Program-made: the position numbers and the translations under genes
Shown here: in pieces, positions 1 to 64,000 of the stretch
How positions within the stretch are numbered: position 1 is the first letter of the stretch
Layout of the letters: the number at the start of each line of letters is the position of its first letter
From: an uncultured Poribacteria bacterium
Lineage (GTDB): Bacteria > Poribacteria > WGA-4E > WGA-3G
Assembly: GCA_958296135.2 (NCBI GenBank)
Contig: CATQHZ020000001.1
Location: 3,584,001-3,648,000 of the forward strand
Direction: 5' to 3'
Length of the DNA: 64,000 nucleotides
The notes under the pieces: model-generated
Told to the model about the DNA's origin: nothing
The model's database searches: none
What the model saw: the letters and a program-made list of their open reading frames with translations, nothing else

Positions 1-176
1 CCCTCAGCAATCCGCCGTTGGTTGCGGCACCCGAACTTCGCAGTGCAGTGGTTTTTACGATTTTTGTAGGGACACCGATACGTCGCCTGTTCATCGGCGT
101 GCACGACGAGTTCTTCAAAAATCGCTGTTATCTTATTGAGCCGTTTTTCGTATTCAACTTTGTCAATCTTCGTCAT
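1..176 (-). CDS. Small Cys-rich hypothetical protein, 3' end cut off by the window edge
   Basis: Manual translation MTKIDKVEYEKRLNKITAIFEELVVHADEQATYRCPYKNRKNHCTAKFGCRNQRR... is open to the window edge; co-oriented downstream of the corrinoid protein gene. Confidence 0.6.
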   Translation of the reverse strand, partial: MTKIDKVEYEKRLNKITAIFEELVVHADEQATYRCPYKNRKNHCTAKFGCRNQRRIAE

Positions 177-276
177 TTTTCTCTCTTCAAGCATCCCGTG
201 GCGGGGAACTCCGGTTTGTGTCTCGGCTGCGCTAGGCACGCTTTGGAGAATTTCTCAAGACCGGCAGGGCCCCGCA

Positions 277-1035
277 TTAAAATTCTTCATCGTCTTCTTC
301 AAGGAACCGCTTGGCAAGCGCGACACACGCCAACGCGTCTTTGCCGTATCCATCGGAGCCCATATCATCAGCAAACTCCTGTGTGACAGGCGCGCCGCCT
401 ACCATAATCTTGACATCTTCGCGCAAGTCTTCGTCAATAAACGCATCGATCGTTTTCCCCATGTTCGGCATCGTGGTAGTGAGCAACGCCGACATCCCCA
501 AGATAGGGGCCTGATATTGCTCCACTGCCTCAATGAACTCGTCTTCGGAGGTATCAACACCCAAATCGTGGACGACGAACCCCGCGCCCCGCAGCATCAT
601 GATGCACAGGTTTTTGCCGATATCGTGCAGGTCACCTTTGACGGTGCCCATTATCACAGTACCGATAGGTTCAATTCCAGCATCGGAGAGAATCGGTTCG
701 ACATGTGCCATGCCGGCTTTCATCGCGCGCGCGCAGGCTAAAACTTCCGGCACGAAGATGAAATTTTCCCGGAACTTAATGCCGACGATGCCCATCCCCG
801 CGATGAGCGCGTCGTCCATGATTTCCAGAGCCTCGGTGCCGGCTCCCAGTGCTGCCACCGTCAATTCATCAACAGCACCGTGGTCTCCGTCAATAAGCGC
901 GGCGGCGATATCCTGCATTGCCGGGCGCACTTGAGCGAACATGTCCGTGAAGCGCGCTATCTCATCGGGACGCTCCAGAAACTCTTCAATCTCTTCTCGG
1001 ATGAATTCGTTTGCGATGTCGTTAATAGTTGCCAC
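277..1035 (-). CDS. Corrinoid (B12-binding) methyltransferase protein, MtbC/MttC-like
   Basis: GTVKGDLHDIGKN B12-binding motif, SALLTTTM, VGGAPVT; GTG start with AGGAG upstream. Confidence 0.9.
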   Translation of the reverse strand: MATINDIANEFIREEIEEFLERPDEIARFTDMFAQVRPAMQDIAAALIDGDHGAVDELTVAALGAGTEALEIMDDALIAGMGIVGIKFRENFIFVPEVLACARAMKAGMAHVEPILSDAGIEPIGTVIMGTVKGDLHDIGKNLCIMMLRGAGFVVHDLGVDTSEDEFIEAVEQYQAPILGMSALLTTTMPNMGKTIDAFIDEDLREDVKIMVGGAPVTQEFADDMGSDGYGKDALACVALAKRFLEEDDEEF

Positions 1036-1093
1036 AGGCTTTTTATATCTCCTTAAAAAGAGGATACCACAACTGACAAAAAATTGCAAATTT

Positions 1094-2473
1094 TTACGAC
1101 AGCAGATGCTGTTCCCACCATGCCACATACTCCGCATCGCTGATATCCGGCGAGAGGCCGCGCTTTTCCATCGCCTGCCTGAAACCTGCCGCCATGTGCT
1201 CATCCCAATAGGTGGCAACCTCCGAAGATTCCGGCACTTCTCCCATATCACCTGTCGTCTCTATCCACGCATCCAACTGCGCGCTGAGCTCCGCTCGCAC
1301 GGCATCATAGCGTGCATCAGCTGCAAGGTTGTTCACCTCGTCAGCGTCTACCTCAAGGTGATAGAGCTCTTCGGCAGGCCGCGTCGGCTGCACGAACCGC
1401 TGTTGCACCGCCGACAACGCGCCTTTTTCAGATAACGCCTGCAGCAACGCCCACACCGGATACTGCTGTTTCTTGTAACCGTTGAATTGCATGTAGGGAC
1501 GTTCCGGGTGATAATTGCGGATGTACTTATAGCGATGCGTCCGGATACACCGAATTCTGTCATCCGTGCCATCGCACCGGTCGCGGGCTGCGAAAATTGC
1601 ATCGCGCCTCGTTGCATCCGCGCCGAGGAAGATTTGGCCCTGCATAAAATCAGGAATCTCAACGCCCGCGAGCGATAACGTCGTCGGCGCGAAATCAACA
1701 CCGCTGATGAGTTTATCGCTGATACCGCCCGCTTCAACCTGCCCCGGCCATCGGACAATCAGCGGGATATGGATACCGCCATCGTAAAGAAACTGCTTGC
1801 AGCGGACATGCGCGCGTCCATGGTCGCTCATAAAAAAGATAATCGTATTGTCCGAGAGCCCCTCATCATCCAGCCGTTGGAGAATCTGTCCCACCTTCCG
1901 GTCCAGAATTTGGATGCTCTCAAGGTAGAGAGCCCAATCCTTACGGGTAAGCGGATGGTCTGGATAATAAGATGGCAGTGCAACGTCATCCGGGGAGATA
2001 GGGTGTCCCGGGTCCGGTTTAAAGACGCGGTGCGTGTCCGGAATGTTAATCTGCGCGTAAAAAGGTTGGCCTTCCGCGCGTTCACGCCAATCCACCGCAT
2101 CAAACGGATTTTCACGCTGAAAGTTGAAATCTGTCTTCCCAGGGCGGTTGTAGGGCGGCCCAGGGCTGTTGCATGTCCAATAGCCGACTTCTCGGAAGCA
2201 ATCGGTGATGAGTTTCATATCAGGAGGCAGAGGTTTGTCGCGATTGCTTCGATGGTTGTGCGCGTCAAAATGCGTCTGATAGGTCCCTGTGATGAGCGCG
2301 GAGCGGCTCGGCGAACACACCGGACACGTGACGAAAGCATGGGTATAGCGAGTGCCCTCGGAAGCAAGCCGGTCGATGTTCGGTGTCTGCACGGCAGGCG
2401 TGCCGTAACACCCTAAGTCGGGCGAGAGGTCTTCGCCGTAAATCCAGAGGACATTCGGTTGTTTGGTTTGCAT
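1094..2473 (-). CDS. Sulfatase (Cys-type)
   Basis: PNVLWI..EDL start, CSPSRSALITG formylglycine motif, SDHG. Confidence 0.9.
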   Translation of the reverse strand: MQTKQPNVLWIYGEDLSPDLGCYGTPAVQTPNIDRLASEGTRYTHAFVTCPVCSPSRSALITGTYQTHFDAHNHRSNRDKPLPPDMKLITDCFREVGYWTCNSPGPPYNRPGKTDFNFQRENPFDAVDWRERAEGQPFYAQINIPDTHRVFKPDPGHPISPDDVALPSYYPDHPLTRKDWALYLESIQILDRKVGQILQRLDDEGLSDNTIIFFMSDHGRAHVRCKQFLYDGGIHIPLIVRWPGQVEAGGISDKLISGVDFAPTTLSLAGVEIPDFMQGQIFLGADATRRDAIFAARDRCDGTDDRIRCIRTHRYKYIRNYHPERPYMQFNGYKKQQYPVWALLQALSEKGALSAVQQRFVQPTRPAEELYHLEVDADEVNNLAADARYDAVRAELSAQLDAWIETTGDMGEVPESSEVATYWDEHMAAGFRQAMEKRGLSPDISDAEYVAWWEQHLLS

Positions 2474-2575
2474 GGTTTTTTCCGGATACCGAGTTGCGAT
2501 TGGGATTCGTGTATGGGGCGGATAGAGACAGCCGCCCCATACGGGCTTTGTGAGAAACAAAACTATAAAGGCAGC

Positions 2576-3430
2576 TCACACCGACGCGCCATTGACATTG
2601 CCCACCACATACCGGTCGCGGAAAAGCGTCTGCCGCAGCGGCGGCATCGCCGCAAGCAGTTCCGGATGCGGCCTGTAAAGCTTCGCGAAACCGCTATCAA
2701 CAGGACTATACAGATTGAAAATCGCTATCCTGTCGTTATCTGTGTTCGTCCACGTCGTCGCGCTATGCGTAAGTGCCTCCGTGAAGAAGAGCAGTGAACC
2801 CGCTGGGCAACCGTAAGTGCTCCAGATATCCGACACCGGGTTTTGGATATCCGCTGGTGCCGTGTAAACCGACTTATGACTGCCTGTCACGAGCAGTGTG
2901 CCGCCTTGTCCCTTCTTCACCTCGGTCAATTCCCACACAATGCGGGTATGCGGACTATGGCCCTTGCCGGGGAACGCGTTGTAGTAGTGGACATCGCCGG
3001 GGAAACGGAGTAACCCATTCCCGTTGTGCGGCCCGAAACTGCCCATGCCGGGGGTGCGATAAAAGAGACTCGTGCTTTCAACCGAAAAGCCGTAGCATTC
3101 CGAGCTCGTCACGGCGGGGTGCGCCATGAATTCGTTGAGCAGCGAGACGACAAGCGGATGATCGATCAGTTTCTGAAGCGGGCCGCCGAGTGGCCCCCGT
3201 TCAGATTCCGGAATTGACTCGGGTCTATGGTGTAGCCGCGCGGCAAACTCGTGCATCTCCTTCAATTCGCCACCTGAGAACACTTCCGGCACGAGAAACC
3301 ATCCATGCGTATCAAAAGCATATCGCTGTTCCGGGGGGAGCTCAGGCACGGCGAGTCCATCGGCGTTGCGCGCCGGAAATTGGCACGCATCCGATGGCAG
3401 GTGAAATCCGTTCGCGGTCTGATTTTCCAT
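2576..3430 (-). CDS. Phytanoyl-CoA dioxygenase (PhyH)-family 2OG-Fe(II) oxygenase
   Basis: FDTHGWFLV N-terminus, GGTLLVTGSHK, AGSLLFFTEALTHSA, NDRIAIF. Confidence 0.8.
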   Translation of the reverse strand: MENQTANGFHLPSDACQFPARNADGLAVPELPPEQRYAFDTHGWFLVPEVFSGGELKEMHEFAARLHHRPESIPESERGPLGGPLQKLIDHPLVVSLLNEFMAHPAVTSSECYGFSVESTSLFYRTPGMGSFGPHNGNGLLRFPGDVHYYNAFPGKGHSPHTRIVWELTEVKKGQGGTLLVTGSHKSVYTAPADIQNPVSDIWSTYGCPAGSLLFFTEALTHSATTWTNTDNDRIAIFNLYSPVDSGFAKLYRPHPELLAAMPPLRQTLFRDRYVVGNVNGASV

Positions 3431-3441
3431 TTGGGGTCCTC

Positions 3442-4439
3442 CTAAATTTCGGCGCGGTAAGCAGAGGTGCGCTGTTCAAAATCGCCGTTGATAACGTTCC
3501 CGCCGGCGTAGGGTTCGCGAAAAAGCGTCTGCCGTTTCGGCGGCATCGCCGCCACAAGCCGCGGATGCGGCACCCAATTGGACCAGCGGCTCGCCACCGT
3601 GTTATACAAATTAGAGACGCAAACTCGTCCTGCACCATCGGCGTTAGCACCCCCACTCGCAATCGTCATCGATTCTGTGAAGAGAATGAGCGATCTGTGA
3701 AGAGAATGAGCGAGCCTGAGGGAACATGCACGTCTCCCACAGCGGGGAATCCACATCCTGCACCGCCTCCGGATAGGATACGCCGCTTTATGACTGCCCG
3801 CGGATGAACCCGTTACATCGATTTGCTTCAGGATTGCGAGATCGTGTGTTCTTCACCGCGAGTGCGTGCTGATCGCGCGTCAAGCGCTCCAGCCTCGCCG
3901 GGAACGCACGGTAAAGATGCGAATCGCCCGGCAACCGGAACAGCCCGTTTCCTGCGTGAGGGGCGGGCTGGTTTGTTTGTTTGTTGGAGTGTGGGGGTGG
4001 TGTGGGTGGTTGGGGGGGTTGGTGTGTGTGTGGTGGGGTGGGGGGGGGGGTGGGGGGGGGGGGTGGGGGGGGTGGGGGGGGTGGTGTGGGGGGTGGGTGG
4101 ATGGTGGGTGGGTGGGGGGGGTTGAGTATTAGGATGGTCTGCCAGTTTTTGCAAGGGCCCGCCAAGCGCGCAACGCTCCGGTTCCGGGAGGCCATCCGGT
4201 TCGGTGCGCAGGCGTTCGCAAAATTCGCGCATCTCCCCAATCTCCGCATCCGATAAGACGCTCGGAATCAGAAGCCAGCCGTTCCGATCGAAGTCGTACT
4301 TCTGCTTCTGCGTCGGGACAACCACGGGCAATCCGTCAGCGTTAGCGCGCGTTAATTCTTCCGGTTCAACCTCAACGGCACTGCCGAGGTTTTTGTTCAC
4401 AATAAAGGGTTTTGTCGTCGCAAGTTCTCTGTAAGCCAT
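3442..4439 (-). pseudogene. PhyH-family paralog with broken frame and a low-complexity tract (probably a sequencing or assembly artefact)
   Basis: Fragments in several frames match the neighbouring PhyH gene (ANADGLPVV, FDRNGWLLIP, GGPLQKLADHP, HAGNGLFRLPGD, LILFTESMT, MPPKRQTLFRE); about 3960-4125 is replaced by G/T-rich sequence. Confidence 0.7.
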
Positions 4440-4588
4440 CAGCGTACGTCCTCCGTGCAATGTTCGCATGGGGAGAGTCTACCACGGAACCAAAAATTTG
4501 TCAACTGAACTCTGATAATACCCAAGACGATTTAGTTCTCCCTTTTTTTCTCTTGACACAAAACCCCCAATGTTGTTATCATATCTCT

Positions 4589-7500
4589 ATGCAAGCATTA
4601 AATCTGAACCCTAATAGCAGAGCAGTCCGTGACTACTATGCCACGCTGCGACAATACGCCACGCACAGCATCAGCCATGAAGGCGCAGTCAGCACGCCGT
4701 TGCAAACGCTTTTGGATACCTGCGCCAAACAAGTCGGTGCCACCTTCGTGCCGCAATACGCGATGCGGCCCTCAGACGGCGCGGAGGCCAACCGCGCACG
4801 CATCGTCGTCGATGGCGCACTCCTCGACGCATACGGACTCCCTTTCGCCTTCGTTGAAGCAAAAGACATCGACGATGAACTCGAACGCGAAATCCGCCGA
4901 AAATTTGATGCAGGTTATCCTGACACCAACCTCCTCTTCTACACCCCGCAGCGCGCCGTCCTCTATCAAAACGGACAGCGTGTGCTAGACGAGGACATCA
5001 CCGAGCCACAACGGCTGAAAGTGGTGATAGAACGCCTCTTCTCTCACCCGCTCGCCGCTATCGAGAATTGGCATACCGCCGTGGCGGAATTCCGCGAGAC
5101 GGTGCCGGCACTCGGACGCGAACTCGCTGAACTGATTCAGCATGCACACGAAACCAATCCGCGCTTCAGCACGGCGTTTGCCGACTTTTATCAACTCTGC
5201 AAGACTTCTATCAATCCCAATCTGTCCCAAGCTGCCGTGGAGGAAATGCTCATCCAGCATCTGCTTACCGAGCGCACCTTCCGCACCGTCTTCAATAATC
5301 CCGATTTCACGCGGCGCAATATCATCGCACGCGACATTGAGAACGTCATCGACGCGCTCACCTCCCAAGCCTTTAGCCGACACGACTTCCTCCGCAGCCT
5401 CGACCGGTTTTATCTCGCCATCGAAGACGCAGCGCGCCTCTGTCAAGATTTCTCGCAGCAACAGCACTTTTTGAATACTGTCTACGAACAGTTTTTCCAA
5501 GGCTTCTCCATCAAAGTGGCGGATACACACGGCATCGTCTACACACCGCAGCCCATCGTTAACTTCATGGTGAAAAGTGTCGAACATCTCCTCAAAACCG
5601 AATTCAACCGCTCCCTCTCCGATACAGGGGTTCACATCATCGATCCGTTCGTCGGCACCGGCAACTTCATCGTTCGCCTTATGAAGGACATTGACGTGAC
5701 GCGGCTAGAGGAGAAATACCGCGCCGAACTCCACTGCAACGAGCTCATGCTGTTGCCCTATTACATCGCGTGCCTGAACATTGAGCATGAGTATTTCCAA
5801 CGCACGGGCGAATACCTGCCGTTTGAAGGCATCTGCCTCGTCGATACGTTTGAATTGCTGGAAGAACGACAGACGCAACTGTTCACGCGTGAAAACACCG
5901 AACGCGTGGCACGCCAAAAAGCCACCGACATGTTCGTCGTCATCGGCAATCCACCCTATAATGCGAAACAAGTCAACGATAGCGACAACAATCGAAATCG
6001 CAAGTACCCTGCGATGGATGCACGGGTGCGAGAGACTTATGCGAATGCCTCCAAAGCGACAAACAAAAATTCGCTCTATGACCCTTACGTCAAATCCCTC
6101 CGATGGGCAACGGATAGACTCGGCAAAGATGGCATCGTCGTACTCGTCACGAATCATAGTTTCATCGACGGTTTGGCATTCGATGGGATGCGGAAACATC
6201 TCGCCGAAGAGTTTGACATGCTCCACATTGTGGATTTGGGCGGCAACATCCGCAAGGGGAACCCGGGTGATTCCAACGTGTTCGGCATTCGCGTCGGTGT
6301 GAGCATCAACATCCTCGTCAAAAAGCAGGGGGCGCGGGATGGGCGCGGCCGCATTCTGTATCACGGCGAGACAGCGGCGTGGAGCAAAGAACGCACGTTT
6401 GATTTTCTGAACGAAAAAGAGCACGTCGGCAACGTGACATGGCAAGAGATTCAGCCGAATGCGCGGCATGTCTGGCTTACTGACAGCCTCCGCGAGGAGT
6501 TTGAAACCTTTACGCCACTCGGAAACAAGGCGGTAAAGACAGGAAAATCTGAGGCAATCGGGACGCTTTTTAAAGACTACTCTCGAGGACTGACAACGAA
6601 CCGAGATCCGTGGGTTTACAACTTCAACCGGGAGGCTCTCACGGAGAACATCACTCGCATGATTGATGTCTACAACACGCAAGTGCTTCGGTGGGAACGG
6701 CGGACAGACATGACGAAAAGCATCAATGATTTTGTGGAAACTGATGTGACGAAAATCAAATGGTGTCGAGAGTTACGGCAGCAGCTGCAACGCGGCATCC
6801 TTGGCGAATACGCCGAGCATAAGGTTCGGACTTCACTTTATCGCCCCTTCACTAAATCAAACCTCTTTTTTGATCGGGTGCTGAATGGCTGTGTCTATCA
6901 GCTTCCCTCTTTCTTTCCGACGCGGGATACCGAAAAGGAAAACCGCGCGCTTTGTGTCAACGTGACACCCGAAAAACCCTTTATCTGTCTCATGGTTGAC
7001 TGTATCCCCGAACTCGTCATGACTGGAGGATTCGGATCGCCCACGCAGTGCTTCCCGTTCTATACCTACGATGAAGATGGCACAAACCGCCGAGAGAACA
7101 TCACCGATTGGGCACTGGCACACTTCCGAGCGCATTACGACGATGAAACCATCACCAAGTGGGACATCTTCCACTATAATTACGCCGTGTTGCATCAGCC
7201 GCACTATCGCAAACGGTATGAGGGAAATCTCCGGCGCGATTTGCCGCACATCCCCTTCGCGCCGGACTTCTGGGCATTTGCCAACATTGGCAAGGCGTTA
7301 GCGGAACTCCATCTGAATTATGAGGCGCAGCCCGAATACGCAGGGTTGGAGTTGATTGCCACGCCCGGTGTGCAGCGCAATTGGCGCGTGGAGCAGATGA
7401 AATTCTCGCCGGACAAGACGCAGATTCGCTACAACGAATTCCTGACGATAGCCGGCATCCCTGAGGCGGCATTTGCGTATCGGTTAGGGAACCGTTCCGC

Positions 7501-7669
7501 GTTAGAGTGGGTAGTCAATCAGTATCGCGTCAAAACGGACAAACGGAGTGGCATCGTGAACGATGCGAATCGTGCGGATGCGCCGCAATATATTGTGAAG
7601 TTAATCGGGCGCGTCCTCACGGTGAGTTTAGAGACAGTGCGGCTAATTGAACGTTTACCGGCATTGTAG
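4589..7669 (+). CDS. Single-chain restriction-modification enzyme (PD-(D/E)XK nuclease, N6-adenine MTase, type ISP-like C-terminal specificity domain)
   Basis: VDG...FVEAKD nuclease motif, GIVYTPQPIV, DPFVGTGNF (motif I), IGNPPY (motif IV), YRPF and LGNRSALEWV C-terminal motifs; no helicase motifs seen. Confidence 0.85.
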   Translation: MQALNLNPNSRAVRDYYATLRQYATHSISHEGAVSTPLQTLLDTCAKQVGATFVPQYAMRPSDGAEANRARIVVDGALLDAYGLPFAFVEAKDIDDELEREIRRKFDAGYPDTNLLFYTPQRAVLYQNGQRVLDEDITEPQRLKVVIERLFSHPLAAIENWHTAVAEFRETVPALGRELAELIQHAHETNPRFSTAFADFYQLCKTSINPNLSQAAVEEMLIQHLLTERTFRTVFNNPDFTRRNIIARDIENVIDALTSQAFSRHDFLRSLDRFYLAIEDAARLCQDFSQQQHFLNTVYEQFFQGFSIKVADTHGIVYTPQPIVNFMVKSVEHLLKTEFNRSLSDTGVHIIDPFVGTGNFIVRLMKDIDVTRLEEKYRAELHCNELMLLPYYIACLNIEHEYFQRTGEYLPFEGICLVDTFELLEERQTQLFTRENTERVARQKATDMFVVIGNPPYNAKQVNDSDNNRNRKYPAMDARVRETYANASKATNKNSLYDPYVKSLRWATDRLGKDGIVVLVTNHSFIDGLAFDGMRKHLAEEFDMLHIVDLGGNIRKGNPGDSNVFGIRVGVSINILVKKQGARDGRGRILYHGETAAWSKERTFDFLNEKEHVGNVTWQEIQPNARHVWLTDSLREEFETFTPLGNKAVKTGKSEAIGTLFKDYSRGLTTNRDPWVYNFNREALTENITRMIDVYNTQVLRWERRTDMTKSINDFVETDVTKIKWCRELRQQLQRGILGEYAEHKVRTSLYRPFTKSNLFFDRVLNGCVYQLPSFFPTRDTEKENRALCVNVTPEKPFICLMVDCIPELVMTGGFGSPTQCFPFYTYDEDGTNRRENITDWALAHFRAHYDDETITKWDIFHYNYAVLHQPHYRKRYEGNLRRDLPHIPFAPDFWAFANIGKALAELHLNYEAQPEYAGLELIATPGVQRNWRVEQMKFSPDKTQIRYNEFLTIAGIPEAAFAYRLGNRSALEWVVNQYRVKTDKRSGIVNDANRADAPQYIVKLIGRVLTVSLETVRLIERLPAL

Positions 7670-7748
7670 GGGAGCCGGACGATTTAGTTATCCCGTTCTG
7701 TCGTTAACCGGCCCGCCAAACGCATCGCGAAAGACGAAAAATCGTGTC

Positions 7749-9749
7749 TCACGGCCACGGAAAAAACGGTGCCGGCACATTCGCACTCCAACTGACAAGA
7801 CACCACACCACTGCCATGCTAAATTCACCGAAGACTAGCCCCAAAAAGAATGGCCGAAACCGCTGATACTGCCGAATCCCGCTGTAACGCAGGAGCGGCG
7901 TTTTAATGCTCCACGCGATGAAGACCGGAAACCAAAACACGATAAGTGTCCACGAAGCGGATAAGGCATACCCAAGCGGGTGCAGCGGCCACCACCAATA
8001 TAACATTCTGAGCGCAACTAAGCCTGTCGTCACAAGCGCGCCGATGCCGAAGAAGAGCCCGCCTGTCGCGAGCAGATTCGAGCCCAGTCCCTCCATCGCC
8101 GCCACATTGTCCTGAAAGGCCCAAAGCGGATTCCCACGATACGTATAACTATACATATAGTTAGCCCCGTGCGTATAGGGCAGCCATAAGTGAAGGGCGG
8201 CTGCACAGAAAAACGCCAGCGCGCAGCCTAATGCTAAAACGCCCAACAATGAACGGTAAGCCAGGCCCACTCTGTCACTGATTTTTAAACTGTCTAGGAA
8301 ACCGGTAAGGATTAATCCACGCTGATCTCGCGTGAAAATTGCATCCAGCAAAGACAGTGTCGTGAGGCTTGGTGCCCCTAACGTCGCCTTGCTGGCGATG
8401 AGTTGATAGAGATCGATCGGACGGAAGGAGGTTTCTGTCATTAGCAAACCGCCTTCTGCCGTGCTGCGCGCCATCACCACCGCCACGATGCAGACGTAAA
8501 CCAGCATCTCAAATGCCGCAAATCCTAAGCTTAAGCCAGCGAGATGACACCAGCCTATCGCAAGAAGCAGGCAGACGATGAACCCCCAGACAGCTGTGCG
8601 GTAGGGGAGAATCTCGGCGGAGTCATCAGCTATGTCCCATCGGGCGCGGGCCTGTCCCTCGCCATGCTGCGAAGTGCCCAAACCGCGATTAAAGGCACGC
8701 CGAAACACACGGCGGAAGTGCGGAAAGCCGACATAGATGAACGAGATTATCAGCACAACATAAGCACCGGCTATCTGGTAGCCGATATAGAGCCGAGTTG
8801 GATAGAGCGGCATACCGCTTACCCGCAAACCAAACATCGCAGCGACAACATCTTGCAGCCGCGTGAGCAGAAAAAAGAACCACAGACTGAACAGCAGTTG
8901 CGTCGGCAGCAGGTAGAAAAACCCTACCGCCGCGAAAGAGAGAAAAATGGGGGTGTAGGCGATGGCGTTGAACGGCTGTTCCGTGAAATATTGGTTCAGG
9001 ACATATTGCAAGGAGACACTCGGTATCTGCGGCCAGATTTCGTGAAGCCCATTTAAGGTGAAGATGAGCGCAGGCACCGCGAACCCCAGCCACATCAGAC
9101 GGCTCCGAAAGAAGCCGCGCTCCTCATAGACAAACTCTAGCGGCAGTGAGACTAACGGAAACGCCAATTTCTCGTTTTCAACCCACTGTTTGCGCAAGAT
9201 TGCCGCGAGGCAGAGAAACGCGGTAAACACCAAGAATACCAGCACGCCCCAGACGCACAACGGTTTTATCCATAGGTTCCACGGAATTGCATCGCCGGGC
9301 TCAAGGCCTTCATAGAAACTGACAGCGACAGGGGCTTGGCCTTTTTGTTCCGGCGAAAAGGGAATTAACCACGGCTTGATGTGCGGAAAGAAGAGCGTGT
9401 CCCAACTGTTCGTCTCATTGGAGAAATAGTTCACCGCGATGAGGGCCGGAATCAGTTTCTCCATGACACCGCGCGACGAAATCATTGAGGCGACGAGCAT
9501 CATGCAGTAGATGCACATCAATTCGCGCGGGGATAAGCCAAAATGCTGATTCAACTTTTGGAACAGCCTATTGCCGAGCACCAAAAAGAAAAATAGCCCG
9601 ATGACTGCCGGCGGTAACTGCAAAAAACCGATTTGGATGTAGGTAATCACCAATTCGGCATAAGAGACGATGAAACAGATGGCGATAACGCAACAGATAC
9701 CAAGCGGAAGGAAACGCCATGAGAGGCGGTTTTCGTTTGTGGATAGCAA
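7749..9749 (-). CDS. Polytopic membrane protein, DUF6785/DUF6784-like (putative transporter)
   Basis: Many hydrophobic segments; RKQWVENEKLAFPL, WWPLHPLGY, PFFLGLVFGEF motifs; paralog at 56501-58411. Confidence 0.75.
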   Translation of the reverse strand: MLSTNENRLSWRFLPLGICCVIAICFIVSYAELVITYIQIGFLQLPPAVIGLFFFLVLGNRLFQKLNQHFGLSPRELMCIYCMMLVASMISSRGVMEKLIPALIAVNYFSNETNSWDTLFFPHIKPWLIPFSPEQKGQAPVAVSFYEGLEPGDAIPWNLWIKPLCVWGVLVFLVFTAFLCLAAILRKQWVENEKLAFPLVSLPLEFVYEERGFFRSRLMWLGFAVPALIFTLNGLHEIWPQIPSVSLQYVLNQYFTEQPFNAIAYTPIFLSFAAVGFFYLLPTQLLFSLWFFFLLTRLQDVVAAMFGLRVSGMPLYPTRLYIGYQIAGAYVVLIISFIYVGFPHFRRVFRRAFNRGLGTSQHGEGQARARWDIADDSAEILPYRTAVWGFIVCLLLAIGWCHLAGLSLGFAAFEMLVYVCIVAVVMARSTAEGGLLMTETSFRPIDLYQLIASKATLGAPSLTTLSLLDAIFTRDQRGLILTGFLDSLKISDRVGLAYRSLLGVLALGCALAFFCAAALHLWLPYTHGANYMYSYTYRGNPLWAFQDNVAAMEGLGSNLLATGGLFFGIGALVTTGLVALRMLYWWWPLHPLGYALSASWTLIVFWFPVFIAWSIKTPLLRYSGIRQYQRFRPFFLGLVFGEFSMAVVWCLVSWSANVPAPFFPWP

Positions 9750-9933
9750 TCTTTCTTGTCCTTTGCCCGACGATTTTGACTTTGAGAAAGTGTATCACGA
9801 ACGCGAAAATCTGGCAAATGGAACGAAAAAATCAAAAAAATGAAAAAATGTCACTTTTTTTGTAACCGTTCCTCATATAAAAGCGTTTTAATTAAGTGAA
9901 ACCAATTTTATCGCGCGAAAAAAGGTTAAAGGT

Positions 9934-10191
9934 ATGTTCAATCATACACAAAATCCGCTTGTCGGGTTACCAACAAGGGCCCTGCGCCTCTATAGTGCAT
10001 TGGAGGTTTTCCGGGGTGCGTATACTTCCCTGAGCGAACCGACGTGGTTTCGTGCACCAAGACGGGACGCGCTCCTCAAAAAAATCGGATTCTCCAAAGC
10101 CGATATTGATACCGCCATCAGCGAACTCACGCAAGCGAATTTGTTGCAAATCCGGGAACAGCAGAACACCCGGTGGTATCGCCTCAAATAA
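9934..10191 (+). CDS. Small hypothetical protein, possible winged helix
   Basis: 85-aa ORF abutting maf; helix-turn-helix-like segment followed by a TRWYRL wing. Confidence 0.5.
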   Translation: MFNHTQNPLVGLPTRALRLYSALEVFRGAYTSLSEPTWFRAPRRDALLKKIGFSKADIDTAISELTQANLLQIREQQNTRWYRLK

Positions 10192-10192
10192 T

Positions 10193-10825
10193 ATGCCCAG
10201 CAGTGGACTCTTCGACAAACTCCCATGCCTCGTTTTGGCATCGGCATCGCCGCGTCGCGCCGCCCTCTTATCGCAAATCGGCCTGACGTTCGAGATACGC
10301 CCAAGTGATGTCGCGGAACCGCTGCACAACGGAACCGCGGCGGAAGTCACACAAAAACTTGCCTTGCTCAAGGCAAAAGCCATCGCGCGCCAGCACACCG
10401 AAGGACTAATCATCGGTGCAGATACGTTGGTAGCGTTAGACGGCCGACTTCTCGGCAAACCGACAGATGACGCGCACGCCACAGAAATGCTGACGCAACT
10501 TAGCGGCACCTGCCACGAGGTAGTCACAGGAGTGGCATTAATCGTTGTCGACTCTTCCGGTAGGCGCGATTTTCAACCGCGCACGCCTGCCGCGCGCGAA
10601 ATTGTCTGGACAGAAACCACCAAGGTCTACTTCCGAGAATTGCGCAGCGCGGAGATTGCCGCCTATGTTGCAAGCGGCGAAGCATCGGATAAGGCAGGCG
10701 CATACGGAATCCAAGGGCGCGGCGCGGCACTCGTGAAACGCATTGAAGGATGCTATTTCAACGTCGTCGGACTGCCGCTAGCCAGTCTCGTTGAACAATT
10801 ATGGAAACTTGCCCCGACAACCTGA
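10193..10825 (+). CDS. maf: Maf-family nucleoside triphosphate pyrophosphatase
   Basis: LVLASASPRRAALL, GADTLV, LGKP, DKAGAYGIQG, NVVGLP. Confidence 0.92.
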   Translation: MPSSGLFDKLPCLVLASASPRRAALLSQIGLTFEIRPSDVAEPLHNGTAAEVTQKLALLKAKAIARQHTEGLIIGADTLVALDGRLLGKPTDDAHATEMLTQLSGTCHEVVTGVALIVVDSSGRRDFQPRTPAAREIVWTETTKVYFRELRSAEIAAYVASGEASDKAGAYGIQGRGAALVKRIEGCYFNVVGLPLASLVEQLWKLAPTT

Positions 10826-11541
10826 TGCCGAACGCGAAAACTTACACTCCGACTGAAGGCTACGTTGACATCGCGCCTCCCGGCGAAATGGGGACGCTGC
10901 AGCTCGGCATCCTCAACCTCACACCCAACGCCACGTACTTTGACCATTCCGATGACACTGAAGTCGCCTTGATTGCACTAGGCGGCAACTGCACCCTGTT
11001 AGTCGGGCATAATGGCAACAAAGCAAACGGTATCTTAGGGGAACGTCCAGATGTCTTTCACGGCGAGGCATGCGTTGCGTTCATTCCGCACCACACAACT
11101 TACGAAGTGCTCACGGGCGAAGCGGGTATTGAAATCGCCGTTTGCAAAACGGCATCGCACTCGGAAACGGCGGCTGTCATCTTAGGCGCAGGCGAGGTAG
11201 CAGACGAAACCAACCGGCACCTCCACATCACAGAAAATGAGATGCCAAACCGGCGCGGCGGCGAAGCAGTCTGCCTCATCCGATATCCGCACGAAGAAAG
11301 CACCACGGTCTTCCAATTTCCAAGCATCGGCGATGGAGAAAAGAAAGAGGCGGATATGATGAATCACATCCGCCCGTCACGCCTATTCTCTTTCAACAAT
11401 TCGGGTTTCCCCGAATTGTTGCCCCCCGGTAGGCGAGAGCTCCCGGTCCCGATGTTCGGATTCTCTTTCAACAATTCGGGTTTCCCCGAATTGTTGTCCT
11501 CTGAGCGCGCCTATACGTTGTGGATAGCGCACGTGGTATAG
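10825..11541 (+). CDS. IolB/KduI-like cupin protein with a repeat-derived C-terminus
   Basis: EVALIALGGNC, GERPDVFHG resemble the IolB N-terminal half; C-terminus contains FSFNNSGFPELL twice. Confidence 0.5.
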   Translation: MPNAKTYTPTEGYVDIAPPGEMGTLQLGILNLTPNATYFDHSDDTEVALIALGGNCTLLVGHNGNKANGILGERPDVFHGEACVAFIPHHTTYEVLTGEAGIEIAVCKTASHSETAAVILGAGEVADETNRHLHITENEMPNRRGGEAVCLIRYPHEESTTVFQFPSIGDGEKKEADMMNHIRPSRLFSFNNSGFPELLPPGRRELPVPMFGFSFNNSGFPELLSSERAYTLWIAHVV

Positions 11542-11545
11542 AGCG

Positions 11546-11848
11546 TCACTCCCCTTCGATCAGCTCCCCGCCCTTTTTCAGAAAAGCGACAGCACTCCGA
11601 GAAATCTGCACCTTCACCTCCTGGCTGTTCACTTCGCCTACGGAGATGAGGATGATATTCTTATCGTTGCTGAGGCCGAGAATTTTGCCGTGCAACCCGC
11701 CGTTGGTGACGATTTCATCACCTTTGGACAGGTTCTCAAGCATGTTCTGGTGTTTTTTGCGTTTGGCTTGCTCCGGACGCCAGAGTAAGAAATACATTAT
11801 CGCCCCCATCGCGATAAACGGAACAAGCAAACCTCCTATCTGTTCCAT
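11546..11848 (-). CDS. yajC: Preprotein translocase subunit YajC
   Basis: MYFLLWRPEQ...LSKGDEIVTNGGLHGKI; downstream of queA. Confidence 0.92.
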   Translation of the reverse strand: MEQIGGLLVPFIAMGAIMYFLLWRPEQAKRKKHQNMLENLSKGDEIVTNGGLHGKILGLSNDKNIILISVGEVNSQEVKVQISRSAVAFLKKGGELIEGE

Positions 11849-11930
11849 GAAGTGTCTCCTTCTACAATTTCCGGCAAGTGCGGTTTGCAACCCCGCCTAC
11901 CGGGTTCGTTCAGTATTTGTTCACCTTACC

Positions 11931-12986
11931 CTAAAGAATCAGCATGGCATCGCCATAACTGTAAAAACGGTAGTTATGCCGGAGTGCCTCCTGATATGCC
12001 TCGCGAATCAGTTTGACATCGGCGAAGGCACTCACTAGCATAAGTAAGGTAGATTTCGGTAGATGGAAGTTGGTAATCAGTGCATCTACCACGTTGAATT
12101 GATGACCGGGGTAGATAAACAGCTCGCTCTCGCCGCGATAAGGGGTGACGGTACCAGTGCTCCCGGCCGTTTCCAGCGCGCGCACCACCGTCGTCCCGAC
12201 AGCGACGATTTTCCGCCCGGCTCCCCGCGCCGAACGGATACGCTCCGCCCCAGCGGCGGTGAGATGGATGTATTCGGCATGCATCTTATGAGTGCCAATA
12301 TCTTCCACCTTCACCGGCTGAAATGTGCCGATTCCGACGTGCAAAGTCAACGTAGCGGTTTTTATCCCGGTCGCGCGCAATCTCTCCAGCAGTTCTTGCG
12401 TGAAGTGCAAGCCGGCAGTCGGTGCAGCAATCGCGCCGTCGGCATCGGCGTAAACGCATTGGTACCGCGCCGCATCTTCTGCACTCGGCGCGCGTTTGAT
12501 GTAGGGCGGCAACGGCACCTGTCCGATGCTCGCCAAAATGTCTGCAAACGTTCCCTCACAGTAGAAACGGACTTGACAGAACCCATCAGCTGGTATCTTA
12601 ACGACTTCTGCGATAAGTTCCCCATCCCCAAATGAAACCCGCGTGCCAACCTTCAGACTCCGCCGGGGTCTGGCAAGCACTTCCCAAATGGCGCGTAAGG
12701 ACAAATTTCTACAGCTGCCCGCTCTCTTTTCTCGGACGAGAAGCAACTCAACTTTGCCGCCGGTCTCCATTTTTTTACCGATGAGCCGTGCCGGAATCAC
12801 TTTCGTGTCGTTCAGCACGAGCATCGCGTTCTCCGGCAGGAATTCGCCAATCTGCGAAAACCGGGTGTGATGAAACGTGCGCGCGTCTCTCTCAATCACC
12901 ATGAGCCGCGAACCATCGCGCCGCTGAAGGGGGAACTGCGCAATGCTGTCTGCCGGCAAAGGGTAATCAAAGTCTGCAAGTTGCAT
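11931..12986 (-). CDS. queA: S-adenosylmethionine:tRNA ribosyltransferase-isomerase
   Basis: DFDYPLP, NDTKVIPARL, PLPPYIKR, AAPTAGLHF, TNFHLPKSTL, RFYSYGDAM. Confidence 0.97.
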   Translation of the reverse strand: MQLADFDYPLPADSIAQFPLQRRDGSRLMVIERDARTFHHTRFSQIGEFLPENAMLVLNDTKVIPARLIGKKMETGGKVELLLVREKRAGSCRNLSLRAIWEVLARPRRSLKVGTRVSFGDGELIAEVVKIPADGFCQVRFYCEGTFADILASIGQVPLPPYIKRAPSAEDAARYQCVYADADGAIAAPTAGLHFTQELLERLRATGIKTATLTLHVGIGTFQPVKVEDIGTHKMHAEYIHLTAAGAERIRSARGAGRKIVAVGTTVVRALETAGSTGTVTPYRGESELFIYPGHQFNVVDALITNFHLPKSTLLMLVSAFADVKLIREAYQEALRHNYRFYSYGDAMLIL

Positions 12987-12987
12987 A

Positions 12988-14013
12988 TTAATAGAACAGC
13001 GAAGGTTGAGTGCCGACCGGGTAGTCAAAGTATTCATAGGCGGCATCTGTCGCGACGCGCCCACCCGGTGTCAGCATCAACAGCCCCTCTTTGATATAGT
13101 AAGGTTCGTAGACCTCGGAGATAGTGCGTTCGTCTTCACTGAGCGCGACCGCGAGTGCCTTCAGCCCCGCGCGTCCGTTGAATTTCTCAATAAGCGTGCG
13201 GAAATAGGCGTAATCTTGCGAGTCTAATCCGCGTTCATCAATGCCGAAAAACGCCAGGGCCTCCTCCGCAACCTCAAACGTGAGAACGCCGTTGCCCTTC
13301 ACCTCGGCGTAGTCTCTGACGTTCGCCAGCAATTTATTAGCAATTCGCATCGTACCGCGCGAACGCCGGGCCAACGCGTATTCTGCCTCGTCTTCAATAT
13401 CAATGTTGAGTTTCGCGCTGTTGATTCGGATAGCCTGCTGGATGTCCACCGGTTCGTAATAATCCAAATGGATGCGGATGCCGAACCGGTCGCGAAACGG
13501 ACCGGCGAGCAGGCCCTCGCGCGTCGTCGCACCGACAAGCGTGAAACGCGCGATATCCAGTTGCACAACATCCGACGCGGGGCCCTGGCCAATCGCCAGA
13601 TCCAACTGGTAATCCTCCATCGCCGGGTATAGCGATTCTTGGACATACCCTTTCATCCGGTGGATTTCGTCAATAAATAGGATATCGCCCTTCTCCAGGT
13701 TGGACAACGTCGAGACAATGTCTAGTTTCTCCATGACGGGGCCGATGGCCTGCTTAAAATTAGTCTCAATTTCATTAGAGATAATCTTCGCAAGCGTCGT
13801 CTTCCCGAGCCCCGGCGGACTGACGAGGAGCACATGTTCCAACGCATCTCCCCGCTTTTTAGCGGCTTCAATGTGGATACGGAGCTGCTCCTTGGCTCTC
13901 TCCTGCCCGATAAATTCCTTCAGCGTCTCCGGCCGGAGGCTATATTCAAAGCCATCGTCTTCAACAGCCAAATCGTGCATCCGGGAAGCATCCGATGTGT
14001 CGTGGTTAGCCAT
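12988..14013 (-). CDS. ruvB: Holliday junction branch migration helicase RuvB
   Basis: SLRPETLKEFIGQ, PPGLGKTT, FIDEIHR, LYPAMED, TLVGATTR. Confidence 0.97.
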   Translation of the reverse strand: MANHDTSDASRMHDLAVEDDGFEYSLRPETLKEFIGQERAKEQLRIHIEAAKKRGDALEHVLLVSPPGLGKTTLAKIISNEIETNFKQAIGPVMEKLDIVSTLSNLEKGDILFIDEIHRMKGYVQESLYPAMEDYQLDLAIGQGPASDVVQLDIARFTLVGATTREGLLAGPFRDRFGIRIHLDYYEPVDIQQAIRINSAKLNIDIEDEAEYALARRSRGTMRIANKLLANVRDYAEVKGNGVLTFEVAEEALAFFGIDERGLDSQDYAYFRTLIEKFNGRAGLKALAVALSEDERTISEVYEPYYIKEGLLMLTPGGRVATDAAYEYFDYPVGTQPSLFY

Positions 14014-14132
14014 TCTCGCTTACCTATCGTCTGATGAATATTCAAATGAGTTCCGAACAGGACAGACGCAAATGTCAGCAGTGAGGAGGGGCAGTTGAAA
14101 ACCGCACCTCCGAGGTCGAGTCTGCGGCCATC

Positions 14133-14726
14133 CTACCGAATATAGCGCAGTGCCTGCTTCACCAAATTTTCTCGCTGTGCCGACTCACCGAGCACCTTCT
14201 GCGCCCTCTCAACGGCTTGCTCAGCGTCAAGCTCCGATGCACCCAAATTGACCAGGATTTTTATCACCTCCGCGTCTGCTCCACCGGCGCGCGCCAGCCC
14301 CGCCTCGCCTTCAAATTTCACCTTCGTCATGTGCTTCTTGAGCTTCATGATGATGAAATGAGCGTTCTCTTTGCCCAACCGCGGCACCCGCATCAACGTC
14401 GTGGTATCGCCTTGATGAACAGCGCGTTGGAATTGCGGCGGTGTCAACTTCGCAACGATGTTTTGCGCCAGCGCGGGACCGACACCTTTCACCGTCAGTG
14501 CCATTTCAAAGACTTTCAGGGCATCTCTGGAAGTGAAACCGTAGAGGGTAATGTCATTTTCGCGATTTTGGTAATAATGCGTGTAAAAGGTGACCTGCTC
14601 GCCCACCAACGGTAAATCATCGCCGGTTTTCGGTGGAATATCCACGGCATACCCGATGCCGTTCACATCCACGACAACCTGTTTCGTGTCTTTATGGGCA
14701 ACAACCCCTTTGACATAAGCAATCAT
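14133..14726 (-). CDS. ruvA: Holliday junction branch migration protein RuvA
   Basis: MIAYVKG, VNGIGY, LYGF, VKGVGP; lies between ruvC and ruvB. Confidence 0.95.
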   Translation of the reverse strand: MIAYVKGVVAHKDTKQVVVDVNGIGYAVDIPPKTGDDLPLVGEQVTFYTHYYQNRENDITLYGFTSRDALKVFEMALTVKGVGPALAQNIVAKLTPPQFQRAVHQGDTTTLMRVPRLGKENAHFIIMKLKKHMTKVKFEGEAGLARAGGADAEVIKILVNLGASELDAEQAVERAQKVLGESAQRENLVKQALRYIR

Positions 14727-14811
14727 TTTTTTCGTCCTTCTCGGAAAATCGCTGCGTGGCGAGGGAAACCCTCGGCGATTCACGCTCGCCGGGTTTTCCC
14801 TCGCCCCACAG

Positions 14812-15333
14812 TTACCGGAACCTCTCGCGCAACTCAAGCACTTTATAGGAACGCGCGTGGCAAAGCGCGACAGCAAGCGCATCCGCAGCGTGGTCTGGAC
14901 GAGGTACCTGCTTAAGCCGGAGCAACGCTTGGACCATCCGTTGCATCTGGGTTTTCGTGGCTCGCCCGTACCCCACTACCGCCTGTTTGATTTGCGATGG
15001 GGTATACGTTGTAACAGGACATCCCGCGCTCGCCGCCGCAAGCTTCACGATACCCTTGACTTCGCCGACAGCAAACGCGCTACTCACATTCTTGCTGAAG
15101 AAGATATCCTCAAGCACCACAACATCAATAGCGAATTCCGTAATCAGGCGCGCCACTTCATCGTGAATCTGTTTCAGGCGCGCTTCCGATGCAGTCTGCG
15201 CGCTCGTCCGAATGTTCCCGTAGGCACGCGAAATCGCCCGGTTCGCGTGGGATTCCACCACGCCGTACCCTGTATTCGCAATGCCCGGGTCAATACCAAG
15301 AATAATCAACGGTTTTGTGTCACGATGAGACAT
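14812..15333 (-). CDS. ruvC: Crossover junction endodeoxyribonuclease RuvC
   Basis: ILGIDPG, VVGYGRATKTQM, PDHAADALAVALCH. Confidence 0.97.
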   Translation of the reverse strand: MSHRDTKPLIILGIDPGIANTGYGVVESHANRAISRAYGNIRTSAQTASEARLKQIHDEVARLITEFAIDVVVLEDIFFSKNVSSAFAVGEVKGIVKLAAASAGCPVTTYTPSQIKQAVVGYGRATKTQMQRMVQALLRLKQVPRPDHAADALAVALCHARSYKVLELRERFR

Positions 15334-15347
15334 CGCTCCTACCAGTG

Positions 15348-16094
15348 CTACGCGGCGGCCTCTAATAGGGCATCGGGGATGTCAAAGTTGGCATAGACTT
15401 TCTGCACGTCTTCCAGCTCATCAAGCGCTTCCATCAGCCGGAGCATCCGTTCCGCTTCCTTCCCTTCAAGTCTCACGGTGTTCCGCGGAATCATGCTGAT
15501 TTCAGCGAGGTGGATGTCGGCTTCCGTCGCTTGGATTGCCGTTAGGACGTTATCGAACATGTCAAAAGGTGTGACGATTTCGATGCCTGTCTCCGAGGAG
15601 CTGATATCTTCCGCGCCTGCGTCCGCCGCAATCATAAAGAGTTCGTCCTCATCAATGCTCTCCGGTCCGACGACGACGAGGCCGCACCTGTCAAACCCCC
15701 ATGCGACGCTGCCGCGTTCGCCCATTCTGCCATGGTGTTTACTGAAAGTGTGCCGGATTGCGGCGACTGCGCGATTGCGGTTGTCTGTCAACACCTCAAT
15801 CATTAGCGCGACACCGCCAGGGCCGTATCCTTCGTAGAGGATTTCTTCATAATCAGCCCCGCCAAGCTCGCCGGTGCCACGAAGCACCGCTTTCTCGATA
15901 TTATCGTTCGGGACATTGCTTGACTTCGCCATCGCAATTGCAGTGCGGAGCCGCGGATTCATGTCCACATCTCCGCCGCCGATGCGCGCTGCCGCGGTAA
16001 TCTCCTTCACCAATTTGGAGAAGAGTTTCCCGCGCCTAGAATCGTTCGCCGCTTTCTTATGTTTAATTGTCGACCATTTTGAGTGTCCTGACAT
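15348..16094 (-). CDS. yebC: YebC/PmpR family protein
   Basis: MSGHSKWSTIKHKK, YEGYGPGG, TDNRNR, DVQKVYAN. Confidence 0.97.
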   Translation of the reverse strand: MSGHSKWSTIKHKKAANDSRRGKLFSKLVKEITAAARIGGGDVDMNPRLRTAIAMAKSSNVPNDNIEKAVLRGTGELGGADYEEILYEGYGPGGVALMIEVLTDNRNRAVAAIRHTFSKHHGRMGERGSVAWGFDRCGLVVVGPESIDEDELFMIAADAGAEDISSSETGIEIVTPFDMFDNVLTAIQATEADIHLAEISMIPRNTVRLEGKEAERMLRLMEALDELEDVQKVYANFDIPDALLEAAA

Positions 16095-16233
16095 AACGTG
16101 TATCCTTCCTGAATTATCGGTTTCAAGTTGCGTCGGAAATCGCGCCTACAAAATGAGTATAGCACAACGCGAAAAAAAATGCAACCCAAATCGCTGGAAG
16201 AAAATTAGCAGATTCAGTTCTCTTAGCTGCACG

Positions 16234-17292
16234 CTAAATTCTGCCCCGTTCCTCAAGCATTTTGACAGTTTGGATTGCCGCCTTTCTTGCGGCTTCGTTG
16301 GCGATGCGCTCGCTTTCCTCGCGCGCGGTTTGCGCTGCGACGCGTTTGCCTTCCTTGGCGGCCCGTTTTGCCACCTCGTTAGCCGCTTCGTGCGCTGCTT
16401 CGTTGGCGATGCGCTCGCTTTCCCGGGTCGCCTGCGCTGCGATTTCACTCGCTACCTGCTTGGCAACCTCACTCGCAGCTTGTATCGCTACCTCTCGCGC
16501 GATACGCTCGTTTTCCTGAGATGCTTCTCTGACGATGCGCTCCACGTTGCTGGTTGTCTGCGCGGCGATTTCGCCTGCAATCTCTTTCGCGACCTCGGCA
16601 GCTGCCACGCGAGCGGCTTCGCGCGCAATCCGTTCGTTTTCCTGCATCGTCTCATTTATCAGACGCTCGTTTGTCGCCATTGCAGCGTCAACAATGCGTC
16701 GGTTCTCGGCGGTTGCCTCGCTGACGATGCGCTCAGTCTCCTTTGTTGTTTGCGCGGCGATTTCACTCGCAATCTCTTTTGCGACTTCGCGAGCGACTTC
16801 GCGTGCAATATGCTCGTGTTTCTCCATCGCCTCGTCTATAGCGCGCCGGTTTTCGGCGATTGCCGCGTTTATTGCGCGTTCGTTTTTCTCCATCGCCTCG
16901 TCAACGATGCGCCTATTTTCAGCTATCGCCTCGTCAACGACGCGGTGAACTTCCATGAGCAACTCGCGCCGGAATAAATCCGCCTCCTGCCGCCATAAGG
17001 CAACTTCTTTTGTCAGGTTATCGAATTTCTCAGCCTGATTATCGAATTTCTCAGACAAATTCTGCTGAGAGTTTTCAATCCGAGTCAAGCGATTCTCCGA
17101 TTTCTCAGCCTGATTATCGAATTTCTCAGACAAATTCTGCTGAGAGTTTTCAATCCGAGTCAAGCGATTCTCCGATGCGTCGTCCCGCTTTTTGCGGCTC
17201 CACAGCCAGACGAGAAGTATCCCAATCCCAGTCGCAATCAGCGACGCGACGATAGGGAACACAAGATTGGTAAGTAACGGGTTAGAAAGCAC
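16234..17292 (-). CDS. Membrane-anchored repetitive coiled-coil protein
   Basis: GTG start after AGGAGG; one N-terminal TM helix; duplicated SENRLTRIENSQQNLSEKFDNQAEK; long Ala/Glu/Arg-rich repeats. Confidence 0.7.
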   Translation of the reverse strand: MLSNPLLTNLVFPIVASLIATGIGILLVWLWSRKKRDDASENRLTRIENSQQNLSEKFDNQAEKSENRLTRIENSQQNLSEKFDNQAEKFDNLTKEVALWRQEADLFRRELLMEVHRVVDEAIAENRRIVDEAMEKNERAINAAIAENRRAIDEAMEKHEHIAREVAREVAKEIASEIAAQTTKETERIVSEATAENRRIVDAAMATNERLINETMQENERIAREAARVAAAEVAKEIAGEIAAQTTSNVERIVREASQENERIAREVAIQAASEVAKQVASEIAAQATRESERIANEAAHEAANEVAKRAAKEGKRVAAQTAREESERIANEAARKAAIQTVKMLEERGRI

Positions 17293-17432
17293 AAAAACAT
17301 CCTCCTTTTCAGTTAAACTTAACACAAGTATAACATAAAAAGGCACCGATGTCAAGTCAAAAAAGTTTTTGTTGAATAAACCTCGCGACGTGTGGTAAAA
17401 TACTTAATCGAGCGTCTAAGGGGTTTTTTGTA

Positions 17433-17565
17433 TTATACCCAATTCATCTCTGGCATCCGAGCTTGCAACCCTCCGATGTTAGTGACATCGGGAGCTCGCC
17501 CAGGTCAAACTTAGGCGTTTTTGGCTTACGGAACCGAGATAATTTTCTAACGTAATTTGGTATAA
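17433..17565. mobile_element. MITE-like element with 12-bp terminal inverted repeats
   Basis: TTATACCCAATT...AATTTGGTATAA; internal CCGATGTTAGTGACATCGG hairpin shared with a partial copy at about 52438-52505. Confidence 0.5.
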
Positions 17566-17669
17566 GGACTCGCGCGGGACAGCCCCGGTAGGCGCGCTTT
17601 GAAAGCGCGCCTACCGGCAGCGCAGGCGCGGAAGTCCTGTGTATCCTCTACGCTGATGAGTGGAGTGCT

Positions 17670-18476
17670 ATGTTACCTTTTGTGCTTAAATTTGCAGATA
17701 GCCCGGTGGAGAGCCTTCACCGGATTAACGCCGAGATGCAACGCGAGGGCCGGCGCGAGGCGCTCGATCTGGACATTGAGGTTGATGTCCAAATTGAACT
17801 TTATTCGCAGGAGATTGACGGTGCGCAGACAGCACAACAAATCTTGCAAGAAGCTACCGAAAGCGCATATCAGGAGTTTATCGGCTTCCTCCGAAGCGTC
17901 TCGCATCCCGTGGAATTTCTGCCTTTCGGATTGCTGCAGCAATTTTCCGGCCGACGCTACTGCCTCATACTGTCTACCGCCCGCTCGCACGAACTCTTTG
18001 ACATGTGCCACATGCAGCCCGACCCGAGGCACGCTGTTCTGCAATACGGCGGTTATGAACTTACCATCATCGCGAGAAGACACCTCGCGGATACGGAGGC
18101 GTTTTTGGTAGAACCGAAGAAGCACGCGCTTTTCATTCGCCAGGTCCGTGCCGAAGACACGATTCGCGTCTATCGCAGCAGTTTCATGAACCTGACCCGG
18201 GCAACACCTCCCCCATTCAGCCTGGATGCCCGCGAAATCATTCAGAACGTCCAACTGGAACTCGTAGGGCAAACAGAACGCGCCGTGCGGATAGAGCAAC
18301 TGCTGATGTTCCCACCGCCTGCTGAAGAGGCAACTGAAGCGCGCATCACCAACTGCCCTGAGTGCGGCGGACGCGTCAGACCGCTCGGCAAAGAACGGCA
18401 TTTCTGCTTGGATTGCGATTGGGATGATCTGCCGCTGCTAAAAAGAACCACATCGTGCCCGCCAGAAAATAATTAG
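17670..18476 (+). CDS. Hypothetical protein with C-terminal zinc ribbon
   Basis: GGAG RBS; CPECGG...FCLDC four-Cys motif. Confidence 0.65.
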   Translation: MLPFVLKFADSPVESLHRINAEMQREGRREALDLDIEVDVQIELYSQEIDGAQTAQQILQEATESAYQEFIGFLRSVSHPVEFLPFGLLQQFSGRRYCLILSTARSHELFDMCHMQPDPRHAVLQYGGYELTIIARRHLADTEAFLVEPKKHALFIRQVRAEDTIRVYRSSFMNLTRATPPPFSLDAREIIQNVQLELVGQTERAVRIEQLLMFPPPAEEATEARITNCPECGGRVRPLGKERHFCLDCDWDDLPLLKRTTSCPPENN

Positions 18477-18523
18477 GACACCCCTGATACATACCGGGAG
18501 GCGCGAGGCATATTCATAAATGG

Positions 18524-19141
18524 CTAATAATAGAACCGCGCTTTGACATAGAAAACGAGGGCTGTGTTGCCGACTGCGAGCACCGCGCCAACCACGGTCT
18601 GAAGCAGCGTATGCCGCTTCCGGTAAACCCGAGCCCAAGCAATCAACGGCACCAGCAGAAAGAGCCACCCACATTGAGAATTCACAAGCACGACAAGCAC
18701 GGTAATGCACGCTGTCGCAACACTACTGTGGAAACTGATTTTCCATATCGGTGTAATCGCTGAGAACACAACGCTATTCGCGATATAAGCGACACCCGCC
18801 CAGACAATATGGTGCTCCGCATCAATCCAATACAGGATAACCGTGCCGACAATCATGCTCGCCAACGTGAAGCAGAGGGGTAGCAGGCGTTCCTCCTTGC
18901 TATGGAGGTGCCAGTCGCTGACTTTTGACAACCGAAACAGCATCCCGATCCAGAGAACAGGCAACACGGTAACGAACATCGCTAGAATCGTCAGCCACAG
19001 CAGTGTCTCGTGCGAGGTAACCGCATATTTCTCAACAACGACTACCGTCGTCGCAATCAGCACGAAAAATGGGCTGAAGACGAGGGAGATGCCCCAAGCC
19101 ACCCGTTCACGAAATGCTAAGAGAGTGCTACGCGTCATCAA
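18524..19141 (-). CDS. PAP2-like integral membrane protein
   Basis: Hydrophobic; KISFHS and WARVYRKRHTLLQTVVG motifs. Confidence 0.7.
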   Translation of the reverse strand: MMTRSTLLAFRERVAWGISLVFSPFFVLIATTVVVVEKYAVTSHETLLWLTILAMFVTVLPVLWIGMLFRLSKVSDWHLHSKEERLLPLCFTLASMIVGTVILYWIDAEHHIVWAGVAYIANSVVFSAITPIWKISFHSSVATACITVLVVLVNSQCGWLFLLVPLIAWARVYRKRHTLLQTVVGAVLAVGNTALVFYVKARFYY

Positions 19142-20197
19142 TTACTTTGACGGTTCCAACGTCTTAAAAAATTCCACTAAATCGGCACCGTGGGTGGAGA
19201 CGTTCACCTCGGTGTCAATTTTCGCAATATTCCCGGCTTTGTCAATGATAACGGTTAACCGCTTGACACGCCCATCAGGTGCATCTGTCGCGCCGAAAAG
19301 GAGCGCGAGGTGGCGGTGTGTATCCACCAAAAGCGGGAAATTGAGTTGATTCTCTGCCGAGAATTTCTGATGGGATTCAGCATCGTTCAGCGTAATCCCG
19401 AAAACCTGTGCATCGTGCAGAGCAAGACGACTCGACTCATCACGGAGCGAGCAGACTTCAATCGTTCAGCCACGCCCGAAATCGCGCGGATAAAAGGCAA
19501 GCACGACGTTCTTTTTGCCACGGAACTTGCTCAACTGGCGCGTTTCGCCTTTGCCATCAGTTGCGATAAAATCGGGCGCCGGTTGGTCCACCTCAATTCT
19601 CGGTAGCACTGTCTTAAGCATCGCGACAACATCTTCACCGTGTGTTTTAACCTTGACATTTTTATCTATCGAGCGGATGTAACCCGCCTTGTCAATGATA
19701 AAGGTGACCCGGTTTGAGGCGTTAAACTGAGTCATAATACCGCTATAGCGGCCGCTCACTTTAGCCGTTGGATCTGCCAGCAAGGAAAAGTCTAACTTCA
19801 GTGAGTCCCGAAAACGCCGATGCGTTTCAACAGTGTCAAGACTCACACCGAAAACCACGGTGCCGGTCGCTTTTATCTCGCTCAAATTTTCCCGGAGCGA
19901 GTTAACTTCAGTTGTTCATCCACCAGTGAAATCTTTCGGGTAAAAGGCGAGCACGACGTTCTTTTTGCCCCAGAACTCGCTGAGCGTTCGCATAACACCA
20001 GTATCATCTGGCAGCGTAAAATCGGGAGCTATCATCCCTACTTCCAGGGACTGCGATTGCGCCGCTGCTGCCAACGCCTTTGAATTTTTCACGTCATCCT
20101 CCGCGAAGACGGTGGGGCTCCAGAGGCCCACTGTGGACACAATAGCCCAACAAACGGCCGAAAATTGGAGAGCCCTCCTCCAAAACTTTTGAAACAT
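19142..20197 (-). CDS. bcp: Tandem two-domain BCP/PrxQ peroxiredoxin, selenoprotein with two UGA-Sec codons and an N-terminal signal peptide
   Basis: One frame joins three ORF-track pieces across TGA 19916-19918 (FYPKDFTGG-U-TTEVN) and TGA 19466-19468 (FYPRDFGRG-U-TIEVC); both TGAs align with the peroxidatic Cys. Confidence 0.88.
19431..19451 (-). promoter_or_regulatory. Candidate SECIS hairpin for Sec 2 of the peroxiredoxin
   Basis: CUCGCUC-CGUGAU-GAG(U)CGAG, starting 14 nt after the UGA. Confidence 0.65.
19877..19901 (-). promoter_or_regulatory. Candidate SECIS hairpin for Sec 1 of the peroxiredoxin
   Basis: CUCGCUC-CGGGAAAAUUU-GAGCGAG, starting 14 nt after the UGA. Confidence 0.65.
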
Positions 20198-20491
20198 TTC
20201 CGATACCTCAAAAATAGATTGATTAGGACTGCCGGACATAAGCGCAGTTTCAAACCGCGCCTACCGGTTGATGTAACTCTTTGCATAAGCTGCAAAGAGC
20301 CCTATTAAAATGATACCACTTTTTTCTGTGGCTGTCAAGCGAAAAAACGAACCGCCCAGAACTATTTGGTTCTCCGCTGGGCCCTGTGAAGGACAGATTG
20401 CTATATCTGTCCGTTTGTTTTGCATGTCGGGCGGATAGAGACATCCGCCCTTACAAACAACAGACCGGCAATGGAAAACGGCACCACCGCG

Positions 20492-21355
20492 CTAACTTGA
20501 GATAACGCCTTGCTCCTCAAGCCAGACTTTCAACGGAACATCCGCGTCCTTCGGCGAAAAATGGCCGTTGGCATTCGTGCCGCCGCCAAGGAGTTGCTGA
20601 CGAATCGGGTCATTCCGTTCAAACATCTCCTTCGGAACGGTCATGTCGTCTTTGCTCCGCAGCCAGCGGTAGCCGTAGCCGTAGAAGAGCCCTTTGCGCG
20701 TGATGTCTGAATCGTTTTCGCTGCGCGCGTGCCAGATGCGCCGGTCGAAGAAAACCGCATCGCCGGGTTTGCAACAGACTGGGATGGCCCCTTCGGGGTG
20801 CGAACCGTCCATCGGCCGCTCCAAGGTATCCCACAGATGGCTGCCGGGAACGATGTAAAAATTCCCGCGCCCGATGTCTGAGCAGTCCGAAAGCCAATAA
20901 ACCACCTTGAGCGAGAGGCGGGGCCGCGGGGAACTTTCAATTTCGAGGTTGACACGTCCGCTATCCTGATGCCATCCGAGGGGTGTTGACTTACCGCGGC
21001 GTTCGGCGGGCCGCGGCGGCGTGATAATCAGATGGCTATGATACGAATAGATGTTCCACCCCAAAGTCCCCCACACCTTTGGGAACGTCTTATACCAATC
21101 CAGAATGTTGACGAAAAGCTGGTCTTTCCCGAGGAAATTGGGGTAGAAGAAATTCTTGTGAGGTGTCATCGGACTTTCGGTGTAGGGATCGTATCCCGCG
21201 TCCAGATGTTCGTTGTAAATCTGATCGACGCGCGCCTCTAAGCGCGCGACAAGGGGCGGCGGCAGCGCATTTTCAACGATGAAATACCCTTTCTCGTTCA
21301 GCCCTCGGCGCTGCTCATCGGTAATCTGATGTTGCAGATGGCGTTCGTCAAGCAT
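20492..21355 (-). CDS. PhyH-family dioxygenase
   Basis: GWHQD, YIVPGSH, KPGDAVFFDRRIWHA, RKGLFYGY. Confidence 0.88.
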   Translation of the reverse strand: MLDERHLQHQITDEQRRGLNEKGYFIVENALPPPLVARLEARVDQIYNEHLDAGYDPYTESPMTPHKNFFYPNFLGKDQLFVNILDWYKTFPKVWGTLGWNIYSYHSHLIITPPRPAERRGKSTPLGWHQDSGRVNLEIESSPRPRLSLKVVYWLSDCSDIGRGNFYIVPGSHLWDTLERPMDGSHPEGAIPVCCKPGDAVFFDRRIWHARSENDSDITRKGLFYGYGYRWLRSKDDMTVPKEMFERNDPIRQQLLGGGTNANGHFSPKDADVPLKVWLEEQGVISS

Positions 21356-21370
21356 AGCTTCGTCCTCCTA

Positions 21371-22321
21371 TCACGGTAAAGGTCCTTCTATCTCATCGAC
21401 AAGACGAATGGAATGAATAACATCGCGGAGATCGGTGAGCGGCACGTTGCCATTGCGCACGCAATCAATGAAATGGCGATGCATCGTGAGCACGCCTTCA
21501 TAGTTCGACGTATCGCCCGGGTCAACGCCATCAACTTCCCAACCACCCATGACGCTTCGGTTGTTATCCTCGTAAATTTCGATTTCTTCCGGGATTTTCA
21601 TATAACAGCCGATGCCAACTCCGTGCAATTCGGAGCGGAGCACGCGGCCGCCGGAAGCCCGGTTCCCGAAGAGCACCCCCGTGACATTGTTATCAAACCG
21701 GACGAACGCCGTATAGCAGTTCCGCTGTTCTGCCCCGAACGTATCGCGATGCGCTGTGACTTCCACCGGTTCCCCGCCTGCCATGTAGCGCAGCAAATCC
21801 ACGACGTGACAGACATCGTTCCACAGCGTCGTCGTAAATTCGCGATTCTGTCCAATCATTTGCTTGTTGAATGTCGTTACAGCAAGCGAGACGGGGCCCT
21901 TCTCAGCGACGCGCCGCATCGCCTCGCGCGTTACGGCGGCGTACCGCCGCTGAAACCCAACCATGCAGTAGACATCGTTGGCGACAGCGGCTTCCAGCAA
22001 CTGCTGCGTCTCATCGCTCGTCGCACCCGGCGGCTTTTCAATAAACAGATGCTTCCCGGCGTTGAGGCAATCCAGCGCGGGTTGCAAAATCCACTTCTCG
22101 TTCATGACACAGTAAACGATGTCCAACTCTACCGTATCCAACATCTTCCGGTGATCGGTGAAGGACTGTGGGAACTCATATTTCTGCGCCACTTGGGCAA
22201 GCTTCGCCTCGTCAAGTTCACACGCCGCAAGCATCTCAACATCGTCCTCAAGCCGGTTGACGCTCGGATAATGCGCCCCCTGGCTGCGCCCGCCTGCACC
22301 GATAAATCCTGCTTTCAACAT
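21371..22321 (-). CDS. Gfo/Idh/MocA oxidoreductase
   Basis: GFIGAGG, GKHLFIEKP, VGFQRRY, HVVDL. Confidence 0.9.
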   Translation of the reverse strand: MLKAGFIGAGGRSQGAHYPSVNRLEDDVEMLAACELDEAKLAQVAQKYEFPQSFTDHRKMLDTVELDIVYCVMNEKWILQPALDCLNAGKHLFIEKPPGATSDETQQLLEAAVANDVYCMVGFQRRYAAVTREAMRRVAEKGPVSLAVTTFNKQMIGQNREFTTTLWNDVCHVVDLLRYMAGGEPVEVTAHRDTFGAEQRNCYTAFVRFDNNVTGVLFGNRASGGRVLRSELHGVGIGCYMKIPEEIEIYEDNNRSVMGGWEVDGVDPGDTSNYEGVLTMHRHFIDCVRNGNVPLTDLRDVIHSIRLVDEIEGPLP

Positions 22322-22499
22322 TGGGAGCGCCTCCTCATCTCAGATTATGATTTAATTTTAGCATATTGCCGAAAATATTTTCAAGCCAATTTTTGACCCG
22401 GGACAAAAAAACTTGACAATCTTCACATTTTGTAATAGACTGGTTTATGGAATATGCACACCGGCTGTTTTTTTACAGCCAGCCCTTTGGAGGCACTCT

Positions 22500-24182
22500 A
22501 TGACGACACTACAAAAAAGCCTCATCGGCATCTTCATTTTTATCAGCATCTGTTTGGGATTGATGTGGCGCGCGGGACAAGTCGTCGCGGACGCTAGCCT
22601 CGTATGGTATAGCGTGATACCGCCATTGCTCGCTGTCACACTCGCTATTCTGACAACGCGCCTAATCTTAAGTCTCGGCATAGCCGTCGGCATCGGCCTT
22701 GGGCTTGCATGGACAAGACAGGATGTAACCGGCGGAATCGCGACCGGGAAATCGCTCCTATGGGAGATAGTGTGGTTCGCGCGCGAGGTTACCATCAAAA
22801 ACGAACCTAACATCGATCTCTTCAATATCTGGGTAATCTTGTTCGTCTTGCTTATCATGGCGACGATTGCTGTCGTAGTCGCATCGGGCGGTATTGCAGG
22901 CGTTGTGACGTGGCTGTCGCGGTTTGCCAAGGGGCCGCGCTCTACGCAAATCATCACCGCCGTGATGGGAATTGTCATTTTTATCGGCGATTATTCCAAC
23001 GCGATGCTCGTCGGCCCGACGATGCGGCCCCTAACAGATTATCATCGGGTGAGTCGTGAAAAGCTGGCCTATATCGTCGATTCCACCAGCGCGCCTATCG
23101 CAGGACTCGCCTTCGTCAGCACATGGATAGGCTATGAGGTTGGCCTTTTTAACGATGTCGCGAAATCCATAGGAATTGAACGCGACGGCTACTCCATGTT
23201 CTTTGACGCGCTCGGATTTCGGTTTTATTGCATTCTGACAATCATTTTTGTCATTGTCAACGCAATCAGTGGACGTGATTACGGCGCGATGCGGAAAGCA
23301 GAAGCGCGCGCGCGGGAGACAGGTGCCGTGGCTGAACCCGATGCCCAACTCGTCGGAGACACGACATCGTCGGAAATCGCGCCGAGTGCTGCCACACATC
23401 CGTTTTCAGCAGTGCTCCCGCTCCTAACGCTTTTTTCTTTGTTACTCGGCGGTTTCTGGGTAGATGGGCAGGGCACGGGCACCATCTTCTCCCTCACCGC
23501 ATGGCGCGACGCGCTCTCGAATGCCGATAACGTCAAGGTTCTCGCTATTGCCGCCGCTAGCGGATTCTTCGTCGCGATAGTTTGCGCACGCGGGCTATCC
23601 AACATGAGATTCGCGGATATCGGCACCGCCGTGTGGAACGGCGTGAAGTCTAGTTTTATTCCACTGAGTATCCTGTTGTTGGCTTGGGGATTAAAAGCGA
23701 GTTGCGATAGACTCATGACAGGCGCATTCCTCGCGGCGATGCTGCAGGATGTCGTCTCACCACTCTGGTTTCCCATCCTCGTCTTTACGTGCGCGTCCGC
23801 CTGCTCGTTTGCTACCGGCACCAGCTGGGGCACCATGGCGATTCTCATCCCCACCGCGATTCCGGTGGCATTCGCTCTTGATGGAAATATCTACGGCCTG
23901 ACGACAATCATCTGTTTAGGGGCCGTGTTAGACGGTGCCATCTTCGGAGACCACTGTTCCCCGCTCTCGGATACGACTATCCTGAGTTCTATCGCGAGTA
24001 ACTGCGCGCCGCTGCACCATGTCCGAACCCAATTGCCTTACGCGCTCACCGTTGCAGGCATCGCCTTCGTATGCGGATACCTGCCGGCGGCGTTGAACAT
24101 TTCTTCCGCTATCGGCATTGCGGCCGGCACGGGGCTCATTGTGCTACTGTTTTATGGGTTGTCGCGGCTGCGTTCGTCTTAA
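22500..24182 (+). CDS. NhaC-family Na+/H+ antiporter-like transporter
   Basis: SREKLAYIVDSTSAP, FATGTSWGTMAI, GAIFGDHCSPLSDTT, HVRTQLPYAL. Confidence 0.9.
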   Translation: MTTLQKSLIGIFIFISICLGLMWRAGQVVADASLVWYSVIPPLLAVTLAILTTRLILSLGIAVGIGLGLAWTRQDVTGGIATGKSLLWEIVWFAREVTIKNEPNIDLFNIWVILFVLLIMATIAVVVASGGIAGVVTWLSRFAKGPRSTQIITAVMGIVIFIGDYSNAMLVGPTMRPLTDYHRVSREKLAYIVDSTSAPIAGLAFVSTWIGYEVGLFNDVAKSIGIERDGYSMFFDALGFRFYCILTIIFVIVNAISGRDYGAMRKAEARARETGAVAEPDAQLVGDTTSSEIAPSAATHPFSAVLPLLTLFSLLLGGFWVDGQGTGTIFSLTAWRDALSNADNVKVLAIAAASGFFVAIVCARGLSNMRFADIGTAVWNGVKSSFIPLSILLLAWGLKASCDRLMTGAFLAAMLQDVVSPLWFPILVFTCASACSFATGTSWGTMAILIPTAIPVAFALDGNIYGLTTIICLGAVLDGAIFGDHCSPLSDTTILSSIASNCAPLHHVRTQLPYALTVAGIAFVCGYLPAALNISSAIGIAAGTGLIVLLFYGLSRLRSS

Positions 24183-24206
24183 CATTCAACACACTAGAAA
24201 CCAATT

Positions 24207-25973
24207 ATGAGTACTAAACTGAAAATATTTATCAGTGCCTTCGTCTTTGTCAGCATCACGCTTGCCTGTATCCTCGGTGCGCAGCAAGTCGATGCTGCCG
24301 CAGGACTCGTTTGGTATAGTGTGATACCGCCGCTGCTTGCTGTCACGCTCGCCATTCTCACAGCCCGATTCTTCTTGAGTCTCAGTGTCGCTGTTGGTGC
24401 AAGCATCGTGCTCAGCTGGATAAAACATTACCTGACGGCCGGCGAACCTGCCTCATCATTGATTCCCAATTTTTTCGGCGAAACTATCTGGTTTGTAGGG
24501 AAGGTGGCATTAGACTTAGAAAACATCTGGATGGCACTTTTCGTCTTTCTGATTTTGTCAATGATTGCGGTGGTGGTATCGTCCGGCGGCATGGGCGGCA
24601 TCGTCGCGTGGCTCTCGCGGTTTGCAAAAGGACCGCGCTCAACGCAAGTCGTCACCGCTTTGATAGGCGTGTTCGTCTTTATCGGTGACTATACGAGCGC
24701 GATGCTCACTGGGCCTAGCATGCGTCCGATGACAGACAGGTTCCGCGTTTGTCGTGAAAAACTGGCATACATCGTGGATTCTACCAGCGCGCCGATTACC
24801 GGGCTCGCCTTTGTCAGCACATGGATAGGTGTGGAAGTCGGACTTTTTAGCGACGTTTCAGGATCTCTGCAACTCGGCCGCGACGGTTACTCCATGTTCT
24901 TTGACGCGCTCGGATTCCGATTCTACTGCATCCTGACGATCATCTTTGTCATCATCAATGCAATCAGCGGTAGAGATTACGGTGCAATGCGAAAAGCCGC
25001 AACCCGCGCACGGGAGACAGGGGCGGTTTCCGAACCGAACGCTAAAATGCTCGGAGACCCGGCATCTTTTACGAGCACGCCAAACGTCGTCACGCAACCG
25101 TTGTCCGCCATCTTACCGCTCGTCACCCTTTTCGCGCTGCTCCTTGGCGGGCTCTGGCTGACAGCGGTTTGGGTGAGGGGCGAAGGAACCGAACTCATCC
25201 TCTCACCCGCCGCGTGGCAGGCCGTGCTGGCGAAACTCAAAGCAGAGGGGAAAGAACTCGGATTTATCCTCTCCCTCTCCGCCTGGAGAAATGTGCTAAC
25301 GACGCTGAAGACTGTTCAAATCCTTAGAATGCTAGCCTGTGCAGCGTGCGGCTCGCTTGTTGTCGCAATCATCTGCGCGCGCGGCTTATCAAAGCTGCAA
25401 TTTCCAGACATCCGCACCGCCGTTTTGGCCGGGCTCAAGGGTAGCCTCGTCCCCTTGGGAATTCTCGTCCTCGTCTGGGGTTTAAAAACTGGATGCAAAA
25501 GATTGGAGACAGGGCAATTTCTCGCGTTGATACTTGAAGGAAAGGTGCCTGTCCTGGTGTTCCCGATGCTCGTTTTTGCAACCGGGGCCGCCTGCTCGTT
25601 TGCAACAGGCTCTAGTTGGAGCACGATGGCAATTCTCATACCTACCGCCGTCCCGGTAGCGTATGCAATGGACGGGGATACCTACGGCTTGACGACGCTC
25701 ATTTGTCTCGGTGCGACGCTGGATGGGGCCATCTTCGGCGACCACTGCTCCCCGATTTCCGATACGACGGTTTTCAGCGCGATTGCCAGCAGCTGCGATG
25801 CGCTACACCACGTCCGAACCCAATTGCCTTATGCGCTCACCGTTGCGTTCATCGCGTTAGGGTGCGGCTATTTTCTCGCCGCGCTGGGGCTCTTTGCACC
25901 GCTCTGCATTCTCGTCGGGACAGGGGTGATTGCACTGCTCTTTTTTGGTATTTGTCGCCGCAGCGATGTGTAG
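24207..25973 (+). CDS. NhaC-family transporter, tandem paralog
   Basis: Same motifs as the upstream paralog. Confidence 0.9.
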   Translation: MSTKLKIFISAFVFVSITLACILGAQQVDAAAGLVWYSVIPPLLAVTLAILTARFFLSLSVAVGASIVLSWIKHYLTAGEPASSLIPNFFGETIWFVGKVALDLENIWMALFVFLILSMIAVVVSSGGMGGIVAWLSRFAKGPRSTQVVTALIGVFVFIGDYTSAMLTGPSMRPMTDRFRVCREKLAYIVDSTSAPITGLAFVSTWIGVEVGLFSDVSGSLQLGRDGYSMFFDALGFRFYCILTIIFVIINAISGRDYGAMRKAATRARETGAVSEPNAKMLGDPASFTSTPNVVTQPLSAILPLVTLFALLLGGLWLTAVWVRGEGTELILSPAAWQAVLAKLKAEGKELGFILSLSAWRNVLTTLKTVQILRMLACAACGSLVVAIICARGLSKLQFPDIRTAVLAGLKGSLVPLGILVLVWGLKTGCKRLETGQFLALILEGKVPVLVFPMLVFATGAACSFATGSSWSTMAILIPTAVPVAYAMDGDTYGLTTLICLGATLDGAIFGDHCSPISDTTVFSAIASSCDALHHVRTQLPYALTVAFIALGCGYFLAALGLFAPLCILVGTGVIALLFFGICRRSDV

Positions 25974-26013
25974 CCGTGCGCGTTGCGCGGCTATACATCC
26001 TGTTCCTCTTCGG

Positions 26014-26913
26014 CTACGAATGCCTATCCGGGAAACGCAGAAACCGTTTCGCATTGCCGCCCATGATGTCCGCTAACGCCGATGCCGATAGGTTGGGCAT
26101 CAGCTTTTCCACAACGGTGGTGAGCGCGCCGTATCCCGGGTCTTCCAAAATCCATGGAAAATCGGTCGCCCACATCAACCGCTTCGCACCGAAGTCATTC
26201 AGCAAATTGCGATGCCACCCTGCTAAATCCTGATACGGAAAGTCTGCATTGCTAAACGCGTACTGCCCAGAGAGATGCACGGTGACATTCTCAAACCGCG
26301 CCAACCGATAGGTAGTGTGCATCGCGAGGTTGTAGCCTGTCACCTGAACGCGCGGCCGCCCCTTCTCATCCCAACTGAATTTGCCTTTTCCTGGAGTCAT
26401 CCCCAGGTGGTTGAGGACAACCCGCACCTGCGGAAATTCCTGAATCAAATAGGGAAGCAGGTGCGCATCAATAGCACGCGGATAAAGCCACAACACGTAA
26501 TCCCGCTCCGCAGCGCAGCACCAGATAGGATACGTCTTGAATTCGCGCACATCCATCTTCGCAAAAATATCCCGCGGCCCGCCAAATTCGGAAAGCCGAA
26601 ACCCGATGATACCGGGATAACTTGCCAACTCTGCCATGTAATCCGCAGGGCGCGGATGTTCCGGCGGGATAAGCCCAATCCCCAGAAACCGTCCCGGGTA
26701 GGCGCGCAGGCAGTGAAGCAGGTACCGATGCTGTGCCAAACTCGTTCCACCAATCTGGACAAGCACCGCCTGGTCGATCTGGTGTCTCTCCATTTCCGCC
26801 AGCAGTTTTTCAACCGGTTCCTCCCGTTCCGCCGGACAAACCGGTGTCGTCTCGCGCGGAAATTCGGGTGACACTTTTGTAAATACGTGCAGATGCGCAT
26901 CAATTCGTGGCAT
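26014..26913 (-). CDS. Amidohydrolase_2 family protein
   Basis: IDAHLHV, VVLNHLG, RLMWATDFP, GGNA. Confidence 0.85.
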   Translation of the reverse strand: MPRIDAHLHVFTKVSPEFPRETTPVCPAEREEPVEKLLAEMERHQIDQAVLVQIGGTSLAQHRYLLHCLRAYPGRFLGIGLIPPEHPRPADYMAELASYPGIIGFRLSEFGGPRDIFAKMDVREFKTYPIWCCAAERDYVLWLYPRAIDAHLLPYLIQEFPQVRVVLNHLGMTPGKGKFSWDEKGRPRVQVTGYNLAMHTTYRLARFENVTVHLSGQYAFSNADFPYQDLAGWHRNLLNDFGAKRLMWATDFPWILEDPGYGALTTVVEKLMPNLSASALADIMGGNAKRFLRFPDRHS

Positions 26914-26967
26914 AAAAGATTCCTCCTTCACTACAAGATGCCGGGATTCGGACCGCGCCTCTCCAGA

Positions 26968-27681
26968 CTATGCCAAACTGAAAAGTTGCCGCCGCGCCGG
27001 AGTCTGACAAGACTCGGAGATAGCCGCGAACTGCTCTGGACTGACGCGACCCGGGGTCCGCTTCTCATAAATCAGAATAATTGATTGCCGCGGCACGTCC
27101 GAGTGGTTGTCCATAGACACGTGCCATCCATAGGAATTAAACATAATCGCCGTGCCGGCCTTACCGGGAAAAGTTTTGTGCCCCGGCATACTCTCTTGCC
27201 GCATCGGGCGCGTATAGGGCCCCGCGTCCGGCTTATGACTGCCCGGCACATAAGCAAATTCGCCGCACCCCGACGGGACATCGTTGACATAGATTTGCAC
27301 CTTAATGTGCAGCGGACTGCTCTGGGGAACATCCGGGTGCCATCCCGTGTAACTCACCGGCCACGGGGCCACCGTCCGAACCTGCGGTGCCAGCAGAATC
27401 AGTTCGTCATCCGTGAACGCCATCAGCGCGCCGTAGTAACTCGGATAATCGACAATGTCGATGAAAACCGGGTCTTTCTCAAACGGATTCGGGATGTCAT
27501 AAAAGGTGGCGGCGGCTTCGCCTGCTTCCACTCTCTCTAACCATTCCGCCTTACAAGCATCAGCCCAGTAATCAAACGCGGTCTGGAGTCGTTTCAGGGC
27601 TTCGCCCTGAATTGCGTTTTCAAAGACGAGGTAGCCTTCCGCTTCCCATTGCGCTTTTTGCGCTGCATCCGGTCGAATCAT
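26968..27681 (-). CDS. PhyH-family dioxygenase
   Basis: EGYLVFENA, GWHPD, YVPGSHK, AGTAIMFN..WH. Confidence 0.85.
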   Translation of the reverse strand: MIRPDAAQKAQWEAEGYLVFENAIQGEALKRLQTAFDYWADACKAEWLERVEAGEAAATFYDIPNPFEKDPVFIDIVDYPSYYGALMAFTDDELILLAPQVRTVAPWPVSYTGWHPDVPQSSPLHIKVQIYVNDVPSGCGEFAYVPGSHKPDAGPYTRPMRQESMPGHKTFPGKAGTAIMFNSYGWHVSMDNHSDVPRQSIILIYEKRTPGRVSPEQFAAISESCQTPARRQLFSLA

Positions 27682-27691
27682 GAGATGCCTC

Positions 27692-28735
27692 CTATTTTAT
27701 CTTGCCTCTGCCTGCAATCCGCCAAATCGCCTCAACGGTATCGGCTCGCACCGCGGCGAGTTCATCGTGGAGATTGCTCGTCATCCCTTGGTGTAGCGGG
27801 ATGACAGAGAGCCGTTCGCCCACCCGAAACCGATGCGAACATCCGCTGACATCCACGTGCCCGTGTTCAACGGACATGCCATAAATCTTCGCATCGGAAT
27901 GTTCAATGATATGGCCATAAGGTGTCGGCGGATAACTGGCGAACGTCTTTTGTCCGCCATCGACGATAATCCTGTCGGGTGTCGGCGTGCTGACGACTGT
28001 TACGATGACGCGGAGCGCGCACCGCCGCGGATGCAACATCTCCGAATTCCCGACGCGCGTCATGCCTTCATAGACATACGAACCGCTGCGCGTCTCCGTG
28101 CAACCGAGTTCCTTGGAGAATTTCTCCGCGCCTGTGCCGCCGCCGCTGATGACGTTGACGGGGATGCCATCGCGCGTGAGGCGTGCAACTGTCTCGTCGA
28201 GGAACGGCTTCGCGCGCGGATTGCTCGGATACGTCATGATGCCTCGAAAATCGAGCCCCGGCATCTTCATAACCGTCCGCGCGAGGTGTTGCGCCTCTTG
28301 TGGCGAACCGACACCACACCTGCCACCGCCCGTATCAAGTTCTAGTATCACAGGCACGACACACCCGTCTGCACTCGCTTGCTGAGAGAGCCCTGTCGCC
28401 GTCTCTTTGGAATCGAGAGCCACCGTGATGCGTGCGCGCTTCAGCAGTGCAGTCAACCGCTTCAGTTTCGGTATCCCGACGATATTGTAGGGAATGAGGA
28501 TATCGTCGATCTCCGCGTCTACCATCGCCTCTGCTTCGCCGAGTTTCTGACAGGTAATCCCTTGCGAGCCCGCGGCGATTTGTAATTTTGCGATTTCTGG
28601 CACCTTATGCGTCTTTGCATGCACGCGCAGTGGAATGTCCAACTGTTTGCAGTACGCGGCCATCCCGTCAATGTTCCGCGCCAGCACGTCCAAATCGACA
28701 ACGAGCGCAGGGGTATCCAGGGCTGTGATGTCCAT
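27692..28735 (-). CDS. PLP-dependent D-threonine aldolase/DSD1-family enzyme (alanine racemase fold)
   Basis: LDTPALVVD, LRVHAKTHK, CQKLGEAE, RSGSYVY, SVEHG. Confidence 0.88.
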   Translation of the reverse strand: MDITALDTPALVVDLDVLARNIDGMAAYCKQLDIPLRVHAKTHKVPEIAKLQIAAGSQGITCQKLGEAEAMVDAEIDDILIPYNIVGIPKLKRLTALLKRARITVALDSKETATGLSQQASADGCVVPVILELDTGGGRCGVGSPQEAQHLARTVMKMPGLDFRGIMTYPSNPRAKPFLDETVARLTRDGIPVNVISGGGTGAEKFSKELGCTETRSGSYVYEGMTRVGNSEMLHPRRCALRVIVTVVSTPTPDRIIVDGGQKTFASYPPTPYGHIIEHSDAKIYGMSVEHGHVDVSGCSHRFRVGERLSVIPLHQGMTSNLHDELAAVRADTVEAIWRIAGRGKIK

Positions 28736-28914
28736 CTATTTTCCCCTCCAGAGGATTTCTAGGAAGAGTTTATCTATTGTTTACCTTTTTGTCAACAAAA
28801 AACAAAAGTTTGTAACTCAGGCTCGCCTACTATCCAGGCCAAACGAATCAGGATCCGGCGATTCTGAACGACAGAAGTGATACGAATCAACGTCATACCG
28901 CGATTCCCGCGTGA

Positions 28915-29045
28915 GCCAGCCCGCCGCCCTACGGTAAAGATATGACGGTGCCCGTAGCGCGAGGGCCTGTCCCTCGCGAGCGGTGTTTGAGCCGGCCCGG
29001 TGCCCGTAGCGCGAGGGCCTGTCCCTCGCGAGCGGTGTTTCTGTC
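28915..29045. repeat. Tandem GTAG-type REP-like palindromes
   Basis: CGGTGCCCGTAGCGCGAGGGCCTGTCCCTCGCGAGCGGTGTTT occurs twice, next to an inverted CCCTACGGT copy. Confidence 0.8.
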
Positions 29046-29274
29046 GGATGTGCCGCGCCGTCCCGTTGTTTTTAACGCTCATCGTGTTCTTTGCTGAACG
29101 AGGCGTTCGTGGCTGTCGCCGGTGGCGATGTCCGGTTTCCAAAATTTGACAAACCCACCCCATTTATGATATACTAATGAACATATCTTCACAAAAAAGG
29201 ATTAAACAGAGCTATCCAGGTCTTCCCTTCACTCGGTAGTCAAAACTGAAACTAAATGGCTCTGGGAATCAAAA

Positions 29275-30531
29275 GTGAATAACGTCTTTGATACCCTCAA
29301 GGAACGGGGGTTCGTCCAGCAATGCACGCATGAAGAAAACGTCGCGCAACTGCTCGCCGAAAAGCAGATAACCTACTACGTCGGCTTCGACCCGACGGCT
29401 GAGAGTCTGCATGCGGGGAGCCTCGTGCCTCTCATGGCCATGGCGCATTTGCAGCGCGCCGGACATCAACCCATCGCTATCATCGGCGGCGGAACAACGA
29501 TGATAGGCGACCCGAGCGATAAGACAGAGATGCGTCAGTTGTTACCGCGCGAACAAATTGCGGCGAACGGCGCAAGCATCTTGGAACAACTCCAGCGGTA
29601 CGTCAAACTTGACACGCCGACGACTCACGCGAACAACGCGGGGGGACTGTTTCTGGATAACGCCGAATGGCTGCTGCCGCTGAACTACATTGACTTTCTG
29701 CGCGATATCGGCAGGCACTTCCGCGTTAACGAAATGATCCGTGCCGAAGCGTATCGCCAACGCCTTGACCGGGAAGAGGGACTCTCGTTCCTTGAATTCA
29801 ACTACCAACTGCTGCAGGCTTACGACTTCTTGCACCTCTATCAGCAGTATGGATGCGCGCTACAACTCGGCGGCGATGACCAGTGGAGCAACATCCTCGC
29901 CGGGGTATCCCTGGTACGGCGGCTTGAGGGAGAACGGGTGCACGCGCTCACCTTCCCCTTGCTCACAACAGCAAGCGGCGCGAAAATGGGAAAAACTGCG
30001 GACGGCGCAGTCTGGCTCGATGCAAACAAAACATCGCCCTACGAATTTTATCAATACTGGATTAACACCGATGACCGGGATGTAGAGCAGTTCTTAGCCT
30101 ATTTCACCTTTCTGCCGATGGACGAAGTGCAGCGGCTCGGCGGTTTGGAACACGCGGCAATTCGGGAGGCGAAGGCAGTGCTCGCCTACGAAGCAACGAA
30201 ACTCGCGCACGGAAAAGCGGCGGCGGACAAAGCGCAGGCGGCATCGCGCGCAGCATTCGGAGGCAGCGGACAAGAACTGGAGGCAATGCCAACCTCCACT
30301 CTCCCCACTGAACGCATCCACGCAGGCATTCCTATCATGGAGTTATTCCATGAAGTCGGTTTAGCGAGTTCGCGGAGTGAAGCGCGACGGCTCATCCAGC
30401 AAGGCGGGGCCTATATCCACGAAAAGCAGTATCGCACCATCAATACCGTCGTCGATGCAACGCTACTAGAGAATAACGCGCTGCGTCTCCGTGCCGGCAA
30501 AAAACGTTACCATCGCGTCGTGTTTGAATGA
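29275..30531 (+). CDS. tyrS: Tyrosyl-tRNA synthetase
   Basis: YVGFDPTAESLHAGS, GGDDQWSNI, KMGKT, C-terminal S4 domain. Confidence 0.97.
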   Translation: MNNVFDTLKERGFVQQCTHEENVAQLLAEKQITYYVGFDPTAESLHAGSLVPLMAMAHLQRAGHQPIAIIGGGTTMIGDPSDKTEMRQLLPREQIAANGASILEQLQRYVKLDTPTTHANNAGGLFLDNAEWLLPLNYIDFLRDIGRHFRVNEMIRAEAYRQRLDREEGLSFLEFNYQLLQAYDFLHLYQQYGCALQLGGDDQWSNILAGVSLVRRLEGERVHALTFPLLTTASGAKMGKTADGAVWLDANKTSPYEFYQYWINTDDRDVEQFLAYFTFLPMDEVQRLGGLEHAAIREAKAVLAYEATKLAHGKAAADKAQAASRAAFGGSGQELEAMPTSTLPTERIHAGIPIMELFHEVGLASSRSEARRLIQQGGAYIHEKQYRTINTVVDATLLENNALRLRAGKKRYHRVVFE

Positions 30532-31970
30532 AGCGGGACTTTATGGAATCAACCAAAACGCCCTTCAAACGGTTCATTTTTATCCTCATTGATGGCGCGC
30601 CTTACGCAGTCTTCAAAGAGTTAGTAGAAAACGATGTGCTGCCAAACATCAAGAAACACGTGATTGCACGCGGATGCCTCAAAAAAGCGGTCTCCGTTTT
30701 TCCCTCAACAACCGGGCCCGCCTTCACACCGTTTTTTATGGGCCTGTTTCCGGGCACAGCGAACATCCCCGGTATCCGCTGGTTATCCAAGGCAGATTTT
30801 CAGAACCCGCACCGGTTCAAACGCCCGGGTGTCTGTAGTTACCTGGGCCTTGACGCGTTGGATTTCGAGGCTGATCTTCCGGTGAACCCGACACTGTTCA
30901 ACTTCTTCTCCCCGGTCAGCAACATTTACAATCCGCTTGCGCGCGGGTGCCCGCCTGACAAAAACCTGACGCGATGGGTGAAGCCGTTCGCTTATGCCTA
31001 TGCACATTTCTCACATCAATGGCGGTTCGTCAATCAGATTGCGGGCCGCCATCTTTGCAAAGCCGTGGAAGCCGGAGATAGATTTGTGATGTGCCTCTTC
31101 CCCGCAGTGGACACCTTCTCGCACCTCTCGCATACGCAATCACCCCAAGTGATTGAAACCTATCGTGAGATAGATGCCGCCGTTGAGAAAATCGCCGACA
31201 ATTTGCAAAAGACGAACGCGCTTGATGAAACGCTGATGCTGATAACGAGCGACCACGGTATGACGAACACGCACACCCACATCGATGTCGTGAAACAAAT
31301 GGACGATGCAGGCTGGCGATGCCTGCATTACCCGCGTTTATGGCGGCGCGGTGCAACAAGCGCAAGCATGGTATCCGGCAACGGAATGACACATCTCTAC
31401 TTTAAAAACGAAGGACCCGGCTGGGGAAAACGAACCTCTTTTGAACACCTCCAAAAAATGGGAGTCATTGAGGCACTCTTGGAACTTGAGGGATTAGCCT
31501 TAGTCGCCGGGCAAAGCCGCGAGGGAAGCATCATCGTTCAAAACCGAATCGGACGGGCGAAGATAACGTGTCAGGCAGGCACGTTTTCTTACCGATTTGA
31601 GCAGGCAGACCCGCTTGGATACGGCGTTTGTTATGACACATTGTCTTCCAGCGAAGTGCTGCGTCAGACTTATGACGCTGCTTATCCGGATGCAATCGTC
31701 CAATTGTGGCAAATCTTCCAGAGCAACCGAACCGGTGACCTGGTTTTGAGCGCAGCAAGCGGTTATGATTTACGCGCCCGTTATGAAATTCCGGAGCATC
31801 ACGCCACGCACGGTGCTTTGCTCGCTGAGCATTTGCATATCCCCCTCGCGATGAACGTGCCGATTGCCGAGACATGCATCCGGTCTGTTGACGTTTTCCC
31901 AACAGTTTTGAATTTGTGTGGCCGCGTTGTCGCGCAGGACCCGAAAATTGATGGAAAAATTGTCTATTGA
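30528..31970 (+). CDS. Alkaline phosphatase superfamily (nucleotide pyrophosphatase/phosphodiesterase-like) protein
   Basis: ILIDGA, SVFPSTTGPA, DTFSH, TSDHG, HATHG. Confidence 0.82.
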   Translation: MKRDFMESTKTPFKRFIFILIDGAPYAVFKELVENDVLPNIKKHVIARGCLKKAVSVFPSTTGPAFTPFFMGLFPGTANIPGIRWLSKADFQNPHRFKRPGVCSYLGLDALDFEADLPVNPTLFNFFSPVSNIYNPLARGCPPDKNLTRWVKPFAYAYAHFSHQWRFVNQIAGRHLCKAVEAGDRFVMCLFPAVDTFSHLSHTQSPQVIETYREIDAAVEKIADNLQKTNALDETLMLITSDHGMTNTHTHIDVVKQMDDAGWRCLHYPRLWRRGATSASMVSGNGMTHLYFKNEGPGWGKRTSFEHLQKMGVIEALLELEGLALVAGQSREGSIIVQNRIGRAKITCQAGTFSYRFEQADPLGYGVCYDTLSSSEVLRQTYDAAYPDAIVQLWQIFQSNRTGDLVLSAASGYDLRARYEIPEHHATHGALLAEHLHIPLAMNVPIAETCIRSVDVFPTVLNLCGRVVAQDPKIDGKIVY

Positions 31971-31988
31971 TGTGAAAAAAAAAAGAAT

Positions 31989-32017
31989 TTGACATTTACC
32001 ATAAATTGTGGTAATAT
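31989..32017 (+). promoter_or_regulatory. Sigma70-type promoter with an overlapping palindrome
   Basis: TTGACA-17 nt-TAATAT; TTACCA-N7-TGGTAA inverted repeat spans the spacer and -10. Confidence 0.7.
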
Positions 32018-32118
32018 ATAGTATCAGAATTTTTTAAACGCTTTGCTGCGACGCACGTCTTAAGTTGCAGAGAAAAGGCGAAATAGACTTCACAACCGAA
32101 AGATTTGGGATTTGAATA

Positions 32119-32280
32119 ATGCAGACGTTTGAACATACCACCTTATTTACCGCACACACCGACCGGGGCCTGTTCGCACCCGCTTCCTTACGGTATGGCT
32201 ATACCTACGCCTGGACGCTCTTTGCGCTCGGGGTGTATCTCTATTTGTACCTCGGCCGTGGGTGGTGTAAGGTTCGTTAG
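32119..32280 (+). CDS. Putative aromatic-amino-acid attenuation leader peptide (53 aa)
   Basis: MQTFEHTTLFTAHTDRGLFAPASLRYGYTYAWTLFALGVYLYLYLGRGWCKVR has 4 Phe, 6 Tyr, 2 Trp; upstream of a terminator and DAHP synthase. Confidence 0.7.
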   Translation: MQTFEHTTLFTAHTDRGLFAPASLRYGYTYAWTLFALGVYLYLYLGRGWCKVR

Positions 32281-32317
32281 CAATCACGTTTTGTTTTAAC
32301 CGATCCCATCGCTTATC

Positions 32318-32357
32318 ACCCAACGTCGAAACCCGTTCGATGTTGGGTATTTTTTTT
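32318..32357 (+). terminator. Intrinsic terminator (attenuator) upstream of aroF
   Basis: ACCCAACGTCGAA-ACCCG-TTCGATGTTGGGT stem followed by A and an 8-T run. Confidence 0.8.
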
Positions 32358-32522
32358 AACGGACTGGAGCGTAGCCGAGGTTCCGTAGGCGCGATTGCAA
32401 ATCATGCTTATAAAGCATGGAAACCGCACCTACCGGAAATTGGCGAATTCGCGTCCAGCCTATTGAATAGTTCGGCAGCGTTGGATGCAACGCAGTTATG
32501 TGTCGGAGGGACATTGGAAACC

Positions 32523-33539
32523 ATGGTAATCGTTACCAAGACAGATGCAACAGCGGAACAAATCGGCACTGTTGTCAAACGCATCGAGGCAGCGGGGTTG
32601 AAAGCGCAAATCTCGACCGGCGAACAACACACCGTCATCGGTGTTATCGGCGATAAATCGCTGCTCGGCGACATCCCGATCGAGTCAATGTCAGGCGTTG
32701 AACGGACAATGCCCATCACCGCCCCGTTCAAATTGGCGAGCCGTCAGTTTCGGGAGGAACCGACTATCGTTGCTGTCAACGGCACGAAGTTTGGTGGGAA
32801 GCAGCTCCCCGTCATCGCCGGCCCGTGTGCCGTAGAGAGCACGGAACAGATTGTCACTATCGCGAAGTTAGTGAAAAACGCGGGCGCGAGTTTCATCCGG
32901 GGCGGCGCATTCAAGCCGCGCACCGGCCCCTATAGTTTCCAAGGCTACGGCAAAAGCGCGCTCAAGATGCTCAAGGCCGCCAAAGAGGAAACCGGGCTCA
33001 GCATCGTCACCGAAGTCATGACACCGCACGAAGTGGAACTCGTCGGAGAATGGACAGACGTATTCCAGCTGGGGACGCGGAACATGACGAATTTCTACCT
33101 ACTACGTGAGATAGGTAGAGCCCAGAAGCCGGTTATCCTCAAGCGCGGTATGGCCTCAACGATTGAGGAATGGCTGCTCGCCGCCGAATACATCCTCGCC
33201 GAAGGAAATCCGGATGTGATTCTGTGCGAGCGCGGCATCCGCACCTTTGAGACGCACACCCGCAACACGCTCGACCTCAATGCAGTGCCGGTGGTTCACG
33301 AACTGAGTCACCTGCCCATCATCGTTGACCCGAGCCACGGCACCGGCATCCGGAGCCTCGTCAGCGATATGACGAAGGCTTCTGTCGCCTCCGGCGCGGA
33401 TGGACTGCTGCTGGAAGTACATCACGATCCAGATCATTCCATGACAGGAGATGGCGCGCAGTCGTTGTTCCCAGACCAGTTCACGCAGTTAATGCAGGAA
33501 CTGAAGCCGATTGCCATCGCTGTCGGCCGTGAGATATAA
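32523..33539 (+). CDS. aroF: DAHP synthase, type I-beta with N-terminal regulatory domain
   Basis: [38 protein letters not shown]. Confidence 0.95.
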
Positions 33540-33690
33540 GCGAATGGGGTTCGTAGCGCGAGGGCCCGTCCCTCGCGCTACGGTATCACGTGAGGCACGC
33601 GGCGGACAAGCCCCCGCTCTACGGTATTATACCAAATTAGGTTGATTTGGTATTAGGGCGGCTTAGCGAAAGAGGAAGGAGGAAAAATCC

Positions 33691-35250
33691 GTGGACGATT
33701 TTGAAGCGAACCAAGAACAAGAAAAAGTCTATATTTTCGATACTACACTGCGCGATGCCGAGCAAACGCCCGGTGCCGCACTGGGTATCGAAGAAAAACT
33801 GGAGATTGCAAAACACCTCGCCAAACTGAACGTGGATGTCATCGAGGCAGGCTTTCCTATCTCCTCACCCGGCGACTTTGATGCCGTGCAACGCATCGCG
33901 AACGAAGTAGAGGGCCCTGAGATTTGCGGACTCTCCCGCGTCGTGGAAAAGGACATCACGGCGGCGTGGAAAGCCATTGAGGACGCGCCGCGCGCCCGCA
34001 TCCATACTTTCGTCGGCACATCGCCGATTCACATGGGACGCATTACGCGCACAACACCGGAAGACACGCTGCGGATGGCTGTGGATGCAGTCGCTTACGC
34101 GAAGAGTTTGTGCACCAAACATCCGGATGCCACTGTTGAATTCTCGCCGATGGACGCAGGACGCACCGAACCGGCGTTCCTCTATAAAATTGTAGAAGCT
34201 ACCATCGCTGCTGGCGCAACCGTTGTCAATATCCCAGAAACCGTCGGCTGGACGGTGCCAGCTGAATTCGGAAACCTCATCGCGGGCATCAGAAAGCACG
34301 TCCCGAATATTGACGATGCCATTATCAGCATCCACTGCCACAACGATTTAGGGCTCGCCGTCGCGAACAGCCTTGAGGCGATTCAGCAAGGCGCACGACA
34401 GGTGGAGTGCACTATCAATGGGCTCGGCGAACGCGCCGGGAATACCTCGCTAGAAGAAGTCGTCATGGCAATCCGGACCCGGCGCGATTATTTCAAAGGA
34501 TACTACACCGACATTAACGCCAAAGAAATCGTGCCGATTAGCCGACGTGTAAGCCGCACGATGGGTATCGCGGTGCAACCCAACAAAGCCATTGTCGGCG
34601 CGAACGCCTTCGCGCATAGCTCGGGCATCCATCAAGACGGTATCATTAAATCGCGCGTCACCTTTGAAATCATCGATCCGAAGGAGATCGGCTGGAAGGA
34701 AAGCCAGTTGATTCTGAGCCCGCGTTCTGGACGGAACGCTCTCAAGCATCGCCTCAGCGAACTCGGTTACGAAGTGCCACCGGAGCAGTTAGACAAAGTC
34801 TACGAACGCTTCCTGAAGGTGGCAGACAAGAAAAAGGCCGTTCATGACGCAGACCTCGAGGCGATTATGAGCGACGAAATCCGAGCCGTGCCATCAGTCT
34901 TTGAGTTGGATTACATCCAGGTCGTGAGCGGTACCAAGATTTCGCCGACAACCACCGTCGGTGTTAAGACAGAGGATGGCGTTGTTGAAAACGCTTCTAC
35001 CGGCGACGGCCCCGTCGATGCCGCCTTCAAAGCAATAGGACAGATTGTCAACATTCAACTGAACCTGATTGACTATCAGATCCGTTCGGTAACGGAAGGC
35101 GAGGATGCCATCGGCGAGGTCTCGCTGAAAGTGCAGGACAACGGGCATATCATCACCGGCACCGGTGCAAGCACGGACATCATCGAAGCGAGTGCCAAGG
35201 CATATATCCATGCTGTCAATAAGTTGATTCAACTCCGCACGGAGCGGTAA
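33691..35250 (+). CDS. leuA: 2-isopropylmalate synthase
   Basis: IFDTTLRDAEQ, HCHNDLG, NGLGERAGN, GIHQDG, C-terminal regulatory domain. Confidence 0.95.
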   Translation: MDDFEANQEQEKVYIFDTTLRDAEQTPGAALGIEEKLEIAKHLAKLNVDVIEAGFPISSPGDFDAVQRIANEVEGPEICGLSRVVEKDITAAWKAIEDAPRARIHTFVGTSPIHMGRITRTTPEDTLRMAVDAVAYAKSLCTKHPDATVEFSPMDAGRTEPAFLYKIVEATIAAGATVVNIPETVGWTVPAEFGNLIAGIRKHVPNIDDAIISIHCHNDLGLAVANSLEAIQQGARQVECTINGLGERAGNTSLEEVVMAIRTRRDYFKGYYTDINAKEIVPISRRVSRTMGIAVQPNKAIVGANAFAHSSGIHQDGIIKSRVTFEIIDPKEIGWKESQLILSPRSGRNALKHRLSELGYEVPPEQLDKVYERFLKVADKKKAVHDADLEAIMSDEIRAVPSVFELDYIQVVSGTKISPTTTVGVKTEDGVVENASTGDGPVDAAFKAIGQIVNIQLNLIDYQIRSVTEGEDAIGEVSLKVQDNGHIITGTGASTDIIEASAKAYIHAVNKLIQLRTER

Positions 35251-35337
35251 GCTGCGATTCACCGGAAGTGGCTGCACAAGCCTCTTCCGGTTTTTAAGCG
35301 AATTGCCAACAATTGCGAGATATGGTAAATTGTCTCC

Positions 35338-35712
35338 ATGGCACAGACACGAATTGTCTATTATCGAGAAGCGAGCGGACAGATCCCAATGCAGCGATGG
35401 TTTAACGGTTTGCCAGAGGATTCACGTACAACCTGCCGCGAAGCAGTAGTCAAACTGCAGAAGTTAGGTAAGACACTTGGTTTTCCACACACGCACCCTC
35501 TGCGGGGCGGAATCCATGAACTTCGGGTGAGAGTGCGGAGACTCAGGTACCGGATATTCTACTTTTGGCACGGTGGGACTGTTGTTCTCACACACGGCAT
35601 CGCGAAGAAGAGCGCGGCTGTCCCCCGACGCGAAATAACTCGCGCGCTAAAACGCAAACGGCAGTTTGAGCAAAACCCGACGCTATATACTCAGGAGGTT
35701 GACAATGGGTGA
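35338..35712 (+). CDS. RelE/HigB-like (Gp49-type) toxin
   Basis: LGFPHTHPLRGGIHELRV..YRIFYF...LTHGIAKKS. Confidence 0.85.
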   Translation: MAQTRIVYYREASGQIPMQRWFNGLPEDSRTTCREAVVKLQKLGKTLGFPHTHPLRGGIHELRVRVRRLRYRIFYFWHGGTVVLTHGIAKKSAAVPRREITRALKRKRQFEQNPTLYTQEVDNG

Positions 35713-36538
35713 AAATAGGCAGATTACGGATGCGATTGAGATTATGGACAAACTCTATTTTACTCATCCGAGTCCCGAGACGCTGGCACTCCTAGACAAA
35801 GCGGAAATCAACGGCGAAATCGCGCAACATGTCTACGATTTACGCAGATGCAGTCAGCGAACCCGAGCGGAATTCGCGGAAATCGTCGGGCTTTTCCCCA
35901 GTGACATTGAAGATTTGGAGGAATCGGCTTATGAAGACAACCCGCTCGCGGTGCTAGCGCAGATTGAGAAGGCGTTCCTCAAATTCTTTGAGACATGGGG
36001 GACACCTGCCAAAACGCTCTACGCAAACGCGCTGCTCAACACGACGATAACCGGGTTTAAATTCAGGTATTTTCGTTACCATCTCGGAAGGACAGCACCT
36101 CTCAACGGCACTTGTGCAGTAAGAAAGCCCTCCCAGTCTCAAATTCTGAGGGAACCGCAAACGGTTCAATTCCTCCTTTCGGAGTTAGAACCGTGGCAGC
36201 ACTCACTCGGAATTACCCGAGACAAACTGACAATCTTCGCCCGCGCCGGCATCACGGAATGGTGCAACCTTGATGGCAATTTCTACATTGTGTTCACCGG
36301 TGATGCGAATGAGCACATTCGCGCCGTGGATGTCCACAAACAGGGCATCGATGCGCTCGTGCAATATCTCCGCACCGGCGAACGCACAGCCTTGAAACAG
36401 TGGCGGCAGGATATTGGGTTCCAGGAAGAATCCCGCTACGTCAGGGAGTTGGAAGAGGCACTCCGCGACAGGACGTTCGCCGAATTTCCGGATACAGAGC
36501 AGCTCGTGATGCATCTCGTCGCGTTTGTGAAGTCGTAA
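35705..36538 (+). CDS. HTH antitoxin-like protein with a long C-terminal extension
   Basis: Overlaps the toxin; IAQHVYDLRR..TRAEFAEIVG..SDIEDLE XRE-like HTH followed by about 180 unassigned residues. Confidence 0.7.
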   Translation: MGENRQITDAIEIMDKLYFTHPSPETLALLDKAEINGEIAQHVYDLRRCSQRTRAEFAEIVGLFPSDIEDLEESAYEDNPLAVLAQIEKAFLKFFETWGTPAKTLYANALLNTTITGFKFRYFRYHLGRTAPLNGTCAVRKPSQSQILREPQTVQFLLSELEPWQHSLGITRDKLTIFARAGITEWCNLDGNFYIVFTGDANEHIRAVDVHKQGIDALVQYLRTGERTALKQWRQDIGFQEESRYVRELEEALRDRTFAEFPDTEQLVMHLVAFVKS

Positions 36539-36609
36539 ACAAGTCTGACGCAGCCTCAACCCCGTAGGCGCGGTTTGTAACCGCGCCTACCAGGCCAAGG
36601 TTTGCAAGT

Positions 36610-36688
36610 CTTGACAACGTCAAGACGGCCTGTTAAAGGTGGTTCTACGCCAAGTCAACGTCAAACCACCGCTAGAAAATACGAAAAT
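36610..36688. repeat. 79-bp dispersed repeat, copy 1
   Basis: CTTGACAACGTCAAGACGGCCTGTTAAAGG...CGTCAAACCACCGCTAGAAAATACGAAAAT, colinear with 38382-38460. Confidence 0.75.
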
Positions 36689-38214
36689 TACCAATCTTCG
36701 ACTAACTGCACCAACAACCGCACGCCATAACCCGATGCCCCCTCAGGGATATAGGTAGAACCCTTCATTCCCCAAGCCGTGCCGGCGATGTCAAGATGCA
36801 CCCACGGGTAATCTTCGACGAACTTCTTCAAGAACGCACCGCCCGCAATCGTGCCAGCGGTGCCATCGCCGATATTCTGCACATCGGCAACTTTGCTCTT
36901 GATGCCCTCATCGTAATCGTCCCACAGCGGCAATTCCCAAACGCGCTCGTGCGTCTTTTCCGCGGCAGCCTTGACTTTGTCCATTAACGCCGGATCGGTG
37001 CCCATCGCGCCCGCAGCGACATGCCCAAGACACGTAATCACGGCACCGGTGAGCGTCGCCAGATCGATAACGCCTTGCGGGTTATACTGCGCTATCCATC
37101 CGAGGGCATCCGCTAAAACCAGCCGTCCTTCCGCATCGGTGTTGAGAATCTCGATTGTCTTCCCGCCGTAGGAAGTAACAACATCGCCCGGTTTAATCGC
37201 GGTGCCGCTCGGCATGTTTTCTGTCGCGGCGATAACACCGATAACATGCACGTTCGGTTTCAGCTGTCCGATCGCCTGCATCGCGCCGAGGACCGCGGCT
37301 GCACCCGACATGTCGTGTTTCATCTCGTGCATGCCTTTTCCAGCCTTGAGCGAAATCCCACCCGTATCAAAGGTGATGCCTTTCCCGACAAGGACGACGG
37401 TATCTTGCCCTGACACCGTAGCGCGGGAGCCTGTCCCCCGCGTTCCCTCACCTTCCGGAAGATACTCCAAAATGATAAACCGCGGTTCCTCAACGCTGCC
37501 TTGTGCGACAGCAAGGAGTGTGCGGAATCCTTTCTCCTCCAGCGTGGTCTTGTCAAACACTTCACAACGAAGCCCATTTTCGGCGGCGACATTCTCTGCC
37601 TTTTCGGCGAGTTGCACCGGTGTGAGATGGTTCGCCGGCTGATTGCTCAAATTGCGGGCGAGCATCGTACCCTCGGCGATGGTTTGACCGCGGTGAGCGG
37701 CGCGTTCCACCATCGGCCTGCTTGGCCCACTCTCAGCGAGAAAGGTGATGGAATCAAGCCGCTTCTCATCATCGTCTTCCTGCACGGTTTTGTGCTGATT
37801 GAATTGGTAAAGCGCGAGCAAAATCGCTTCCGCCGCTGCCTGAACCATATTCCCCGGGTCTGGGACTTCGTCGGGGATCAGGAACGTTGCGGTTTTCAAC
37901 CCCATGTCACGCACGGACTTCGCTGCGTGGCCGGCAACCTGTCGCACCTTTTCCACGGTCAACTCATGATATGCACCAAACCCTACCAAGAGGACGCGAG
38001 GCGCGGTCATTGCGCCGCGGGTATAGAGCAGACTCGTGCTTTTCATCTTGCCTTTGAAGTCACCCAGCTCTATCAATTCGCGAATGCGCCCGCCTAATGC
38101 CTCGTCGGCGAGGTGGAGGTATCCACTATAGAAATCGGGATTTTCTAGCATACCCATGACAACGACATCGGTTTCTTCTCTCCGAAAATCCCCAGTTTTG
38201 ACAGCAATGTTCAT
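36688..38214 (-). CDS. pepA: Leucyl aminopeptidase (M17)
   Basis: VGKGITFDTGG, MKHDMSGAA, NTDAEGRL, DLATLTG, HLDIAG. Confidence 0.96.
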   Translation of the reverse strand: MNIAVKTGDFRREETDVVVMGMLENPDFYSGYLHLADEALGGRIRELIELGDFKGKMKSTSLLYTRGAMTAPRVLLVGFGAYHELTVEKVRQVAGHAAKSVRDMGLKTATFLIPDEVPDPGNMVQAAAEAILLALYQFNQHKTVQEDDDEKRLDSITFLAESGPSRPMVERAAHRGQTIAEGTMLARNLSNQPANHLTPVQLAEKAENVAAENGLRCEVFDKTTLEEKGFRTLLAVAQGSVEEPRFIILEYLPEGEGTRGTGSRATVSGQDTVVLVGKGITFDTGGISLKAGKGMHEMKHDMSGAAAVLGAMQAIGQLKPNVHVIGVIAATENMPSGTAIKPGDVVTSYGGKTIEILNTDAEGRLVLADALGWIAQYNPQGVIDLATLTGAVITCLGHVAAGAMGTDPALMDKVKAAAEKTHERVWELPLWDDYDEGIKSKVADVQNIGDGTAGTIAGGAFLKKFVEDYPWVHLDIAGTAWGMKGSTYIPEGASGYGVRLLVQLVEDW

Positions 38215-38381
38215 AAATTCTCCTTAAGTTCAGAGCGCGAGGGCCCGGCGAGCGCGAATCGCCGAGGGTTCCCCTCGCGATGGTGATGAACGGGCGGATA
38301 GAGAATCCGCCCTTACAATGTGTGCTCGTTAGGCAGATATAGGCATCCGCGCCTATTTAAAATTGGATAAAAAACGTAAGG

Positions 38382-38460
38382 CTTGACAACGTTAAGACGG
38401 CCTGGTAAAGGAAGTCATTTTCCAAGTCTACGTCAAACTACCGCTAGGAAATACGAAAAT
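38382..38460. repeat. 79-bp dispersed repeat, copy 2
   Basis: Colinear with 36610-36688; overlaps the cupin stop codon. Confidence 0.75.
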
Positions 38461-38758
38461 GCCGCATCCCGGTTAAAACTAACAGCGGCTCCTCACTTGT
38501 GACGGTGAGAGAGTGGTAGGTGTTCGCGGGGACATCAATCCGGTCGCCGGGTCCAGCAGTGCCTTGTTCATCCGCTACTTCAACCTCCGCGGTCCCCGAT
38601 AACACACAAACAACCTCGTCTTGACTGTGGATGTAGTTGAGGTAGGCACCGCCGGGGCGGCCCGTCCATTCGTAGGCATCGAAGCCTTCGGAGTGCAACT
38701 GCTTTTTTAGCGCGTCAATATCCTCGCTTTGATCTGTCCAACGTGATTTCCAATTCAT
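38444..38758 (-). CDS. Cupin domain protein
   Basis: HSQDEVVCVLSG...GDRIDVPANTYH; AGGAGG RBS. Confidence 0.85.
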   Translation of the reverse strand: MNWKSRWTDQSEDIDALKKQLHSEGFDAYEWTGRPGGAYLNYIHSQDEVVCVLSGTAEVEVADEQGTAGPGDRIDVPANTYHSLTVTSEEPLLVLTGMRHFRIS

Positions 38759-38939
38759 CGCATATCCTCCTTAACTTCTCAGTTTTCGGTGGACGAAAGC
38801 CTCTTCCGGTAGGAGGGACCTCCTGGTCCCGATTAGGAGGAACCTCATCGGGCAGAGGCCTGTCCCCCGCAATCCCTCAAGGACGAAAGCCTCTTCTAGT
38901 AGGAGGGACCTCCTGGTCCCGATAGCAAACTGAATCGCC

Positions 38940-41687
38940 TTATAGTGGCTCTAACCGAACCGGACAAACTTTCAATTCCGCCGTATGCGTTACCGGATCG
39001 TAGCCGGAGCCGGTCAGGAGGTTGACAGGGACATCCGCGAAACTGAAACTGGCGAAAACGGTGCCGCGCGGCGAACGGTTCATCGCCTTCACTTTAATGG
39101 TGATGCTGCCTCGCGCGCTGCTCATTTTGCACCACTCCCCATCAGTCAGTCCCCATTTCTCAATGTCGGCAGGGTTCACCTCAAGTGCCTCTTCAGGAAG
39201 TAGATACTCAATACCCTGTGCGCGTCCGGTTTGCGTGCGGGTGTGGTAAGACTGCAAGCGGCGGCCGGTCGTCAGCCATATTGGGAACGCATCGTCAATT
39301 GTTTCGGCCGGGTCGCGGTAATGCACGTTTGAAAAGACACCGCGCCCGTTAACAAACTCGCCTTCATGTAACCGTGGCGTGCCGGGGTGCTCCTTGTGCG
39401 GCACGGGCCACTGATACTCACCTTTGTCAACGCGTTCCCAATCTAAACCGGCGTAAACCGGCGAAACCCGACAGAGTTCGTTAAAAATTGGCGTGGGTGA
39501 GTCAAAATCAAATCCGTTAAAACCGAGGCGTTGTGCGAGTTGACAGATAATCCACCAATCCGGCTTCGCCTCGCCGGGGGGCGGCACCGCTGCGCGCATC
39601 CGCTGCACCCGCCGTTCCGTGTTCGTGCAGACACCGTCTGTTTCTCCCCACGCCGTCGCGGGGAAGACAACATCTGCAAGTTGTGCAGTCTCTGTCAGGA
39701 AAATATCGATGACAACGAGATGTTCTAGTGAACGCAAAGCATGCTCGCAATGCTTCCGGTCCGGGTCGGACAGCAATGTGTTTTCGCCATCAATGAGCAT
39801 CGCATGAATGCTGTCACCGCACAATTCCAGCGCAGTTACTTTTGTGATGCCCTTCTCCAACTCAACCTCGGTGCCATACTCACGCTTGAACTTTTCCTGA
39901 TTTGCGGGTTCTGTGACAGATTGAAAGCCGGGGTAGTTGTTCGGCAGCGCGCCGCTGTCGCCGGCACCCTGGATGTTGTTTTGCCCGCGCATCGGGTTGA
40001 TACCGGTGCCTTCGCGCCCAATATTGCCCGTCATGAGCGCGAGGTTGCACAGACTCTGCACATTCTCAACCCCGCAAATATGTTCCGTGATGCCGAGCGT
40101 GTAGTAGATGGCACTTTTGTCCGCGCTGCCATACCACATCGCCGCTGTCTCAATGTCCTTCGCCGGCACGCCTGTGATGGTTTCAGCCCATTCGGGTGTC
40201 CACTGTGAAATGTGTTCAAAGAATTCATCAAATCCAACGGTGCGGTTTTTGATAAATTCCTCGTCAACTAACCCTTCGCGCGCAATAACGTGCGCCATGC
40301 CGAGAAGCAGCGCAGTATCGGAACCGACACGAAGGGGTAAATAGAGATGCGACATCTCCGCCAACCCGATGCGTCTCGGGTCTGCGACAATGAGTTTCGC
40401 GCCGCGCGCAACTGCCTTTTTCAGTCCCGTCGCGGCGACAGGGTGACACTCCGTCATATTCGTGCCGATGCAGAAAATGACATCAGGCTTTTGCATGTCC
40501 ACGAGAGGATTTGACATTGCCCCGCGCCCAATTGTCGCTGCCAGCCCGGCAACGGTGGGCGCGTGTCAGGCACGGCTGCAATTGTCGATGTAGTTCGTGC
40601 CGAATCCCGCGCGGATGAACTTCTGCATCAGATAAGCGGCTTCGCTCGGGGCGCGCCCAGAAGCGATGCCGTAGATGCTGTGCCTGCCGTGCGCAGCATG
40701 CGTTTTGCGGAACCCTTCTGCTGCCCTGTCAAGTGCGTCCTCCCAAGTTGCCTCGTGAAGTTCGCCATCTTCTTCACGAACAAGCGGCGTTTTGAGTCTA
40801 TCAGGATGCTGCACGAAGTCGTAAGCAAATTGCCCTTTGACACAGAGCGCGCCCTGATTGGCGGGGCCGTCCATCGCCGGATGGACACCCACAATCTTCT
40901 CATCTTGCGTGAGAATGTCCACAGAACAGCCGACACCGCAATAAGGACAGATTGTCCGCGTTTTTTCAAGTGGCGCGCGGTTAGAAACCGCGCCTACCGG
41001 GACAGCGCGCATCGCCTTTTTGTCCGCAAGCGCGCCGGTGGGACACGTCTGGATGCACTGCCCACAAAAGGTGCACGCCGAATCCTTGAGAAGCCCATCG
41101 AACTCCGTGGCAATCTGTGTATGGAAACCGCGGTTCATTACCGTGATGGCGTGGTCTCCCTCTTGTTCAGCGCAGACGCGCACGCACCGATAACAAGAGA
41201 TGCACAACTCGTAGTCACGAAGGATAAACGGGTTGTCATCCGATTTACTCGTCCCAGATGTCGCGCCCGTTATCTTCCCAAGTTCGGAGCGCGAGGGCCT
41301 ATCCCTCGCGAGCTCTCTTTTTGGAGTTACCGCATATCTATCGCGGAGTTTCGCGAGCTCCCCAGAGGCATACCCACGCAACGGATGCACATCCACCTCC
41401 CGATTCTCACTGATAACCATCTCGATGAGCGTCTTCCGATACGCCTCAATCTCCTCCGTTGCGGTGCGGACTACCATTCCCGGTGCCGCCTGCGTCGTGC
41501 AAGATGCCACCGGGTTTCGCGCGCCTTCCAATTCAACGATGCAGAGCCTGCAACCGCCGAAGGGTTCAAGCCGCGTATCATAACAGAGCGTCGGAATCTC
41601 TTTGTGATGTCGCTGCGCGACTTCAAGAAGTGTCTCACCTTCAGAAAAGGCGACTTCCTTGCCATCAATTGTTAGTTTATGCACCAT
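38940..41687 (-). CDS. fdhF: Selenocysteine-containing formate dehydrogenase alpha subunit with N-terminal Fe-S domains
   Basis: Two ORFs joined in frame through TGA 40566-40568: DNCSRA-U-HAPTVAGL; 2Fe-2S and 4Fe-4S Cys motifs, CPYCGVGC, RGQNNIQG. Confidence 0.93.
40536..40554 (-). promoter_or_regulatory. Candidate SECIS hairpin of fdhF
   Basis: CGUUGCC-GGGCU-GGCAGCG starting 11 nt after the UGA. Confidence 0.7.
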
Positions 41688-41768
41688 CGGAGTCATCCTC
41701 ATTCATACGGTAAACCGTAGCGCGAGGGGAAACCTGTCCCTCGCGAACTTCGCATACCGGGCGTTTTT

Positions 41769-42788
41769 TTACTCGTCACCCTCAAAATCGATCTGTGGGA
41801 CTTCCACGTTGCCAGCAAGAATCGCTTTTTTCACTTCCTCAACCTTCGCTTGCACCTCTGCAGGCACCTGAGCTTTCAAGGCCGGATTATAGTTCATCGA
41901 GATCGCGCCATCGCTCGCCATCGTGAAGACATAAGACTTCGGTTCAAAAGTGCCTTCTTTGACATGTCGCGCAATCTGCACAAAAGCACCCGGCGTAATG
42001 ACTGCATTGGCAAGCACCGTTGTCGGCGAGACTTCACTCTGATCGCGGTTGGAACCGAACGTCCAAACAAATTTCCCGTTGGCTTGCTCTTTCTCTACCG
42101 CATCGAACACACCGCGCCCCGCCGCATCCGCGTTATGAAAAATAAAGTCAATGCCCTCCTGAATTTGCGCGAGCGCGAGCTCCTTCGCTTTACCGATGTT
42201 TTCCCAGTCGCCCACGTACGCGCGGCGAACCTCCGCGCCCCGGTTGACACTTTTCACGCCGCCTTCAAACGCCATAAACGTGCTATTCACAGACGGAATG
42301 TTCTGCCCGCCGATAATGCCGATTTTGTCTGTCTTCGTCATCATCCCGGAGATGACACCCAACAAGTAGGAGGCTTGCTCAAGCCGAAAGATGATAGGCG
42401 AGACATTGTCCATGATAGTACCGCCCGAGGAAGTAATAAAAACGGTTTCCGGGAAATCCTGCGCAACCGCTTTCGCAGCGTCTTGATACTCGTAGCCGTG
42501 CCCGAAGATGAGATGATACCCATCCAGCGCATAGGCACGGAAGTGTTCCTCCTGGTCTGCCGGAGTTCGGCTCTCGACGTGACTGATTTTCGCGCCGAGT
42601 TCCTTTTCAATCCCCTTGAGCCCATCGTAAGCCAGCGCGTTCCAGCCAGCATCGCTGATAGATGCAGGCAGAAGCATCGCTACCTTGAATTCCTTCGCCT
42701 TGTGCCCATCAGCGTCAACATTCGCACCGCCGAAAAGCAGCACCCCGATTGTGAGAAGACAGATGGTTGTCCAATGCTTATGTTTCAT
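41769..42788 (-). CDS. BMP/PnrA-family ABC substrate-binding protein
   Basis: Signal peptide; SISDAGWN, GYHLIFGHGYEY, TKTDKIGIIGG. Confidence 0.88.
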   Translation of the reverse strand: MKHKHWTTICLLTIGVLLFGGANVDADGHKAKEFKVAMLLPASISDAGWNALAYDGLKGIEKELGAKISHVESRTPADQEEHFRAYALDGYHLIFGHGYEYQDAAKAVAQDFPETVFITSSGGTIMDNVSPIIFRLEQASYLLGVISGMMTKTDKIGIIGGQNIPSVNSTFMAFEGGVKSVNRGAEVRRAYVGDWENIGKAKELALAQIQEGIDFIFHNADAAGRGVFDAVEKEQANGKFVWTFGSNRDQSEVSPTTVLANAVITPGAFVQIARHVKEGTFEPKSYVFTMASDGAISMNYNPALKAQVPAEVQAKVEEVKKAILAGNVEVPQIDFEGDE

Positions 42789-42851
42789 GAAATGTTTTCC
42801 TTCTGGTGAACCGATAAGCGCAGTTTCAAACCGCGCCTACCGGCAGGGCTT

Positions 42852-43880
42852 TTATTCGTTATCCCCAAACGCAATTTGCGGCACCTCCAGCGTGCCAGCG
42901 AAGATCTGCTTCTTCGCCGCCGCAACCTGCTTTTGCACTGCCGCCGGCACTTTATCCTTCAGTTTCGGGTTATAGTGCATCTCAATCGCACCGCCTTTCG
43001 TCATTGTGAAGACATAAGGCTTCGGTTCAAAAGTGCCGCTTTTAACAGCGCTGGCGATTTGCACAAAGACATCCGATTTGATGACAGAACTCGCTAAAAT
43101 CGTCGTTGGCGAGACTTCATGCTGCGCGCGGTTAGAACCGAACGTCCAGCCCTGTTTCCCGGCGGCTTGCGCGATTTCCACCGCCTCATACATGCCGAGG
43201 GCTGCCACATCCGCGTTGTGAAAGAAAAAGTCAAACCCCTCTTCAATCTGCGCAAGCGTTATTTCCTTCGCTTTGTCCCGGCTCACCCAATCGCCGACGT
43301 AATTCCATTGCACTTCAACATCGGGGTTGACACTTTTCGCGCCCGCCTCAAACGCGACAAACGTGCTATTAATGGACGGGACATCGCGGCCGCCGAGCAC
43401 ACCGATTTTACCACTTTTCGTCATCGCGCCAGCAAGGATACCCAAGAGGTAGGTAGCCCCTTCGGCGCGCGAGTCGATCGGTGCCAGATTCGGGGCAACA
43501 GCGATGCTCCCCGAAGTATTGACAAAGATGGTGTTTGGAAAATCAACGGCAACGGTTTTGGCAGCCTCTTGATACTCGTAGCCGTGCCCGAAGATGAGAT
43601 GATACCCATCCAGCGCATAGGCACGGAAACGCGCCTCCTGGGCAGCAGGCGTAATGTTCTCAACGTAGGCAATCTCCGCGCCGAGCTCCTTTTCAATCGC
43701 TTTGAGCCCCTCATATCCCAGCGTTGTCCATCCCTGGTCATCGATGGAAGCAGACAGCAGCATGGCAACCTTAAACGGCTTTTCTTCTGCCTGATGCTTA
43801 TCGGCGTAACCATTCGCGCCGCTGAGCAGCATCACCCCAATTGCGATAAGCCACGCTGTTATCCAGCAAATCTGTCTCAT
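42852..43880 (-). CDS. BMP/PnrA-family substrate-binding protein, tandem paralog
   Basis: Same motifs; shares identical DNA blocks with the neighbour. Confidence 0.88.
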   Translation of the reverse strand: MRQICWITAWLIAIGVMLLSGANGYADKHQAEEKPFKVAMLLSASIDDQGWTTLGYEGLKAIEKELGAEIAYVENITPAAQEARFRAYALDGYHLIFGHGYEYQEAAKTVAVDFPNTIFVNTSGSIAVAPNLAPIDSRAEGATYLLGILAGAMTKSGKIGVLGGRDVPSINSTFVAFEAGAKSVNPDVEVQWNYVGDWVSRDKAKEITLAQIEEGFDFFFHNADVAALGMYEAVEIAQAAGKQGWTFGSNRAQHEVSPTTILASSVIKSDVFVQIASAVKSGTFEPKPYVFTMTKGGAIEMHYNPKLKDKVPAAVQKQVAAAKKQIFAGTLEVPQIAFGDNE

Positions 43881-44147
43881 GAAAATTCGCCTCCGTTCTT
43901 TATTGTGCGGGTACCGAGTCTGGCAACGTATCGAATTGTTCCAATGCAGGACAAGCGGAGTCTTCGCGGTTCATCGGCATTATGGAAGTCTGCCATGACT
44001 CTGTGTTTGTTCATTGATTCTCCAACCAGAGTTTTGGTATTCTCTGCCATTTCGCCCCGGTAGGAGAGACATGCCCGGCTCGATACTTTGAGAGCAGTAT
44101 AGCATATTGACGCAGAAAAGTCCAATTTTAACGCGAACACGCTACCC

Positions 44148-44446
44148 TCATGTCCTCTTGCTGACAGATTCCGTTGCAACCTTGAACATAGCCTTCACTG
44201 CGCCAAACAGCATCAGCAGATTCACCAAGGCAAAATCTGCGCGGTTTTGGGGAAATATGTCACCGACAAGCCGTCCGAATTGCCACAAATTGCCATCGGT
44301 GACAATGCCATACAGTGGCAAGTCTCGCAGTGCTGCTTGAAGATGGCACGCGCTTGTTGCCCGAGGTCTTGTTGCGCATCCGCACGCCCAACAAATCCTA
44401 GCAAGATGAAGATGAAAAACATTACGAAAGAGTTGCGATGTTTCAT
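44148..44446 (-). pseudogene. Chimeric remnant: signal peptide plus CxxCH fragment joined out of frame to a nuclease-like C-terminus
   Basis: MKHRNSF...IFKQHCETCH, then in another frame PLYGIVTDGNLWQFGRL...KRT-stop. Confidence 0.45.
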
Positions 44447-44521
44447 AGAAAATTTATTTCATGCCCGGGGAATCTGTAGGCGCGCTTTGCAAGCGCGCCT
44501 ACCGTTGAGGCTGACCAAGTC

Positions 44522-45442
44522 CTAGTGACTGAGTGCCTCTAGGAACATTTCAAGGCTCTCTGCCGACGCGGCGGCAGGAGCCAGCTGCCTGAGCCGCTCC
44601 ACGTCGTCGATCGTTTCAAGAAGCGGTCTTAAGGAACGCACAGACGTTGTCTGAAAACGCGCTTCGAGGAAACTGAGGATAGTCCCAATCGTAGCATTCC
44701 TCTCGCCTTGCTCAATTCCTTGTGCAAGTGCTTCCTCAACCGCTGGTTTTATCGCCTTTTCGGCATAGCCTTTGGCATAGCGTTGGAAAAGAAGTGATTC
44801 GTTCACCATGTCCTCCGTTATTGAACTCATTATCAATTCTTCGGTGTAACCTAACTGCCCGAATACACCGAGAACGGCCAGTAAATCATGCCGATGCTCC
44901 CTGCTCACAGACAGCGAGGATGTTGCATCAATGCACGCTTTCAACCATCGTTCTGCGCTCATGCCTTCGGGCGGCCGCATCAATGGCGTAAACGGCATCA
45001 AGCCCGGTGCCTGCAATTCCAAAACCGAGGGACCGTCAAGCTCAATTAGACGGACTACCCGATATGTCAACAGATAACACGGCTTGCCATGCCGCTCATA
45101 ACCATATCCACCCGGGTCGTTGCGGCCCGCCTTGGCATGCAAGTAGATAACCGTGCTGTACACCGGCTTCTGATGCTCTGCAATCAGGAACCCGTGATAC
45201 CCCGCCACGCGGAACGGCATCGGTTCTCGGCTGTTGCGAGCTTGCACTTCCACATGCGAGATGCTCTCCTCCTCGCCAATACTCACCTCCCAGGTACTAT
45301 CAGCGTGACGCGTTTTCAGCGTCGGCTGCTCCGTATCCAGTCGCCTCAGCACTTTCAGGTTCGGTGCATCCTGGAGAAAGGGGAGGAGCGTGTCAGCGTT
45401 ATGCAGCAGCAGATGCTTTGCTGCATCGTCATATTGTGCCAT
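44522..45442 (-). CDS. Rpn/YhgA-like PD-(D/E)XK putative nuclease/transposase
   Basis: YDDAAKHL, RHADS, HVEVQ, MPFRVAGY, QGIEQGE, LEARF C-terminal pattern. Confidence 0.75.
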   Translation of the reverse strand: MAQYDDAAKHLLLHNADTLLPFLQDAPNLKVLRRLDTEQPTLKTRHADSTWEVSIGEEESISHVEVQARNSREPMPFRVAGYHGFLIAEHQKPVYSTVIYLHAKAGRNDPGGYGYERHGKPCYLLTYRVVRLIELDGPSVLELQAPGLMPFTPLMRPPEGMSAERWLKACIDATSSLSVSREHRHDLLAVLGVFGQLGYTEELIMSSITEDMVNESLLFQRYAKGYAEKAIKPAVEEALAQGIEQGERNATIGTILSFLEARFQTTSVRSLRPLLETIDDVERLRQLAPAAASAESLEMFLEALSH

Positions 45443-45619
45443 GATAGAATGATTATACCTCTTTTTCTGAGAGGATGTCAACCAATTTTTTTCAGTTGCA
45501 TCTATTTCCGAATAAGCCTCTTCCGCGTAATGAACGCCTGCTATTCACACCATATCATATAGAATACCACAAAAAGCAGCAATTTGCAAAAAACATTCCT
45601 GACACAAAATGCCCAAACT

Positions 45620-47059
45620 TTAGGACATCTCGGCCAACTTCCTCTGCAGCCACCGCGTCATCGGCGCATGCCCCGGGTCGCACACTTCAATGAGATGCCC
45701 CGGCAACGGCTGCCCAATCAACGCTTCCACATCCCGCCGGCGTTCCGCAACAACCAACGGGTGCTCGCTCGCGACATTGAACTTCTCCCCCGGGTCGTTC
45801 CGAATGTCAAACAACTCATCGCCTTTCTCATCACGATAGCCGACAGCAGTGCAAAAATTCCAAAGGTTATCGCGCACGCTGACGCGCCCACGCGCATTGC
45901 CCATAACAAATCCAGCCCATCCCGTGATAATCCGTTCGCGCAAGAACGCTTTCTCCTGTGTGACAAGCGGCCACATATCCTCGCCATCTGTCCAACCGCA
46001 CGGAATTCCGAGTTGATTCAGAAGCGTCGGCATCAGATCGTGATTTTGGACGAAGGCGGAGACATCCCTGTCACTCGGGCCGTTCGGGTGCCGAATCATC
46101 AGATTGAGCTGCGTATTAAATGGATGCAGCTTGTTCGCGCCCTTGCCGAAGCTGCCATGGTCGCGGAGTTGCGTACCGTGGTCGGACATCAGCACGACGA
46201 TGGTGTCATCGCGAAGGTTCAGCGCGTCTATTTTGTCTAACAGCGCGCCTACCCACTTATCCACAAACGTCACCTCGCCGAGGTAGAGTGCCTCAATGCG
46301 GCGGAGCTCTGCCTCGGTAGGGCCATCGCCTTCGTTTGCGCTGCCCGGCGTGATGAAATCCTTCCCCTCATACTCCGGGAAATAGAAATCGGCGTAGGGT
46401 TTGGGCGGATCCCACGGTTCATGCGGGTCGAAACTATCCACCCATAGGAAGAAAGGTCCCACGGTATGATTATCGTCAAGCCAATCGGATGCTGCCCGAA
46501 AGACGCGCGCGCAACTATAGTCATCCTCCGATTCGCGGTGGCGTTGGCAGAGCAGATAGTTGACTAAACCAGCGTGCCGCTGCCAATTCAGCGGTTCACG
46601 CACGTGCTCGCGGAGTCGCGCTTCAATGAGCCTCGGGTCGCCGCTGCGCCAGTTATCCGATTCTTGTCCTCGGATGAAATCGAAATGTGCGAAGCCGCGC
46701 GAGAAGTTCATCGTCGGTTTAAACATGTGGTAGGTATCGGCGATGAGCGCGGTGAGATACCCGCGCTCCAGCAGCACCTCGGCAAGCGTATCCTGTTCCG
46801 GTGGAATCTTGTGCCAGCCGGGCGCGTGGTGCCAATGCCCGCGCCGGTCGAAGTTATATTTCCACGGGAAACTGCGCATCCCGGTGAAATTCGCGCGGCG
46901 GACTTGCAGCGTCGGCTGTCCTTCGCCGAAGGCACGCGTAAATCGGACGCTCTCGGATGCAAGCGCGTCAAGGTTCGGCGTTCGAGCGTGGCTGAATTTC
47001 TTCCCGCTGCCGATGATGTCAGCGCGGAACGTATCTAAGCAGATACAGATAATGTTCAT
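45620..47059 (-). CDS. Sulfatase-like hydrolase with non-canonical nucleophile motif
   Basis: ICLDTFRAD, TPNLDALA, FDPHEPWDPP, SDHG; TLQVR in place of CxPxR. Confidence 0.82.
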   Translation of the reverse strand: MNIICICLDTFRADIIGSGKKFSHARTPNLDALASESVRFTRAFGEGQPTLQVRRANFTGMRSFPWKYNFDRRGHWHHAPGWHKIPPEQDTLAEVLLERGYLTALIADTYHMFKPTMNFSRGFAHFDFIRGQESDNWRSGDPRLIEARLREHVREPLNWQRHAGLVNYLLCQRHRESEDDYSCARVFRAASDWLDDNHTVGPFFLWVDSFDPHEPWDPPKPYADFYFPEYEGKDFITPGSANEGDGPTEAELRRIEALYLGEVTFVDKWVGALLDKIDALNLRDDTIVVLMSDHGTQLRDHGSFGKGANKLHPFNTQLNLMIRHPNGPSDRDVSAFVQNHDLMPTLLNQLGIPCGWTDGEDMWPLVTQEKAFLRERIITGWAGFVMGNARGRVSVRDNLWNFCTAVGYRDEKGDELFDIRNDPGEKFNVASEHPLVVAERRRDVEALIGQPLPGHLIEVCDPGHAPMTRWLQRKLAEMS

Positions 47060-47077
47060 AAGTTAGCCCCCTTTTCC

Positions 47078-47818
47078 TCACATCATTTCGTCAAGGATTC
47101 TCTTGATGGCTTCTCCCGGGTCTGCCGCTTCCAAGACCGGTCTGCCGACGACGATGTAGTCTGCACCGCGAGTTATTGCCTCTGCCGGCGTTGTGAAGCG
47201 CCGCTGATCGCCTGTGGCTGCCCATTTCGGCCGAATGCCCGGTGTGACAATCACGAAATCATCACCGCACGCCGCCCGAATCGGTTCAATTTCCAGCGGC
47301 GAGGCGACGACCCCGGCCAATCCCGCTTCTTGCGTCTGTCTCGCAAGATGAACTACCTGTTCCGTGAGCGGCCGCTCAGAACCGAAACTGGCCTGAAAAC
47401 CGGATCCATCGATGCTGGTGAGCATTGTCACACCGAGCAAGATGGGGCGGGACTTCCGAGAAGAGGCAGCATCCGCACTTACCCGCGCAGCCTGCATCAT
47501 CTCAATGCCACCGGCGGCATGCATGTTCATCATGTGCACGCCGTGTTTAGTCATCATGCCGACATCCCGCGCTACCGTGTTTGGAATGTCGTGAAACTTC
47601 AGATCGAGAAAGATGCGATGCCCGTTCTGTCCGAGCCATTCAAACCCCGCAACGCCGACAGAACTAAACGCCTGAAAGCCGAGTTTCACCCACGGCACGC
47701 CCATTTCCATCAGTCTCCCAGATATCCCTTCAATATCTTCCAGATCGCCGGTATCCAAAGCGACAATGAGTCTGTCTTTCAATGTGTGAGTCTCCTTCGG
47801 GCGGATATAGAAATCCAC
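47078..47818 (-). CDS. pyrF: Orotidine-5'-phosphate decarboxylase
   Basis: LIVALD, FLDLKFHDIPNTV, VTPGIRP, DQRR, IVVGRP. Confidence 0.96.
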   Translation of the reverse strand: MDFYIRPKETHTLKDRLIVALDTGDLEDIEGISGRLMEMGVPWVKLGFQAFSSVGVAGFEWLGQNGHRIFLDLKFHDIPNTVARDVGMMTKHGVHMMNMHAAGGIEMMQAARVSADAASSRKSRPILLGVTMLTSIDGSGFQASFGSERPLTEQVVHLARQTQEAGLAGVVASPLEIEPIRAACGDDFVIVTPGIRPKWAATGDQRRFTTPAEAITRGADYIVVGRPVLEAADPGEAIKRILDEMM

Positions 47819-47952
47819 CTTAACAACCCGGATTTCGGAGGTGAAGATAGCGAGGGACAGGTTTTCCCTCGCCCTCGCGCTACGGTAAACTGTGAGAGAA
47901 CGCGGAGATAGGCCCTCGCGCTACGGTAGGGGAACCGGTTTTATGTTATCGC

Positions 47953-49452
47953 CTAGACCGGTTTCCCCAACAAAACCTGCTCAACCGTTCGCAGCGTCTC
48001 GCGGTGCGCATCGTCAATCTGCGTTTGGCAGGTATAGATTTGCAACGCAATCTCGTTCAACTGTTCTTCAAACGCCTCGCGCATCCGATGCACTTCATCA
48101 GGAGAAGTCCCGCCGAGGCTGCGGTTGTTGCGGATGGCGAACGCCGCATCTAGAATCTGCTGCAGTTGCGAAATCGGAATCTCGATTCCTTTTTCCTTTA
48201 GCAGGCCCTGCGTTGCTGCCCAGTTAGCGAACGTCTTGTCTTGCTTCACCAATTCCCCGACGAGCCATCCGACAATCTCATGGCATTCTCGGAAACTGAT
48301 GTCGTGTTCTGTGACGAGATAGTTCGCCAATTCCGTCGCCGTTGCGAAGTTAGCGTTCGCCAATTCTGCCATCCGTTCCGCGCGGAAATCTGTCGTCTCA
48401 AGAAGTTCCGGTAGCACACCGAGGCACGCCTTGACGATATCAAACGCCTCCCACAGCGGCGGTTTGTCCTCCTGAAAATCGCGATTGTAGCCCATCGGCA
48501 ACCCCTTGAGATTTGTCAGGAGATCGAACAGGGCCCCATAGACGCGCCCTGTGCGCCCGCGTGTGAGTTCCGCGATGTCTGGGTTCTTTTTCTGCGGCAT
48601 GATGGAGCTCCCGAAACTATAGGCATCGTCAAGCACCGCCATCCCAAATTCATACGTCGTCCAATAGACAATCTCTTCGCTAATCCGAGACAGGTTCGCC
48701 ATCAGCAGCGACAGCGCAAAGAGCGTCTCGGCGATGAAGTCGCGACTGCTGATAACGTCAAGCGCGTGTTCGTGTGGTGCGTCAAAACCGAGCAGTTCTG
48801 TCGTGAGGTGCCGGTCGATGGGAAACGTCGTGCCAGCTAACGCGCACGCGCCGAGTGGGTTCGTATTCGCAAGCGCGTAAGCGGACAGCAACCGCTTCTG
48901 GTCCCGGAGGAACATGCTCACGTAGGCAGTCGCCCAAAAACCAAGGCTGATCGGCTGCGCGTGCTGCGTATGCGTATAGCCCGGCATCACGGTATCCGTA
49001 TGCTCTTCAGCAATCTTGAGAAACGCATCGCTGAGTGCGGAGAGACCGCGCTGAACGTTGAGGATTTCTTCCCGAATGTAGAGGCGCGCGTCCACAAGCA
49101 CCTGGTCATTTCGCGAGCGTGCGGTATGGAGTTTCCCGCCGAATTCGCGCCCCGCATTCTCAATGAGATACGATTCGACGTTCATGTGCACGTCCTCTTT
49201 ATTCGGCTCGAGCGTCAGAGTGCCGTTTTTGAAGTCTTCTTCCGCTTTGCAGAGCCAGCGTAAGATTTCGCCCAGGTCTTCGTCGGAGATGATGCCTTGC
49301 CGTGCGAGCATGATTGCATGCGCTTGGCTGCCCCAGATGTCGTATCCAATCAGGCGCGTGTCTGCCGCAACGGATTGCGTAAAGGCTACCGTCCCGGTGG
49401 TAAGAGCGGTGCTGAATCTGCCACCCCAGAGGGTTTTTTGTGGTGTTTCCAT
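47953..49452 (-). CDS. argH: Argininosuccinate lyase
   Basis: LWGGRF, HTARSRNDQ, MPGYTH, GSSIMPQKKNPD. Confidence 0.97.
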   Translation of the reverse strand: METPQKTLWGGRFSTALTTGTVAFTQSVAADTRLIGYDIWGSQAHAIMLARQGIISDEDLGEILRWLCKAEEDFKNGTLTLEPNKEDVHMNVESYLIENAGREFGGKLHTARSRNDQVLVDARLYIREEILNVQRGLSALSDAFLKIAEEHTDTVMPGYTHTQHAQPISLGFWATAYVSMFLRDQKRLLSAYALANTNPLGACALAGTTFPIDRHLTTELLGFDAPHEHALDVISSRDFIAETLFALSLLMANLSRISEEIVYWTTYEFGMAVLDDAYSFGSSIMPQKKNPDIAELTRGRTGRVYGALFDLLTNLKGLPMGYNRDFQEDKPPLWEAFDIVKACLGVLPELLETTDFRAERMAELANANFATATELANYLVTEHDISFRECHEIVGWLVGELVKQDKTFANWAATQGLLKEKGIEIPISQLQQILDAAFAIRNNRSLGGTSPDEVHRMREAFEEQLNEIALQIYTCQTQIDDAHRETLRTVEQVLLGKPV

Positions 49453-49459
49453 GATAACT

Positions 49460-49590
49460 AAATGTCAAGAACGATCCCAGGCCCCCTGAGCGAAGTCCGG
49501 CGGTTCGCGCATCGGTTCCCAGGGCGGAATCTCAAGTTCCACGCCGCCGAACGGTTTGAACAGCGTATAGATTGCCGTGCCAAGGTCTGG
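49460..49590 (-). pseudogene. Remnant of a FitA/StbC-like antitoxin C-terminus and VapC-like start
   Basis: DLGTAIYTLFKPFGGVELEIPPWEPMREPPDF followed by overlapping IVLD-I-stop. Confidence 0.45.
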
Positions 49591-49639
49591 CGTTCGTTTT
49601 CGATATGATGAATCTCCCGCGCCACGAACAATAGGGGCG

Positions 49640-50500
49640 TTATCTCACCGCCGACGGCCGGCGCGGCGACATCGGTTGGATAATCTTCCGCTGATCTGGA
49701 GTCAGCCGTGCCAATAACTCAGCCGAATGCGGATAGTCAAACCGCTCGCGGACGTACCTCGGCGAATAGCGGTAGACAATCGAGCGGCGATACCCCGGAT
49801 TAGTGCGTTCCGCCGAACCGTGCGTAATCGCATCCGTGAACATCACCACATCGCCGGCCTTCAGATAGATTTCCTTCGTCGCGACAGCAGTCCCTGCAGG
49901 TTTGCCGCTCACGCCATCGTAAACCAAGCCTTTGCCATCAACTTCCAAGCGCGGGTGAATCTCCGTGCATTTGTGGCTACTCGGCACCAGCACCGGCGCG
50001 CCATCCCCGGGTCCGATGTCGTTGAGTGCCATCAGCACGTTAATCTGCCCAACCATCCACTCGCCGGTGTTCTCCTGCCGGAAAGTGAGGTAACTCAATG
50101 GGACATGTCCGCCGCAGTGGATGTGGATAAAACCCCCTTTACCGCGAACATTCAGGAAATTCTCGTGGATGGAAAGCCCGTTGACTTCGGAATGGATGTA
50201 TTTCCGGACGAGACGAATCCACGCCGGATGATCGATCAGTTTCTGGAAGACATCGCCACCCTCAATGATATTCTGAAAATTCACGCCGTTTTCGACATTG
50301 TAGGTGTGCGTCTCAATATTGCCGAGCCAGCGGGGAATCCGGCTGTTTTCGGCGTTGTCCGTTTCCCACGGGGTTTCCACATATTCCCAGTGTGCATCGA
50401 TCCAGCCGTTGATTGCACCCAGGTCTTCCGCGGAGAGCGCGTTTTCTAAGATGAGATATCCCTGCAGGTCGAAGAGATAGTCTTGTAAATCTTGGCTCAT
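49640..50500 (-). CDS. PhyH-family dioxygenase
   Basis: YLFDLQGYLILENAL, LVPSSHK, AGDVVMFTDAITHGS, RRSIVYRY. Confidence 0.85.
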   Translation of the reverse strand: MSQDLQDYLFDLQGYLILENALSAEDLGAINGWIDAHWEYVETPWETDNAENSRIPRWLGNIETHTYNVENGVNFQNIIEGGDVFQKLIDHPAWIRLVRKYIHSEVNGLSIHENFLNVRGKGGFIHIHCGGHVPLSYLTFRQENTGEWMVGQINVLMALNDIGPGDGAPVLVPSSHKCTEIHPRLEVDGKGLVYDGVSGKPAGTAVATKEIYLKAGDVVMFTDAITHGSAERTNPGYRRSIVYRYSPRYVRERFDYPHSAELLARLTPDQRKIIQPMSPRRPSAVR

Positions 50501-50601
50501 GCTTTTGCTCCTATGATACCAAATCAATATCAATAGTGCTCTTCTGTCCGGCGAGCTCGCCCTATTTGAAAGCGGGCGAGCTCAAACTATGTCCTAAATC
50601 G

Positions 50602-51402
50602 TTAGAGATAGGCATCCAATTCCGCTGGTGTTGGTTTCGGTGTGGAGATGCCGTCTTCGGGAACTTCCACCTGCGCTGTCCATGCGATAGCGTTGAGGAT
50701 GAACTTGCGGAGCCGGTCATCCGCCCAATTGCTGTGCAGGTGTCCGCCGGTAAATCCGAAGCCGCGGCCACCATCGGCGCGCTCCACGCCCCATGCGAGG
50801 TGCTGCGGTTCACCGTTCGCGACAGATTGACGCACGTGCGGGTTACCGCTGTGGGGGCCATCCGGTCTGGCAAGCGTCGATGCCGGCGCGATCGCACTCA
50901 GCAGCGGCATTACGCCCTGCATATTCTCACGGAACCGCATGTGATAATACCACTCATCCTCTAACGTAAACGGCTCTAGCCCGCGCGTTGTCGGGTGTTC
51001 CGGGAACGAGGTGAACGCCGCTGTCCAATACGGATTGACAGAGAGATGCGTCTCAAAGTAACCGCCGATCCAGTCTAGGAAGCGTTCCCCCGGTTCGCCT
51101 TTCGGCACTTCAACGGCATAGTGCAACATCGCGATGCCGATGCCCTTATCCGCCAATTCAGAAATCTGCGCGAGGTGTGGGATGCAGAGGTGCCTCGCGC
51201 CGCCATCTGAATAAACAATGACAGCGGCCGTATCCTCAAAAGCGGCGGCATCGGTTGGCCAGCCTTGATAGACAACGGCTTCGACATCTGCCGCGGTTTT
51301 ATTGAGCAAATCAGCGAGGAGGTTGCATCCGCCGGGGTGCTCATGCGCGCCGCCGCCGTGGCTCGCCTTCCCTGCCACCATAACGATTCGTTTTTTTGAC
51401 AT
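50602..51402 (-). CDS. ThuA-like (class I glutamine amidotransferase-like fold) protein
   Basis: SHGGGAHEH, DEWYY, GGRGFGFTGGH, NAIAW. Confidence 0.8.
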   Translation of the reverse strand: MSKKRIVMVAGKASHGGGAHEHPGGCNLLADLLNKTAADVEAVVYQGWPTDAAAFEDTAAVIVYSDGGARHLCIPHLAQISELADKGIGIAMLHYAVEVPKGEPGERFLDWIGGYFETHLSVNPYWTAAFTSFPEHPTTRGLEPFTLEDEWYYHMRFRENMQGVMPLLSAIAPASTLARPDGPHSGNPHVRQSVANGEPQHLAWGVERADGGRGFGFTGGHLHSNWADDRLRKFILNAIAWTAQVEVPEDGISTPKPTPAELDAYL

Positions 51403-51591
51403 ACTTTCTCCTTTGTTGGGAATATTTGATAGTTTATCACATCTCTCGGTTTTTTGCCATGAATTTTTATTCATTGACAATCCGACGCAAAACCGCTAAA
51501 ATAGTTTCTAAATTCCTAGACAGACGCACGGCGAGGCACAGGGACAGGCACAGGCCCTCGCCCTACGGTGAAAATAGCAAGGAGCACCACA

Positions 51592-52440
51592 ATGGAAAAA
51601 CTCGCAATCGTTGATACACATGTCCACCTCTGGCACCCGGCACACCTCAGATACCCATGGCTGGAGGACGTGCCACTGCTCAACAAACCTTATCTGCTAG
51701 AAGATTACACCGCCGCGCACGGAGAACTGCCGGTTGAGGCAATGGTTTTCGTGCAGTGCGATACGCATCCCGATGACGGATTGAAGGAGACAGCGTGGGT
51801 AACCTCTCTCGCCGAGGCAGACCCGCGTATTCAAGGCATCGTGGCTTGGGCACCGCTAGAGGAAGGCGAACGCGTAGCCCCGTTTGTCGAGAAACTAGCC
51901 GAGAACTCACTCGTCAAAGGCATTCGCCGCCTCATCCAATCCGAAAGCGTTGACTTCTGCATCCAACCCGACTTCGTGCGCGGTGTCAAAACCCTCGCCG
52001 ACTACGGGTTGAACTTCGACCTCTGTATCTTCCATCCGCAATTCGCCAATACGATTCGGCTGGTAGCGCAGTGCCCGGAAATCCAATTTATCTTGGATCA
52101 CATCGGCAAACCCGATATCAAGAATCAACTGTTTGAACCGTGGAAGCAGGAAATAAAGACGCTGTCGGAATTCCCGAACGTCCATTGCAAAGTCTCAGGG
52201 TTGGTGACAGAGGCACATCACGGGGCGTGGACACCCGCGCATTTGCAGCCCTATATTGAGCACGTTATCGCCTGCTTCGGTTTTGAAAGGGTGATATATG
52301 GCAGCGATTGGCCCGTCTCAACGCAAGCCTCGACGTATCCGCGCTGGGTGCAGACGTTGCAGGATGCGGTTTCGGGGTGCTCAGCACAGGAAATGAGAAA
52401 CCTGTTTCGTGAGAATGCGGTGAAGTTTTATCGGTTGTAA
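51592..52440 (+). CDS. Amidohydrolase_2 family lactonase-like protein
   Basis: VDTHVHLW, LDHIGKP, KVSGL, YGSDWPV. Confidence 0.88.
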   Translation: MEKLAIVDTHVHLWHPAHLRYPWLEDVPLLNKPYLLEDYTAAHGELPVEAMVFVQCDTHPDDGLKETAWVTSLAEADPRIQGIVAWAPLEEGERVAPFVEKLAENSLVKGIRRLIQSESVDFCIQPDFVRGVKTLADYGLNFDLCIFHPQFANTIRLVAQCPEIQFILDHIGKPDIKNQLFEPWKQEIKTLSEFPNVHCKVSGLVTEAHHGAWTPAHLQPYIEHVIACFGFERVIYGSDWPVSTQASTYPRWVQTLQDAVSGCSAQEMRNLFRENAVKFYRL

Positions 52441-52625
52441 TACCAAATTCACCTGAGTCGTTCAGGCTCGCAACCCGCCGATGCTAGTGACATCGGGAGC
52501 CCGAACGTGGCAAGACCGGGCGGGCTCTTGCCACGGTGCCCGCGGGGGACAGGCCCCCGCACTACGTGCCAAAGAGGTTACGGTAGGACCCGGGCGAGCC
52601 CTACCTACAAGGAAATAGAGCCGGT

Positions 52626-54860
52626 TTACCCTTTCGCCTTTACCTCGCGGCGGCGGGGATGCAGCACGAACTCTGTATAGCCGTTCGGCACTTCGCACCC
52701 TTTGAAAACCAGATCCAAGGCTGCCTGAAACGCAATGCTCTCGGCATAATTCGGCGACATATTCCGATATGCCGAGTCTCCCGCGTTCTGCGAATCGACG
52801 ACTGCCGCCATTCGTGCAAACGTCTCTGTAACCTGAGACTCGGTGACGATGCCGTGGCGCAGCCAATTCGCAATATGCTGACTCGATATCCGCAGCGTCG
52901 CCCGGTCTTCCATCAAACCGACGTTGTGGATATCCGGGATTTTTGAACAGCCTATACCCTGGTCTACCCATCGCACGACGTAGCCGAGAATGCCCTGCAC
53001 ATTGTTATCCAACTCGGACTGGATATCCCCGGCTGGCACCTCGCGTTCGCCCAAGAGGGGCGGTGTCAGCAAGTCAGCCAGACTCGCGCGGCCTCGCGCG
53101 GACAGTTCCTCTAACCGCTTCGCAACGTTGACTCGGTGGTAGTGCATCGCGTGGAGCGTCGCCGCTGTGGGAGAAGGCACCCATGCTGTCGTCGCACCCG
53201 CCTGCGGATGATTCACCTTCGTCTCAAGCATCTCCGCCATTTCATCGGGTTTCGTCCACATCCCCTTCCCTATCTGGGCGGTGCCGGGCAATCCCGTCTC
53301 AATGCCAATATCGACGTTCCAATCTTCATAAGCACGCATCCACGGTTCGTTGCGGATGTCCATCTTAGGAATCACCGCGCCCGCTTCCATGCTGGTATGG
53401 ATTTCATCGCCGGTCCTATCCAAGAACCCGGTGTTGATAAAGACGATGCGCGCCTTCGCCTGTCTGATGCATTCCTTGAGGTTGACGGTGGTGCGCCGCT
53501 CCTCGTCCATAATCCCGATCTTTATGGTATTTCGCGCGAGCCCGAGCGCGCCCTCTATCCGCTCAAACAGTCGCACCGTGAACGCGACTTCTTCAGGACC
53601 GTGGAACTTCGGCTTGACGATGTAAACGCTGCCTGTACGGCTATTCGTGAAATCGCCGTTTCCCTGAAGATCATGCATGGCGGCAAACGTCGTCACCATC
53701 GCATCTAAAAACCCCTCCGGGATTTCCTCGCCATCTGCAGTCGTGACAGCATCCGTATAAATATGGAGTCCTACGTTCCGAATCAGGAGGAGACTGCGCC
53801 CGGGCAACGTCAACGTGCTTCCATCCGGCGCGGTGAACGTCTTATCCGGTGCCAAGCGGCGCGTGAGCGGCTTGCCGTTTTTCTCAAATGTCGTCTCCAG
53901 CGTGCCTCGCATGATGCCGTTCCAGTTACGATAGACTTGGACTTTATCGGCGGCATCCACAGCGGCGACAGAGTCCTCACAGTCCTGAATTGTCGTTATC
54001 GCCGATTCCAGAATCACATCAACTACGCCAGCGGGGTGCGCCTTCCCAACGGGATGCCCCCGGTCCAGCCGCACCTCAATGTGCAACCCGTTGTTTTGGA
54101 ATAGAATCGCGGTGAGTGCCTCTCCAACTTGCACGAAACCGACGAATTTATCGACACCCGCTAAGCCTACCTCGCTGCCATCGTTAAGGCGCGCGCGCAA
54201 CTGTTGTCTCATCGCCTTACTGCCCGATGAGCGCGGGCCTGTCCCTCGCCCATCGGGAACCGGTTCAACGGTTTTGAGCGAAAACTGCGTAACGTCAGAG
54301 AAACTTCCCGATTCAAGCCCGATTGCTTCGTCTAAAAACTTCTCCGTTTCAGCAATGACGCTGACCCCTCGGATGGGGTTATAGTCGGTGCCGCGAGTCG
54401 CGCCATTTTCCTCGCTGATAACATCGGTACCGTAGAGCGCGTCATAGAGACTGCCCCATCGGGCGTTCGCGGCGTTGAGCGCGTAGCGGGCATTATCTGT
54501 CGGCACGACGAGTTGCGGCCCTGATATTGTGGCGATTTCCGCGTCAACGTTCTCTGTCGTCACACGGAAATCCTCGCCTTCCGGGATTAGATACCCGATT
54601 TCGGCAAGGAATACTGAATACGCCTCGCTGTCCATCGGTTCACCCTTCCGCGCGAGGTGCCACGCATCAATCTGCCGCTGAATTGCATCGCGTTTATCCA
54701 AGAGGGCGCGGTTTTCGGGTGCCATCGCCGTGACGATGTCACTGAACGCTTCCCAGAACGCATCCGCTTCGATACCGGTGCCCAGCGCAATCTCGTCTCT
54801 CACCAATGCATATAAACCTTCATCGACTTTGAGATTCCCGATTTCAACTCGGTTTCCCAT
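52626..54860 (-). CDS. glcB: Malate synthase G
   Basis: [50 protein letters not shown]. Confidence 0.97.
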
Positions 54861-55167
54861 GCTAACTCTCCATGTTCGTTCGGAATTTGCGTCAATTATA
54901 GTCAGAAATCCTTAGTGTGTCAACTGTTTTTTACAGCAGCATTTCACACCGTAGGGCGAGGGCCGTTATCCCCAATCGCCGAGGGTTTCCCTCGCTGTGC
55001 AACGAGCTCACCCAAAACCGTTCTCGCCCAAGGACAGGCCCCCGCGCTCCGAGCCAAGGGACGTTTGTTGGAACAATCAAAACTACAGACAAATTCTTGC
55101 GAATATCTCGCGCGCGTGCTATAATCAAAATAACTAAATTCACAAGTAAAAGGATTCATAACGCGAC

Positions 55168-56247
55168 ATGAAAATCGGAATTATTGGCTGTGGAACGATT
55201 AGCAGTGCCTACTTTGGGGGCGCGCAGAAAACGGATATTTTAGAAATCAAGGCATGCGCAGATCTTCGCAGGGAAGCCGCCCAAGCGCAGGCAGAAAGAT
55301 ACGGATGCCAAGCACTCACCGTCGACGAACTCCTCGCCGATTCGGAGATTGAACTCGTCGTCAATCTGACTATTCCGCGAGCGCACGTGGAAGTCGGACT
55401 GCAGGTACTGGAAGCCGGCAAACATGTCTATTCCGAAAAACCGCTCGGCGTGGACGTTGAAAGTGGAAAGCAACTCATTGCACTTGCAGCGGAGAAGGGA
55501 TGCCGCGTCGGTGCTGCCCCCGATACGTTTCTCGGCGCGGGCATCCAGACTTCTCGGCAGGCACTGGACGCAGGGGCAATCGGCAGCCCTATCGCAGGCA
55601 CCGCATTTATGTGCGGGCACGGACACGAAAGCTGGCACCCGAACCCTGCCTTCTATTACGACATTGGCGGCGGACCGATGTTAGACATGGGCCCTTACTA
55701 CGTCACCGCTTTGGTGAACCTCCTCGGGCCCGTTAAGCGTGTCGCGGCAATTACGGCGAAGACGTTTGAGGAACGCATCGCGACAAGTGAAGCGGTAAAA
55801 GGGTTACGCATCCCTGTCAAAACGACGACGCACCTCACCGGCACGATGGAATTTCACAACGGCGCAATTATCACGATGATCATGAGTTTTGATATGTGGC
55901 GGCACAGTTTGCCGTGCATCGAAATCTACGGTGAAACGGGCTCGATGCAAGTCCCCGATCCAAACGGATTCGGCGGAACGGTGAACGTTGCATCGGCGCG
56001 CGAAGGATGGGAGTCGGTGCCGCTCGCCTTTCCCAACAATGCGCGCATGATAGGCGTAATTGATATGGTAGCCGCAATTCAGGCGGGCCGCGTGCATCGC
56101 GCAAACGGAGATTTAGCATATCACGTGCTAGAGGTGATGCTCGCTTTTGACAAGTCCTCTGAAACTAGCGCGCATGTTAATATAGAGAGCACCACGGAGC
56201 GTCCTGCACCGCTGCCAACCGGTCTGCAGGAGTGGACGGTCGCATAA
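55168..56247 (+). CDS. Gfo/Idh/MocA oxidoreductase
   Basis: GIIGCGTIS, GKHVYSEKP, APDTFLG, GGGPMLDMGPYY. Confidence 0.92.
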   Translation: MKIGIIGCGTISSAYFGGAQKTDILEIKACADLRREAAQAQAERYGCQALTVDELLADSEIELVVNLTIPRAHVEVGLQVLEAGKHVYSEKPLGVDVESGKQLIALAAEKGCRVGAAPDTFLGAGIQTSRQALDAGAIGSPIAGTAFMCGHGHESWHPNPAFYYDIGGGPMLDMGPYYVTALVNLLGPVKRVAAITAKTFEERIATSEAVKGLRIPVKTTTHLTGTMEFHNGAIITMIMSFDMWRHSLPCIEIYGETGSMQVPDPNGFGGTVNVASAREGWESVPLAFPNNARMIGVIDMVAAIQAGRVHRANGDLAYHVLEVMLAFDKSSETSAHVNIESTTERPAPLPTGLQEWTVA

Positions 56248-56274
56248 TCGCCCATCCCACCACTGCCACCGCCA

Positions 56275-56463
56275 CCGTAGGGCGAGGGAAAACCTGTCTC
56301 TCGCGAGCGTTCTGGGGGAGATCGGCACATGGCGGGACAGGCCCCCGCCCTACGGTGAATAGATGAACGAGCGCGAGGGAAAACCTGTCTCTCGCGAGCG
56401 TTCTGGGGGAGATCGGCACATGGCGGGGGACAGGCCCCCGCCCTACGGTGAATAGATGAACGA
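56275..56463. repeat. Tandem composite REP (BIME/REPIN-like) unit, two copies of about 90 bp
   Basis: GCGAGGGAAAACCTGTCTCTCGCG...GGACAGGCCCCCGCCCTACGGTGAATAGATGAACGA occurs twice between convergent genes. Confidence 0.85.
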
Positions 56464-56500
56464 TAGGGATAAGGTTTTGAACGCCCGCGGCCCCCCTTCC

Positions 56501-58411
56501 TCATAAATTAATCGTAATATACGTCTCCAACCCAAACACGATCGCCACCGTCCCCCAAAACGTCGTCACCACAAACTCACCGAGCACCAGCCCGAGGAAA
56601 AACGGTGCCGCCCTCCTGAAACCCCCGATGCCGCCGTGTTTTGTAATCACCCACTTCAGCACGAAACTGACAAGAAGCGAGAACCAGAAGAAGTTCATCG
56701 TGAAAGTGCTGGTGACAGCATAACCGGCGGCGTGAAACGGAAACCACATCCACCGTCCGCGCAGGAACGCTAAAAGCACGGCGACAAGCGTTCCGACGCT
56801 GACCGCGCCGATAACCGCGGTGTCTGCTCCTGCCGGCTGCGTCAGCCTTCTGCCGAGCCGCTCAAACGTCTCTCTGCCTGCCCACGCCGTGTAAACGCCA
56901 TCTTGGTAAGAGACGTGCAGATACGCCCAAATCGCCGCAACGATGCCGACACCGATGGCGACAATTATCGCGATGGCGAATTTTCGCCCAGAATTCTGGC
57001 TGTCAATGCGGGCGCGCTCCGCAATTTTCAATCCTTCCAAGTGATGCGGCATCAATAGGCAGTCGTAGGCGCGGTTGAAAAAGTAGAGATAGGCAAGCCC
57101 TGTCATGTTGCTCGCGCCGAGTCGCTTCGCGCCGAACATAGAATACATCATCCGGTCGGGACCGGCATAGTGCTGGTCATGGACAGGAGAGCCGAGTTCA
57201 GCGCGCATCCGTGTAATCCCCGTAGCCAATGCGAAAAATAGCGCGAAGAACGTCGCGATTACCCACAACGACATCCCCATCTTATAGCAAAATCCCACCA
57301 GAAAAGCGAGGCTGAGCAGCAGCCATACCACCGCTGCGCGATAAGAAATCGGTTCTCGCGAATCTGTTGTCGCCGCACGCCTGCTAAAAATTGTTCGCAC
57401 TACCTGCATCAGATACCGGCGCGCACTCCAGACAGCGACGAGCCCAATGCCGATATACGCACCGAAAGACTGCTCGGCTGCGTAAGGGAATTGCGGCGCG
57501 AACCCGAGCGCGCTGCCTAGCACGCGCAGCAGTTGCCAATAGAGATAAAAAAACCAGCACGAGAACGACAACTCTAGCGGCATGAAAAACGCCAATCCAA
57601 CGGCGAACGGATAAATGCCGACAGGCAGCCAGTTAATCGCGTTCCACGGACGCGTGGTAAAGAAATCGGCGATGTCATACGCGCGGATACCGCTGAGACG
57701 CGGCACTTGCGGAAAGAGGTAGTTGAGCCCGTTGAGCAGATCGATGCCCGCGGCGATGCCGAACCCAATCCACATCGCGCGGCTGCGGAAAAAGCCGCTC
57801 CTCGGATTCGCCATAGCCAGCGGCAACTGAATCAGCGGATAACTCAACTTCTCGTTCTCTGTCCACTGCTTACGGAAAATGAAATTGATGGAGAGCATCA
57901 CCGAGAACAGCGCGACGAGGAAGAGCCCCCACCACACCAGCGGCGTTATCCACGCTTCAAAGTACCGGTAAAACGTCGAACCACCGCCGAAGAACTCCGT
58001 GAGCGCGCGTTTATCGGTGACTGATGTCCATGACGGAATGTAGTGCCAAAAAAGCGATTGCCAATCGTTTTCCGGTGTCGCGAAGGCGGAAACGTATCCG
58101 ATGATAGGGATAAGAATCTGCACGCACATGTGCCCGCCGATAGCAGTGGAGAGGCAGAGCATGACGTAAATCGTCAGCAATTCGGCAGGCGAGAGCGCGA
58201 GGCGCGGGGCAACTTTTTGGGAGAGGCGATTGACAGCGGTTAAGACGAACAGCAGCGTAACCGTGTTGTAAAGCAGCGAGATCATCGACATGTGCGCGAT
58301 GTCCCAGCGGAGGCCCATCATCTGCCAGATTGCGTTAAGTGGGATAAGGAGAAGCCCGATGCCTACCGCCTTCAAACTGAGCGGAGGAAACCGGTCTGTC
58401 GCGTTTCGCAT
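56501..58411 (-). CDS. Polytopic membrane protein, DUF6785/DUF6784-like
   Basis: RKQWTENEKLSYPL, WFPFHAAGY, PFFLGLVLGEF; paralog of 7749-9749. Confidence 0.75.
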   Translation of the reverse strand: MRNATDRFPPLSLKAVGIGLLLIPLNAIWQMMGLRWDIAHMSMISLLYNTVTLLFVLTAVNRLSQKVAPRLALSPAELLTIYVMLCLSTAIGGHMCVQILIPIIGYVSAFATPENDWQSLFWHYIPSWTSVTDKRALTEFFGGGSTFYRYFEAWITPLVWWGLFLVALFSVMLSINFIFRKQWTENEKLSYPLIQLPLAMANPRSGFFRSRAMWIGFGIAAGIDLLNGLNYLFPQVPRLSGIRAYDIADFFTTRPWNAINWLPVGIYPFAVGLAFFMPLELSFSCWFFYLYWQLLRVLGSALGFAPQFPYAAEQSFGAYIGIGLVAVWSARRYLMQVVRTIFSRRAATTDSREPISYRAAVVWLLLSLAFLVGFCYKMGMSLWVIATFFALFFALATGITRMRAELGSPVHDQHYAGPDRMMYSMFGAKRLGASNMTGLAYLYFFNRAYDCLLMPHHLEGLKIAERARIDSQNSGRKFAIAIIVAIGVGIVAAIWAYLHVSYQDGVYTAWAGRETFERLGRRLTQPAGADTAVIGAVSVGTLVAVLLAFLRGRWMWFPFHAAGYAVTSTFTMNFFWFSLLVSFVLKWVITKHGGIGGFRRAAPFFLGLVLGEFVVTTFWGTVAIVFGLETYITINL

Positions 58412-58427
58412 TATAGTCCTGCCAACA

Positions 58428-58650
58428 AAAACCCTCTCTTTTCACCGCAGCGCGGGAGCCGCGACGATGTCGTTGTTTGAGTGGTCCGCTGCCACCGGCA
58501 CGGAAACCCTCTCTTTTCACCGGAGCGCGGGAGCCTGTCTCCCGCAATCTCTCGGCCAATGTCGTTGTTTGAGTGGTCCGCTGCCACCGGCACGGAAACT
58601 CTCTCTTTTCACCGTAGCGCGGGAGCCTGTCTCCCGCGATCTCTCGACCG
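58428..58650. repeat. Tandem REP-containing repeat, about 2.5 units
   Basis: CTCTCTTTTCACCG(T/G/C)AGCGCGGGAGCC three times and ATGTCGTTGTTTGAGTGGTCCGCTGCCACCGGCACGGAAAC twice. Confidence 0.85.
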
Positions 58651-58829
58651 TAACGAAAAAGGGAGCTGTGGATATAGACTGCATTATACACGAAATGCGA
58701 ATTGGGGTCAAGTTTTTAGGGTGTGATTTTGTTCATTTGAGGGAGGTGGCACTGACATCTTGGGCTCAAGCGGCTTTTCATTTTAGGTTAATGACATCAT
58801 GATAGTATTCTGACGAAAAATGAACTTTT

Positions 58830-61602
58830 GTTTCAATCTCGTCATCGAGAGGCTTTTCAGTTCAGGTCCAAAAGATTCTAATGGAAATCCTATTGGAGAT
58901 TGGTTTCAATCTCGTTATCGAGAGGCTTTTCAGTTCAGGACGCACGGACGGCGGCGTGATAAGACAGAGACTGTCAAGTTTCAATCTCGTCATCGAGAGG
59001 CTTTTCAGTTCAGGTTTGATCCTGGGACAGACACGAAGTTTTCAACATAGTTTCAATCTCGTTATCGAGAGGCTTTTCAGTTCAGGGAGGCCAAAATTCA
59101 TCAGGGGTTCGATGAAGGGAAGTTTCAATCTCGTTATCGAGAGGCTTTTCAGTTCAGGCCGCAAGAAATGCGTCATCGGTAGTGGATACGGGCCGTTTCA
59201 ATCTCGTTATCGAGAGGCTTTTCAGTTCAGGCTTAACCGACCGAGACAGCACTGTCTTTTTTCAATTGAGTTTCAATCTCGTTATCGAGAGGCTTTTCAG
59301 TTTAGGAAAAGCAGTTGATTTTGTCAACCGATGCCGCCCAGCTCGTTTCAATCTCGTTATCGAGAGGCTTTTCAGTTCAGGGAAGAAAGGCACCTCATAT
59401 ACCTCATCAGGCATGCTTGGTTTCAATCTCGTTATCGAGAGGCTTTTCAGTTCAGGGCAAAAGAGGTTGAGGATACCTACGAGGCATACACGTTTCAATC
59501 TCGTTATCGAGAGGCTTTTCAGTTCAGGCTTAGAAATCCCTTGAGCTGGCCGGCGACTTTCGTGTTTCAATCTCGTTATCGAGAGGCTTTTCAGTTCAGG
59601 TCCATACAGAAAAGTTGCGGTTACACAGCCGCGGTAAAGTTTCAATCTCGTTATCGAGAGGCTTTTCATTTCAGGAGCGGCGGCACAGAATGCCGTGACG
59701 GTGGCGCATTTCGTTTCAATCTCGTTATCGAGAGGCTTTTCATTTCAGGTTCAAGTGAACCAGGAGAACTTGATTCTTCATCCAGTTTCAATCTCGTTAT
59801 CGAGAGGCTTTTCATTTCAGGTCAAATTCGCGTTGCAACCGCGTTTGTGCGTTTTACGTTTCAATCTCGTTATCGAGAGGCTTTTCATTTCAGGTTCTGC
59901 ATCGGCGGAGGCGCGTATACGAGCCTATCTTAACGTTTCAATCTCGTTATCGAGAGGCTTTTCATTTCAGGTTCGAACGCGGGGTTGAGCGAGGAAACAA
60001 ATAATGGTTTCAATCTCGTTATCGAGAGGCTTTTCATTTCAGGGGTGAACCGTGTGTGAGCATCAAGGTGCCCGGGTCAAGTTTCAATCTCGTTATCGAG
60101 AGGCTTTTCATTTCAGGTTGCAAGCGCGATTGATTTTCAAAAAGCGTTATGAACTCTGTTTCAATCTCGTTATCGAGAGGCTTTTCATTTCAGGTCGCAT
60201 TGTTTCGACAGGTCTGTGACCTGATTTTCCAATGGTTTCAATCTCGTTATCGAGAGGCTTTTCAGTTCAGGTCCGCAAGTTTTTCACCTGCGGGTCCGCT
60301 GACGCGAGTTTCAATCTCGTTATCGAGAGGCTTTTCAGTTCAGGGCTGGTAAAGAACAAGTGGACGGGCAAGGTATTTCCGTTTCAATCTCGTTATCGAG
60401 AGGCTTTTCATTTCAGGCAATATGGTTGCTTCGATGACCTGGATGAGTAATCGTTTCAATCTCGTTATCGAGAGGCTTTTCAGTTCAGGGAACAGCTTGA
60501 GGCGGCTCAGGCACTGAACGAAGAGTACAAGTTTCAATCTCGTTATCGAGAGGCTTTTCAGTTCAGTTGAATGAGACCGAGAAGAAAAACAGACGCGTAA
60601 ATTGGTTTCAATCTCGTTATCGAGAGGCTTTTCAGTTCAGGTCCGCAACTCCAGCGAATGGCGGACGGCGGTAGAGAACGTTTCAATCTCGTTATCGAGA
60701 GGCTTTTCATTTCAGGATGAAGAGTATATCGCCTTCACCTTGCCGTTTGAGGAAGTTTCAATCTCGTTATCGAGAGGCTTTTCATTTCAGGAGCCGCCGC
60801 TGCGGAGTTAGGGATGCTAGACTTGCAGTTTCAATCTCGTTATCGAGAGGCTTTTCATTTCAGGGCGGCGGTAAAAATCCGCTCGCATCTTTTATCTACC
60901 CTTGTTTCAATCTCGTTATCGAGAGGCTTTTCATTTCAGGTCGATGTCGTAGATTTTCGTGTCGTTGTCGTGTGTTTTGTTTCAATCTCGTTATCGAGAG
61001 GCTTTTCATTTCAGGTCGCCATTCGCCTGGCGGAGGCGGATTCGCCCAACGTTTCAATCTCGTTATCGAGAGGCTTTTCATTTCAGGGCAACCTGTTTTG
61101 AATTGGCGGCGGTGACGCGCATTGTTTCAATCTCGTTATCGAGAGGCTTTTCATTTCAGGGTAAAGCCCGGCCGAAACGAATAACTATCTGTATCAGTTT
61201 CAATCTCGTTATCGAGAGGCTTTTCAGTTCAGGGAAAAATCCTCCATTGAACCTTAGACAGGCAGAAGCGTTTCAATCTCGTTATCGAGAGGCTTTTCAT
61301 TTCAGGGATGCAAGCGTGCTTGTCTTCAATGTCAATCGCGAGGTTTCAATCTCGTTATCGAGAGGCTTTTCATTTCAGGAAAGAAACCCGCTGGAACCTA
61401 CCGGGACTCATCCGAGTTTCAATCTCGTTATCGAGAGGCTTTTCATTTCAGGTCTTGTCGACCCATCGTCCCACTGGATGACAGGGTTAAAGTTTCAATC
61501 TCGTTATCGAGAGGCTTTTCATTTCAGGCTGGGTCCCGATAGGCGCGGGGCAGACGTTCACATACGTTTCAATCTCGTTATCGAGAGGCTTTTCATTTCA
61601 GG
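58830..61602 (-). CRISPR. CRISPR array, 38 repeats of 37 bp and 37 spacers of about 35-41 bp (manual count)
   Basis: Minus-strand repeat CCTGAA(A/C)TGAAAAGCCTCTCGATAACGAGATTGAAAC with TCTCG/CGAGA hairpin and ATTGAAAC 3' end; degenerate extra repeat at about 58751-58787 marks the trailer. Confidence 0.98.
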
Positions 61603-61816
61603 TCCGTGCCTGCGGAGCCGCTGACGTGCCCTGCCTGAACGCCCGCATTTCTGCCAGCGCGCAATTTTAACATAACGGTGCATGCTAACTGCCGGTGCAA
61701 AAATTCTGTCCAGCCAAGACACATAAGGCCCAATCCCTCGTCTGCCAGGGAGACAGGAATGCCGGTCCCCTTTCCCTGACAGATTTTTCCTGAAAACTGA
61801 ATTTCATCAATTCATT
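61603..61816 (-). promoter_or_regulatory. Probable CRISPR leader
   Basis: Non-coding gap between cas2 and the first repeat, opposite the degenerate end. Confidence 0.6.
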
Positions 61817-62089
61817 TTACACTATATACGAGTTTTTGTCAAGTCCTTTTTTCAGACCGAGGCGGTGAATCTGCTTTTCGCAGGCCGCGCAGAGATGATA
61901 AAACGTCACGGTATCCTCTCCCAGGTCGATTTCCGCTTCCAGCCGATGTTGCAACCGGAGGAACGCGCGCCGGTCGGTGTTGCATTCAAAGATGCTGTAT
62001 TGGACGCGCGTGCCAAAGTCCTGAAGGATTTTGGCGACTTTGGCACGGCGTTTGTCATCGGTGATGTCGTAAGCGACAGTGTAAAGCAT
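61817..62089 (-). CDS. cas2: CRISPR-associated Cas2
   Basis: VAYDITDDKRRAKVAKIL..FGTRVQYSIFEC. Confidence 0.97.
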   Translation of the reverse strand: MLYTVAYDITDDKRRAKVAKILQDFGTRVQYSIFECNTDRRAFLRLQHRLEAEIDLGEDTVTFYHLCAACEKQIHRLGLKKGLDKNSYIV

Positions 62090-62265
62090 GATTGCTCCTT
62101 TCGGTATCGGGACAAGGATGTCACGCCTACCGGGGTTTTATTCGAGACCGGGAGGGCTCTCCTACCGCTGTCTCATCGGGACCGGGAGGTTGCTCCTTTC
62201 GGTATCAGGACAGGGATGTCACGCCTACCGGGGTTTTATTCGAGACCGGGAGGTCTCTCCTACCG
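62090..62265. repeat. Tandem GTAG-REP cluster between cas1 and cas2
   Basis: Minus-strand unit CGGTAGGAGAG.CCTCCCGGTCTCGAATAAAACCCCGGTAGGCGTGACATCC.TGTCC.GATACCGAAAGGAGCAA occurs twice. Confidence 0.85.
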
Positions 62266-63897
62266 GACGGTGAGCGGCGTGTATGCGTCGATTTCGTCTG
62301 TCAGGTATTTCGCGAGCAAGCGCGCCTGTAATTCCATCGCGCGGCGGAAACTGAGTTTATATTTAAACACGGGATGCGTGAACGTCTCATTTTTCCGCGT
62401 CTCGTAAGCGGCGTAAAACTTCTTCCGGGCATTCGGTTTGAGATACCACCCCCCGTGGTTTTGCTCAAAATCGTCCGGCGTGAGCTGCCGGGTGTTGATC
62501 AGGGTGATGACAACGGAGTCAGCGATGATGGGGCGAAATTCCTCCATCAGATCCAAGGCGAGGCACGGCTTCCCGTATTTCAGTTGGTGGAAGAAACCGA
62601 TATACGGGTCCATCCCGACTATCTGGATTGCGGCCATCATGTCCGCTGTCAGCAGCGAGTAGGCGAAGCTGAGGAGAGCATTCGTCGCGTCTGCAGGAGG
62701 CCTCCGGCTCCGGCGTTGGAAATCAAACCCCATCTCCGATTTGAGCATAAAGGCGAAGGAGCGGAAATACTCGCCGGAAGCGTTGCCTTCCATTCCGAGC
62801 AGTTGCGTGAGGGCTTCGGCGTGGGGTACGCGTTTTTGCATACCGTGCATCGCCTGAATGCTTGCAAGTAAAGGCGCGAGCGCGTCCTCGGTGCCTTTTT
62901 CGGCGCGCCATTTGCGGCGTTGGAGCATCGTGCGCATGTTCCAGATTTTCCCGTGCACGAACGCTTTGGAGAGCGCGAGGCACTTCTCGGCGTTATCGGC
63001 GACACGGTGTTGCGCACGGCGCAAAAGCGAATTGCGGGAAACTTGCGGTGTCAGCGCGCCGTGATACCGCCCGTATGCAGAGAGAAACACCACCGGGATG
63101 CCTTCGTGTAAGAGCGTCTGCATTGCCGGTGTCGTCAAATTCACGTTACCAGAGATGACGACTTGTCCGAGGTGAATGAGCGGAATATCGCGGATTATCT
63201 CGTTTTCTTTCGCCACAAGGATGCGTTCGCCTGTCTTCTTGATAGCGCATCCCGGTTCATCAACGTAGAGGACATTATCAATGCCCAGTGCCGGCTTGAT
63301 GCGTTTCGGACGTTCATCTAATTCGTGGAGGTAAGCCACTTCGTCGGGCAGGCAGACCGGGCGCATGCTACATCCATTGCACCGGTTATCATGGACAGGT
63401 TTCGGAATCTTGCGGGATTCCTGCAGGGCGCGTGCCTCGTTCAGATAGCGGCGCGTCGTTTCGCGGAGTCCTGCGTCAAACGGCACTTTGCGCCGACGCT
63501 TGGAACCGATGTAGAAGATATAGCCGTGCGGAATGGATACGCCGGTTTTCTCTTCTAGGAGCATCCCCTGCAGACAGAGTTGCACCTGGTCATTGAGCCA
63601 ATTCCCCATCCCCGCCTTTTTGAATTCAACCGGGTAGGGCACGCCATCTTTCTCCTCAACCAGGTCTGTGTATCCCGAAACGCCGAGGGTATCAGAGGCG
63701 AGGTATTGCCGCCGCGAGAGAGTCTTGTCGCCCTTGCGTCGATTCCTCACCTCGGTGTGAACATGCTCGTGCTTAATTTTGCCCTCCTCAACGTGCGCGT
63801 TGATAATTTGATGCCCCTCCACCGATTCGTAGTAGAACCGTCGAGGACAGAAAACGTAGGTGTTGATTTGTGAGAGCGGAATGTAGGTTTCGGACAC
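62260..63897 (-). CDS. cas1: Cas4-Cas1 fusion protein
   Basis: N-terminal Cas4 (FCPRRFYY, PVEFK, QLCLQ, CNGCSMRPVC) followed by Cas1 (GMEG, NALLSFAY, GFFH, LDLMEEFRP); GTG start with AGGAG. Confidence 0.95.
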   Translation of the reverse strand: MSETYIPLSQINTYVFCPRRFYYESVEGHQIINAHVEEGKIKHEHVHTEVRNRRKGDKTLSRRQYLASDTLGVSGYTDLVEEKDGVPYPVEFKKAGMGNWLNDQVQLCLQGMLLEEKTGVSIPHGYIFYIGSKRRRKVPFDAGLRETTRRYLNEARALQESRKIPKPVHDNRCNGCSMRPVCLPDEVAYLHELDERPKRIKPALGIDNVLYVDEPGCAIKKTGERILVAKENEIIRDIPLIHLGQVVISGNVNLTTPAMQTLLHEGIPVVFLSAYGRYHGALTPQVSRNSLLRRAQHRVADNAEKCLALSKAFVHGKIWNMRTMLQRRKWRAEKGTEDALAPLLASIQAMHGMQKRVPHAEALTQLLGMEGNASGEYFRSFAFMLKSEMGFDFQRRSRRPPADATNALLSFAYSLLTADMMAAIQIVGMDPYIGFFHQLKYGKPCLALDLMEEFRPIIADSVVITLINTRQLTPDDFEQNHGGWYLKPNARKKFYAAYETRKNETFTHPVFKYKLSFRRAMELQARLLAKYLTDEIDAYTPLTVR

Positions 63898-64000
63898 GGT
63901 TATCTCCTTTTCTGTTGCACGGGCGGATATGGACATCCGCCCTTACCGTTCAATTGGGCTTGCGAAAGCGTTTGGTTTGTCCCATCCCCATCGTTGTTTT

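Follow-up and report, generated by a model that had tools for sequence, protein, structure and literature searches.

The window, as the whole stretch of DNA analysed here is called, is 64,000 nucleotides long and comes from an uncultured member of the Poribacteria. It contains a minus-strand gene of 351 codons which encodes a predicted signal peptide followed by two peroxiredoxin (Prx) domains of the BCP/PrxQ type (Table 1). When TGA is translated as selenocysteine (Sec, U), the frame is continuous and holds two TGA codons and no other internal stop, which bears out the single interrupted frame proposed in a first-pass annotation of this DNA. The placement of each TGA at the peroxidatic position of its domain (FYPKDFTGG-U-TTEVN for U94 and FYPRDFGRG-U-TIEVC for U244) is likewise borne out, both by the translation and by the two AhpC-TSA stretches that Pfam recognises in the product.

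Translation with table 11 breaks the gene apart, and 107- and 139-aa open reading frames are listed (with an 80-aa cut-off). Relatives in public protein sets are held as fragments of 93, 140 and 82 aa, the division into three genes that had been predicted, and other database entries give relatives in full-length translation with Trp at both TGA sites. The gene occurs in nearly every sampled genome of this Poribacteria order, yet its database copies are fragmented or carry Trp at the active sites, and as a result the antioxidant capacity and selenium dependence of the order are misread. The stretch is identical in contigs from two runs of one sample, though these are possibly the source of this DNA.

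Table 1. Features of the tandem peroxiredoxin gene (positions in the window)
Feature	Position	Strand	Description
Whole gene	19142..20197	-	351 codons and TAA; signal peptide and two BCP/PrxQ domains; two in-frame TGA
Shine-Dalgarno GAGG of start 1	20206..20209	-	Duplex with 16S tail -7.0 kcal/mol
Start 1 (ATG), predicted exported precursor	20195..20197	-	In-frame ATG and hydrophobic core in 50/54 ortholog N-termini
Predicted signal peptide, residues 1-32	20102..20197	-	Cleavage predicted between VFA and EDD; heuristic
Internal Shine-Dalgarno GGAGG	20098..20102	-	Lies within codons Ala32-Glu33-Asp34, at the predicted cleavage site
Start 2 (GTG, codon 36), predicted cytoplasmic isoform of 316 aa	20090..20092	-	ATG/GTG in 53/53 in-frame orthologs
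Domain 1, BCP/PrxQ	19604..20050	-	P87-x3-T91-x2-U94, Arg163; without resolving Cys in this genome
TGA 1, predicted Sec94	19916..19918	-	Frame and ortholog alignment
SECIS-like hairpin 1	19877..19901	-	7-bp CUCGCUC/GAGCGAG stem, starts at +15
Domain 2, BCP/PrxQ	19145..19603	-	P237-x3-G241-x2-U244-x4-C249, Arg313
TGA 2, predicted Sec244	19466..19468	-	Frame and ortholog alignment
Cys249, predicted to be the resolving Cys in domain 2	19451..19453	-	Cys in 98/100 orthologs
SECIS-like hairpin 2	19430..19452	-	8 bp, bulged C; loop CGUGAU from +22

Decoding of the two TGA codons

A genome search for selA, selB, selC and selD, suggested in the first-pass annotation, recovered all four genes above curated cut-offs (selA 596 bits, selB 318, selD 351 and tRNA-Sec, the selC product, 78). 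The selB gene adjoins that for tRNA-Sec, and selD itself contains a TGA.

A full tandem match with both TGAs is found in 37 of the 41 related genomes; of the remaining four, three have a single domain and one has no strong match. A wider search at E<=1e-30 gave a match for 136/139 further genomes from the same order and for 0/11 from other orders; five of these outside genomes were searched again, and three have a single BCP domain, with Cys at the catalytic position in two and TGA in one. Both TGAs are present in 100 of 100 distinct tandem orthologs under a search pattern that allows any residue at the catalytic position, a count which supersedes an earlier and circular 52/52 (its pattern demanded U), and which overstates independence because the orthologs are related to one another. 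The frame between the two TGAs is open in 99 of them. This contradicts the possibility, raised at the outset, that the stops are not conserved in close relatives. A single domain of this kind is found in 58 distant metagenome loci, 35 of which have TGA and 23 Cys at the catalytic position. The alternation of TGA and Cys that had been anticipated in homologs is therefore seen at the same position, and it is the pattern expected for a selenoprotein.

It could be argued that TGA encodes Trp here (code 4), or that the two codons are true stops within a split or decaying gene, and the database entries described above, some full length with Trp and others in three fragments, agree with one or other of these readings. 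The only tRNA of the genome with a UCA anticodon is tRNA-Sec, however, the tRNA-Trp anticodon being CCA, and several orthologs use TGA as their terminal stop; together these observations exclude code 4. Relatives without TGA at the catalytic position have Cys there, and 99 of the 100 tandem orthologs keep the frame and both active sites. Such a reading is thus extremely improbable, and both TGAs are very likely read as Sec.

The distant loci (L172-L229) belong to a broad family of signal-peptide-bearing PrxQ proteins with the site FYPKDFTGG-U/C, which occurs outside the Poribacteria and to which the 35 to 23 division between TGA and Cys refers. Some of its TGA forms (L172-L181) combine a U-T-C motif with fusion to another redoxin-like domain. 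In L184 the fusion partner is possibly an FKBP-like domain.

SECIS-like hairpins

The motif CTCGCTC occurs 14 nt after both TGAs and pairs with GAGCGAG at the first site and GAGTCGAG at the second, in each case with a loop that starts CG; the sequences, including the different partners and the G as second loop base, are as originally described. In this one sequence, however, the folding energies of the hairpins do not exceed chance when compared with shuffles (z = -0.52, +0.08, -1.40 and +0.44), an alternative fold is preferred in the 69-nt minimum free energy (MFE) structure of site 2, and a loose scan of contig C1 for SECIS geometry plus motif returns 1555 hits. A SECIS element is therefore not established by the single sequence. 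The genome-wide scan was also considered as a census of selenoproteins and was dropped as too unspecific.

Conservation among orthologs makes the hairpins credible. At ten four- or six-fold degenerate sites within them, codon homozygosity is 0.56-1.0, whereas it averages 0.35 over 96 conserved sites elsewhere (52 orthologs), and the codons for Leu101 and Leu251 are CTC in 51/51. For hairpin 2, 99.8% of 400 cells from 50 distinct sequences are paired, with two pairs changed on both sides, and the best pairing among slid controls is 40%. For hairpin 1 the paired share is lower, 87.8% of 329 cells; there are 14 two-sided changes and 0/500 shuffles are as high, although kinship among the orthologs inflates these pairing and covariation controls. 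The two-sided changes in hairpin 1 are mostly from C-G to G-C at the outer pair, and this pair is disrupted in 18 of 47 sequences. The claim that each TGA has its own SECIS hairpin thus fails on energy in this sequence alone but gains from synonymous constraint and covariation across orthologs.

The two hairpins are not equally convincing. The consensus bSECIS model given in PMC13188914 has a loop of 3-9 nt, and hairpin 2 fits it (loop CGUGAU after 21 nt, local MFE -9.5). For hairpin 1 only the MFE fold agrees with it, having a 5-nt loop starting with G (-10.7); the 11-nt loop of the centroid and conserved fold is longer than the model allows. In families f2-f4, moreover, it is the register of hairpin 2 that is used at site 1. 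Hairpin 1 is the weaker case because of this long conserved loop and the other register in f2-f4. Together with the Sec machinery, the TGA/TGA count and the alternation with Cys, the conserved hairpins back the central proposal of the first-pass annotation, a tandem peroxiredoxin with two predicted Sec residues.

Similar hairpin tops, of the form CUC-(C)GG...GAG, are found in selD and two other TGA-containing genes of the thioredoxin fold in this genome. Two lipoprotein-like Prx-like genes, L086 and L088 (G000:C1, at about 2,595,000 and 3,119,000), have a TGA in a UxxC motif (FYRGGW-U-PFC and FYRFGT-U-GFC) and matching hairpins, and in L086 a GTG with GAGG follows soon after the lipobox.

Domains, fold and active sites

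The best NCBIfam model for the product is the BCP equivalog PRK09437, which matches in two stretches with 171 bits (cut-off 140); the NCBIfam PrxU model scores 104, under its cut-off of 270. An AlphaFold model of residues 49-351, with U replaced by C, has a pLDDT of 93 and a pTM of 0.91. The closest structures for each half are of the BCP/AhpE type (domain 1: Z 23.6, rmsd 1.6 Å over 147 residues; domain 2: Z 23.5). PDB matches include 3drn, 5enu and 5epf, and the catalytic Arg aligns with that of 3drn and 5enu. The solved structures matched each cover one domain, about 150 of the 303 residues, and the matches include no two-domain Prx chain.

Neither Pro nor the catalytic Arg varies in either domain (52/52 orthologs). 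In domain 1 P87, T91 and R163 are all present in 52/52, and in the larger set Thr is found in 100/100 and a Cys at +5 in 15/100. In domain 2 Thr is replaced by Gly in 57 of 100 orthologs, which form one clade, and is retained in the other 43; within the 52-sequence set the Gly form is limited to the family of the window. The motif PxxxT/SxxC(U) plus Arg is therefore complete in domain 1 and broken in domain 2 at Gly241, where Pro and Arg are retained. The asymmetry reported earlier, with domain 1 lacking the resolving Cys and domain 2 the Thr, is true of this genome but not of the family as a whole. Since Thr is lost in the window's family, domain 2 is probably slower or retuned there. This effect is inferred from motif statements in PMC3322552 and PMC13188914; the literature searched yielded no usable kinetics of Thr-mutant peroxiredoxins.

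In a quick tree of 69 domains, the domain-1 sequences form one clade (SH-aLRT 99) and the domain-2 sequences another (98), which indicates that the tandem is older than the four families; whether the two clades are sisters is not resolved by this tree. Single-domain copies without a signal peptide group with domain 2 and those with one group with domain 1, a pattern that represents only two to four independent events and is accompanied by a locus, L067, in which the signal peptide is lost and both domains are kept.

Several variants of the arrangement were seen. In genus g8, the single-domain loci L073-L075, L081 and L082 have a body resembling domain 2 behind an N-terminus resembling domain 1, as though part of the tandem gene had looped out, and one genome (G056) has two copies of this form. 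The paralog L077 (G059; proteins P0017-P0019) has no signal peptide, a degenerate domain 1 with neither Cys nor Sec, and an intact Sec domain 2. In the window itself, a run of 20 identical bases (GGCAAAAAGAACGTCGTGCT) is common to positions 19915-19969 and 19465-19519; the six other orthologs compared share less between their domains, and gene conversion between the two domains is a possible explanation.

Predicted signal peptide and second start

The N-terminus has a basic n-region, a hydrophobic core (best 11-residue Kyte-Doolittle mean 2.04) and a VFA-EDD junction, so by heuristic the features of the signal peptide noticed in the first-pass annotation are present, and they recur in most orthologs (Table 1). 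A signal-like stretch is also found in 46 of 50 distant relatives. Export by the Tat pathway was considered and rejected: it is unlikely because RR occurs in just 3 of 50 signal peptides (a same-genus ortholog has RK). The signal peptide is probably of the Sec-translocon type.

Three codons beyond the predicted cleavage site lies a GTG with GGAGG 5 nt ahead of it, and the 16S tail of the genome ends GAUCACCUCCUUU. Among 54 tandem N-termini, one is frameshifted and all of the other 53 have ATG (17) or GTG (36) at this position, which was set by eye in 8 of the 53. GGAG or GAGG precedes it in 52/53 orthologs vs 3.3% of 302 control in-frame ATG/GTG codons from gene bodies. Every one of the 36 Val codons at the site is GTG vs 234 of 1284 Val codons in the gene body, and while the neighbouring residues vary freely the start residue is encoded only by ATG or GTG.

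A held-out test with a fixed rule drew on 62 further loci, of which 15 were duplicates, one was truncated and seven were unparsed, leaving 39. Signal peptide, internal Shine-Dalgarno sequence (SD) and start were all found in 34 of these 39. Three of the five misses are loci in which domain 2 alone was parsed, one has a broken signal peptide and keeps the internal start, and the fifth keeps the ATG with an SD just beyond the search window. In four of the seven unparsed loci the site is visible by eye; recovery of the remaining three did not extend to the N-terminus of domain 1. Controls for the internal start range from 3 to 7% overall; a downstream SD and start are present in 17 of 285 signal-peptide-like genes of this genome, in 44 of its 1187 other genes and in just 3 of the 46 distant relatives that have a signal-like stretch. 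Copies that lack the signal peptide (L067, L073, L075, L077, L081 and L116) retain the internal SD and start, and begin there.

Together, this suggests that the two conserved starts are likely to yield an exported and a cytoplasmic form from one gene. The description of the protein as secreted stands as far as the predicted export signal goes, but not if taken to mean exclusively secreted: it probably covers only one of two forms, since a second, conserved start follows the signal peptide. The two predicted forms would be nearly identical since start 2 is only three codons past the cleavage site. The mature exported protein is predicted to have 319 aa (35.2 kDa) and the internal-start product 316 aa (34.9 kDa), and products of about 35 kDa should replace the 38 kDa given earlier.

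Proposed function and alternative readings

The reading we favour, and think probable as a whole, combines Sec at both UGA codons with exported and cytoplasmic isoforms from the two starts. SelB and tRNA-Sec would almost certainly decode each UGA, guided by the intragenic hairpin 14-15 nt downstream. With good though lesser confidence, start 1 would give a precursor which is cut between VFA and EDD to release the envelope enzyme, and start 2 would give the cytoplasmic one. By analogy with the chemistry of the family, the selenolate would reduce H2O2 or organic peroxides, domain 1 acting as a '1-Sec' Prx with a complete Pro-Thr-Arg site and domain 2 resolving through a Sec244-Cys249 selenenylsulfide. 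Electrons might be supplied by thioredoxin in the cytoplasm and by a DsbD-type or TlpA-like protein in the envelope; one full protein of the DsbD type and one exported TlpA-like protein are encoded in the genome. There are 12 AhpC-TSA matches in the genome, and besides this gene a PxxxT/SxxC site is found only in a cytoplasmic AhpE-like protein, which is why the cytoplasmic isoform would take the BCP role.

Two simpler accounts accept both Sec residues and dispute one of the starts. In one, the enzyme is exported only, and constraints on the amino acids around the signal-peptidase site happen to create the internal SD and start. Acidic residues are commonplace after a signal-peptidase cleavage site, and the scarcity of a downstream SD and start in distant signal-bearing relatives (3/46) points to export alone as the ancestral state. 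Amino-acid constraint does not account, however, for Met and Val being exchanged solely through ATG and GTG while adjacent residues vary freely, nor for a GAG codon in 44 of 48 cases at the Glu three positions upstream in a gene that prefers GAA (707 vs 329), and the copies without a signal peptide start at the internal codon; we regard an exclusively exported enzyme as unlikely. The opposite account, in which start 2 is genuine and the upstream extension is barely translated or not exported, would make the enzyme cytoplasmic only. It draws on the stronger and, by prediction, more accessible SD of start 2 in this genome (-9.5 vs -7.0 kcal/mol; 0.56 vs 0.35 unpaired) and on the loss of the extension in several lineages. 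It has to contend with an in-frame upstream ATG and hydrophobic core in 50 of 54 N-termini across four families, and with two domain-1-only paralogs, L078 and L080, in which the signal peptide has been retained although the internal start or its SD is gone. It is the less probable of the two, and very unlikely.

A different question is what domain 2 does in this lineage. Rather than a peroxidase it might be a built-in redox relay that re-reduces the Cys-less domain 1, a proposal that is compatible with the Sec decoding and two-start steps of the favoured reading. The exchange of Thr241 for Gly in one clade (57/100) with Sec244, Cys249 and Arg313 retained would fit a relay, as would the fixed two-domain arrangement in the model (pTM 0.91), and an intramolecular recycling domain has a precedent in PilB as described in PMC6210582. 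On the other side, the catalytic Arg is kept in 52/52, families f2-f4 have Thr in both domains and yet a domain 1 that likewise lacks the Cys, and single-domain copies of either type occur. A relay role is therefore doubtful, though less so than the single-start accounts.

If the favoured reading of two Sec residues and two starts is right, the same di-selenium Prx would be present on both sides of the inner membrane. We suggest tentatively that the Cys-less domain 1 might serve the envelope and the Sec-Cys domain 2 the cytoplasm, with the non-canonical G-R-G-U site that domain 2 has in this genome's family having a new substrate or relay role; taken as a whole, this is speculative. Such a division of labour is hinted at by which domain the reduced copies keep: domain 2 persists where the signal peptide is lost (L073, L075, L081 and also L077, whose domain 1 is dead), and copies with a signal peptide have domain 1 only (L078, L079 and L080). 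The protein offers a natural test bed for how an envelope Sec Prx without a resolving Cys is recycled, and for whether Sec makes an otherwise invariant Thr dispensable.

Relation to known systems

Catalogued Sec-containing peroxiredoxins (PF00578, TxxU, one Sec; PMC13188914) resemble this protein in the Prx fold, an intragenic hairpin and, for domain 1, the placement of the predicted Sec within PxxxTxxU. The present protein differs in having two domains, each with its own predicted Sec and hairpin, as well as a predicted signal peptide and a second start site. The only two-Sec PF00578 entry in Table 1 of PMC13188914 is a UxxU thiol:disulfide oxidoreductase. The same table lists bacterial double selenoproteins (MduS, MbdU, UXX-star fusions and TsoB), which also have two UGA-Sec codons per frame, but none listed is a tandem peroxiredoxin; an architecture of this kind, requiring two independent UGA recoding events, is absent from its 119 prokaryotic selenoprotein families. 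The passages on fusions in the GOS paper describe Prx fused to other domains (PMC2398784). BCP/PrxQ proteins (PRK09437; 3drn, 5enu, 5epf) are the best matches in sequence and fold, with an aligned catalytic Arg and the +5 Cys in domain 2, but this protein is a tandem, is predicted to use Sec and in this lineage lacks the Thr of domain 2.

Caulobacter PprX is an envelope PrxQ reduced via ScsB-TlpA or DsbD-gamma (PMC3322552). The present protein resembles it in protein type, as a PrxQ with a predicted signal peptide, and DsbD-type and TlpA-like proteins are encoded here; PprX differs in its Cys active site, and the account of it in PMC3322552 describes no second domain or cytoplasmic isoform. 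Use of an internal start to serve two compartments from one gene is known for Enterobacter Tli (bioRxiv 10.1101/2023.03.28.534661) and for the Neisseria antioxidant protein PilB (MsrA/B), which has periplasmic and cytoplasmic forms and in which an internal AUG (Met195) drops a whole domain (PMC6210582). The conserved SD and in-frame start found here resemble these cases; the proteins are unrelated, however, and start 2 lies so close to the cleavage site that the two forms would be near-identical. Should translation also begin at start 2, the cytoplasm and the envelope would receive almost the same product from a single selenoprotein gene.

No paper on a Poribacteria peroxiredoxin was found, and the titles listed for Poribacteria selenoproteins, which concern hydrogenases, or for selenocysteine include nothing on this protein. 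The deep-Sep and BSepDB texts contain no Prx or Poribacteria terms (the BSepDB supplement, at about 4.0 million characters, is possibly incomplete), and a 2026 review of bacterial N-terminal proteoforms mentions neither 'peroxiredoxin' nor 'seleno'. Single-Sec peroxiredoxins, envelope PrxQ proteins and dual-start genes are thus each known, and their combination appears to be undescribed, though a database entry may exist.

Genomic neighbourhood

Right after the stop codon begins a gene for a PAP2-like membrane protein (18524-19141, minus strand), which accompanies it at 46 of the 69 loci; these belong without exception to family f1 or to close named relatives. A functional link is not evident, and no redox partner gene is conserved beside the peroxiredoxin gene in the 69 loci. 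Elsewhere in the window, a 373-aa open reading frame (16234-17355, minus strand) has an N-terminal membrane segment and coiled-coil-like repeats (ENRRIVDEAM / ENERIAREAA), and two neighbouring paralogous genes (22413-25973, plus strand) encode multi-pass membrane proteins of about 589 aa. Contig C2 of G000 (143,886 bp), which has a GC content of 37% vs 54% for C1 and its own tRNAs and tmRNA, is probably a phage or a contaminant.
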